DNA of 59,633 nucleotides, counting the filler, from Catajapyx aquilonaris (taxonomy: Eukaryota), in assembly GCA_000934665.2 (NCBI GenBank). It is 2 parts of 2 records of this genome, joined end to end, with 100 filler letters (N's around TTAATTAATTAA, not from the genome) between each part and the next. Parts side by side here need not be neighbours in the genome. Positions count along the whole stretch, not along the records: positions 1 to 29,760 come from JYFJ02004743.1; 1 more part is not named here. One strand, written 5' to 3'. The notes beneath the pieces are model-generated. The model saw only the letters and a program-made list of their open reading frames with translations, searched no databases and had not been told where the DNA came from. The translations under genes and the position numbers were made by a program. Position 1 is the first letter of the stretch; each line of letters begins with the position of its first letter. This document shows, in pieces, positions 1 to 59,633 of this stretch.

Positions 1-184
1 AGAAATATATGTTTTTGTTGCAAAAGGGACGATTTGGTTATAACAGACCTCGGTTGAAACAGACTTTATTCTGCGGTTTCTTGAAGTCTGTTATATCTGG
101 ATTCAACCGGGGTATTTTCTTCACTGATTGCTCATTAATTGTTAATTATATGATGTCAAGTCAATTTTCATGTTCTCATTGCAG

Positions 185-3046
185 GTACTGGAACCCTTCA
201 TCCTGCTGTATCAGCTTCTCTACTGTGATCATTGCAACGGTGCATTTGCCACAAAGAGGGACCTGGAGAGGCACATGTTGAAGAAGCACATCAATCCTCA
301 GCTTCAGGTAATATAATATTTAAATCTATTTACACCTTGGTTCATCTTGGAATGTATGGGTCCCAAGTTTCACTATGAGTGCTGGGATCCCTGGCATCCC
401 TGCCATTATTTTATCCACTTGGAAAATACGAGGGTGAGTCAAAACAAATTAGGACTTATTTTTTTATGCGATAAAGAGAATTAGTTCATGACCTTTCGTG
501 AGTGGCATCGTGTCCAGAATGACTTGAAGTATTAGAAACCACCAATTTTTGTTCGCATATTCCAAAATCCCAAGCCACAGTGACATGGAAAGTAAGCCTA
601 TAGGTTTGCATTCGCCTCCTCTAGCTGCCAGGAGGTTGACAGAGAGGACCAACATTCTGTGTGTACAGGGTGTTTCACTAGGTAGTCCCCCGAAAGAATC
701 AGCTATATTTTTCTTCTCACTCTACCTAGAAATGTGACGTTTGGTTTAAAACATACCGTGGTTCATGGGAATGTATGCTGGGATTGACCTTCAACGACTT
801 CCATGCGCACTCGAACGCTCCTTATTATCGAAGATCCTCCGCAACATATCCTCATAAATGGTCGAGATTGCTGCACTCACAAGTGAGTGTTTTGGACCAA
901 TGCGGTGGACCAATGCGCTGGACCAATGCGGCAGATGACCTCATTGAGAGGAATAAAAAATTGAAGAAGTGAAGCACTGGCCACTGGGTATTCTGTTTCC
1001 ATCTGCCAAAGAGCTGCAAATGGGGATATTTGAAGACTTGTGCTTACAACAATACGCCTTGAGGTTTGAAGACTTGGAAATAAGCAACATCATTGCAGCA
1101 ATCCAGACTGTTGTTGAAGCTACGCTACGGAGGACTTGCTATATAATAAGGCGATTTTTGTCGCGCTGTGTTCGAGTGCAGGTGGAGGTAGGCGAATGGC
1201 AATTACAGCATTTATTGTGAACTAGGCACCAATTTACCAAAATTTGGCAAAAGAGAAAGAGAGAGACGCGGACCAGGCAGTGACATCCGACGGTCAAGTG
1301 CAAAAGTAACACGAAGTGCTGGAGACCTGAGCGCCGAGCGACGGAATTGGGAATTCCGTGGATCTGGCCTTTTTTGCCGTTTTGTGCGATTTGCGAAGTC
1401 CCTGGGCACTGTTTCCAAAAATACAAAAGTTTATTACAAATATAGAAAACGCGAGCAAAATTTTGAGACCACTCCCAACGCTATAAGGCCGTACAGTGCG
1501 GAAGGAGTTTGCATCACAGTCGGCTTTTAATAATATAGAGAGATGGTGCGATATTTCCGTGAACTAAGGTAAGTTAAAAACCAATCCTCGTGTTTTTAGG
1601 TAGAGTGGTAATAAAAATTGACCCGATTCTTTGAGGGTACTACCTAGTGAAACACCCTGTATTAGATGGGTCATATCTACAAAAATTTTAATTATCCTTG
1701 GCACATGGAATTGTCTGTCCCTGAAAGCATGCATCTTACTGGTTGATGGAAAAACTGGTTGGTATACCGAGATACATTTTGATCAGTACAGTACTACCAA
1801 ACATGATAATTGATGGTGAAAGAAATAAACAAAGGTGAGCTGCAGTTGCACATAGACTCTCTGAATAACTATACGGTAATATTTCAAGTAGAACATAGTG
1901 AGTCCAAAGCTCTCTGCAAATACACCTGCATTTATGAGGTATCATTAATTTCAGGGAGAAGCTGCTGAAGAGAAGAAGAGGAATGGAATCCAGGAAGACA
2001 TACACAAAGGGAGACTCTTTGCCAGGGGGAATGGTTGCCAGATTTGTAAGATGAAGTTTAGTTGCCTACGTAATTTGAATATGCACATGAGGATTCACAC
2101 AGGGGAGAAGCCATTCAGTTGCCAGGTTTGTGAGAGAAAGTTTAGTCATTCAGTAAGTTTGAATGTACACATGAGGAATCACACAGGGGAGAAGCCATTC
2201 AGTTGCAAGGTGTGCGAGAGAAGGTTTAGTCAGTCAGGAAATTTGAATAGCCACATGAGGACCCACACAAAGGAGAAGCCATTTTGTTGCGAGGTTTGTG
2301 AAAGAAAGTTTAGTCATTCAGTAAGTTTGAATGTACACATGAGGACCCACACAGGGGAGAAGCCATTCAGCTGCAAGGTGTGTGAGAGAAAGTTTCGTCA
2401 TTCAGTAAGTTTGAATATGCACATGAGGACCCACACAAAGGAGAAGCCATTCAGTTGCCAGGTTTGTGAGAGAAAGTTTAGTGAGTCAGGAAGTTTGAAA
2501 GTACACATGAGAACCCACACAGGGGAGAAGCCATTCAGTTGCCAGATTTGTAAGAAACAGTTTCGTCATTCAGCAAGTTTGGATAACCACATGAGGACCC
2601 ATACAGGGGAGAGGCCATTCAGTTGCCAGATTTGTAAGAAACAGTTTCGTCAGTCAGGAAGTTTGAATATGCACATGAGGACCCACACAAAGGAGAAGCC
2701 ATTCTGTTGCGAGGTTGGTGAAAGAAAGTTCAGTGCGTCAGACAGTTTGAAGAAACACGTGAGGACTCACACAGGGGAGAAGCCATTCAGCTGCAAGGTG
2801 TGTGAGAGAAAGTTTCGTCATTCAGGAAGTTTGGATATACACATGAGAAACCATACGGGGGAGAAGCCATACTGTTGCATAGTTTGCAAGATGATGTTTA
2901 GTCACACAGGTTCTTTGTTGCACCATATGCTAAAACACACAGGTGAGAAGCCACATGGTTGCCATGTTTGCAGGAAAAGCTTCGTTCACTCTGGAAATTT
3001 GAAAAGGCATCTGAGAATCCATACAGCCCGAGGCAAAGTCATTTAG
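185..3046 (+). CDS. Tandem C2H2 zinc-finger protein, 3' exons (185-307, 1955-3046); 5' exons outside window
   Basis: Exon 185-307 (cag|...cag|gtaata) encodes YCDHCNGAFATKRDLERHMLKKH. It joins in phase 0 to 1955 (ttaatttcag|), which gives 12 further fingers with TGEKP/TKEKP linkers and a stop at 3046. Confidence 0.92.
428..663 (+). mobile_element. 5' end fragment of a mariner-like element, interrupted by the element at 666
   Basis: TA-CGAGGGTGAGTCAAA terminus. The segment 590-650 resembles the sequence upstream of the mariner N-terminal remnant near 58140-58200. Confidence 0.5.
666..1659 (+). mobile_element. Non-autonomous Tc1/mariner element with decayed transposase remnants
   Basis: TIR CAGGGTGTTTCACTAGGTAGT with its reverse complement ending at 1659, and a TA TSD. 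A C-terminal transposase-like remnant ends ...QHLL* near 1220. A related terminus lies at 50492-50572. Confidence 0.85.
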
Positions 3047-4803
3047 TTGTTGAAGCTGTTTAACCTGTTGAGGGCCAGGTTTTCTTTTCAATTGCAAGCC
3101 CCCACAGCCCGAGTTTTTTTTTCTCCAAATTCAGGCGATAAAAATGAGTGACCAGACCTTTACTTGTTAGTATTCTAAGGCAGGTTTGTAAGTGCGTTGC
3201 CCCAGGTAGGATTTTCCGCCGTGTCCTCACATCAGTGCAATGAATTGCAATGGTGTCGAGTGTGACCAAGGGCGAACTGTGGTTTGGCGGCGGCCCCGGG
3301 GCCGCTATGTAAGTGTGTTGCTGTGTAAGTGTGTAGAACGGGGAGCTCATCCTCATCTGAGATGAATAACCGCCGTGCCATGTTCAGAGAGAATAAACGA
3401 CAACAGCTAGTGGTGGGACAAAAGTAGCGAGACTGCTACTTGTAATAACTGTTGAAATAACTGCAACTCAGTAGCAGTTAGTTACAAAGATGGATACATT
3501 GGGTTTCAGCTGTCAGGGATTCCACACAGAAGGAGGGCTGGAGATGGGAACTGACTGTGAGTTTACTGGCAGTCGAATGTATTCAATGTGGAATAGACCC
3601 AAAGTGACCCAAAGCTAAGTGATGTTGCCCCTTGAAACTTGAATCCCCTAACATTGTTCAGCAAAGGGGATGCCGATGTATGCTTATCTATGGGCCAGGG
3701 TAGGCATGGGATTACTCTGACAGAGATCTGGTATGGCCCCCTGTTCTTTGTGGAGACGACTGCCTGCAGTGGCGTCCCAGCCAAACACAAATTGGAGTAG
3801 GTTCTATTTCCATTCGACTGGGAAGCTCTCCGACTGTTCGAGCGACTGTGCACTGCAGACAACCTCTACAAAGTCGACAATGTAAAGGTGGGCTAACTTG
3901 GCTCTCCGGAGATTGCATATGTCCCTGGAGAGCCTATATGCAAGGCCTGTGGCATATTTATCCAACCTTATATAGTTAAGAGGTAATGGTAAAGCCTACT
4001 AGGCCCTAGGGTGTATCACACGCCATATCAACAAAAGTAACTCAATTATTGTGATAGCCCTGCTACTCTTAACTCTGCAACCCATCTGGAAACCATTGTG
4101 CCATTGGTATATGATCTTGCTGCCTAATTTATGAATTACTGTAGTTGTATTGAATGCGAAATAGTTGGGGCCCTTTGAGGTCTTGAAAAGCAGTTTGGAT
4201 GTGCATACAGTGATACATGGCAGGATGAGGTATTTTGTGTTGAAAGACTAGTAGAAACTGGGGAATGGAAAAGTGATGCATGGGAAAGGAGTGAGGATGA
4301 AGTGACCTTCATGTGAAATTTGATATGTGAATTTGAGTAGCACACATTTTGCACACTAGAATAGACGATACTTGGGATGTGGTGTTGGGAAATTAATTGG
4401 GATTTATTTGCATGATTGTACTGTGTATCGTATTAAATAAAGCTTTTGTAAATAGGAAGCTGTTGTCTTTTAAAAAGTACTTTAATTGCATTGGGAGAAA
4501 TTTCAATGTGCCTCTTGGCTTTTCAGTCAGCCCAGGCAGATTATTAAGGCCCCTTAGTTTGGGGTCTGGAAGCAGGGGTAACTTGTTGACCCACGACATA
4601 TGGTAAGGTAGATGGAATCATTTCGGCTATTGACTTGATCGATGTTTTTTCTAAGCACACTTACATTCATATGGGGAATGTTGTATATCGCGAGGTTTTA
4701 TGGATACTTTCCTCATGTCCGATTCAAGAAGTATACAGTATATCGATTGATTCAATGCCACTTACTTTTTCAACCCCGTCTTACGACGAGCTACACGCTA
4801 TTA

Positions 4804-4942
4804 GGGCCGGTTTCACCAAGCCCGGTTTTCATAAAAACCCCGGTTCTTCCGGAAAATCCCTATTCTATTTGCAGGGATTTTCCGAAAGAACCGTTTTTGT
4901 TTGTTTTTAAAAAATGAAAACCGGGCTTGGTGAAACCGGCCC
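4804..4942. mobile_element. PIF/Harbinger (Tourist-like) MITE, copy 1
   Basis: TIR GGGCCGGTTTCACCAAGCCCGGTTTTCAT, TTA on both flanks, palindromic interior. Confidence 0.85.
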
Positions 4943-5784
4943 TTATTTAGTTGTCACTCCGCGAGCCCTTTCCTTCAATTTTTTTTCATTCCCATTGTCT
5001 TCCTCAAAATTGCAGGTTTTGCCAAATTTTGGCTATGGGTCCACTGGTCCGGGATTACCTATTACCTAACTCAGCGGTTCCCAATCTGGGGGTCACGAAG
5101 CCTTTTCGGAGGGGTCGCGCGCGGCCGCGGAAATTTGTATAAATTAAAAAATTACTAATTTGTTTTAAAATTTGAAAAATGTATTGGATATCTATTTTTT
5201 TTCAACACCTACGAACACTCGGAGGGGGGAGGGGGGGGGGGAGGTTACTTGACTATCATGCTATCATATATTGTGTATTTTGGGAACTTTTCAAGCAACC
5301 CCTGCCTTCATAAAAACTTTTGCGCCAGTTGCCACGTTTGGATGCAGTACAGGGTTCAGCGCCATATATCAATCAACTTTTTCGGTGATGACTATATATT
5401 ATGCGAATAGGTCGCAAAGACTGTCAGTGACACACCATTGACGTATGACTGATTTGGTGTTTTTAGCCTTTGAAATAAAAGAGTCTATATATGGGCATGG
5501 ACCAAATTATTGCTTCAAGAATTTACTGGCAAACGTAGCAGGAAATTTCCCTCCCTCCCAGAGGAGAAAAATCTACGAAGTTTTCATGGTCGACTATCGA
5601 TATTTTTTTTGCCGATATATCGGCGTATCAACAGTTTCCCAAATACGATAATATCGTGTGTGGTTGGTACGATTGACCTGACCCATGTTGGCAATGCTGA
5701 TCCGCGGCTCCTTTTGTTCGAAAATCATGGCGGCCGCCTAAAAAAAGATTCATCTCGAACCTTCTCTGGAGCCACGTACAAAAG

Positions 5785-8581
5785 ATGCGTTGCTTCCAGC
5801 TTCCCCCTTCCCCCGTCTCCTGCTGGGAAGGGATCAGGTGTCTGGGAGGAGGACCCTCTCCCACAGGAAGAGCCAAGGAAGCAGCAGGGGCAGGGGAGAG
5901 CTGCAGGGTTTTGTGCCTCTGGGAAAGCTCCTGGGCCGCTTTCGTCCTGCTGCCTTCAGCTGAGAAGTACCAGCCGGCCAGGGACGAAGACGAGGAGTCG
6001 GACAACCTGAAGGCAAAGGTATATACACGGACAAACAAACAAGCAAACACACAGACAGATTGACAGGCAAACAAACTTACCATAGTATATGAAAGAGTAG
6101 CAGCAGAGCCCGTTCTTCGCACAGCTGTTTCTGTGGCAGCACAACTCGTTGCCATGGTAAGCAAGACCTGGGCATACAAACCGACAAACCTGGCCTTTTA
6201 TATACAGCATGCAGAAAGTCGTTGCCATGGTAAACAAAACCCGGACAAACTTTGCCTTTTACGAATGCAGAAGGTCATTGCCATGGAAACTTGTTGCCAT
6301 GGTAGACGTAAAAACATATGGACAAACTAATCAACAAACTGATCCTTTTATGTACAGCATACAGAAAGTCGTTGACATGGTAAACAAAACCCGGACAAAC
6401 GAACGGACAAACTTTGCCTCTTATATAATTATGTAGAAAGTTGTTGCAATGGAAACCTGTTGCAGTGGTAGACAGGACCTTGACAAACTAACCGGTAACT
6501 TTGCCTTTTACGTATATGTGTGGATGTAGTGAGTGTGTGTTATCGTACTTTGCAGGTTGTGAGGTTTCGGCAGCCGGTTGCGAATGTGATTGAGGTCGGA
6601 GGGAAGGTGCATGTGCTGTGCGGCGATGGGCCGGGGTACACGGTGCGGGACACGCTTTGGGACGAGTGGTTTGTATGGGGCGTTGCCTGATAATGCGTGA
6701 CGTTTGTTGTTGTGTTAATCATGTTGTTGCAGGGATGACGGGGCGTGTGTGGATCCGGCGCATGTGACGCAGACGTTGAAGGCCCCGCCGTTTGTGAGCT
6801 CGAGCGCGACTAGGGATGGGATTGCGGTGTGCGTTGATGCCGGGTTGGGTTGGGACTTTAGGATGTTCGCATGGACCGGGAGTAAGTTTGAGGAGAAATG
6901 GTCGTTTGGTGTCGAGGCGTTTTCCAAGAACAGGCCGCCATGCATCAGCTTCATCCAGACGACAGGTCCATTGTCAGCAGTGGTGGACGGCCCGAGAGCA
7001 CTCCTAATAGGATTGCCTGATGGCCGGGTACTGTACACGTCACAGAGTAAGAAGCCGACACTTCTATGCCAATTGGTTCAACCAGTCGCATCAATCACGA
7101 CCACAGCTGATGCGATTTTGGTCTTCGGATGCTTCAGGCAAGTCATATCCTAGTTCGCCAAATGCTTATTATCACAGTGCATTATTTCTGTTGCAGGCAA
7201 GTGATGATAGTGACCGCCAAAAATGGCGAACCGGACTTCTCACTCACATACACCAAGTCAGACATGCAGGGTAACATCGCAACCAAAAACGGCGTAATGA
7301 TCAGTCACGATGGATCGCACTTGTTCAGACACCACGTAGACGGCGCCAAATTTTGTTCGGAGCAATTGCACGTTAATGGCATCGTTGCTTTTGACTTACA
7401 AGGTGACCTCTGTGCAGTGACACACCATAACGGATTGCTCGTAATTCCTCCGCCTTACAAATGTCCTCCGAGCAAGGTTGGCAACACGTCGCTTGAGCTT
7501 GACATGAAGACCGTAGTGCGAAAGATGTCTGCCTGTAAGGCACTGATGCTTCATGCCAGCCACAGAAAAGAGGAACAGTCCAAATTACTGGATCAGTTAG
7601 GAATCCTGCTTGCCATCAACGCGAGGAGATTGGATGTTCGTGCCACCGTGCATCACTACGGTGCACAAGAAACGTTACGAGTTGAGTTGCATAATGACAC
7701 TAAGTATGACCTCGAGAGGCACTGGTGTTGGCTTGTACAAGTTGAAGGAAGCCAGTCAGTCACGGTGCGTTTAGTCAATAAGTTGGCCCGTGGTGAGAAG
7801 ATTGAGACATGGGTGCCCACTGATGTTAGACCCGAGTACAAAATAATGTCAAGTGTTTATTTGACTATACCCGAGGACTACCAGGATGTGTTTTTTGAAA
7901 GGAGCGCTTCAACTGCTGTTGTGCTGGATACAACTGAGATCACGCCTCTTGACCTTCTGGACCGCATCAAAGGGGACTTTAAATGGACCACAACGGATCA
8001 GCGATGGTTAACGGCAAAGCCAATTGACAAGAAGACCATGTTCAAGATTGCCGCACTTGCTGAATCAGACGTATTCCTGAAACGGCTGTGGGCCAAGTAA
8101 TATTGATCACAATTGTAGCTGAGAGCATGTAAATGATTGATCAAAATTTTCGTGACAGGTTGGGCCGAGATGATCCGACGTCACCGTTTCCAGGCACATT
8201 CTGTGCGTACTACAGAGGCGAGATGGTGAAGCTGCGCGTGTGGTTTGAAGAGAACGGATCTGGCTGGATGTCGCTGGAGTGTGCTGATCCAGAGAAGCAC
8301 TGGATCCTGAAGAAGGCGCTGTCCGAGTGGATTCAGAACAAGAAGAAGTCAACCAGATACTCAGAAAAGGGCAAAAAATGCATCGCGAAATCTGTGGAGG
8401 TAAGAATCTTGGCGCAACATTTGGTAATGTTCCTCGTTAAAACTTTTGACCATCGTTTCAGGATGTGGCTGCTGAACGACGGATTAGTTTCAGCTTCAAA
8501 CCTAATCCAGAGACTCGAGATGAAGCGCTGGCGGTGATTGAAAGCTTCCGAGGCACCACCTGCAAGTTGCCGTTCATATGA
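5785..8581 (+). CDS. FAAP100: Fanconi anemia core complex-associated protein 100-like (exons 5785-6018, 6556-6668, 6733-7137, 7197-8096, 8159-8399, 8462-8581)
   Basis: The spliced frame is continuous. Motifs RVLC, VVRFRQPV, LLIGLPDGRV, LLCQLVQPV, AILVFGCF, a coiled coil and LHNDTKYDLERHW.WLVQV match the order of motifs I recall in vertebrate FAAP100. The start codon is uncertain. Confidence 0.72.
6025..6520 (-). repeat. Degenerate tandem array of about 60-70 bp units, Helitron-subterminal-like, in FAAP100 intron 1
   Basis: Recurring GTTGCCATGG(T/A)AAAC...CCGGACAAACTTTGCCTTTTA units plus ACAA/ACAG microsatellite. The same motifs occur at 28380-28800. Confidence 0.55.
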
Positions 8582-8765
8582 AGTAAAAGAGAGTACATAG
8601 GTCATGGAATTTATTTTAAAAAACAGGTACAAAATAATTGATTTTTAAACAAGCTCTATATCCTAAAGAATCACACTGGTAGCATTAACCTGGTCAGTTT
8701 TGTTCTCTCTATTGTGGAGTACTGGTCGTAACGGCCTCTTTGGGTATCATTTTGCGAAATAAATG

Positions 8766-9747
8766 TCATATTTTGATTCCGGTCTTCTCCTGCAAAAGTT
8801 TCCGCACCTTTTCATATTCGGTAATCATCATTGGTAAGTCTTGGTTTGCGTCCAGAACAAGTACAGATGCGGGGACGTTCGGACCCTTAAGCCATGCCTC
8901 GTAGCTGCAGTGTAGATCTTTGATGTACTCCATCGGCACTCCTTTCTCCTCGGGGCGGGCACGGGACTGCATTCGATTGTACACGACCTCAGGATCGGTA
9001 TGAAGATACACTGAAATTGCAATTTGTATGCAAATCATGATAAGCGAGGGGAAAGCAACTTAAGCGTAACCAGCGTACGGTGTCACGATGTACACCTCAG
9101 CAACTGAAATGTACCGATTAGATCCAAATGAATGTCAACGTTGCGCTCAAGCCACGAGTACCACTCGTCTAGAACAGCAAATTCCTGTTCGCTGAGATGT
9201 CCCGATTTGTAGGCGAGTTCGGCAAAGCAATACCTGTGGGGCAAAATGGTCCAATAATTACATATCAAACATTGATATCAAAACCAGAACATACCTGTTG
9301 TTTTGCAGGGATCGTTCAATCATCTTGAACTTCTTGTCGCAAGTGCCTGTGTGCATCTCCGTCCGCACTTGCTGTATGAAGTGTTGGAATAGGAAGGAGT
9401 TGCGCTTCGGGTCCTGGTACAGCAAACCCAGGAGGTTATGGCCACGGACGTTGCACCACTCGTGAACCGCCTCCTACGAATTACATTCGTATGAAGTAGC
9501 TGAGAAACATTACAGTTGTTATCCTAGCGATGGTTACCTCGACGCCATGAAAGTCCGGTAACTGTGTGAAGTACTTGACGAGACTGGACTTCCCGCTGCC
9601 TATGTTTCCTTCGACGGCAACCCTGAAGGGCTTCTCAGCCGTCCTGGACTGCATCCTTGCGACTCCCGGGTTACAGCGACTGGTAAGCGGTGCAACGGCA
9701 GACCTCCAAACGTGCCCAGTCCTCAAGAAGCGTCCAGCACAAGTCAT
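8766..9747 (-). CDS. dnk: Deoxynucleoside kinase (dNK/TK2 family) (exons 9747-9538, 9473-9295, 9233-9115, 9010-8766)
   Basis: P-loop VEGNIGSGKSS, IERS motif, VYL..DPE...R..SRARPEE lid, LDANQD. All introns are GT-AG and the frame is continuous. Confidence 0.95.
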
Positions 9748-10455
9748 CCGCTACTACAACTATAGAGGCAGGTGAAGTCATTCACACCTTACATCATTAT
9801 CAATAATCGCATAATGATCAAGTGAATCCCTGGCTGCTATAGTTATGGTGATGATTACCTGTATTTCTGTATGCAAATTTGCCGGCTGTCTGATCCTGTA
9901 AGGATCAACCTTTTTTGGCGGTTGGACCAGGTTGGACCCTTTGTTTACCATTGAAAGTGGTGTGCACTTTGAGCGAAAGATGGAGCCATGTTTGTTTGTA
10001 GTACTCAGTGTGTCGGTAGGTGGCTGGAGTGGCAGGGCTATCACAAGTTAATTGCAAAATTATGCAATTCATTTTAAAAGTAATAATTCGTGTCCAAATT
10101 ATCTGGCAAAAGAAAATTGTGTCGAAATAATACTTCGAGTTTCTACACTGCCAATAATAATTGTTTGCAGCCAAATACATCTCTATACGTATAAACGCGT
10201 GAAAGTTTGTCCATTTTTTGTTCGGGCTACCTAACCCACTTTTACATCTCTGAGAGTACTGAAACTTGGCAATGTCTTATGGCGCCATTGATACCGGAAA
10301 AGGTCAGAAAACTGCTCTTTTCTGAGTTTCAATACCGTACCAAAAATGTATTTTATTTTTTAAAACAAAAATGAAGTTTGGTGTAAATTGACGTGTTTAT
10401 TGCAAGATACAAGGTTACAAGATACACGCTGCATGTATACCGCGGTATTGACGAT

Positions 10456-11475
10456 TTAATTTCCGCATAAGAAGTCTCTGATGTGAGTGTTGACCTCTTC
10501 TGGGTGGTCGTGGTGCACCCAGTGGGACCCAGCTTGGATCATTCTTAGGCGACAATCTTGCACGTGTTCTGCCGAAATGTCGGGTCCCGCCGAGCACATG
10601 TACGGATCCTTCATTCCCCATATGATCAAGGTTTGCACCTTGACCTGGAGGTCATCCGTCTTGAACAAGATATCGAAGAAATTCGCACTGTAGTAGCTCA
10701 TAGGGCCGGTGAATGAATCTGGACAATATCAACATATGTGTTTAATGCACATAGCAATGATGCGACAGTGTCCTTATTACCTGGATGACAGTACGTGTAC
10801 TGGTATGCCTGGATGTCCTTTGTGCTTATTCGACTCCGACCAGATGGTGTTAACCAGAAGAATGAGTGGAACAACACGTCAACTACACTCCACATCAGAA
10901 GCTCCGGAAGGTACGGGATTTGGAAGAAGATGATGTACCAGGACATGATGGTCTGCTTCACATTCTGTGTCACGATCTTGACTAAGGCTGACGGATGGAA
11001 GCTGTTGAGTACGATCAGCTTCTGGACCATCTCCGGATGTCTAATGGCCATGAACCAGGCCAGGACTCCTCCCCAGTCGTGGCCAACCAGGATGCATTGT
11101 TGCCTGCCTGCAACAATGCGGGTCAACTCTAGAGAGACGAGTCATACTTGACGACACTCACCCAAATGGTGCAGAAGACGTCGGATGTCGTCCAGAAGGA
11201 CGTCCACCTTGTAGTTCTCGGTGCCAGATGGCTTGTCCGAGTCCCCATACCCTCTGAGGTCAACTGCCACCACCCTGACAATGCAACCGGTGTGTGAAGC
11301 ATTAAAACACTAGTAATGAGAGTCATACTTACCCATTACTTACCAGTACCTGTCGCTGAGGTCACGAAGCTGGTTTCTCCAAGAGTACCAAAAGTCTGGA
11401 AATCCATGGAGAAGCAGCAGCAAAGGCCTCTCTTTGTCTCCTTTTTCAACGTAATGCAGCTTCACATTCTGTATA

Positions 11476-11549
<74 letters not shown>

Positions 11550-11786
11550 TACAACCCTGACCTTGAGTTTAGCATAAGAGTGTTTTCCCCAGTCAGCATT
11601 TTGGAGTGTCTCAGGTGGCTTCTTCCATGTCTTGAGGGTGATTCCGATATACCTTCCGAACAACCATCTGAAGGTGACCCAGGTCACAGCTAAAGGCGTC
11701 AGGCACAGACTCCCTGCGACTGTCAGGGCGGTCAGGACACAGCATACCACAAAGAATGGCACGAGAGTCAAGTCAATTATAGTCAT
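10456..11786 (-). CDS. EPHX4: Epoxide hydrolase 4-like paralogue A (exons 11786-11562, 11468-11344, 11274-11162, 11107-10781, 10718-10456)
   Basis: N-terminal hydrophobic anchor, HGFP, DLRGYG, GHDWGG nucleophile, SWY, SYY, WGMKD, SHWVHHD. Confidence 0.9.
11475..11548. repeat. (TAG)n/(CTA)n microsatellite, about 24 units, in intron 1 of paralogue A
   Basis: Read directly from the sequence. Confidence 0.98.
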
Positions 11787-12061
11787 GTTGGAACTGATGA
11801 GCACGATGCCAGACTCTTATCACATTGATAATGACTGCCTGTTGCACAATAGTCAATTGGTAGTTGTTGGAGTGTTTCTTGAACTGCGAAAAATCTTGTT
11901 TCTATTTGCGCTGTGTTGAGGTCATTTAAATAATAAAAAAATCGTCTGTAGTGTTAATTTTATCAAACTTTATTTCACGCGGTACAAACAGATGGGAATG
12001 ATAAGAGGTATTGTTAGGTAGATATAAATTGCGAATTTCACGAAAAAGTGTGTGTGTGAAG

Positions 12062-13328
12062 CTACTCTCGATCTATGAATTCGCAGATGAACTTGTTGAC
12101 CTCCTGTGCATGGTCCTGTTGTACCCAATGGGAGGCGCCTTCGATCGGACGGAGAGAGCACTCCTGGACGTAATCTCTGGACACGGTGGCCAGCTCTGGT
12201 GACAGGTACCTGTCCTTCATTCCCCAGATGATCAGGGTGCGCGTCTTGACCTGAGGGTCACGTAAGGGCGAGGTCAGCCCAGCAGCACGGTAGTAGTTGA
12301 CTGGACCAGTGAACGCGCCTATGAAAAAAGAAGACAATGCAACCTTTGGACCTGCAGATAATGCACGATAAAGTGACCTTCGCCGTACCTGGGTGTGAAA
12401 ATGTGTACTGGAAGGCTTCGATGTCCTTCTGACCGATTAGGTTACGACCTTCTTTTGTGACCCAGAAGGCCTTCTGGAACATCTTGTCCAAGTTGGCCCA
12501 CATGTACAGCTCGGGAACGTACGGTATTTGGAAGAAGGTCATGTACCAGGACATCAGTACCTGAGTGATACTGCGACCTTTGACCTTCGCGAAGGCCGCC
12601 GGATGAGGACAGTTCATTATGATCAGCTTTTCGACAAGTTCAGGGTATTTGATTGCAGTGAACCAGGCCACTGCACCGCCCCAATCGTGACCACCCAGGA
12701 TGCATTGTTGCTTCCCTGCAATTATGATTTTATTAGCGATACTTATACGGCGGTACTGTACCGGTGGACGTACCTAAGTGTTGCACAAACTGTCTGACAT
12801 CATCAGCCAGGATGTCCCTTTTGTAGTTGGCCACACCCGACGGCTTATCGGAGTTGCCGTACCCACGAAGGTCAACAGCCACAACCCTACAAATTACGCA
12901 ATTGCAATCTCGAATTGCATTGTTGCAACCTGCGCACTTACCAGTACGTGTCGCTAAGATCCTGCAGCTGGTACCTCCAAGAGTACCAGAACTCCGGGAA
13001 GCCATGAAGCAACAGCAGAAGAGGCCTGTTCCGGTTGCCCTTTTCCACGTAATGCAGCTTCACGTCCTGCAGAATAAAAAAGGTCATTAGCTGGCCCAGG
13101 AGTGACCTCGAGTCCACTGACCTTGAGCTTGGCATACGAGTGCTGACCCCAGTTGGGGCTGTCCAGTGTCTCAGGCGATTTGGTCCATGTCTTGACCGGA
13201 AACCCAAAGTATCCTCCGAAGAACCTCCTGAAGACCACCCATGCCACAAGCCACGGGGTCACACACAGGGTCACTCCATAGATCAGCACAACCAAGACAC
13301 GACGCTCAAGGAACGTCGCTAGTCCCAT
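12062..13328 (-). CDS. EPHX4: Epoxide hydrolase 4-like paralogue B (exons 13328-13122, 13066-12942, 12886-12774, 12715-12389, 12318-12062)
   Basis: HGFPEFW, DLRGYG, GHDWGG, NYYRA, WGMKD, SHWVQQD; canonical splice sites. Confidence 0.9.
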
Positions 13329-13527
13329 GATGTCCAGTTAGATGTGAAGGCCAGACTGATTCGACTGAGCTTTTTTTATCGTCTCTGCATGTGCACTTGG
13401 TGACTCACGTGGGTACAAAGGTAACGGAACAGGAGGTACGGCTGGTCTTATCTGAATCATTTTACTGCCAAGGAGTTGGTGTACACGGGCGTTTTATTGT
13501 ACCGTACTATACATTAATATCTGTACA

Positions 13528-14784
13528 TCATGAGGCGAAGTCTGTTATGTACTTGTTGACCTCTTGTGGATGGTCCTGATGTACCCAGTGGGATGCTGTG
13601 TGGATATGTCGAAGGTGGCAGTCTTGGACGTACTTTGCGGATGCGTAGGCCAGTGGCGTAGAAAGAAACATGTCCTTCCCTCCCCATAAAATCAAGGTCG
13701 GTACCTTGACCTGGGAGTCCTCGATCATAAAGGAGTCGGGCCTATTCGCACGGTAGTAGTTGCTCGGTCCAGTAAACGCATCTGGGGTGATAATACAGAG
13801 ACAGTAAAAATGCGTAATGCAATAGCAGGTGCATACCTGGATGACAGTACGTGTACTGGTATGCCTGGATGTCCTTTGTGCTTATTCGACTCCGACCAGA
13901 TGGTGTGAACCAGAAGAATGAGTGGAACAATACGTCAACTACACTCCACATCAGAAGCTCCGGAAGGTACGGGATTTGGAAGAAGATGATGTACCAGGAC
14001 ATGATGGTCTGCTTCACATTCCGCGTCACCATCTTGACAAAGGCTGACGGATGAGGGCCGTTCAGTACGATCAGCTTCTGGACCATCTCCGGATGTCTTA
14101 TGGCCATGAACCAGGCCAGGACTCCTCCCCAGTCGTGGCCAGCCAGGATGCATTGTTGCCTGCCTGCAACAATGCGGGTCAACTTGGAGGACAGGTCACT
14201 CTTAACGACATTTACCCAAATGGTGCAGAAGACGTCGGATGTCGTCCAGAAGGATGTCCAGCTTGTAGTTCTCGGTGCCAGATGGCTTGTCCGAGTCCCC
14301 ATACCCTCTGAGGTCAACAGCCACCACCCTGACAATGCAACCGGTGTGTGAAGCATTGAAACGGGAGCAATGAGAGTCATACTTACCAGTACTTGTCGCT
14401 GAGGTCACGAAGCTGGTTTCTCCAAGAGTACCAAAAGTCTGGAAATCCATGGAGAAGCAGCAGCAAAGGCCTCTCTTTGTCCCCATTTTCCACGTAATGC
14501 AGCTTCACATCCTGCATATCACCAACATTATTATCATAATTATTAGTGTACAGTACAACACTGACCTTGAGTATGGCGTACGAGTGTATTCCCCAGTCCT
14601 CATTTCGAAGTGTCTCCGGAGGTTTCCACCATGTCTTGAGAGGGACGCCACAGTGCTTTCCGAAAAGTCTTCTGAAGATGACCCAGGTCACAGCTAAAGG
14701 GGTCAGGCACAGGGTCACTCCAAAGGTTAGGACGACCAGGACACAAATAGCAAAAAACGATGCCACTCCAATTCTCTCCATCAT
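13528..14784 (-). CDS. EPHX4: Epoxide hydrolase 4-like paralogue C (exons 14784-14566, 14511-14387, 14328-14216, 14163-13837, 13781-13528)
   Basis: HGFPDFW, GHDWGG, NYYRA, WGGKD, SHWVHQD; canonical splice sites. Confidence 0.9.
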
Positions 14785-17262
14785 TGTACACTCACTCTGG
14801 TACGTTCATTTGCTTACACGCAAATATTTGTACTGCAGCTTCAACAATTTGGGATCGGTGTTCTTGGAAGGGAAAAACTTTTGTTTTTTAATGCGTAAAA
14901 GCATTTCGCACGATTCAAAAACACGGGTCAAGCCCGTGCATCATTTAAGGATGGGACGCATGCGAACTATTGTGTGGGCGCTTTCACACATAGTGTTTCC
15001 TTGACATCACTGCACTGTTTGCATGCTGAATTTTTGCATCATGTGAATCCCCAGATTTGACTGATAGCCAGTGCACGTTCTGGCCCATTTACGCAATAGT
15101 GTCACATATAATTTGCATGAAATTTCGCGTTGTCCGTTTAGTGGGTCAGAACATGTAAAACCTCGGTATTAATTTTACTGATTACCTAATTGTATGACCT
15201 TGGTGTAGCCTACATCTCAGAAGATACGATGCATCATCTGTCACGGTCGAATGCAGCATGGAACTGGTTGTCTTATCAGAAAAATATACCGGCCGGTATA
15301 ACAGGTCATTAATCTATTCATAATCTTGTGAATGTGAGAAACAATGGGCAAATTACACGGTATTAATTGCGCTAATGTTCCACACCTCCAGGTGACCAAG
15401 ACCAGTGGCGTCGCTATAGGTGACACCATGTCCAAATCTCCAAAAAGAAGGGCATAGATGCTCTGTTTAGGCTGTGTACAATACACACTATATTATACTA
15501 ATAAATGCGCCTTTTTTACTTCAGCATAACCGAATCTACGATTTCAAACGTCCTATTTAATGTCTCTGTCTCTATAAAGTGAGTGATGACCAATAGTTTC
15601 ACAACTATCTGTTCTATCTCTTCCTCAGATGCAGGACAGAGCTCCTGTTCACATAAACCCCCTGGAGGAGGAGGAGCAAGAAATGCAGAGAGGAACGCAG
15701 CTGGAAGGAATATTGAAGCACCGTCATCACCGTCATACCTAGCAGAATCTACATCTATACGTATGTGCGATTAAACAGACTAACTTTTTTTCATATAATG
15801 CGTGTTGTGCCCATCGGAAAAAAAAACAAAAACAAGATTGCTAATAAAGAACCTTAATTATCCCTCAATAAATTCTTCCTCGTTGAGATTCCAGGTCAAT
15901 TACAAGTAATTTCGGTGTGCCAGGTCTTCAGGGAGGAAAGTACAGTATATTATTAAGGAAATTTAGAATCAAAAAGGCTTCAATTTTATAACATGTCATT
16001 GCATCTAAACATTAAAATCCGTTACTCAATTATTCGTTCGAGTTAAACATTGGCCTGTATTACAGTACTAGCTAATTACCCACATATGCAGTAGATATTT
16101 GTCATGTGTTGCATTGGTCTAGTGGCTAATATGGAGCTAATAATGGCAAAAAAAAAATTGAATCTAGATAATGTGCGTCATACCTGATTTTCAGACAACC
16201 CAGTTCACAACTGCATCAGTATCGTTGAACCATTCGCAATGCTTAATTGTAACCAGGAACCTCCCATCAAATGTGCATAATAAATGTTCCGAGCAGTCGG
16301 CATTATTAAGTTATTATATTTTCTTTTAACTGATGCACGTTCATATTTTTAGTTAATTTTTTTTGGCAATTTTTAATTCTTCATTTTGTACTCGTCAACA
16401 CTACAGGATTGTAGGTGAGCGCTTCCTGCACATATACTCGAGCAGAGTTAGTTATCTTTTCTTCATATTAATTTTTTCAATAGAGCAGGATTTTATCTAT
16501 GACAAGTTTTAAGCGCTCTAAAAACAATGTGTATGCATGGTATACACAGCAAATTGTGTACTGCATTGTACTAACTAATGTACATAATGCTGTACACAAT
16601 GTGCAGTTTTTTTAAAAAATCGCAACGCTGTGTACCATGGATACACGTTGCTTTTGAGAGAGTACCCCTTGAAGTATATCAGTTCGAGAGTAACATCCTG
16701 TGATGATGGGGGTGGCGTACTGCAGACAGAATAATTTGGGAACATACGCAGTTTCTTATCATTTTTTGTTTGTTTTTGACGAGTGTGAGAGTCGATGCTC
16801 TTCATGTGTGGGAATGTATTATTTTCTTTTAGTGGACATGTCCCTTTTTAGGCCTTCTGTAGCAGGTATAGGGTGGCCATTTCCAAATCTTCAGAAAGAA
16901 GGACACAGCTGGTAGGTATATCGTGTATAGGCTTTATACAGTACAATACATTGTGTGACCCATGACCTCGGGTCACACCCTGACTAGCTCAATATATCAC
17001 ACGAAAAGAAATCATACCAAGGTTATTTTTTTGTTTTTAGCACACGAATATTTTTAAAGAATATACTGAAACACAAATTATCACATTCTTTTACTTATTA
17101 GCACACTAATAAGGCTAAAAAATGTAACCTAAATCAAATATTTTATGGTGATTGTTGAATTTTGTGGCGCCATTTCTTTATACAATAAGTACATGCTGGA
17201 GAGAGTGTCAGTATCGAAGTAGCGCAGTGGTCTAGTGGTTAAGAGAGGGGAGGGGAGAAAAT

Positions 17263-17806
17263 TTTTTTGGAAATTTTTAAGACACCTGCTTAATGGGAGG
17301 GGGCGGTCACTTTTTTCGAAGAAAAAAGTCTTAAATTTAATCATTCAAAAATTGAAGAATTCCGGTTTGTGTGGGCCATCCCCAGCCCCCACCCTACCAC
17401 TGCCCAAGTGTACTGTGCTCTGTACAGTCTCATTACGAAAGACCCGACAGATGGAGACCGAGGTAGGGCCCGGCCCGAGACCAAAAACCTAATATTAGGG
17501 CCTTTCAGGTCAAAGGTCAGGCTGCAACAAACCATTGAAAATGACCTAAAAATTGTGCCGAATCATTTGCATGTGTTGGTGATTTTATTGGACCTATAGT
17601 TAAATTTCTGGGAGCTAATTTTTTGGGGGGTGATAGGTTTGAGAATGGATCTCCCAGGTATAAGGTAAATGCACCCACTTGGGCAGGGGCAGGCCCACAC
17701 AAACCGGAATTCTTCAATTTTTGAATGATTAAATTTAAGACTTTTTTTCTTCGAAAAAAGTGACCGCCCCCTCCCAGTAAGCAGGTGTCTTTAAAATTTC
17801 CAAAAA
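17263..17806. mobile_element. Inverted-repeat (foldback/MITE-like) element
   Basis: Near-perfect inverted arms of about 115-130 bp, at about 17263-17390 and 17680-17806. Confidence 0.7.
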
Positions 17807-17935
17807 TATCGGGATCATCCTGCGTGTCAGGCGACCCACAACCATGGGTTGCCTTGACAAGTAGGATGATGATCCCTAATGAAAACTACAAATTGCAACG
17901 AAACAACTTTTATTCTTATTGGCACGTGCGGACAT

Positions 17936-19138
17936 TCATTGTCGATCTATGAATTCGCTTATTAATTTGTTGACCTCCTGTGCATGGTCCTGTTGTACCC
18001 AATGGGAGGCACCTTCGATCGGACAAAGAGAACACTCCTGGACGTAATCTCTGGACGCAGTGGCCAGCTCTGGTGACAGGTACCTGTCCTTCATTCCCCA
18101 GATGATCAGGGTGCGCATCTTGACCTGAGGGTCACGTAAGGGCGAGGTCAGCCCCATAGCACGGTAGTAGTTGATCGGACCAGTGAATGCACCTATAAAA
18201 GTGACGATTAATCGAATATAAAGTGTGTCTCATATATCAATTGACCTTTTACCTGGATGCGAAAATGTGTATTGGAAGGCTTCGATGTCCTTCAAACTGA
18301 TTAGATTCCGTCCAGGTCCAGTGACCCAGAAGGCCTTCTGGAACATCTTGTCCAGATTGGACCACAGGTACAGCTCAGGGACGTACGGTATTTGGAAGAA
18401 GGTCATGTACCAGGACTTGAGTACCTGGCCGATGCTACGACCTTTGACCTTCCCAAAAGCTTCCGGATGAGGCGAATTCAGTATGACCAACTTCTCCACA
18501 ACTTCTGGGAACTTGATGGCCACATTCCAGGCCACAATTCCGCCCCAGTCATGACCACCCAATACGCATTGTTGCTTCCCCAAATGGTGCACCAGTTGAC
18601 GTACATCCTCTGCCAGTACACCCGTCTTGTAGTTATCCACACCCGATGGCTTATCAGAGTCGCCGTAACCGCGAAGGTCAACAGCCACAACCCTATACAA
18701 ATTACGCAATTGCAATCTCGAATTGCATTGTTGCAACCATGCACTTACCAGTACTTGTGGCTTAGATCCTGCAGCTGGTACCTCCAAGAGTACCAGAACT
18801 CCGGAAAGCCATGAAGCAACAGCAGAAGAGGCCTGTTCCGGTTGCCCTTTTCCACGTAATGCAGCTTCACGTCCTGCAGAATTAAAAAAAAGGTCATTAG
18901 CTGGCCCAGGAGTGACCTCGAGTCCACTGACCTTGAGCTTGGCATACGAGTGCTGACCCCAGTTGGGGCTGTCCAGTGTCTCAGGCGATTTGGTCCATGT
19001 CTTGACCGGAAACCCAAAGTATCCTCCGAAGAACCTCCTGAAGACCACCCATGCCACAAGCCACGGGGTCACACACAGGGTCACTCCATAGATCAGCACA
19101 ACCAAGACACGACGCTCAAGGAACGTCGCCAGTCCCAT
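17936..19138 (-). CDS. EPHX4: Epoxide hydrolase 4-like paralogue D (exons 19138-18932, 18873-18749, 18692-18253, 18192-17936)
   Basis: HGFPEFW, GHDWGG, NYYRA, WGMKD, SHWVQQD. Only three introns. Confidence 0.9.
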
Positions 19139-19291
19139 GATGTTCAACAGACTGAAGTTCAAAGTAACGGAACTTATCAGTGTGTACTGTACACGTATTT
19201 CTCAGGCTGACTCGGCACAAAAAAAAAATAAGTGAAAACATATCCTCGCTTCTCCGGCTGGGCTGCTGCACTTGATAGTCCACCAGCAGCA

Positions 19292-21695
19292 ATGGCGGAA
19301 GGGTCATCACCATCTTCTTGTCGGAATGTGTGTGCCCAGATAGCCACATACGTGTTGACACTTGTGCTGGCTCCATGGGTGCTCTTGTACGTGATGCTGC
19401 GGAGGTGGTCCAGAGGCGGAGATGGACCTTGCCTCCAGTTTGGAGCTCTTGACACCAATCCTCCGAAGATCCTTCTGGACCCAAAATGGGGGAAACACAG
19501 CTACATACAACTCAAGGTATGTCAAGTTAGTGGAAAAAAATAATTCACAAAATGTATAGCAAAAATCTGCAAAAAAAGTCATGTAATGAAAAGTACAGTA
19601 CATTGTTCCGGTTTGAAAAAAAAAAAATGGGGTCAAATGCGGCCAGGGACGTTGAACCCACCGTTAGTGGCCTCGAACTTGAGAATTTTCACTTTCTAGT
19701 TTGTCTCTCGTGATGCGGAAAACTCTGATTTGCAACTTTTTTTTTTTGGCGAATGAGCTATACTGTGGGCTGATTTTTGCAGGATTCATGCAAGGCTTGA
19801 GTTTGTTGGATCATGGAGCTTTCTATAATGTGTGTGGGACTGAAGGGTCGCTGAACTATAAGCAGTTCAGACCGGATTTATATCTGGTTTTAATTATATG
19901 AGCCAGATTTGGCAAGGGGTTTTAAGTAATTTAAAAAAAATATTTGTGGCTGGACTGTATACGACGTTTGTTTGTTCATGAAATAAATCAACAGACCACA
20001 AAAATAAATATTGCACCATTTAAAATCTCAAATATTATTTTATAAAATAAATTTCATTTAAAAGTGTGTGTGTGTGTATGCTGTGAATCCAACCATTAAT
20101 AATTTTATCCCAATTTTGCAATTTAGAAAATGTTGTAGGGTGAAAACATTTTTGCTAATTAATAGTACGGAAACTGCATGTAGGCCACTACTTCATATCC
20201 TGTTGATGAAATGCACATGATGCATGCATTTTAAAAAAAACAGAAAGTACAAAAAAATAATGCTCCGTTATAAAGTTCTCTTCACATTAAGTAATTACCG
20301 TACTACACCTTTAAAAGTGCAACAGACCAAAACGGATTGCCTGGAGTCATACACAATTGAATAAAAAAAAAAGGTGCTGATATAATGACGCTGTACATTC
20401 CACGCAGTGCATCTTGCACGGAAAGGTGGTAGTCCTTGAGACATAAGCAAGGCCTTTTTTTTTTGCCAATTATATACTTTTTGCGTCGTATAAACCTAGA
20501 AATGCATCCTATAATGCCAGAGTAGTAATAACATTATTTTTTGTACTTTATATTGCATATTGCGCTAAAGCACTATTACCGTAATAAGCGAACTGGCCTT
20601 GTATTATTCAAGTGCGACAGTGTTGAACAATTAGCTATAAACCATAGCAAATTTACAGGGTAGTCGTACCGTATCCAATATGTAATGTAATATAATTATC
20701 CAATTATTCAATGTACAGAACATACGTATGCACTACGTAGAAAATGGCGACAGCAACAAGCCTCTGATGTTATTCCTTCATGGATTCCCCGAGTTCTGGT
20801 TCTCCTGGCGTCATCAACTGGTTGAATTTGCTCGTGATCACTGGTGAGATTAATTCCAGTTGTGTCGTTGAATGGTTAATTGATCTTTTGTTAATTTTAG
20901 GGTGGTTGCTGTTGATTTGAGAGGGTATGGCGAGACGGAGAAGCCCGATGCCAGCCAGTACAAGATGACCATGATTGTCGAGGACATCCGAGAGCTGGTG
21001 GAGAAGCTGGGTAAGAAGAAGTGCATCCTGGTGTCCCACGACTACGGCGGAGTAGCAGCTTGGATAACGGCGATCAAGCATCCGTCCATTGTCGACAAGA
21101 TGATCGTAATGAACTGTCCGCATCCATCAGCATTCTTCAAGGTCTTCAAAAGCAACCCCAGGCAGTGGATAATGTCACTGTAAGTGTAAGCACCTGCCGA
21201 CATATATTTCTCCGGTGTACTAAACACCTTCATTGCAGGTACATGTTCTTTGCCCGTCTCCCGTGGCTGCCTGAATACTTCTTGTCGGCCAACAATCTGG
21301 AGATATTCGAGAAGATCTTCTGGGTCACTCCCCACACCCGGCAATCTATTTCCAAGCAGGAGTTGGATGCTTTCAAGTTCGCCTTCTCAACTCCAGGCGC
21401 ATTCACAGGTCCACTGAACTACTATCGTGCCATAAACTGGCTAGGCGGCCTCCAACGTGGAGACAAACCCAAAGACGGTGATGATTCAAGGAGACGCGAG
21501 AAGTTGCGTGTTCCGACCCTGATTCTCTGGGGGAAGCTGGACTCCTTCCTTTCCTTGCCTATGGCCGAGTCCTCGCAAAAGTACGTTGAGGACATTACGC
21601 TCGTCACAATCGATGAAGCGTCGCACTGGGTCCAGCAGGACTTCCCTGAAAAGGTCAACAAGTACATGCGGGACTACCTGGCTAGTCGCAACTGA
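19292..21695 (+). CDS. EPHX4: Epoxide hydrolase 4-like paralogue E (exons 19292-19516, 20719-20843, 20901-21179, 21239-21695)
   Basis: Hydrophobic N-terminus, WGKHSYIQLK, HGFPEFW, DLRGYG, SHDYGG, NYYRA, WGKLD, SHWVQQD. Confidence 0.9.
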
Positions 21696-22769
21696 AAAGG
21701 CGGCGAAGTGGTGGAGGTTTGAGAATTACACATTTTGTGACCGCTTACAGTGTAACAATCCGTTAAGTAAAACGCCATGAACAGTGCCTTCAACAAGTAA
21801 TTATGAAAAGAAAAAAAAAGCACAAACGTGTAATTCTCAACTAACGGGGATTAAGAGAGAAAAAAAAACCTGGTGTTTTCTTATCGATATAAGTTATTCC
21901 ATTGACTTACATTGTACCAGCTCAAATGCTGCAAAATAAACACATTACTGTGCACAAATATACACGCTTGCAAAATATCACATCCAGAACCTCCAGTAAA
22001 GTTGATGAAAACAAGTTTCGAATATCGTATTGCTAGGTAAAATATTATGCCTGAGACGAGTGGGATTTGAGTCGCGCGTTAACAAGCAAGGAATAATAAA
22101 AAGGGGCTGGTCACAATTATTCCTTGGAAAAAAAAAGGCCTGCGGAAACTGGTTACAACATAAAGGGGCATATTGCTCATGGTGCGCAAGAATGTGTTGG
22201 ATACATTAATAATTACGCAGTGCACTTACAGCGCGATGTAGTAGCTAAGTTTGACTATTCCCTCTTTGAACTTGGTTTCAGCTTCTATCAATCAGCTATA
22301 AAAATAGTCGTTGATGTTAAAAATATCGGCTGACAAATAATTATTATTGTGAAATAACTGCTTGCACAGCCACAACATCGCCTGTATTTGGCCCTTCTAT
22401 TTCCGAACCCGAACTTCACAAAAAGGCCTGTTAATTGCTCTCTTTACAATGATATTTGCGATGGCCTGAAATCACATTACTAGAAACTGTGCTACATACT
22501 CGTAAAGTGGAATGTACGACCTCCATTTCCTAACTGATCAGCCTCACGTTGTACTGAGATTTCACCAGATATACAAGCTACTTTGAACAACCAGCAATGT
22601 GACTCGCCCTCAGTGGTCTTTGGTCTGCTAATAAATTAAATGCCAGCATCGCTAGCCTTAATAATAATATTATGACATCTGAATGAGTGGGGGGTGAGAT
22701 TAGTTAATTAAATTATTATTTTTTTGTTGTCGTCATCATCGTCGTATGAAAGTTTGATTAGAGGTTGGG

Positions 22770-25700
22770 TCAATCCTGCGGATCGTTGACCAGGAAGTGA
22801 TAGACGAATGTGGCCTTCTTCCTGTCCAACACCTGCTGACTGGATTTGGTTTTGGCTCCCGGGTCCATCCTCCCTCGAGGCGGATCCCTCAAAAATATGC
22901 TTCCAAACAGGGTCGCCAGTGTCTTAGCGTCAAGTCCATTCTGGTTGGAATGGGTCAGCACTTCGCGAAGGAAGGCGCACAGGTAGAGAAACACATTGCG
23001 GTTGTACTCGGACAACTGGCTTATTATCTGCAAGAGAAAAACAGAAGAAGTTTGTAGAACTTACAACATTTTGGCTCGTCAAGCTACAAAACTTCAGTCG
23101 AAACCGCATCTTGACGTACCTGCCTGCACTGCATGTAATTGCTGGCCACGTCAAGGCAGCGGATGTGCAAATGGTAGGGTATGACAGGCTCCCAAGACGA
23201 CTCCAAGAGCAGCAGAAGGGCTTCGGCTACAGAGTGGACTCCACCAGCTTAATCAAATTAAGGCACACGCTCACAACATTGCCAACAATCGTTTCATGCA
23301 AAAGAATAAGAGCTAAGCATTGCAGATTTGCTAAAAAGGATACGCATCGGATCTAACGACCCCGAGTCGAGCCAGTCCCTAATCTGCACTATCTCGTAGT
23401 GGAGTCCAGGCTGCTCGAAGAGATGATTCTGCGTCATTCCAGATTCATACATGCGGTCAACCAGCAGGAGGATCTCCTTTGGGATCGGGTATGGCTCCAG
23501 TGCCAGTGCAGACTCCTTCGGCGGCTTGCTCTCCTGGACGGATTCCAATGTTAAAAAGTGGACAAACGACTCATGTAGTAAGTACGTACCAGCTCAACTA
23601 TTCTTCCGACTTGAATTTCCTCGATGGGCTGGGGAATGTTGACTAGTGACTGAATGGAGCATCCGAAGCAGCTGCGCTTGTAAGTTCCAGTGACGGTAAT
23701 GAACAGGTCCTTCCCACCCTCCAGGTGCAGAACCAGTATGTCATACAGCTTGTCCTGACCCGAGTTGAACTTCCAAGCTGTCTTCTTATCCACGTACACC
23801 TCCAGGGTCACATCACATTTCTCACCTTTTCAATGAGACAAAAGGGTTGCAATTCAAGTCCTACAACAAATTTTTCGCAACAAAGTACCTGGCATAATGA
23901 ATCCAAGGTAAGGCTCAATGCTGAGCCATTCTTTGCAGTAAGTGGTCTCGTTGAGCTTCTTGATGAATTCGAACCTGACTGGAACCTGGCCTGTGTTGGC
24001 AATGGTCAGCGACCTGGTCTGGGGCTCGATGAACTTCAGAGTGCCGAAGATGATCTCCGTGTTGTCGACCATCACCTGCGGCAGGAACTCATTCTCCAGT
24101 TTGTCCAACTTCTTCATCACTTCCTCGTATATCTTGCGGTAACGGACAGTATCTATCACTTTCACCTGCGGATCAAGAGTAGCAACTTTGGAACTTGCTG
24201 AACCAGGGATGAATCATAGGAATGACTAAGGGAGCGTGCCGTATGACTAACAGAATAATGAGCAGAAGCCATTCATGCATGACAGCAGAGATTGTATGGA
24301 AATCATTGTCGATCAATCAATTTCAGACGTGATCATTAATGGCTTCTACTCGGAAATGTTTCCATAAACTGACCCCGGATTGAAAGAGGGCGCTGACAGG
24401 CTTGTGGTCACTCAGTTTGAATACCGGATGACTCCTGTACGCGATCTGTTTGATGTGCTCCCCTCGCCACATGACACGGTCGCACCAAGCAGGAGCACGG
24501 TTCTTCTCACTTGAATCCCAGTCATCTGTCCCCGGGTCGTACTTGTAAGTAGGTGAGAAAGTTATAGGCCCTTCCTGGTACCCCAAAAATACCCTGCGGC
24601 CATCCCTCTGCTGCTTGAGCTGATCCGCGGTCAGCAAAGGAGCAAGATTCTCCGCTTGAACCATACGTTTTGCAGCCTCTGCCTCAACGTCAGTTATGCG
24701 GTAGTTCAAGTCACCCAGCCAATACACCTGGTCGTGATCTTTAATGCCTGAAAAATAAACAGAAAGGGGTAATTACTCTGCAATTAAACAATGCGTGCAC
24801 CAAAGCTGGACTACCCCCGACACATCCGCATTTCACATTTGAACGGCATGCAAAAAAGGCATACTTGCTCTATATTTCATGCATATTTTGCGAGGAAAGA
24901 GACCTTTAGGCGGAATGAAATTTGAGAAGCTGAGCCTCGAGCAGATGTCATGGTAGTCCTGGTTTCTCCTTTCGAACTCCTCCACATGAGCGGCCAGATG
25001 GGAGTTGACGAAACAGATGGAGGTGGTGTGCAGCTCCAGTCGCACGGCCACACCTCCCTTGTTCCCCATCTTCCCCATGATTCCCGTCCCCACAGTCTCC
25101 ATTGCAACTCCATGCACATAGGCCGCATGCTGCTCCTGCACGAACACCAGCAGCATCATGCCCACCAGTCGAACCAGCTTCACCTTTCGGTACTTAGCCT
25201 TCGTATGAAGCCCATTCAAAACCGCATTTCTAAATCAGGACGAAACATGATGTACCGGTTGTTGAAGTAATTCCGCAATATCCGCAACTTACAACCACTC
25301 CTCTTCTCTGGGTGTGTCGTTGAACAGGAAGGCCTCCTTGCTCAGATCCAACTCCTGGAAGCCTATGGCGTATATGTCAGGCGGCTCCGGATCAGCAGCC
25401 AGCCACGGTTGGAGGGATAGTCCTCCAGGAGCCTGGCCGTTGACGTTCCAGGTGCCCACAAACACCTTGAACGGATGCGAGTCTGTGTACGCATCCTCCT
25501 TCATGGCCATCTGATAGCGAACAACACTCTCTCTCGCTGCAATCGGTGTAACTCCAAGGGCAATATTCTGACGGGACACTGCGATATCTGGGCTGTCCAG
25601 CTCTCCGGCCTGTATCGGCGACATAAAATACATTTGTAACAATATTTATCATTTTCACATTCTGAAACATACAGGGACGACACCTCTATTGTAGAAAAAC

Positions 25701-27916
25701 CCTGCTAAAAACATGTCATGGCCGGCAACCTTTCACGCATATTCAGAACTATTTGAGTGTAAAATAGTGTACGCTAACAAACTCATGTTTCCTAGGATAT
25801 CCTATCGGTACGCATCAATCTGTATTATTATCCGTTGCGTACCTTTCTTCCTGACTCGGATCCAGTGCTGAACCCAACGCTGTCTGCGGACAAGCTGCCC
25901 TTCTCCGCCTCCAAGCTGTCCCCGCAGCTGTTGTTCTCGCTGGAGTCTGTCGACGCCATTGTGGCAGTGCTGTTTGAGAGGTACTTGTGCACCCAGGCAA
26001 ATTCAGGCGGTGGTCCACGGCTTTTGGTCAGAACTGTGCAATGAAAAAACAAAACATCAAATTGTAGTTCAGAAGCGTAAGGCTTTCAATACTCACTCTC
26101 AACTGCTCGGAAAATATCTCCGACAAAATTGCTGGTGGCAAATCCGGGCGAGAGCTCAAACAGAAGCTTCAGCTTATGCGACGTAATCTTTACGTACACG
26201 TCGACTCCATCCGAGTCCGCACTGCCTGTGTCTGAAACCAGGATTGCACACAAGGTGTAATTAACGCCTTAATTAGACCGCAACTTTAATAAAGAAAATT
26301 AGTAATCCCATAACCAGAAAAAAAAAGCCATAACCAATATAATCATAACAATTACGGAAAATCCCAGAAAAAAACACAAGCAAAACTACCTTCCACCCAT
26401 TCGCAATATTCTAAAAATAAAAGTACGCAAGCTGTTCTAGTTCTGACTTTGATGACTGCCAATAAGGAAATGGCCCTTTCCCTCATTATTTTAGACGAGC
26501 TCTTCAGTAAAGCTTCGTCACCTTTTGCAACCGCAATAAATGTCACCATTAATTAATTCCCGCATTATTCCCAAAACATACATGCTACGACAACAATGAA
26601 GGCCACGTATTTAGTTGTAACAAAAAATCTGACTGTAACGCAAATGTCCGTGGCTTGCGTTTCGGCCCACAAATTATTATTTTTTGCTTCTTTACGGACC
26701 TCACGAAAAATTCAAACGCACAGCCACTTTCATGCAATAATATAGACATGAAAATAAAATGAAGGACAACTTGGGCTGGGTTAATACTTTTTTGTGGGGG
26801 AGGGAGGATCACAGTGAATCCAATTTGCCTTACCTATCTCGCACTTGAAATCGGCATCGATTGGCATGATGCGTTCCAGGGAGAGGTCAGAGAGGGAAGT
26901 GACGGGCACGGGGGAGATAATGAACACAAAGAGGGCGTACTCGTTCTGCTGCTGGACCAGGGTCAGCAGGCGGTACGTCCGCACCCAGTCCTGCACCAGG
27001 ATTGCCCTCAGCATTTACACTCACCATTAAGGAAATCTTCCATCACACACTCTCTCTCTAACATAAACACAATCCAAGGGGGTCGGCTAATGGGTCGGAC
27101 TCATTCATAACCAATGGGACAACTTATACGATACTGAGGCGGGCATTACAATGATCACTTGACGTCTCACGTAAAAACGTAACGAAATGTGAAATGAAAA
27201 TTGCCAGTCACAAAATTTTGGGACGTTACAAAATACTGTGGGGTCAAATGGGGATATTTCACATGCCTTTTGATCTTTACAAGATTTACGCTACACATGC
27301 ACACTGTTTCTCATATTTACTTGCAACACTGGCTGCATGCAATCAGTGTGGGGGAGAAAAGTGTTTTCCAGCTTAATCCAAAGCCGTTTTTTAAAGGACA
27401 GTCCTGTCGTTAATATTTTCATTACCATACGATGCGAAAAGTCACGTATACATTATGCGCAATCCTGTCGTAATTATTTTCATTACTAATACGACGTGAA
27501 AAGTATAATTTACTACCAATTGCACAGCAATAAGGAAAATAAAAAGTTTGTACTGTACCACGTCTGGCGTAACTTATTCAATATTCGTTCATAAATATCG
27601 GCTACAGTAAAAAACCTTGCTCATAATAATGTCAGCTCATCATCATGTGAAATGAATTTCCCCCCCACACTGTTTGCAATTGCGGTAACTATCTACAATG
27701 ACACAACGGAAGCGCAACAATAGCATGCGCAAACTAATACATGAAGCCGTTTAAGCATGAAAGAAAGAAAAAACTAGGGAGGGTGATAAAATAGGGGGAA
27801 AAAAAAAGGTTTGACGACAACAAACAACAACTACAAGTGCAGAAAAAGGATATTGAAACAAGGTGCTCTCCCGATGCCAACTTGCTCTGCACAATTGCCT
27901 GCTGTTCAGAAGCCAT
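22770..27916 (-). CDS. OCRL: OCRL/INPP5B type II inositol polyphosphate 5-phosphatase (exons 27916-27854, 27014-26834, 26231-26097, 26033-25843, 25609-25293, 25229-24904, 24747-24374, 24165-23889, 23825-23590, 23533-23344, 23247-23120, 23027-22770)
   Basis: PH-like N-terminus, [43 protein letters not shown] domain and RhoGAP-like C-terminus. Confidence 0.95.
23248..23343 (-). other. U12-type GT-AG intron in OCRL
   Basis: Donor GTATCCTTTTT; branch-like TGCCTTAAT about 10 nt before AAG; no polypyrimidine tract. Confidence 0.85.
27015..27853 (-). other. U12-type intron with AT-AA termini (OCRL intron 1)
   Basis: Donor ATATCCTTTTT; branch TTCCTTAAT about 13 nt from the end; the in-frame acceptor is ...GTGTAA|ATG. 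Confidence 0.75.
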
Positions 27917-28379
27917 ATTTATATATTTTTTTAAATATACTTGCTATGTGTCACACTACAATCTGGAAGAAGTTTTAACAGTTAATCAGGGCACAAACTA
28001 CATACAAGTTATGTTTTTTTAAATAAAAAAAAAACCAATCATTTATACTCTGCTGCTCTACTACAGTTATTAATTGTAATTTCAACAGGCAACTCGTTAG
28101 TAGTACATTAGTAACCAAAAAATCAGCTTGTGTCGTAAAGTGAGCAACGTGTGATAAAAAAAGATTGAGAAAATAAATAAATAAAATCAACAAGCGCAAT
28201 TCATTTGTGTGTAAAAACGCAAGTGACGTGGATCAGAGAGTCAGCTAAGCCACACATTCCTCGTAAAGTATTCATCAGGTACAACGTGGCCACCACCTGT
28301 GTTTACAGCGGCCACGCAGCTATTTTTAAGCCTTTGAAGCAACAAACACAAAAAATTTAACCCACGTAACACCATCACC

Positions 28380-28802
28380 GTGGTGCATAGCTGCCGGATA
28401 AATTATGGCAACACCGCACGCATTAAATGAGTTGCCATTAACCCATTGCCATGTATCATGAAGCCATGGTAATGTTGCCATTAAATGTTTCCATGGAACG
28501 TGCTGCCATGTTATCCCATTGCCAATGTTGACCAAAACCTGGGTGAACACACCAATTTTGCCTTCATGTTGCCATGGTCTTTATTCAGAATATCTTTTGA
28601 CTTGATTTAAAAAAAATATCAAATGATGACAGTCATCCCGACTCAACATTTCAAAGAAATTTTTTACGTAATCATAATGTTAACGAATAAAAAATACAAA
28701 ATCTTGCAACATGTTGCCATGGCATCCTGTTGTCGTGGGTGCCATGTCGACCGAACCCGGACAAACATTACGAACAACTTCGCCTTTTATATCATATGCA
28801 TA
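28380..28802 (-). repeat. Helitron-subterminal-like GTTGCCATG repeat region, related to 6025-6520
   Basis: Repeated GTTGCCATG motifs and CCCGGACAAAC...AACTTCGCCTTTTATAT. Confidence 0.45.
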
Positions 28803-28804
28803 TA

Positions 28805-29760
28805 CAGGGTGGACGGAAAGTTTCGGACCCCCCCAGGTTTTTAAACCCTACTTTTCACAGCGTCTTTTCACATCTTTTAAAAGTCCACAAGCAGTTCTAA
28901 TGTACACTATCTTTTGAAGCATAATCTCGAGAACATCTGAGCACCTTCGCTCTCGCAATTCCATTAATAACTTCGCCTCTGTGACTCATCTAAACATCCT
29001 ATCTGTTTTGCGTTTGTTTTGCTTGTTGCCTTGGAGGACCCCTGGTCATATTCTGCGTCAGATAAGGCTTTTATGACCCTTTTCCATGAGTTATCCTTCA
29101 TGCAAATGTTGTGAACTCACTCCTGACCTTATTTTTCGCATTGGTCCATAACCTGGTCCAATAAAAATTTGAAAAGGAATGCATGAAATGGCGGACCCGG
29201 ATGCGTTACTTTCTAATTGGTACCATCACATTTGTCTCCATTTTCACTTTAAAATAAATTTTTGGTGCGAAAGGACGTGAACGAAAGGATGTGTCATGTT
29301 GATTAATTTACCAAGGCAGGACTGTTGACTGTCCTTTCCCACTAAAAATTATTTTAAAGTAAAAATGGAGACAAATGTGATGGTACCAATTCGAAAGTAA
29401 TGCATCCGGGTCCGCCATTTCATGGATTCCTTTTCAAATTTTTATTGGACCAGGTTATGGACCAATGCGAAAAATAAGGTCAGGAGTGAGTTCACAACAT
29501 TTGCATGAAGGGGAACTCATGGAAAAGGGTCATAAAAACCTTATCTGACGCAGAATATGACCAGGGGTCCTCCAAGGCAACAAGCAAAACAAACGCAAAA
29601 CAGATAGGATGTTTAGATGAGTGACAGAGGCGAAGTTATTAATGGAATTGCGAGAGCGAAGGTGCTCAGATGTTCTCGAGATTATGCTTCAAAAGATAGT
29701 GTACATTAGAATTGCTTGTGGACTTTCAAAAGATGTGAAAAGACGCTGTGAAAAGTAGGG
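28805..29760. mobile_element. Large foldback element with Tc1/mariner-type terminus, truncated by an assembly gap
   Basis: TA-CAGGGTG start; near-perfect inverted arms of about 430 bp at 28846-29276 and 29331-29760. Confidence 0.85.
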
Positions 29761-29860
29761 NNNNNNNNNNNNNNNNNNNNNNNNNNNNNNNNNNNNNNNN
29801 NNNNTTAATTAATTAANNNNNNNNNNNNNNNNNNNNNNNNNNNNNNNNNNNNNNNNNNNN
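29761..29860. other. Assembly gap spacer (N44-TTAATTAATTAA-N44)
   Basis: 100-nt N run with a central six-frame stop linker. Confidence 0.95.
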
Positions 29861-30835
29861 CCAATTGCAAGAGTTGCACCAATATGACTAGGTGAGGCTA
29901 TACGGCGGCCATTTTGATCGCCATGTTTAATATCTCATTCTATGGACTTCCGACAACTATTTAGAGCCTTTCATTGAATCCAGCATCCATACAAACATAT
30001 AATTAGACACCTAACTTTCATATATTCAGGTAATGAAGGAAATATAAATTTTAAGGCGGCCATTTTTGGAAACATGACCGCCATTTTGTTTTGGGGATAG
30101 GTATCAGGTGGCTCCCCTTCCTAAACGTTGACAATAGGTGTGGACATGATGTATGCCAAGTTTGGTGTTCTCCGCATGAAGTGCAGTTTTTTTTCCCTTA
30201 CTCGCCCAACTAAATGGGAAAAGGGGGCATTGGTGCACACATACTACAAAAAATCCTAGAAGTCCATAAAACAAATCCATGGCAATGGGAACAGTTTAAC
30301 ATGTACTGCAGGGTGCCATACACAACAAACCAAATATTTTTTGTTTATGTAGCCTACATACTGTACCCACATTGCATTCCATGTCATGCTAGAACGCTAA
30401 CTTCTCTTAGCTTTTCCTCATGTTGACAAGCTGTTATGAGGCATGTACAGGGTAATTAATATAATTCTTGTTGAGCCAATTTATTAATTTATTTTAAGGT
30501 ATCTTCATAAATGAATCGCAAATTTGAAAAAGGGCGGGTATGTCACAGTTTCAGGAAGCAGGAAAAACTATCTACCCCAGAACCCAGAAAGGTGGAATTT
30601 TGCTGAGAAGACAACATAATCATCCCAAAGAGATCAGTGGGAATTTTATTGATGTAACGCAATTACAGTCGCAAAAGGGGGGGAAAATAAAACTGACGAC
30701 CCCTTTATTACAACTTTTCTGAAAATATACACCAAAAAATAACATAAACACGATATTTTGCAGCACAGTTATGTACTTTTATTCTACTGTATTACACTTC
30801 ATTATAAATTACCCTCCTTCATCTACTTTTCCTTC

Positions 30836-31335
30836 CCCCACACACAGTCGAGTGGAGTGAGGTCAGGCGAATGAAAGGACCTGGGTACAGCACGGGCCCA
30901 CCAAGCCCAATCCACCTGTCACCAAAGATCTTCTGGAGGTAGTCTCAGATAATAACTGAACCGAAATGTGCTGGCGTCTCGTCCTGCTGAAACAGCCTCT
31001 TCCTTAGTATTTCCACTTATCTCCAGCAGATACGCGGTAACGTGTGCTCCAGGCACTGTATAGCCCTGATTTCGATACTCAATTCGCAATATTTAACTGT
31101 GGCCAGTTAATGATACCGGTAAATCAGTTTATTCTGAGAAAACCACATCTACGAAGGTCTGGCAAGCAGCCGAACACTGATTTACTCTCACACATCGGGG
31201 AATCGCAGGACAATGAGATCATTCCAGGAAGCAATAAAAGAGAATCATTTCGATAAAATTCCAGACTAGGAAACGACGCGACGTCTAGACGAGTTACCCA
31301 TTTCCTCCTCAGATTCAAGGTCAGATGGGCCAACT
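30836..31335 (-). pseudogene. Decayed Tc1/mariner transposase relic
   Basis: Minus-strand fragments LFQQDETPAHF, DYLQKIFGDRWIGLGGP and PDLTPLD..WG, broken by frameshifts. Confidence 0.75.
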
Positions 31336-31557
31336 AGTCTCTTCAGTTGTTTTAGAAATGCACATTGCCTCTTGCAGAAAAATCTAAACAGCGTATCATA
31401 CACCTGTTGTTAAATATACGGTACTCTCTCAAGATTTTCGAGTGAAAATTTCAGTGGAACAAATAGCACTCTCGTAAAATACCGTACTATTTTTGAGTGG
31501 ATTCCGATTGAACTTCACAAATCCTCAGTTAAAATCGATTCGAGTAAAAATTACTTA

Positions 31558-31686
31558 TGGCCGGTTTCACCAAGCCCGGTTTTCATAAAAACCCCGGTTC
31601 TTTCGGAAAATCCCTGCAAATAGAATAGGGATTTTCCGAAAGAACCGGTTTAAAAAAATGAAAACCAGGCTTGGTGAAACCGGCCA
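31558..31686. mobile_element. PIF/Harbinger MITE, copy 2 (opposite orientation to 4804)
   Basis: Same TIR family, TTA on both flanks, central CTGCAAATAGAATAG inverted relative to copy 1. Confidence 0.85.
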
Positions 31687-32095
31687 TTAAAGGATGTAGG
31701 CTAAACGAGAGTTTGACTAGGCCTACTCTTTCAGTTGGTGAAACTCATTCCACTGAACTTGAGGGTTTTATTTAAAAACTCGGACTTCAACTACTGAACC
31801 CTGTGAGTGCGCGGGAAAAATACTTGATGTCCGTTCGTTCAAAATGAAAGGATTATGGACGCAATCGTAGGGGATTCCCCTCGAAGATCGCGTACATGCG
31901 TCCATTGGCAGAGAGGGTGTGGTCCTGGCCGTTGGGGAGGAGGCATGGTAAGGAGAAGATGGGGAGGAGGACGGGCGGCGGAAAGGGGGGGGGGGGCTCA
32001 TGAAATCATCACATTCTGTGCAACTATTGTCCTGTGCATGACAAAAGAGGGCTTGGTTGTCGCCGGTTGTGTGCCACGTTGCTGGATCTCGCAAG

Positions 32096-35000
32096 ATGGA
32101 ACTTCAGGTGAGCAACAATTCCGCCAAAGTGCTGGTCAGAGCGAGATAAGGAAGTTTTGGAGGCAAAGTTGGACAGTCTAGTTTGTGTTCCAGTAGTGAT
32201 GCAGTAAAACCTGTCTGTGTTGGACAATTTATTGAGAACCTTAAGATGTCCAACATACACTGTAGCCTACTCTATCTTATAGACTTCATACCAATAAGAG
32301 CTAATGATCATACAGTGCAGTCATGTACTTTAGGGTAGAGATTCCAAGATATAGAGGGAATATGTCCAACTATTAGCAACCATTTGAGACAGTACAGGGA
32401 GGCTTTTAGACTGTTCCAAAATATGTCCAACATAGGGAGGTGTCTAATATAACATATCAGGGTTCTATCTTCGCAGTTTTACTCTATTGATACTTTTCCA
32501 CTGTGTTTGACCCCAGATAATTAAAAAGAGCTGCTACTAGCTAATACACAGCATATTAAAATATTGCACGAGAAGTCCATCATAAAATCAGACAAATTAT
32601 TACAGCATGAAAATATGGATTTCCCTGTGTGTCAAGGTGTCATTATTTTTTGTTTCTGCTGCCTTGTTATCAAGTCGAGATAATTTACATTAATCACAGA
32701 ATGCACTGTGACACTCATTATAATTATATGTAACAGGTTCAGTCTGCAACATTATTTCCATCATCTCAGTGATTGCCAGATAACCTACTCTAATAATGAG
32801 CATCATGAGTGAATAAAAACTGCATTGTAGCACCTGTGCAATATTGGTGCACCATAATTTTTTGCTTTTCCAATCTAGGCTTCTAGCCTCATGGTTGGGT
32901 TCATAGGCCTAGGCTCTATGGGCTCGGGCATGGTGAAAAGTCTTCTGAGATCAGGCCACAATGTGGTGATTTGGGATGACTGCTCACCAAATAAGTACCA
33001 GGCCTTGGTGGAGGCTGGGGTGGAGGTGGGACAGACCCCTTCAGATGTTGTTCTAGCATCAGATGTGACCTTCACTTGCCTAGAAGATCCTGGCATAGCT
33101 ATGGAAGTAGTGCTTGGAACTGGAGGTGTTCTACAGGAGCTTACTGGGGCCAAAGGATACATTCAACTGACAGACCTGGAGCCACATGACAGCCGAATGA
33201 TAGCACAGGCGATTAGGGACAATGGAGGAAGGTACCTTGAGGCTCCATTCCAAGGAAGAAGGGCCCAGGCTGATGAGGGAACTCTCGTTTTTCTTGCTGC
33301 AGGAGATAGGTCATTGTATAATGACTGTCGGACCTGTTTTCAGGCAAGGTTGCTTTTATTGTCCTTTGAAAAATGTAGGCATTATATTATTGCTCATGTA
33401 TAAGGGTGAGTCAAATGAAAGTGAGCCAAGACCATTATGTTGGAAAGTATTGCTTCTATGTCAAAAACAGTCACCACCAGCATTGAGGCATGTGCCTCAC
33501 CAAGCTCGTTATCAGTAGGGGAAATGCTTCAAAATTGGTGGTGACTTTTTGATATAAGGTACTACTTTCGGACATCATCACATGGGCTCACTTCCATTTG
33601 ACTTGACCTTATATGACTGTATTGATATTTATTTTGGTAAATATCATGATTGACAAAATGACAATCAGAAGAGACGAGCAAGGAGGCCTAGACCAGTGGG
33701 GAGCATCTGAGCAAAACATCACCTGTCTTCTCACAATGAAAATGTGATTTAAGCTCAACCACTTTCTCTGCATTTAAATGACAACAATATTGGGCGACAC
33801 GGTGGCCGAGTGGTTAGTGCCGCAGCCTTCCACCTCTAAGGTCCCAAGTTCGATTCCCGGGTCGGATGGAGGATAATGTGGATAGAGTTTCGATGGGTTC
33901 TCCCGTTTCCTCCTACAATCAAAATCCATCACAATAATGCAGGAAATGATTAAAGTCAGTTAAATAAAGATGATCCCCTAAGAGGCCCAAGGAGGCCTGT
34001 CATGGGGTATCCATTGTCATTATTATTATCATTATTATTATAATGACAACAATACTGTTGACTTAGGAAATTACATTTCAGGGGTGTGAATAAGGATGTG
34101 CAGGACATAGGCATTCCCAATCTTTCAGAAATAGGAACCGTATTAATAATAATAATTAACAGTTATTAATAAATATGTACATAAGCAAATAACTACCATA
34201 TTACCTCTCATAAAGCGGCATGCCTGTATAAAAAGAGGTCAACCAGCATGCCGATATGACCTGGGGGTGGCCAGCATGCGGCAATAACCAAGGTATATTT
34301 CCAAAATTGATCCTTGCCAAATTTTTTGGAATGCTTCTGATCCCGTACTAAAATAATGTTACAATGAAAATGTGCGAGTGTACTGTACAGGCTGTGAGAA
34401 TACGCAAGTTCTGTTGCACAGTGCATATAAAAAATGTAGAGAGTGTGACCAATCCCATCGTCAGCCTGCTTTGACAGCCCTGTCAAAGCAGGCTGACGAT
34501 GGGGACCACCTGATCCAACATACTGTTTAAATAGATATTATTATTGCCAGACACTGCAATTGAAAACAATATATGGTACGGGTACCATATTCGGAAAATG
34601 TGTCTTTTCGATAGCCTTTACGTGAATTTCGATTTTCAGGCAAATGTCAAGTTCAGAAAGGATAATCGATAATGTAAAGTTACATTATCGATTATCCTTT
34701 CTGAACTTGACATTTGCCTGAAAATATCTTATATGTGAAAACCTCGCCTTATGCCTACATACCTAGCCTTATACCGGCATGCCGGTATAGCCACCAGATC
34801 ATGCATTTCTAGAAACTGGTCGACCTCGACTACACCGGCATGCCTCTTTGTGAGAGGTAATACGGTAGCTTCATTTAATTCTTGGGATATATTTTATCCC
34901 TATTTACATGCTGACCCTTGCATATCGTCCACCTTGAGGTGTGCTACTCCGTGCTATGTATTAACTAAGGAACGGATTTTTAGGTTCTAAAAAACCTTCA

Positions 35001-35972
35001 AATAGGTAGGCATTTAGGCCCTAAAACAGTCAAAATAGGCTCTTCATAGGCATTAAAAATCAAGTAGGTGCCAATTTATTTTAATTTCTACACAATATTA
35101 CAGCCTATTTCTGGCCATGGAATTTTGCAGCACAGTAACATACTAGCAGTTATTTCATATTTTCGTTGGTTAATCGCAGTTTCACGATGATGCCTGTCTA
35201 ACAATACATTTCTATATGCTGAAAATGACCTCACACTTTTGATGTCACACAAAGCAACTGGACCATACTTAAAAAATGAAGTGTCTTCCACCACCAGGTC
35301 ATCCGGCATGCCTACAGCTTCTTCGCCCTTCACAGATGGAAGTGGGAGTGATTCCTTGAATGGAAAACCCGCAGAACTCTCGTAAATCTGACAAAACGGC
35401 GTCAAAAAGGCGGTTCCCAAATAGGCAATTTTAGGTTCTATAAAACTACGATTTTTGAGGTCCTTGTCTTATGAAATAGATAGATATTTTGGTTCTGGTG
35501 TCCTGCCTACAAAATAAAAAGTAGGTAAAAACCTAGAAATCTGTTCTCTAGTAATGACTATACAAATATTTGGTCAGATGCTCCCAAGTTATTAAAGTTG
35601 TCTGACTACTGTATCTGGAAATTTTGTAATGGGAATCCAGTGTTTAAATACATATACAGCATAAGCAAGACAACCCCATATCTTTTCTCCTTCTAGGCCA
35701 TGGGCAATCTCTCCCGGTACGTTGGTGAGGTAGGAGTCGCCATCCAGGTGTTCAACATTTTCCAGCAGCAGGCTGAGGCTGAGGTGTCTGCATTTATTCA
35801 TAGTCTGAGACTTTCTGAGGCTCTGGGTCTATCTTTGGAGGATTATTTGCAGTTTTTGGAAAGCATGAATAATATCCTGACCATTCCCTTTGATCGGGAG
35901 ATGATAAGAATTGTGGTTGATGGAGACATCTCTGCCCGATCCCTCCCGCACCTCCTGCGGAGAAACATGTGA
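32096..35972 (+). CDS. GLYR1/NPAC-like beta-hydroxyacid dehydrogenase-fold protein lacking PWWP (exons 32096-32107 putative, 32879-33343, 35697-35972)
   Basis: GFIGLGSMGSGM Rossmann motif, GGRYLEAP, LAAGDRSLY.DC..CFQ|AMG...VGEVG as in GLYR1. The first exon (MELQ|gtgagc) is inferred. Confidence 0.75.
33401..33611. mobile_element. Mariner-type MITE
   Basis: Imperfect TIRs AGGGTGAGTCAAATGAAAGTGAGCC / GGCTCACTTCCATTTGACTTGACCTT, flanked by TA. Confidence 0.65.
33790..34041 (+). mobile_element. tRNA-derived SINE family 1, copy a
   Basis: A box TGGCCGAGTGG, B box GTTCGATTCC, (ATT)n tail, 13-bp TSD AATGACAACAATA. Confidence 0.9.
34196..34865. mobile_element. pogo/Tigger-like non-autonomous element containing two perfect internal palindromes
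   Basis: TIRs CC(A/G)TATTACCTCTCA..AAAG..GGCATGCC with TA flanks. Confidence 0.65.
34966..35550 (-). mobile_element. hAT-like relic with transposase C-terminal fragment
   Basis: Imperfect TIRs TAAGGAACGGATTTTTAGG / CCTAGAAATCTGTTCTCTA; degenerate 8-bp TSD (GTATTAAC/GTAATGAC); peptide FKYGPVALCD...RSFSAYRNVLLDR. Confidence 0.7.
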
Positions 35973-36643
35973 AAGTAGCACTTAACTCACAAATTGTGTT
36001 GACAGCAGTGCAGGCAACAAAATGTCACAGTGTACACTTTAATTCTAGTATGATCAAGTTTCTCTCGGCACATAGGCTACTAATCAGATGTGCCTGGGCC
36101 TGTAATAATCTATTATACTAATATTGCATGTACTGAGTCCTATAATTCAAAGCATTTAGGCCTAAGGGCCTTCAGCATCCATTTTGAATACTATGTCAGC
36201 AGTGGGACATAGCCTCAGAGATCAAGAATTTGTGTTAAGTCAGACTTCATGTACTATACTGACTTCAGGGTTTGGAACCCTTTGAAAACCTTTCCAGCTA
36301 ACTGTAAGTCTATGCAAGACAAATATATGAGGGCTGTTCCAAAATGATTTACAATTTACTTTTTTGCCAAAAATACAGGGACAATGCAAGTCGGCAAATA
36401 GGCACACACTATCAACAGAACCCTCCGGAGCCGAATGCACAGGAGGCATGGGTGTGGCAACCTCTCCAGGCCCCCCAGGAACCACTTTTTGGAGGTGCGA
36501 CGCACCTACTACCAGACAATTGCTCAGTCAGCAACTATCAACAACGTTTTTAAAATGGAAGTCGGCGAAGGATTTTTCCATGGATCTTGCTTTGAGTGCT
36601 TTCACACCCCCCATACTCCCCTGCCCTGGCCTCCAGTGACTTT

Positions 36644-36901
36644 GTTTGTTTGTTGTTTTGGTGGTGGGGGGGGGNGAGGTTCCCAAGTTCTTAAGTAATC
36701 ATTTATGACCCTCTTAAATATACCAGAGCTTTTCTCTTGGCCATGGGCAGAGAAGGGAGTGCAATTCTGCCGGGACATGTCTGGTGTAAGGGGAAAAAGA
36801 CCAGAGCAAGCAAAGGTGACTGCCTGACCGGGACGGGATTTGAACCCCGGACCTCCCGCTTGGCTGGCCAGTAGAATAGCCACTAGACCACCATGCCCCC
36901 C
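36644..36901 (-). mobile_element. tRNA-derived SINE family 2
   Basis: Minus-strand head GGTGGTCTAGTGG...GGTTCAAATCC, (CAAA)n-like tail, 15-bp TSD GCCTCCAGTGACTTT. Confidence 0.85.
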
Positions 36902-38198
36902 GCCTCCAGTGACTTTCATCTGTTCGAATATATTTTAAAAGTCCCTTCGCCGATGCCATTTTGAGGACATTGTTGACTGTGAAGAGTTGTCTGGGAGTCG
37001 GTGCGCTGCACCACCAAAAAGGGGTTCCTGGAGAGGTTGACCAGTGCCAGTGAATTCTGCCCCACGAGGATTCTATCTATAATGTATGCCGATTTTTCTA
37101 CCTGCATGGGTGTTGTGTCTGTGGCAAAAAAAAAAAAAAAAATTAAATCATTTTGGTACTGCCCTCGTACTAGTGAAGTCCAAAATTACTATTTGCACAG
37201 AAAAGCCATGATGTTTCTGTTTGTTAATTTTTTGTGATCTTAATGCCCAGTTTCATGATTGATGGTCAATCCAGAGCTAACCGAAATTTTTAGTTCCGTT
37301 AACTTCCGCTAACAGCTAATTCGGTTAGCAAACCGGGGGCGGCGGAAATTGCTAATGATGAACAGCTAGAACGATTAGGGGGATTTCTACTCACCTTTCG
37401 AGCTGTTTAGCATTAGCAATGTCCATGGTTTTACTGAGCAAGTTAGCTGTTATTGAAAGTTAGTAAATCCAGAACATTTGGCTGATGAGTATTATTCATG
37501 TAGGACTTGATTTGATAGTGATTATGCAACCAGCCCTTACAGGCATTATCATATCCAAAATGTTGGAGGCAATTCATGTTGTAATCTCCAACAAGTTATA
37601 GAAAATATTAAATATGTATGTGCTCCAATAGCCAATATCTACACTGTATGTGTTTGACCAGAAACATCATTGATTTTCTAGTGACCTGGTATATGACATT
37701 TTTCCATACATATATGAGGCATATTGTTGCAGAAATCTGCACTCTTACTTCCTTATCAATAATTTCCTGGAAAAGGATGAATTATTAAAAACATCAATGA
37801 GAAGAAAGTTATAAGTTGCAATATGTTTTAATAAATAGGGAAAACAAGGCATGGGCAAACTTGTCCTGAAACTGCTTTCACTCAAAGGAATTTAATAAGA
37901 AATATCTGAGAAAGAAGTATAGATAGCCGAAACTGAAATCAGAGAAATCATTATTTTGACCAGTACATTTCTTAGTGTATTCACTAGTGAGATTTTCTAG
38001 AGTTTTCTTAGTATTTTAGCTTAGGGTTGAGGTCAAAGGATCACATTCATATCTCTCCCTCTCTCCTCTCCTCCTCTTCTCCACTCCCCCTGTCTCTACC
38101 ACTGAGAGATAACCCAATCGCATTTTGTTACAAGAATGTCTTAGTCTTAGAGATCAGATCAAGCTGCAAACACACATTGCCAGTGTTTTGCTACCAAC

Positions 38199-41100
38199 AT
38201 GAAAATCTATGATATCCCCAAGTGGATTGAAGAGAACAAGAAATACTTTGCTCCTCCTGTCGGAAATAAGCTCTTGTAAGTACTTGCAGTGTAAGAGAGA
38301 TGCTAAACTTCATGCTGTCTCATAAACTTAATAAGCTATTCCATACCAACAAAATTTTCTGTGTTTATCAAATTATGTGACAGATAGTGTAATTTTCCCC
38401 ATCTTTGACAAAACACGCAATCAAAATAAAACTAGAATTAATATTGCACATACTCAAAAGAATTGAAGACGTCACTTGCCCATGGGCCCAAGTCCACGAG
38501 ATGAAATTTTTCAGGAGAGACTAAAAACTGCATATATGATACATTCCGAGTTTCACGGTTTATGATGCTCATATTGCACCCCATTATACACACCTAGTGG
38601 CATAAACATCATCTACTAGAAAGCAATAGGTCAGAGTCTATTGAAGGTCAAAATCAGTGGACAGCAAATCGTCACATTCAACTCTTCATCTTCACCAGGG
38701 CTGTGAGGCCCGACTCCAAGAGTAAGAATCCACAATAAAACAGTTTTTTGACATTTTCGAGTTGGGCCCTTTGGCAAGTGACGTCTTCAATATTTTAAGC
38801 TACATGTTTAGTGAGAATCATTCTAACCTGGCCACAAATACCCTCTCTGATTGAGTGTGCTTCCCCCAGCTACACTTTGCCACAATATGCATGCCAGGAA
38901 CTTATTAATTTGCATTTCCATATGCTACAGTATATTCAATGTATATTTTTAGCAGGGTTTACAACCAACAACATGCCCAATATTTTATTATTCCGACTTG
39001 AACTCATGATATATTCAATTCCAGGCACAATGAACAACTCAAGGTCTTTTTTGTGGGAGGTCCCAACCAAAGAAAAGACTTCCACCTGGAATGTGGGGAG
39101 GAATTTTTTTACCAATTGCAAGGTGACATGAACCTGGTGGTTCAGGAAGGGAACACTTTCCGAGACATACCAATTAAGGAAGGGGAGGTAGGCTAATGCA
39201 CATTTAAAAAAATATTGCTCTTATTAATTCTCACCTAGCTAAACTTGTTTAAGACTGAGCAGCACACTGTAAAACCAGAATTCTACTTGGACAGTAAACA
39301 TTCTGTATAATATGCATGTAATAGCTCTGTAGTGATTATCATTTATCAGTAAATGAATTAAATCCACAGGTTTTTCTACTTCCCGGAAAAATTCCGCATT
39401 CTCCACAACGCAAAGAAAATACAGTTGGGCTGGTCATTGAGAGAGAGAGAAAGCTGACTGAGCATGACGCTGTCAGGTCAGTTATCAAGTGTCATTATTC
39501 CTGTCTAGAGGTCAGTGTAATCTACAGTATATGATGTGCTTGAAATTGTGCCAATTCACAGTGGCAGAGGACATGTGTAACTGCCATCCGTAGCTATAAA
39601 TATCAATCTTATGTGAGTTGGACTGTTTTACTGACATTCTTTGCACTCTTTAATGTAGCACACATTGTTAAAAGCTCTTGAAGTCATGAAATGCAGCAAT
39701 CAAACAGTTAATTTGGTCTAAATACAGTTGGGCATTCTTCCATGTAGTCCTTGACATGTACTTATTCTGTTGGTCAAGTCAGTTATCTGCTACAGAAATT
39801 AGAATCTCCCTTGATAAAGGTTTGGAAACAGCACTTATGCTCACACATGTGGGAAGCAATAACAGTATAAATACTTAAGTAACAGCAACTACTAGAAGCA
39901 CCAATATTGCAGGGAAAAACTACAAGCATGCTAGGTCAAAGGTAACAGGAATAAATAATGAATAACAAAAATTCAAAATTTCCATCATAAGTAGATTTGA
40001 GATATAGTCAAATATAAAATGGTTATGCATAAAGGGTATTAATAAGGCATTTGGCAACAATAATATTCTCCTTTTCATAAAATAATGAAGATAATGCTTC
40101 CATCAAATCATCCTTCACAAGGAGGCATGCTAAAAAAGTTCGAGCCTCTCTTGTCAACATGAAGGCGCAGTTTAAAGGTGATCAATCAGTAAAAAGAAAT
40201 TTTCACATGTGGTATTGAAAATTAGGAGAAGGGATATGAAAGAGGCTGATAGAGAAACAGAAATTCCAATTGGTCTAGGCTCAACATTACACACTTTGGA
40301 AGGTATCATTTTGATGATGACGATGATGACGATGATGATGATGAAGATGATTATGATGATGGATACACCGTGATAAGCCTCCTTGGGCTTATTAGTAGAT
40401 CATCTTTTAATTTACCGACTTTAATCATTGCCTTTGCTGTGGTGAATTTTGATAATGGGAGGAAATGAAAGAACCCCGAGAAAACCCACGCGAGCACAGA
40501 GAGAACCCATCGACACTCTATCTACATAGTCATCCTATGTCCGATCCGGAGATCTAACTTGGGATCTTAGAGGTGGAAGGCTGTGGTGCTAACCACTACA
40601 CCACCTAAATCATTTTGAAAATTTACATTGACATGTAACATCTGAACTATTTAAAAATCTTGATTTGGGTTCTATGAAAGAGTTATCCTGGCCCCAAGAG
40701 GTTATAAGTGTTGGTGCCATCCACAACAAACTACTGGATCAGTTTGACATGGAAGAAAGAGTTCTGTCAATGGACCAGGTAGAGGAGGAAAACGATTCTC
40801 TCAACTATCCAATGAGTTCTTGAATTCCCTGAACCCATTGGGTATGCCTGCTCATAAACAGCCATGAAAACTGGAGCTCTAGTCACACGCCTCCAAAACT
40901 TAAATCCTCCTAAGTTTTGTAACAGAACTTGTTTGCAAGTGCAGTCCTTGATGCTTAATGTAGTAGAAGCAATTATACCATCCTCATTTGACATTGGTCA
41001 ATAACAATGCTATCAATGATTTTAAAACACTTGAAAACTGGCCATTCACATAGGAGATAAATATTATGTTGAGGAACAGCGACTGTCATTGGTATGATCC

Positions 41101-42330
41101 CTCGCATGCTATTTACAGCAGTGTCATCACTTTTTTAAAAAACTCATATTTTGTTTCAGTTTATTAGTAAGTGCATAAAATGTCTCGCACAATGTCTCAA
41201 TATATTGTACATTGTAAAATGAATCAGAATGCAAAGTTTTAAAAAATCTCCCCTTCACACCTATTATGGCTATATGATACATGTTACAATATTTAATTAC
41301 TAATAGTATAGATTATAGACTATAGACTATATAGCACATTATTTAATCAAAGACTGATATATACGGGGTGAAGGGAAACTCATGGACAATCGCCACGTAG
41401 ACTGATAGTACTCATAAAACTAATATCAGGATGTGCAATTAGTTTTGGGTCCCGTTGGACAGTTACTGCTTACTGCGCCGTCAATGTTTTGTGACTTCAT
41501 ATCCGTTCCGCCAGCTTCTCAGAACCAATAGTCAGTTCGAGGGCCCCCTTTGCCTTGGTCCCCTAACACATCGACCATGCGCAAAAAGTTATCAAATCCC
41601 ATCAGAGTAAGAATCCAGGTACGACACCTGTACACTTTGTCGTTTTTGCCTCATATTCCACCATCCGGCCCTCTACACTTTAAGGGCGCTGTACACATTA
41701 ACTACGCAATGGAGCCAAAAACTAATTGCACATCCCAATATTAGTTTTGCGAGTACTACAAGTTTACCTGGCGATTGTCGCGAGTTTCCCTTCACCCTGT
41801 ATTATGAATTAAAGCTAGGTATCCTATGTTGCAGGTATTTCCAGGATGGCTCAACTTCAATCCTGTTTGAAAGATGGTTTTACTGTGATGACCTAGGAAC
41901 GCAGCTGGTGCCTTTGATACGAGAATTTATGGCCTCAGAAGAGAACAAAACAGGGAAGCCAAAAGAAGGAAGCATCAATCTGAACCCTCCTTACCAACCA
42001 GATTCTGGTCGGAAGCTGGAAGATCCCTTCCCTTTGAAACCATGGCTGAATGCACATCTTGAGGAGATTCACTCAAAGGGTTATAAGCATCTGTTTGAAG
42101 GAGACTACAAGTCTGAAGTCATTGTATTGGGCCAAGGCACTTTTGACTGGAATTGTGAGCAGGGAGACACATGGATCTGGCAACTGGAGGGCAAGTCCAA
42201 CTTAACCGTGGATGGAATCAGTTCTGTTCTGGAGTTAAACAATTCGGCATTGATTCCCAAAGGGGCCAGCATTGTTACTAAGAGAGATGGGAAGGATCTA
42301 GCTATATTGGTCACTATGGACCCCAAGTAG
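38199..42330 (+). CDS. HAAO: 3-hydroxyanthranilate 3,4-dioxygenase (exons 38199-38275, 39025-39187, 39370-39476, 41835-42330)
   Basis: [25 protein letters not shown]...[36 protein letters not shown], and a second cupin domain with WIWQLEG. Confidence 0.95.
38462..38791. mobile_element. Unclassified MITE in HAAO intron 1
   Basis: TIRs ATTGAAGACGTCACTTGCC..GGGCCCAA at both ends. Confidence 0.7.
40315..40608 (-). mobile_element. tRNA-derived SINE family 1, copy b
   Basis: Homologous to 33790 and 52827; (CAT)n tail; flanking direct repeat ATCATTTTGA. Confidence 0.85.
41364..41799. mobile_element. Tc1/mariner-type MITE
   Basis: About 90-bp imperfect TIRs starting C(G/A)GGGTGAAGGGAAACTC; TA TSD. 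Confidence 0.8.
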
Positions 42331-43209
42331 ATATGTCCAGTGTCATACTAACAATCAAGGATATTGTAAGAATAAAGATGCAAGTAATTAGGGTCGTATG
42401 GCATCAATTACTATCATGGTGTTCACGATCAGTGCACAGTATAACAAAACCTGCACTGATCCATATACTAACAACACTTGTAGTCTGTTTACAGCAAAAT
42501 TTTGACTTCGGGACTGCTTCATAAAAGTGGAATAACCCTAATGCTTAGAAAGTTTCTCGACCCGTGGTTTTTGAAATATCCCATCAACAGTGTTTGAAAT
42601 GTCAGTATAACTTGTTTAAAAAATTGTCTGCATCAACAACAAAATAAAAGTATATGAATTAAATGGGTACATTCCTTTGATTATTCTCTTATATTCACAT
42701 GTAAAAACCTATACACCTCAATGGTTATCTTTTTGGATGATTGAGTCTCCCTTTCAAACTTGTTGGAAGAAGTAAATTCAACTCTGTGCCAAAATATTCT
42801 GCTGGCAAGGACTATACCCAACTAGACCCGGCCTCCATCAGGTTTGCTATGAATGTGTTTCAGAGTGGGCCATGGTCCCTCCCTGAATAAATAGGATCAG
42901 TTCCTTTCTGCTGCCCAACTTCAATTAGTTTCTAATAACTTTCACATTCATGGTGTCATTGTTGCAGTAGTAACTACCATTGACCACTTCTTCCTCATCA
43001 AGAAACATCAATTTCTCATTTCCATACATTGCCAACATAATGTAAACCTGGCTTAAAAAATTAAACCTTAAATGTGGTAGGTATTCTCTGTAATTATGAT
43101 TGCAACTTGTATATTATTTAAGATGATGTGGTAATGCCACTACAGCAACAGGATTTCCAGTAGCCTAACTGGTATGATTTTCTTTGTGCCTATAAAAATC
43201 AGAAAGTTT

Positions 43210-43758
43210 AAGGTGCACTCACATATCCGTGATCCTGTGCCTTGCGACTGATTTGGTGCCCCTGTCACCGGTGACGGAGCGTTCACGTATCCACCACGCG
43301 ATGTCCCGGCGACGGCGTCCGCTCTCCGCGACCAATTTGTTGCCAGTTACATGGATCTGCTAGATACAGATACTGGTGATTGAGGCACACGATCGCAGGT
43401 CACGTGGTTGCCATTTTGGCCAAAAACTTAATTTTACTTTTAGAAACGTCCATGGAGCTGGCCACTGACCATAGCAGATGGCCGGTTGTAGGTTTGTCTG
43501 AGAAATATGCCTTCCAAGTTCAAAGCCTGTACTTTGAGAGATGCGGCGGGTGGAGGCAGGCGGAGCTTCGATCTTTGTTTTTGGGACATGGGATCGTGTG
43601 GAGGGGGATATGTGAATGTGGCAGAATGCGGGAACGATTCCGTGCCCCAACCAGCTCTGGAACTGAGCTCCCAGCAGCTGGGCGATCTCATGCCCATGAC
43701 ACGACAGAGGCGTGTCGTCGCCGACGCGGTTGCAATAGCGGATATGTGAATGCACCTT
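43210..43758. mobile_element. Harbinger-like non-autonomous element
   Basis: TIRs AAGGTGCA(C/T)TCACATATCCG; internal repeats of the same motif; TWA-like flanks. Confidence 0.65.
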
Positions 43759-44954
43759 ATTCCCATTAAGGGACACACGTTGCCATTATTTAACTTTCAG
43801 TCAAAAGTTTACAAAGTACAAGAAATGAAATTGTAAATGACTTTTTCAGACAGTTTAATCAGACTCTTAAAATTACTGCCTGGGCCTTTTTCATGGATGT
43901 ATTTGCATACTATAGACCTGTCTCTTTTAATTTTGAGTCATCACAAGGCAAAGCAAAAGGAGCCAAAATATGGGAGATTGGTACAGTAAAATGTCAATTG
44001 GAATTTGCAAAACTCATGTGATATTATTTAGGAATACCATCTCTGCTGTCTCACGTTTGATATCAGGATGAGGCAGCCGATTTTCCCATGTAAGAAAAGC
44101 TTTGACTCCGTACAATGCAAAAGCATGTTAGATCCACTAGGAGTTGTAGAGAAGTCACTGAAATCACTGTCATGAGGTGAGTGCAACCATTTATTTCACC
44201 AAGTAACATATTTCTGAGCAAGGAAAGCTACAATGGGGACACAATGACATCTTTCTCCAGTTGAATACACTTGAAATTTTCCAGGATCTAGGGAGATTAA
44301 TTTAATCACCCCATGCATGTGACAATGCAGTATAGCCATTGCTGCTGTTGCACCATTAAAAATTCAATTGATTGATCAATCAATCATGATGACAGGTGCA
44401 ATAGATCAATAGGTCTAACCATTGAACCTGACAACCTTGGTAATAAGGTGTTTTAGTCACTTTGACACAGCTTACACACCCAAATTGAAGAATCCCTTTG
44501 CACATGGGACAATGCATTTTCAAAGGGGTTTCCAGGGCCCAATCTGGACAGAAAAATGGCAATAGAACGACAATGCCACTGGACATATTTTCGGACATAT
44601 TATATATTTTGCAATTATACAGGCCTGGAGAAAATGCCACACCAGTTGTATGGTACCTGTTGGCACATCCTATCACAAGAAATACATTTAGTTCTTAACA
44701 AAGTTACTATACAAAATACCCAGAACAAAACAAGAACAAAAAACCAAATGCAACATGATGAATTTAGTTGTAACAAGAAATGTTTCATTCCCATGTACAT
44801 GTTAGCAAGCATTGCAAGCAGAGAACATGACTATGTTACCTATTTGATAATATTTATTCGCATTACCAAAAAATAACCAGGCCACCAGATTACCAGATAG
44901 CCCTAGATTCGTTGGCTCCTTCCCAATCAAAACAAACCTTTAACAAAGAGTATA

Positions 44955-45882
44955 CAGGGGTTAGACAAAATTAAGGGACCCCTGCAAAAAGCAGGTGAAT
45001 TTTCTCCCCCATTGTACTCGAAAACTGGAAAGGTTACAGAGATGACCTTTACTGATTTTTGAAGCTCTGTCGATGTACATTTACAGACATGAAAATGACC
45101 AAAAATCACAAGAGGAGGGGGAGAAACAAAAGACAAACGATACCCCCCCCCCCCCCCGATCCCATCTTTGACCAAAGTGGCCCACCCTTTTTATTTGAAA
45201 ACGAAAACAGTTATAGATATGAACTTTACTGGGTTTTGAAGCTCTGTCGAAGTCACTTGTGTGGAATAGAGACGAACCAAACTTACCGACAGGGGGCGGG
45301 AGGAAAAATAGAAACGGCACCCCTCTTCCCCGGCACTGCTTGAATGAAAACAATGAAATTTTTTCGCCCCACTGCCAGTTAATGCTAACTTAGCAGTACC
45401 AGTGCCAAATATGGTACTGGTACTGCTAAGTTAGTAGTAACTAGCAGTGGGACGAAAATTCGACCCAAACTTACTATACATTATTTTGTCCAACCTCTTA
45501 GATTTAGTGCCGGGGAAGGGGGTTGCCATTTATATTTTTCCTCCCTCCCCGTCGGTAATTTAGGTCCATGTCTGTTCTACACAAGTGACATCGATGGAGC
45601 TTCAAAACCCAGCAAAGTTCATATCTGTAACTGTTTTAGTTTTCAAATGAAAAGGGTGCGACACTTCGGTCAAAAATGGGGTCTGGGGGGGGTAGCGTTC
45701 GTCTTTTGTTTCTCCCACTCCTCTTGTGATCTTCGTGTCATCTTCATGTTTGTAAATGTACATCGACAGTGCTTCAAAAATTAGTACACGTCATCTTTTT
45801 AACCTTTCCAGTTTTCGAGTAAAATGGAGGAGAAAATTCGCCCGCTTTTTTCAGGGGTCCCTGTTATTTTGTCCAACCCCTG
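44955..45882. mobile_element. Long foldback Tc1/mariner-type MITE
   Basis: TA-CAGGGGTT(A/G)GACAAAAT termini, diverged inverted arms of about 400 bp, central palindrome at about 45356-45460. Confidence 0.85.
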
Positions 45883-46111
45883 TAGCCTGTACATATCCAC
45901 TGCTTCAATTTCAGTACATTTTAAAACAACATAACGTAACAGAAACTTGAGGGAATGTGTGCACAAGAGTTAATATAATCTTGAAAAGTATGTAACGTCT
46001 CTGAAGCCCTTCTTGCTGAGATTGCCACATCACCCACCCCAACACACACAGACTTGTGCTCAATAAGCTATGGGTACGTTGAAGACTCAACTTTTCAAAG
46101 CTAGTGTAAAG

Positions 46112-46330
46112 TAACCTTACCTAACCTAACCTACCCAACCCTAACTAACCTAGGCTGAGAGAAATGGACTTTTGTGAAACCCTAAAAATCAAAATTGTGG
46201 GGACGTGTCCCCACTAAAACGGTAACATTATGGTCTGTGAAGATGTGGGGACCCAAAATGTCCCCACAAGAGAAATTGTGGGGACAGTAGTCCCCACAGT
46301 TACAGTAAAAACGCATACTTCTGGTCCCAC
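46112..46330. repeat. Degenerate (TAACC)n tract followed by TGTGGGGAC/GTCCCCAC motifs (probable DNA transposon remnant)
   Basis: Read directly from the sequence. Confidence 0.5.
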
Positions 46331-46374
46331 AGCTTATTGAAGACAAGAACACACACACACACATAATTATACAA

Positions 46375-46675
46375 TCTATATAAATAAAGCCGTATGTGAG
46401 TCTGTCTGTCTGTCCGCCTGCCAACCGTCATTTCCCTGCCATCTGTGCTCCACCCCCAGGCCAGGAGAGGATGGAGATGTTGGGGGTTGACTACAGATGG
46501 CAGGCAAATGACGGTTGCCGTTATACAGGTGGGAGAGGTTGAAGGTGTTGGAGTAGCAGGACCACAGATGGCATTGGTGGGCGGACACACAGCAAGACAG
46601 ACAGCTGACGGGGGTACTGGCAGGTGTTTTCCCTTCATTCATTTCTTCCCGGGCAACGCCGGGTGCCGCAGCTAT
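46375..46675 (+). mobile_element. Non-autonomous Helitron
   Basis: 5' A|TCTATATAAATAAA, (GTCT)n microsatellite, 3' hairpin CCCGGGCAACGCCGGG followed by AGCTAT (degenerate CTAG). Confidence 0.7.
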
Positions 46676-47370
46676 CTGCCATAAATAAAAAACCATTAAA
46701 TATGAAACAAAGTAATTGTGTCTCTTGCCTCCCATTAATTAACTACACTACATCAATGACAAAGAATCTCGAACAAACTTGCAGCGAATAAAACTAACAC
46801 AATGCTGTTTACCTAAGGCAAAAAAAAAGTTATAATCCTTTGGGATGGCCAAACACCATTTTTGCGAAGTAGTGGTTCAAAATGGTTCCAACTTTTCAAG
46901 TAGAAGCCAATCACAAGTGTCCCCACCCAAATGCTATTACTAAACTTAACAGACCTCTCTTTTTCGTCAACTAAATAACAAATTAACAAAATCAAATTAC
47001 AACTGCCAGGCTAGCAGAATCTAGACCTGAGAATATGAACCAAAAAAATGACAGTATGTTAAATACTGTGAACATGAATAGATGACATCACAAGCATCAC
47101 ATAATGTCAAGTTACCCAGATACAAAAATCAAAAAGACAGAAATAAATATATCTCGCGCCTTTTTAACACAATAATTAAACTGATATTCTCCGCTGTGCA
47201 CTTCGATTTATTCCTAAATGTGAGAAATCCAATTAACTTCCTCTTCCTGTTTCTTAATTTATTTTCCGAAATCTATCACATGAGCTTGACACTCACTTCC
47301 TTGAGGGACTGATGACTAACACTTGACATTTCTGTACAATTTTTTTGAAAATATATCCTCTACTTTCACT

Positions 47371-50300
47371 TTACCGGTAAGTGTGGTAACCATAACCACC
47401 AGCGGCATCATACGCACCACCTCCACCCCCACCTCCTCTCCCCCTCTCAAATCCCCCTCTCCCTCTCCCTCCTCCTCCCCTTCCCCCCCTCCCACCCCTC
47501 CTGACCTCATAACCATCATACTGCCTGTCCTCCTTTCCTCCCCACCCTCCTCCACCACCAGAGTACTCAGCACCACCCTGGGTCCAATTGCTCTGTCCTC
47601 TTCCTCCTCTCCCACCATACCCACCACTTGCACCTCTCTCNNNNNNNNNNNNNNNNNNNNNNNNNNNNNNCCACCTCCTCTTCCGCCACCACTACCACCT
47701 CTTCCTCCACCACCTTGAGGGGGTCCAGGTTGGCGCTGCTGCCAGCTGGGCATCTCTGGGGGAGGTGCCTGCATTTCATTTGGTCGCCCACCACGATCAG
47801 GCACCTGGAAAAGGAATTCAAACTTCACTGGAAGACCAGCCAGTCTTACACTCCTACGCAGGGATGGAAAAAGAACCGCTTCTTTGGGCGGTAAGCGGTT
47901 CTTTTTCTATCCCTGCACATGGAAAAAAGAAGCGCTTCTTGGAAGGAAGCGGTACTTTTTCCATCCCTGCTCCTACGCTTATGTTGTGTTGAGTAGGCCT
48001 ATATTAAAATTGCAATGCTTGGGGGCTGCTGTAAATCTGCATTGGAGCAGAGACATAAGGATCATTAGAGAGCTGCTCATGACATAAGGGACTTATCTGC
48101 AGATTTTGTTATTGGGGGAGGGGGGGGGAAAGGAACATTGCCGATTAGAACCAATCCCTGCAGATGTGGAGGGCCCACTGTACATATATGTGAAATAAAT
48201 CTGAATTTGTTCACAAGTTACTGATTTTATGTACATGTAATGATGACGCAGAGAGCAGTGCTGATGGGCCAAGCAAAAACCTCATATCTTCCAAAATCAT
48301 GTAAATGGAGATAAATGCACCATTCCACTCCTTTTGCAATCCATACCTCTTGTTATAAATCTTGTAACTGTAGGAGCAATCCTTGCAAAGTTTTGGCTGC
48401 ATCGAAACCATGCACTCGCATATATATGATAATGGAACATCCAACTTCAAAAGCAAATACAGTATCTCAAAATGACAAAAAGCCTAATTACAGGGTTTTG
48501 GGCCATCACAGTGGTGACTCGCATTTCAAATTTAATTCATTCTAGGAGACCCTTCAAACTCTGAATTGTCGAAGTCTGAATAAATCTTTCCCATTAGAAA
48601 TAATGGAAACTGAATCAATCAGTTCCCAGACCATAAACAATACCCATTTCAATAAACTTAAAACAGTAAATGCATATAATTTAAGGTAAAAATAACACAA
48701 TTAAATGCCAGGTAGGTAGGGGTATACAGGCTCAGAATTGGCCGCTAGGTAAGGGACCAGCTATCTTACGTTCCAAGACTACAGCGCCGCCACGGCAATC
48801 GCCCTTGGTGGGGAGAAGAGCTGAGCTCACAGGGGGAGCCATATACCTGGTATGTGAGTGACCGGCACTGGGGTTATACAGGGTGTTCCAAGTATTTGGG
48901 TCACTTCTTGATAACTGATATAGCCCAATAGCAGTTATCAAGAAGTGACCCAAATACTTCGAACACCCTGTATATAATCAGGCACACCAAAAATAAAGCG
49001 AAAAAAGCACTGAAAACACATGAGCATAACGCAAGAAATGCTTTCACAGCAAGACCGAGAGATGACTTGGGTGCACAACAGTTGGTGTTTATGCAGCGAG
49101 TGCAGTTCGAACTCTGGATCAAATTTCTCTAGAATTTAGTGTTTGAACTCTGGAATGTTCGAAGTTAGGGTCCTTCGAAGCACGAGATTCCACTGTATTG
49201 TTTACCTTCATGTCTGAAGTGTAAACAAGACATACCACAAAACAGAGATCAACATGGATGTATCACACAATGTGTTGGTGTGCAACTACCCCCATTTAAG
49301 CAGGCACCCAATTATCAACTGATCCTGTGTCAAAACAGGGTATCAAATTATTAATGGATACCCAGGGCCTGACTGAAATAATCAATTGCCACGGGTATAT
49401 CATTGCCATCATTGGAAATTGGATCCTCTGATTACCTGACACTGACCCAAAATACTCAAGTATAGTATTCAATTCTTTCTGGGTATTCAGGTCTTCCTAG
49501 CCTAGCTTCATTAAAAGCCATCTGAATTGAATCATGGAAATCAAAACCGTGCCATGTTGCATTTTCAAGATTTGCGAATCTCGACATTATTGATAGAAGC
49601 CTATAATAACGAAAATACGGATCTCACGTATGTGATATTGGTATCCCCGGCAAGATGTGGCGAAACTGTCGACATACCAGGTGGTATGACCCCCTTGAGT
49701 TAAACGACGACTGAAAGGCAAGGGACAATTGCCCCCCCCCCCCCCCAACCCCACAGGGCCCGAAAAAAACATAGTGCGGTTTCCACACATTTCCACACAT
49801 TCATGGTATGTAAAACCACACTATGTTGAGCGAAAATAAAATTAATGGTGCATGGAACTAGCAATTATGATTCGCAAAATAGAGTGCGGGAAAAGTAGTT
49901 CCGGCGAAACTGAACCCATACCAGGTGGTTCGTCGCTCGTCGCTCGAGCAGTATAGCCAGTGGTTCCCTGAGAATGCACGTCTGGCACCTCCCACTTTTT
50001 AAATTTCCACAAACTCCTGGTTGCCAGACAGCAAAAGTGACTTTCTCCTTGGAGCATGCGTGGAAATTTGAAAAGTGGGAGGTGGCAGACATGCATTCTC
50101 AGGGAAACGCTGGCTCTAGATGTATGGTGATCAGTAGTAGTACATCCCCCACCTGCAACTCACCCTGAACATAGCACGGTTTTAGGTTCCATGGAATATT
50201 GAATGAAAAGGAACACGAATTGACCAAAAAGTACATGGAATGTAGGTCCTAATATGCGACACACCTCTATACATATTTAGAAGACTGCATGTGTCACTGG

Positions 50301-53300
50301 ACCGAAGGAATCGGGATTGCAGTGTACCTAGATTCCGTGCTATTCCTTGATCCACTCATTTTCCCTTTCACTCGATATTCCATGGAACTTAAAACAGTGC
50401 TATGTTCGGGGTGAAGTTCTGCTCGTCACCGTATGGCTCCTGGTCGAGCAACGTGCCTGGAACCTACATTCCTTTGAGACAAGGTCAGTTGTCAACCAAG
50501 CGTCATGTTTCTAGTTATAGTAGGAAGAAAAATATAGGTTTTTTTGAAGGGACTACCTAGTGAAACACCCTGTGGTTCCCACAAACATGAAAGGCTTGAC
50601 ATAAACACTACTATTCTCACCTGTCCCATGATAAACTTGTTGACAAGAGATTTGGTGTTTTTCCTGACTGATGCACTGCTGGTTTTCTCCAGGATGGTCA
50701 GATCCTCTTGTGCTGCTAGCAAGTGATGAAGTCCAACTGATGGGGCCAGAGTTATGGCATCCCTTTTTGGGACATAAACCTGGGCCATCCGGTCTTCCCT
50801 GTCCTCCACTTGATTAGACCACTAAAGCAGCAAGAGGGGGGAAAAAAATCTTAGCCTTCCAACTGCAGTCAAACCCTACTTTATCACAGAGATGAGCAAC
50901 TTGCACTGTTCATCACATTCTTATACGTATATGCTGAGCCTCCTGAAATCACAAATAACACAAACTCACTGTGAAGGACTGGATGGTGACATCAAGCCTC
51001 TTGATTATCATTTCCCGCCTCATGGTATATTCATGACACAACTCTGCTTGGATGTCACTGAGCTGGCTCCACTGCTTGTCTGAGAGGACTCCAGTGAAAA
51101 GAGGTTTTCCCACCAGGTGGGGAGGGGCCTGCACTATCACATCTTGCATCTTCTTTTCCACTTTTGAAAACAGCATTGCAGGGGTTATGTTTTCTGGGGG
51201 CTTTGTAAAGCCCAAGACTATCAGCATATCCTTCAGTTCCTTAGCAATAATAGTCTCATCCTGGCAGAAAGAAACGGGGAAGGGAGAAGGAGAGAAAAGC
51301 TAATCGGTGACAGCCAGGGCCTTTTTATGAAGAATCATCATATGTGATCTTCCTTACATTTGCCATGCATACAGCTATAGCATGTTCTAATACAGTAATA
51401 CTATTTTTCATTAGTTTGAACTGAACCTGAAAAAGTTCACACCAATTTTAAGAAGTTTAAATCACCTGACCCACCCAACATAGCTGATACAGTAGAACCC
51501 CAATTATTCATCGTCCATGGGACCGGGGCATGGTCGGAACACAACAAAGGTCGAATAATCCGTGGAGTAAAGAAAACATACTTTAATGAAACACAACAAA
51601 AAAATAACATGAAATAACGTACAATATTACGGTTTTAGCTAAGAAATAGTGAAGTACGAGGGTCGTTCGGAAATGATCCGCACTCGATTTTTTTTGGCCA
51701 CTACATGTACCAGCAGAGGCTGAATCACACTTGGGCTGCCTCAATGTATTCTCCACCGAGGTCGATGCACCGCTGCCACCTTCCTGGCAACTTCATGGTC
51801 GTCTCTCGGAACCATTCTTTTGGTGCCCTCACCACCCAGTCATGGACAGCTCCTTGGAGCTCAGTTGCATAGGCAAATCTTCGTCCACGGAGGGGTTCCT
51901 TCATCACGTCGAAAAGTCCATAGTCAGAAGGTGCCAGGTCCAGGGAATAGGGTGGGTGTGACAACACAGTGTAACCGAACTCGAGCTTCCAGTAACTCTC
52001 GGCACCTCTGGACTCGCACCTCTTTCTGCTGCAGGGTGAGATCACGCGTAACTCAATGCGCGCACACTTTTTTTAAAGCAAGATCCTCATGAATGATGAC
52101 ATGCAGGGTGGCCCGACCTAGGCCAGTGTCAAGTTCCAGTTTATCGAATGTGATTCGACGATTTTCCATAATCAAGTCGTTAACCTTCCCCACCATGACA
52201 GCTGTCCGAGAAGTGGACGGTCTGCCTGCACTAACCCCCTTTTCCACTGTGGCATGGCCTGCCTTGAATGCCTGGATCCAGTCGTAAACTGTTCTGCGGC
52301 CTGGAGCCATCACTTCTCCACACACAGCCACAAGACGGTGGTGAATGTCCGCTGCTGTCACACCTTCTTTCCACAAGAACCAGGCTGTCCACCGTTGGCC
52401 CGTGATAGTCGCCCTCCATCTTGTCCACGCTAGTCGCCCTCCATCTTGTCCACGCTAGTCAACACCCTCCCGCGTTTCAAGTGGTGCTGTCGCTGACCTG
52501 ATGCGGTGATTACGGCAAACTTTTTACGGAGTGTAGGGTACAGTGGCCCCCACTGTTGAGATAAATACCAACTTCGGGCAGCCACGTATGCCGCGACAAT
52601 AAATCGAGTGCGGATCATTTCCGAATGACCCTCGTACTTATCTTTTACATACACACATCACTGCACTGTATTTACAACTTAACTAAGGCAATACAAAACA
52701 AATGCATGGTACATGACAGTATTTGATGAGAAACATTGCCAGAGCGGGACGGTCAGATAAATTGAAGAGTCGGATAATCCGAGCTCGGATAATCAGGGTT
52801 CTACTGCACTAACATTAGCTTAGTTAGGACGACACGGTGGCGTAGTGGTTAGCGCCACAGCCTTCCACCTCTGAGGTCCCAAGTTCGATTCTCAGGTTGG
52901 ACAGAGGACACTTATGTGGATCGAGTTTCGATGGGTTCTCTCTGTGTTCACGTGGGTTTTCTCGGGGTTCTCCCGTTTCCTGCCACTACCAAAATCCATC
53001 ACATGACAGGTAATGAAGACGGTCAATTAAAAGATGATCCCCAAAGCGGCCCAAGGAGGCCTATCACGGGGTATCCATTATAAACATTAGCTTAGTTAAA
53101 ATAGGAAGAAAATTATGAGTAGCATTCCATAGGTGCAGATATCACTGCACTCCACTAATAATACTCATCTTATAAAATTTGTAACCAAAGCTTCATTATA
53201 AGCTCAATTCAAAAAATGTCACAAATATCGATTTTTGAGAAAAACACGAATCAATATTTTGGAGGCCATCTTTAATTCGGAATTTCGATTTTTCACAGAC

Positions 53301-55087
53301 AGGATTGGAACAATATCCTGGCAGTTATCGGCCTCCAACTGAGGGCGGACGGAGGCATCATTTGTAAAAATGTTTTTATAGTTCGTAAATTTCACAAGTC
53401 TACTCTCGGTTTTTTGAAGAAATGCCAATTAAACAATGTAGCCTTCATTTTAAGAGCAATTCATTTTTAAAAAAATATCGATTTATGAGAAAAAAATAAA
53501 TCAAAGTTTAATTCGAAATTTCGAATTTTCACAAACGTCTCCCCCACCATCTGAAAGGGTGTTAAAATAGTGCCCCAAACCATTAATCACATTTCGGGTA
53601 TGTTGCAATTTTCCGAAGTTATGGCCTTCCAACTGATGCAGATGGAGGCAAAATTCGTATCTTTCACAGACTGTAGTTATGCAACCACGAGTCGCAGGGA
53701 CAAACAAAACGAGGCCCTCACTCAGACACATGNGGGGGGGTCCAGTTAACGTGGAATGCCCCATATGTTTATAAACCAATTGTAAAGAGCTTGACGAAGA
53801 CCATCACCAAGGCGACTGTGTTGAGCCAAGTTGGGGATGGAACATCCACTCTTGCGACCTCTCAGTCGAACAGCCAGGCACACTACTACTGTTCGACTGA
53901 GAGGTCGCAAGAGTGGATGTTCCATCGCCAACTTGGCTCAACACAGTTGTCCAGGAGACTCACCGTACGCTTTTCATACAATTTTTCATAAAATGTCCAA
54001 GGAGTCTTGCTTGTCTTTTCGTTATTTCATTTTTTTACAATGTTACACAGGAATTTGTTATTTTGTGATATCGAAATGTATATTTTGTGATATCGAAATG
54101 TAGTGAAAGAGTGTTCAATGCATTTCAGCCCTACAATGAGGAGATCTGCTGTGTGAGTCTTCCCCCATACAAGGCACTTTGCTTTATGGGGTAATATATT
54201 ATCATAAGTTTTAATATCATGGTTTGAAAAATATTATTATTATTCTATTTTTCAAACCATGATATTAAAACTTTTATCTGAGCTGCTGAAAGCGTTATCC
54301 AGCATAGAGAAAATAATGAGCGAAATATTTCATGTGTTCAGCATAAATTATTGTCCTCTAGCCTTTCGTCTTGTTTTAGTTTAGCTGAAATAAATTTAGC
54401 GGAATAAATATCCTCTCAGAATGGTGAATTCTGGATACAGTCCAGATTCCCTGTGGCTGGAATTCGCATTCAGAATTCGGCACTCCAGTGCAAGCTCAAT
54501 TGGTCAGTATCAGAACTTGATTAGTGTCTAAATGTACTTTTATTTTACATAAGGTGCACTAATTTGGTCTGCCGACAGGTTACTCAACTCTGGCCATTCA
54601 ATGATGACCCATTTTTCTCTCTGCCATTCTGAGGTGAACGAGCCTCTCAGACAGTCATTGCGCAGGTACGCTTGTGTCATTCTTTCTTTTTCGTCATTTT
54701 TTAACAGAGGCACATAAGTCAATGTCAGACAATTTTAGATCATTTTTGTTGATTAGGACTTAGGCTCAACCAAGCAGTTTTATGAAACGGCAATTTAGGT
54801 CCAGTTCCACAGCTAGGGATAACTGTCACATTCATGCCTTCTAGCGGCATGGAACTAGGGACTCGCAGTGTTCTACACCCATGGGCAATATCCCCAACCC
54901 TTTATTATCTAAAGATTATGCCTTACAAGTTCCACTTGCATTCCCATGTCCAGTTCAGGTTTGTTGACCACAATCATTCTTGCAGCTTGAAGTTCAGTGG
55001 TTAGGAAGTCAAGGAGAAGAAGTCGACTCCCCTTGTCCTGAAGGCGGCTGCTCAAGGGGCCTTCCATCAGTGGAGCATACGGACAAA
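47371..55087 (-). CDS. FAM98A: FAM98A/B-like protein, 3' exons (55087-54927, 51260-50970, 50821-50621, 47804-47371); 5' exons not in window
   Basis: CPY..L..G...SRL......LLLLDFL.TELQA, EY..RR.M.IKRLDVTIQSF.WS, MG.VPDRGGRP, PPPEMPSWQ and an RGG-rich tail ending GYGYHTYR*. There is an N gap at 47641-47670. Confidence 0.92.
48509..49195. mobile_element. Old pogo-like element hosting a nested MITE
   Basis: Short imperfect termini CAGTGG..CTCG / CGAGATTCCACTG-TA and repeated TTCGAA motifs. Confidence 0.45.
48879..48970. mobile_element. 92-bp palindromic Tc1/mariner MITE
   Basis: CAGGGTGTTC(C/G)AAGTATTTGGGTCACTTCTTGATAACTG arms; TA TSD. Confidence 0.85.
49964..50414. repeat. Two adjacent imperfect inverted repeats (49964-50107; 50160-50414), MITE-like
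   Basis: TTCCCTGAGAATGCA.GTCTG.CACCTCCCACTTT arms, and TCACCC.GAACATAGCAC.GTTTTA.GTTCCATGGAATAT arms. Confidence 0.65.
51490..52806. mobile_element. pogo/Tigger-like MITE split by a mariner insertion
   Basis: Termini CAGTAGAACCC / GGGTTCTACTG with GGATAATC subterminal motifs. Confidence 0.65.
51657..52634 (-). mobile_element. Mariner transposon, internally deleted
   Basis: About 34-bp TIRs CGAGGGTC(G/A)TTCGGAAATGATCCGCACTCGATTT and TA TSD. N-terminal HTH ORF 52376-52053 and C-terminal HPPYSLDLAPSDY ORF 52045-51725; the central catalytic region is missing. Confidence 0.95.
52827..53082 (+). mobile_element. tRNA-derived SINE family 1, copy c
   Basis: A and B boxes; 16-bp TSD AACATTAGCTTAGTTA. 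Confidence 0.92.
53223..53650. repeat. Diverged direct repeat (about 53223-53357 and 53473-53650)
   Basis: Shared AAATATCGATTT.TGAGAAAAA, TTTAATTCG.AATTTCGA and GGCC..CCAACTGA..GC.GA.GGAGGCA blocks. Confidence 0.6.
53815..53947. repeat. Near-perfect palindrome, 59-bp arms, 15-nt loop
   Basis: Read directly from the sequence; one mismatch seen. Confidence 0.9.
54206..54273. repeat. Perfect AT-rich palindrome, 28-bp arms
   Basis: AAGTTTTAATATCATGGTTTGAAAAATA and its reverse complement. Confidence 0.9.
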
Positions 55088-55226
55088 CTGAAAAATCATC
55101 AGACATATCAATAGGTAAAGTGGCGAATATTCTAGGAATGTCTTACATCACTCTCATCTGGCAGAAAATGGATTCTTTGGGCAAAAAGTGCAAAAAAATT
55201 ATCAAGTACCAATCATTAACAATATA

Positions 55227-57032
55227 CACTACTCCAGATTATCTGGGCTAATGAATGTATGGGTGTTGCCGGATAATCAGAAAATACAGATACAGGAAGT
55301 ACCCGTTTTGCACCAGTAATTGGTTCTAGCAACATTGTGGCGTTAAGTGAATTGGTGTAAAACGAGACACAATGAATGAGATAGATGCCAAAATTTCCAC
55401 AATTTTCCCACAGACATAACCAAAATTTCTTTTTTTAATGCTCAAAATTTGAAACATTTCATACACACGTTTAATAGGAGGTTCCAGCTTGAGGGCCATG
55501 GAGTTCTGAGGCTTCCTTTCCCTTTTTTGGCAAGAACTCCAGTACAAATAATGTATGGAAATTGAGAGAATGATCTGACGTCATCAACGTTTCCATGGAA
55601 ATACCCTCCCAGAACAATAGAAGTAAACAGTGTCAACAAAAAGCAACAATGGAAGAAACGATGACGTCAGATCGTTCTTTCATTTTCCGTACATTAGTGT
55701 ATTGTAGCAACGGCTGCAGTACTTCAGTGAGTGCAGAGACAATAATACAGTACCCATCAGAAGGGGATACTTTACAGCTTTGAAGGTTTTTGGCTTCCAA
55801 TTAACTGCATGTGCAAAGTAAATGTGAGATTTCAAAACTATTGCATGCAGACAAGCCTATACAGGGTGTATCTGAACTCAGTGCCCCGACGTATATGACT
55901 GCCTTCCTTGCATTCCACATGATGAGGGTGCACTAAGAAGTTTGCAGATGTTAAGACGGGCCACAAAATGCTGCCTAATGTAGTCCCACCAACAGACAGT
56001 AGCCGAGTCACACAATGACCTCTAGATTTGGTGAGTAGATCCTCACATGTGCCAGTCAAACAACAGCAGCAATCATTTGCTTCTTGAGGAATCATGATGT
56101 CACCCACCAGGCAGCTGAACTTTTTCCCTGATTTGTGTAAAGTGTAAAGTATCCCCTTCTGACGGTACTGAATGTCTATACACACTGCCACAATGCATCA
56201 CGGAAAACAACAGAAACGCCTATAATGTAGTGTGTTTGAACTCAGAAATGTTGCAGTGATGTGCTTATGTTTATATTGCAGTTATTTTCAAATTTATGAA
56301 ATTTTACAATTAAACTATTCTTGAAAGGTAATTTTGAAACCTGTGTTAATGTTAAATGGCGTAAACGAAGCAGTATAAAACAGGTACTTCCTGTAATCCG
56401 AAAATGGTCCTAGATACAGTAAAAATGAGCTACCGTATTTACTCGCATATAAGACGCACTTTTTTTCCGATTTTTGTAGCTCAAAAAGTAGGGTGCGTCT
56501 TATACGGCAGGGCACAACTGGTGAAACCCGTGAGAAATCGTGAAAATCGTTTATTGAAAAATTTTAAAACATCGCACATTCGAATCAGTCATCGTCGCTC
56601 TCCTCGGCCGTCCACACACGTGCACAATTCCGGTGTGACCTTGCCACCTGTNATTCTCGCATGCATTGCACATGCATTGCACACGAGGTTGCTGCCGGAA
56701 GCTCGAGGCCAGTTCCCAAACTACGGCAATAAATCTGGGTGCGTCTTATATGAGTCAACAACCGATTTTCCACGATTTTTCGCCTCAAAACCGGGGTGCG
56801 TCTTATACGCGTGTGCGTCTTATATGCGAGTAAATACGGTATTCACAAATTTTTAATGTACTATTGTACATGATGTATGCCTCCTTTAAATAAGGTTTAA
56901 TCAACTTACCCTGGATTTTTAGCTTGTCTGATAGAAAAAGTCTAGCATTTCTTCATTTACGAGACAAGACATTTTAAGGACTTTTCCTTAATTACATTTT
57001 TTGGTGATACCCGGATAATCGGGAGTACAGTG
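55227..57032. mobile_element. Old pogo-like element with nested insertions
   Basis: Imperfect termini CACTACTCCAGATTATCTGGG / CCCGGATAATCGGGAGTACAGTG with TA flanks. Contains an inverted repeat at 55550-55695, a lone CAGGGTG terminus at 55862 and the 56433 MITE. Confidence 0.45.
56433..56839. mobile_element. Tigger/pogo-like MITE
   Basis: Perfect 27-bp TIRs CCGTATTTACTCGCATATAAGACGCAC, TA TSD, repeated GGGTGCGTCTTATA. Confidence 0.9.
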
Positions 57033-57392
57033 TACTTTGGAAGACACACCCGAATACACTTACAGTGCCCACAGACTAAATTCTCAAAAAGATAAGCATG
57101 TGCTAAATATTTTGACCTGTGTGTTTAAGCCATACACGGTAGGGTTTCAAAACCGGTTTTTCTATTGATCCCTCTGTACCCACCATTCCCTAAGCGAGCT
57201 GATGGGTCCCCCCACCCTCTGTTCCACCAATCAGATCACTTAGGGTGCCTGGAGGGGCAGAGGTTGCCAGCTACTTTTTGAGAAGTTAGGCTGCAAGTAT
57301 TTTAGATATGTGCAGCTGCCCAGTGGTGTAGGCAGGGGCCCCCTGGGCTCCCACAAAGAAATTATCTGGCTGTGCCATTGCAGCAGCTTATA

Positions 57393-57967
57393 CAGGGTGT
57401 ATCAGTCACGGGTCAAGTGCACGCGAGGGGGTGGGGAAAAATCGTAGGTGGCGACAACCCCGGTCGGTTTTATAAAACAATTAGAAATACGGCAGTAATC
57501 AATTTATTTATTACGGCCGTAAGGCGTGACGTCACGTCCTTTCTGTATTCAAATTTACCCGCGCGGACTGGCAGAGTGCAGTGATTTGAAGCTACTTGAC
57601 GGGTTTTTAGCCTTGTGGGTTCACTGAAAAAGGCGCTCTCATGCTACACCGGCAGGGTACTGAACAAAGTAGTGTACTACTGTACAGTGGTGTGTTCAGT
57701 ACTCTGCCGGTGTAGCATGAGAGCGCCTTTTTCAGTGAACCCACAAGGCTAAAAACCGTCAAGCAGCTTCAAATCACTGCAGTCTGCCAGTCCACGGGGG
57801 TCAATTCGAATACAGAAAGAACGTGACGTCACGCCTTACGGCCGTAATAAATAAATTGATTACTGCCGTATTTCTACTTGTTTTATAAAACCGACCGGGG
57901 TAGTCGCCACCTACGATTTTTCCCCACCCCCTCGCGCACGCTTGACCCGTGACTCTGATACACCCTG
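57393..57967. mobile_element. Near-perfect 575-bp palindromic Tc1/mariner-type foldback
   Basis: TA-CAGGGTGTATCAG termini; arms of about 275 bp with few mismatches. Confidence 0.9.
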
Positions 57968-58139
57968 TATAAGCCCATGTAAGTTTGACTGGGCCAGCCA
58001 AAACAAATTGACACTGATTTTTTTAGGTGATGAAGAAAATTAGTCCATGACTCATGGTGAGTAGCATAGCATACAACATGTCTCTTGTACTATCGGAACA
58101 CCAACTCCTGTTTGAATATTCTACGACTCCAGGTGACGG

Positions 58140-58300
58140 TGACACCAGACCTAGGTTCCTATATTCGCCTCCGCTCTGTCAGAAGGTTGGCGCCGAAGAC
58201 CAAGATTCAGCGTTGAGGTTTTGCTTCCTTTTGAAGAAAACATCCATGGAAGCGTACGACATGCTAAGAGAGGTGTATGGTGAAGAAGTGTTCCACAGAA
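58140..58300 (+). pseudogene. Mariner transposase N-terminal remnant
   Basis: ALRFCFLLKKTSMEAYDMLREVYGEE resembles the mariner N-terminal HTH. A RWVPRLL fragment also occurs near 58803. Confidence 0.7.
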
Positions 58301-59100
58301 TTCTGACAGAGGAATTCATTAAAATCACCTGTGCAGTGATTGACCTGGTTGATCATCTCATAACCATCCATGACCTTGCCAGAATAGGTACGTTCACACG
58401 GGCGCAAAATTTCCCTGGAAAGTGCCTGGAAAGTTGAATTCCAGGTTTTGTCACTCGCCCAAACAGGAAAGTACAAACTCTGAAAGACTGCCCCACGTTG
58501 GAAAAGATCAGGAATCTCGGTTGAACATGGAAAGTAGTCACGTGACTTCCACACTTCCCTCCACTCCACGCCCCCCCCCCCCCCCCCCCCACCCCCCNNN
58601 NNCCCCCCCACTAGTTGTTGGGTTGCACGGGTTGCACGTTTCATCTGTTTTAGTCTCCGGTGATGCCATCCAATGGCGCACACCGGTAGTACTAACAAAT
58701 TTTGCGCCCATGTGAACGTACCTAATGTGTGGTATCTCCCATGGTAGTGCCCACATGATTTTGCATTGACCATTTGCATGTGCTACACATTTGAACCCAA
58801 CACGATGGGTCCCCAGGCTGTTGTTTCCAGAGCAGAAGCAGGAGGTTTGTGAAGAGCTGCAACATCTTGTGGCTGAACATGATGGTAACCAGTATCTGCT
58901 AATCATAATCTTAGCATGTCGTATGCCTCCGTGGCTGCTTTCTTCAAACGAAGGCAAACACTCAATGCTGAATGTTGGTCCTCATCGGTGACTTTCTGGC
59001 AGAGAAGAGGCGAATATGAACCTACGTTACTTCCAGTGTCACTGATCTAGGATCGTAAAATATTAGAACAAGAATTGGTGTTCTAATACTCCAAGACATG

Positions 59101-59447
59101 CGGGGAAGGCGTGGTGGCCGAGATGGTAACGTCTCAGCTTGCTGTGCGGAAGCTCCCGGGTGCAATCCCGCCCGGGAGTTCCCTTCCGCCTGCGTCAGTG
59201 GGTCCCTGGCCCCCACCCAAGAAGGCGTCTTGGCAACCTAGCCTTCTGGGGCACTGCACATGACCCATTTCCGACAATGCACAAGCACCTGTGTCCCCTC
59301 CCCAAAATCCCTATCCTTACCCCATTTTCCTTACTTCCCTGCACGGAGAATGAAGAAAAAAAGGATTAAAAATACTAGAAAACCGATGGTGGTATGCACC
59401 CCCTATAATGACATCATGGGGTAAAATAAATAAATAAATAAAAAAAA
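59101..59447 (+). mobile_element. tRNA-derived SINE family 3
   Basis: TGGCCGAGATGG A box, GGTGCAATCC B-box-like, (TAAA)n/poly-A tail, 13-bp TSD ACTCCAAGACATG. Confidence 0.85.
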
Positions 59448-59633
59448 ACTCCAAGACATGATTCACATGATGCCACTCACTGCCAGTAATGAACTATAAT
59501 TCTCTTTGTCACATTTTAAAAATTCAGTCTCAATTTGTTCTGACTAGCTTTTCCTGGCAGTGCACTCATGTCCTGCTTTGCAAAGAGGTATTTAGCATGT
59601 TAGGGGTCATCCATATACCACGTGACCATTTTG

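What the first reader, a model, noticed from the sequence alone, without database searches (positions are those of the whole stretch)
27010..27860. OCRL intron 1 appears to be a U12 minor-spliceosome intron with rare AT-AA termini
Seen: exon 1 ([21 protein letters not shown]) is followed in phase 0 by a perfect U12 donor, ATATCCTTTTT. Near the far end of this 839-nt intron is a U12 branch consensus, TTCCTTAAT, about 13 nt before ...GTGTAA|ATGCTGAGG. There is no AC nearby. The nearby AG and AT options shift the frame, and the upstream in-frame codon is TAA, so AA is the only plausible frame-preserving acceptor at branch-point distance. The join gives [19 protein letters not shown]. Established: U12 introns choose the 3' site largely by distance from the branch point, and AT-AA is a rare documented variant. 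Inference: this may be an AT-AC intron that drifted at its last base and that gene predictors would miss.
Basis: partly seen in the sequence, partly recalled or inferred. Interest (0 to 1): 0.78.

Follow-up and report, generated by a model that had tools for sequence, protein, structure and literature searches.

The report
Conserved U12 intron, AT-AA ends, OCRL
The first intron of this arthropod's OCRL/INPP5B gene is almost certainly a minor-spliceosome (U12) intron ending in AA, but the same intron is already catalogued as U12-type in human and mouse, so it is an ordinary new example of a known thing.

Summary
On the minus strand a 21-codon exon 1 (27916-27854) is followed by ATATCCTTT. TTCCTTAAT lies 12-13 nt before an intron end reading AA, and exon 2 starts at 27014.

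Only this join gives the conserved N-terminus:
- 49 of 77 orthologues align without any gap across the junction.
- A family profile scores the join 101.9 bits, against 76.1 for exon 2 alone, 90.0 for the best GT-AG and 80.9 for the best AT-AC.

The intron sits where mouse INPP5B has Ile19|Ala20. Published tables list INPP5B with the donor ATC|ATATCCTTC and AT-AG ends, and OCRL as a minor-intron gene. Two other arthropod lineages in metagenome contigs have a U12 branch site before the same exon, with AG or AT ends.

An independent run reproduces the AA end, so it is not an assembly error. That run shows exon 2 only unspliced, so the splice itself was not seen.

A second U12-type intron (intron 10) is spliced in that run. 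AT-AA is the commonest non-canonical minor subtype.

Verdict: real, a new member of a known kind, low interest.

The parts
22770..27916 (-). Coding span of the OCRL/INPP5B-type inositol 5-phosphatase gene: 12 exons, 11 introns, 891 aa in my model
   Evidence: The model was assembled. Eight of the 11 introns are joined in contigs of run X5. Pfam finds INPP5B_PH, Exo_endo_phos2, OCRL-like_ASH and RhoGAP on the exon translations. The best relatives are arthropod OCRL proteins.
27854..27916 (-). Exon 1 coding part: ATG plus 20 codons, ending in phase 0
   Evidence: Read. Of its 21 residues, 4-13 (median 8) are identical to 77 orthologue N-termini. It adds about 26 bits to the family-profile score.
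27845..27853 (-). U12-type 5' splice site ATATCCTTT, intron positions +1 to +9
   Evidence: It is the only copy of this motif in the window.
27015..27853 (-). Intron 1, 839 nt, U12-type with AT-AA ends
   Evidence: Orthologous U12 introns.
27026..27034 (-). U12 branch-site motif TTCCTTAAT, with candidate branch adenosines at 27028 and 27027
   Evidence: It lies 12-13 nt before the last intron base. The review passage gives an optimum of 11-13 nt.
27015..27016 (-). 3' terminal dinucleotide AA of intron 1
   Evidence: Read. A contig of the independent run X5 covers 26774-27153 with 0 differences.
26834..27014 (-). Exon 2, 181 nt, ending in phase 1 before GTAAGG
   Evidence: Read. Pfam INPP5B_PH positions 21-78 of 145, E 4.8e-17. 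tblastn matches in 9 metagenome loci start and stop at the same exon limits.
23248..23343 (-). Intron 10, 96 nt. A second U12-type intron: GTATCCTTTT ... GCCTTAAT, then 10 nt, ending in AG
   Evidence: Read. It is spliced out in an X5 contig of depth 21.7 (joint 23247/23344).

Best explanation
Intron 1 (27853-27015, minus strand) of this arthropod's single OCRL/INPP5B-type gene is a minor-spliceosome (U12-dependent) intron.

Proposed mechanism:
- The donor ATATCCTTT is read by U11 and later by U6atac.
- TTCCTTAAT pairs with U12 snRNA and bulges a branch adenosine.
- The 3' cut is placed by distance, 12-13 nt further on, where the sequence happens to read AA.

The splice joins a 21-codon exon 1 in phase 0 to exon 2 and so builds the start of the INPP5B-type PH domain.

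The intron is old. It sits at the same place as the 5' minor intron of mammalian INPP5B (AT-AG) and most likely of OCRL (GT-AG). It is also U12-type in at least two other arthropod lineages.

Shown here: the motifs, their spacing, the fit of the join to the protein family, the orthology of the position, and that the AA end is real DNA sequence. Inferred: that the junction is actually made, and that the minor spliceosome makes it.
For: Sequence and motifs
- The sequence and motifs are as described.
- The last 12 intron bases, TGGTGAGTGTAA, are purine-rich with no pyrimidine tract.
- The branch-to-end distance of 12-13 nt sits at the published optimum of 11-13 nt. The same review passage says non-canonical ends are spliced by the minor spliceosome.

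Fit of the join to the protein family
- I scored all 2885 distinct stop-free in-frame joins made from any pair of cut points. The AT-AA product scores 101.9 bits against a profile of 77 orthologues. That is second by 0.2 bits to a join needing TC-TG or CC-GC ends.
- Exon 2 alone scores 76.1, the best GT-AG 90.0, the best GC-AG 87.1, the best AT-AC 80.9, and the best AT-AG 94.4 with a shifted donor.
- 49 of 77 orthologues have no indel across model residues 8-36.
- The Pfam INPP5B_PH model starts 20 positions before exon 2's first matched residue. That is the length exon 1 supplies.

Orthology
- A profile alignment to PDB chain 2kig (INPP5B PH domain) is gapless across the junction. It puts the junction after the Ile of ...EYCVI.
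- Olthof 2019's supplement gives INPP5B's minor 5' splice site as ATC|ATATCCTTC in both mouse and human. It lists two minor introns each for OCRL and INPP5B, one near each end of the gene.
- Sheth 2006 Table 3 lists INPP5B as a conserved AT-AG U12 intron.
- In 9 of 10 metagenome loci the match starts at the same exon 2 residue and is preceded by TTCCTTAAC, 10-11 nt from the exon.
- L009 has exon 1 followed by GTATCCTTTACG. L006 has exon 1 followed by GAATCCTTTT.

Minor splicing in this organism
- Intron 10 of the same gene has U12-type signals and is spliced in run X5.

Not an assembly error
- An X5 contig from another sample and study covers 26774-27153 with no difference.
Against: - No RNA junction was seen. 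In X5, the only RNA-like run found, exon 2 appears only in a 380-nt contig that runs unspliced through both the intron 1 end and the intron 2 donor.
- The X5 contig carrying exons 3-4 has 39 foreign letters, not exon 2, in front of the exon 3 acceptor.
- No protein holding exon 2 of this organism exists in the large protein collection.
- Exon 1 alone is too short to hit Pfam.
- The presence of U11, U12, U4atac and U6atac could not be checked, because no genome is held.
- Review text says non-canonical ends are often spliced less efficiently.
- The position of the mammalian AT-type intron as intron 1 is inferred. It rests on the ATC triplet, the coordinates in the supplement and the protein alignment, not on a gene map that I read.
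Confidence: 0.85

Rival explanations
1. Exon 1 is not coding or not used. Translation starts at the ATG that opens exon 2 (27014), and the U12-like motifs are relics.
For: Exon 2 begins with ATG. The X5 contig covering exon 2 is unspliced on its upstream side. Several orthologue models also start inside exon 2.
Against: - The exon 1 peptide is conserved: 4-13 of 21 residues are identical in 77 orthologues. It adds about 26 bits to the family score.
- L006 and L009 have the same short ATG exon, ending exactly at a U12-type donor.
- The Pfam PH model needs about 20 more N-terminal positions than exon 2 supplies.
- The orthologue models that start inside exon 2 look like prediction misses. P0044 is 92.6% identical to contigs that do have the branch site and, in L006, exon 1.
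Confidence: 0.04
2. The donor is U12-type, but the main 3' cut is at another site. One option is the AG 20 nt from the branch A (exon start 27006), which shifts the frame and gives an unproductive mRNA. The other is the in-frame AG 36 nt away (exon start 26990).
For: Both AGs exist. A review passage says U12 3' site choice is error-prone and that non-canonical ends are less efficient. Mammalian INPP5B uses AT-AG.
Against: - With the donor in its consensus register, the AG at +20 breaks the frame.
- The AG at +36 deletes 8 conserved residues. No AT-AG join scores above 94.4 bits, against 101.9 for AT-AA.
- Distances of 20 and 36 nt lie outside the stated 11-13 nt optimum.
Confidence: 0.05
3. 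In the sampled tissue the main mRNA skips exons 1-2 and starts with another leader exon, lying outside the window, that is spliced to exon 3. Exons 1-2 with their AT-AA intron would then be poorly spliced or serve a minor isoform.
For: The X5 contig with exons 3-4 continues upstream into 39 letters that are absent from the window. Exon 2 is seen only unspliced, at a depth of 3.8.
Against: - It rests on one low-depth contig (depth 5), which may be chimeric.
- Such an mRNA would lack the first half of the PH domain that orthologues conserve.
- The donor, the branch site and both reading frames are intact.
- Contigs cannot measure levels (tool text).
Confidence: 0.06

Closest known systems
Mammalian INPP5B 5' minor intron. 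It is listed as U12-type AT-AG, conserved between human and mouse, in Sheth et al. 2006 (PMC1557818, Table 3; passages and tables seen). Olthof et al. 2019 (PMC6717393) give its 5' splice site as ATC|ATATCCTTC (supplement rows seen).
   Same: - It is in the same gene family, with the same AT-type donor motif.
- It occupies the same place in the protein by profile alignment to chain 2kig: after the Ile of ...EYCVI, in phase 0.
- Its 3' end is also non-canonical.
   Different: The last base is G in mammals and A here. That the AT-type intron is the 5' one of INPP5B's two minor introns is my inference from the ATC triplet and the coordinates. I did not read it from a gene map.
Mammalian OCRL minor introns. 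Olthof 2019 Table S1 has two rows each for human and mouse, with the 5' splice site given as GCC|GTATCCGCC. U12 intron retention in OCRL after DDX59 knockout is reported in PMC12095793 (passages seen).
   Same: OCRL is the paralogue of INPP5B and an orthologue of the window's gene. It has one minor intron near each end of the gene, as here (introns 1 and 10).
   Different: Those introns are GT-AG. I could not map their exact codon positions.
AT-AA subtype of U12-type introns. Sheth 2006 Table 2 counts 8 cases in four species and none in Drosophila, for example RASGRP4. Larue and Roy 2023 (PMC10639083) call it the commonest non-canonical minor end pair in animals and plants (passages seen).
   Same: An ATATCC donor, a consensus branch site and AA as the last two bases.
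   Different: Nothing in kind. This is one more instance, in a gene and lineage where I found no record of it. I searched papers for OCRL or INPP5B together with minor-intron terms. Species-level databases were not available to me.
Orthologous introns in metagenome contigs L009/L010 and L001-L007.
   Same: The same exon 2 limits, with TTCCTTAAC 10-11 nt before the exon. Exon 1 ends at a U12-type donor in L009 and L006.
   Different: L009 is GT-AG and 2129 nt long. L001-L007 end in AT. L006's donor reads GAATCCTTTT, with A at +2.

Membership tests
U12-type (minor spliceosome) intron | 5' splice site matching RTATCCTT from intron position +1 | tested here: met
   ATATCCTTT at 27853-27845, starting at the first base after exon 1.
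U12-type (minor spliceosome) intron | Branch-site motif TCCTTRAY close to the 3' end, with an optimum distance of 11-13 nt | tested here: met
   TTCCTTAAT at 27034-27026, 12-13 nt before the last intron base. The distance rule comes from the review passage.
U12-type (minor spliceosome) intron | No distinct polypyrimidine tract before the 3' splice site | tested here: met
   The last 12 bases are TGGTGAGTGTAA. The feature is named.
U12-type (minor spliceosome) intron | The intron is actually removed at these borders in RNA | tested here: inconclusive
   The one RNA-like run shows 8 other introns of the gene spliced but no joint for intron 1. Exon 2 appears only in an unspliced low-depth contig.
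U12-type (minor spliceosome) intron | Splicing depends on U11, U12, U4atac and U6atac | not testable with these tools
   This needs knock-down or in vitro splicing. No genome is held in which to look for the snRNAs, and there are none in the window.
U12-type (minor spliceosome) intron | Orthologous introns in other species are U12-type (positional conservation) | tested here: met
   Mammalian INPP5B and OCRL are catalogued as such. The position was matched through chain 2kig. L009 and L001-L007 carry U12 signals at the same exon border.
AT-AA subtype of U12 introns | First two bases AT and last two bases AA | tested here: met
   Read. An independent run reproduces the AA. Caveat: cuts shifted by -1, +1 or +2 nt give the same mRNA, so the assignment uses the donor motif's register.
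OCRL/INPP5B type II inositol polyphosphate 5-phosphatase | Domain order: INPP5B-type PH, 5-phosphatase, ASH, RhoGAP-like | tested here: met
   Pfam PF16776, PF22669, PF21310 and PF00620 fall on successive exon translations. The closest solved chains to the orthologue profile are OCRL 4cmn and INPP5B 3mtc. The best database relatives are named OCRL or type II 5-phosphatase.

The most novel reading that the evidence does not exclude
This one orthologous U12 intron may be a hot spot for changes of the terminal bases. Across the few lineages seen it reads AT-AA (this window), AT-AG (mammalian INPP5B), GT-AG (mammalian OCRL, L009) and G.-AT (L001-L007).

In L006 the donor is GAATCCTTTT, with A instead of T at +2. 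If that base is real, it is an end pair (GA-AT) that I did not see listed in the tables I read.

Such a natural series at one fixed site would allow a test of how freely the minor spliceosome tolerates first-base and last-base combinations, and of whether the AA end lowers splicing efficiency enough to regulate OCRL dosage.
Probability: 0.3. Interest if true: 0.45.

Novelty: new member of a known kind. Interest (0 to 1): 0.25.

Why it matters
It matters mainly for annotation. Exon 1 and the first part of the PH domain of arthropod OCRL are easily lost by gene predictors that expect GT-AG. Four listed orthologue models start inside exon 2.

It also shows that both minor introns of the OCRL/INPP5B family predate the split of arthropods and vertebrates, and that the 5' one changes its end bases freely while keeping its donor and branch motifs.

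OCRL is the Lowe syndrome and Dent-2 gene, and its dependence on minor splicing is already known in human cells. The arthropod case therefore adds evolutionary depth, not a new principle.

Tried and rejected
- RNA evidence. The look-up of sequencing runs listed no holder on record as RNA. Run X5 (kind '?', holding 0.47 of the words) proved RNA-like, but gave no joint, and hence no verdict, for introns 1 and 2.
- The 30-letter consensus of the 39-letter loose end at 26232 was searched in the window with up to 3 mismatches. It was also searched for shared 10- to 14-mers. Nothing was found.
- Protein searches with exon 2 alone found nothing: 'longer', 33 candidates with none at E <= 0.001; 'near', no candidate. 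No transcript-derived protein of this organism could therefore show the junction.
- Exon 1 alone against Pfam: no family, because 21 aa is too short.
- Own genome: not held. The records behind L005 and L006 are not held either, so exon 1 of L001-L005 and L007 could not be reached. Their held parts begin just downstream of it.
- Rfam and tRNA scans of the window: nothing.
- Paper searches. OCRL or INPP5B with 'minor intron', 'U12-type' or 'minor spliceosome' gave only the papers cited. A recalled OCRL intron 1 variant name was not found. The supplement of PMC7367187 held no row for either gene.
- The other three RTATCCTT sites in the window (33160 and 42364 on the minus strand, 51226 on the plus strand) show no convincing exon end or nearby branch motif. 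I take them as chance.
- Assembly error at the last intron base is rejected. The DNA runs X1-X3, which may be the assembly's own source, and the independent run X5 show no difference there.

Full report
**What is there**

The finding lies on the minus strand.
- An ATG at 27916 opens a 21-codon reading frame that ends with TCA at 27854.
- The next bases are ATATCCTTTTTC.
- Further on, TTCCTTAAT occupies 27034-27026, followed by TGGTGAGTGTAA. ATGCTGAGG begins at 27014.
- The stretch between the two exons is 839 nt.

ATATCCTTT occurs once in the 59.6-kb window, with 0.67 expected. TTCCTTAAY occurs four times, with 1.63 expected. RTATCCTT occurs five times, with 3.96 expected. The motifs are therefore not enriched. 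What matters is where they lie.

**The gene**

Pfam places the following on successive exon translations:
- INPP5B_PH on exon 2 (E 4.8e-17, profile positions 21-78 of 145) and on exon 3;
- the 5-phosphatase fold;
- the OCRL-like ASH domain;
- RhoGAP.

A search with the 149-aa catalytic exon returned 1957 proteins at E <= 1e-20. The best 120 are almost all arthropod proteins named OCRL or type II 5-phosphatase, at 54-69% identity. I built a 12-exon, 891-aa model.

**RNA and DNA runs**

Five runs hold the stretch. Four are DNA-like and come from one sample that may be the assembly's source. The fifth, X5, comes from another sample and study and holds 0.47 of the words. I laid X5 and three of the four DNA-like runs.
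- When laid, X5 proved RNA-like. Its contigs skip 8 of the 11 introns (3, 4 and 6 to 11), all with GT..AG on the gene's strand.
- X5 shows no joint for intron 1 or intron 2.
- Exon 2 lies in one 380-nt contig of depth 3.8 that runs unspliced from 27153 to 26774. The contig is identical to the window.
- The AA end is therefore real sequence in an independent sample, but the splice itself is not shown.
- The X5 contig with exons 3-4 carries 39 letters upstream of the exon 3 acceptor. They are neither exon 2 nor anything else in the window. This remains unexplained.

**Does the proposed join make the right protein?**

*Orthologue alignment.* Of the 120 orthologues, 78 carry the conserved exon 1 motif near their start. 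I dropped P0080, a reverse-transcriptase fusion whose match was spurious.
- Of the remaining 77, 49 align to the AT-AA model with no indel between residues 8 and 36, a stretch that spans the junction at 21|22.
- A further 21 have a two-residue insertion, and 7 have other small indels.
- Exon 1 shares 4-13 (median 8) of its 21 residues with them.

*Profile scoring.* I enumerated every pair of cut points in 27914-27781 and 27100-26901 that keeps the frame open, whatever the end bases. This gave 2885 distinct products, which I scored against a profile of the 77 orthologues.

| Join | Score (bits) |
|---|---|
| Top product (needs TC-TG or CC-GC ends) | 102.1 |
| AT-AA product | 101.9 |
| Best AT-AG (donor shifted by 2) | 94.4 |
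| Best GT-AG | 90.0 |
| Best GC-AG | 87.1 |
| Best AT-AC | 80.9 |
| Exon 2 alone | 76.1 |

- An in-frame AG does exist (exon start 26990). It is 36 nt from the branch A and removes eight conserved residues.
- The AG 20 nt from the branch shifts the frame if the donor is cut in its consensus register.
- Cuts moved by -1, +1 or +2 nt give the same mRNA. 'AT-AA' is therefore fixed by the donor motif, not by the junction.

**Is it a known intron?**

Yes, at the level of the gene family.
- Sheth et al. 2006 (PMC1557818; passages and Tables 2-3 seen) list INPP5B among non-canonical U12 introns, with AT-AG ends conserved between human and mouse. They count 8 AT-AA cases in their data.
- The supplement of Olthof et al. 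2019 (PMC6717393; rows seen; the table is identified) gives INPP5B's minor 5' splice site as ATC|ATATCCTTC in both species. It gives OCRL's as GCC|GTATCCGCC in human.
- The same supplement lists two minor introns for each gene, one near each end.
- A profile of arthropod N-termini aligns without a gap to PDB chain 2kig, the INPP5B PH domain (E 6.7e-07). The arthropod junction falls after the Ile of ...EYCVI and before AVQG. An Ile codon ATC in front of ATATCC is what the supplement shows.
- That this is the 5' of the two INPP5B minor introns is my inference. I had no gene map.
- Human OCRL's U12 introns are retained when DDX59 is knocked out (PMC12095793, passages).

**Other arthropods**

One scan of metagenome contigs with the N-terminal alignment gave 10 loci. 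In 9 of them the match begins exactly at the residue that opens exon 2 and ends at the exon 2 donor.
- *L001-L007.* They are 90-95% alike. Their exon 2 is 92.6% identical to a termite protein model that itself starts inside exon 2. In all seven, TTCCTTAAC is followed by 9 bases ending in AT, then the exon.
- *L006.* It also holds exon 1, which is followed by GAATCCTTTT.
- *L009 and L010.* TTCCTTAAC is followed by 10 bases ending in AG. In L009, exon 1 sits 2129 nt upstream and is followed by GTATCCTTTACG.
- *L008.* It resembles copepod proteins and has exons 1 and 2 fused in one 180-codon frame. This fits the reported loss of minor introns in copepods (Larue and Roy 2023, PMC10639083, passage).

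The intron is thus U12-type across arthropods and mammals, with ends that differ: AA, AG, AT.

**Mechanism**

The review by Turunen et al. (PMC3584512, passages) states the following.
- U12 introns are defined by their 5' splice site and branch sequence.
- They lack a pyrimidine tract.
- Their optimum branch-to-3'-site distance is 11-13 nt.
- They can be spliced with non-canonical ends, often less efficiently.
- Their 3' site choice is error-prone.

All the sequence features are met here.

A second intron of the same gene, intron 10 (23343-23248), reads GTATCCTTTT ... GCCTTAAT, then 10 nt ending in AG. It is spliced in X5 at depth 21.7. This mirrors the 3' minor intron of the mammalian genes and suggests the organism has working minor splicing. 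I did not check it.

**Verdict**

The missing piece is a junction read.
- The idea that the AA arose from AC has no support, because no homologous intron seen ends in AC.
- AT-AA is the commonest non-canonical minor subtype in animals and plants.
- The intron itself is catalogued in mammals.

This is a new member of a known kind. It is useful for annotation and as a small evolutionary note, not a surprise.

Noticed in passing
window 23248-23343 (-): A second U12-type intron in the same gene, intron 10, 96 nt: GTATCCTTTT ... GCCTTAAT, then 10 nt ending in AG, with no pyrimidine tract. It is spliced out in run X5. It parallels the 3' minor intron listed for mammalian OCRL and INPP5B.
   Followed up: partly
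L006 478-545 and 2440-2500; L001-L007 just upstream of the match: In a group of seven related insect-like metagenome contigs the orthologous intron ends in AT, after TTCCTTAAC plus 9 nt. In L006 it begins GAATCCTTTT, with A rather than T at +2. This is either an unusual G(A)-AT end pair or a base error in a single contig.
   Followed up: partly
L008 124-666: A copepod-like contig has exons 1 and 2 fused in one 180-codon frame, so the U12 intron is absent there. This is in line with the published loss of minor introns in copepods.
   Followed up: partly
window 26232 (run X5 loose end): The RNA-like contig holding exons 3-4 continues upstream of the exon 3 acceptor into 39 letters that occur nowhere in the window. 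They could be an alternative leader exon from outside the window or a chimeric contig.
   Followed up: partly
window 28186 (run X5 loose end): An X5 contig matches up to 28186 and then runs on for 255 or more unlike letters. I see no splice signal at that point.
   Followed up: no
proteins P0002, P0012, P0021, P0044: Four public arthropod OCRL models begin at MQGWVR, six residues into exon 2. They lack exon 1, which looks like a prediction miss caused by the U12 intron.
   Followed up: partly
window about 10400-21700, both strands: Several tandem open frames carry an HGFP.FWYSWR motif and look like alpha/beta-hydrolase (epoxide-hydrolase-type) genes, with at least five copies. One region near 11450-11560 holds a long trinucleotide repeat. 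This was seen only in the ORF list.
   Followed up: no
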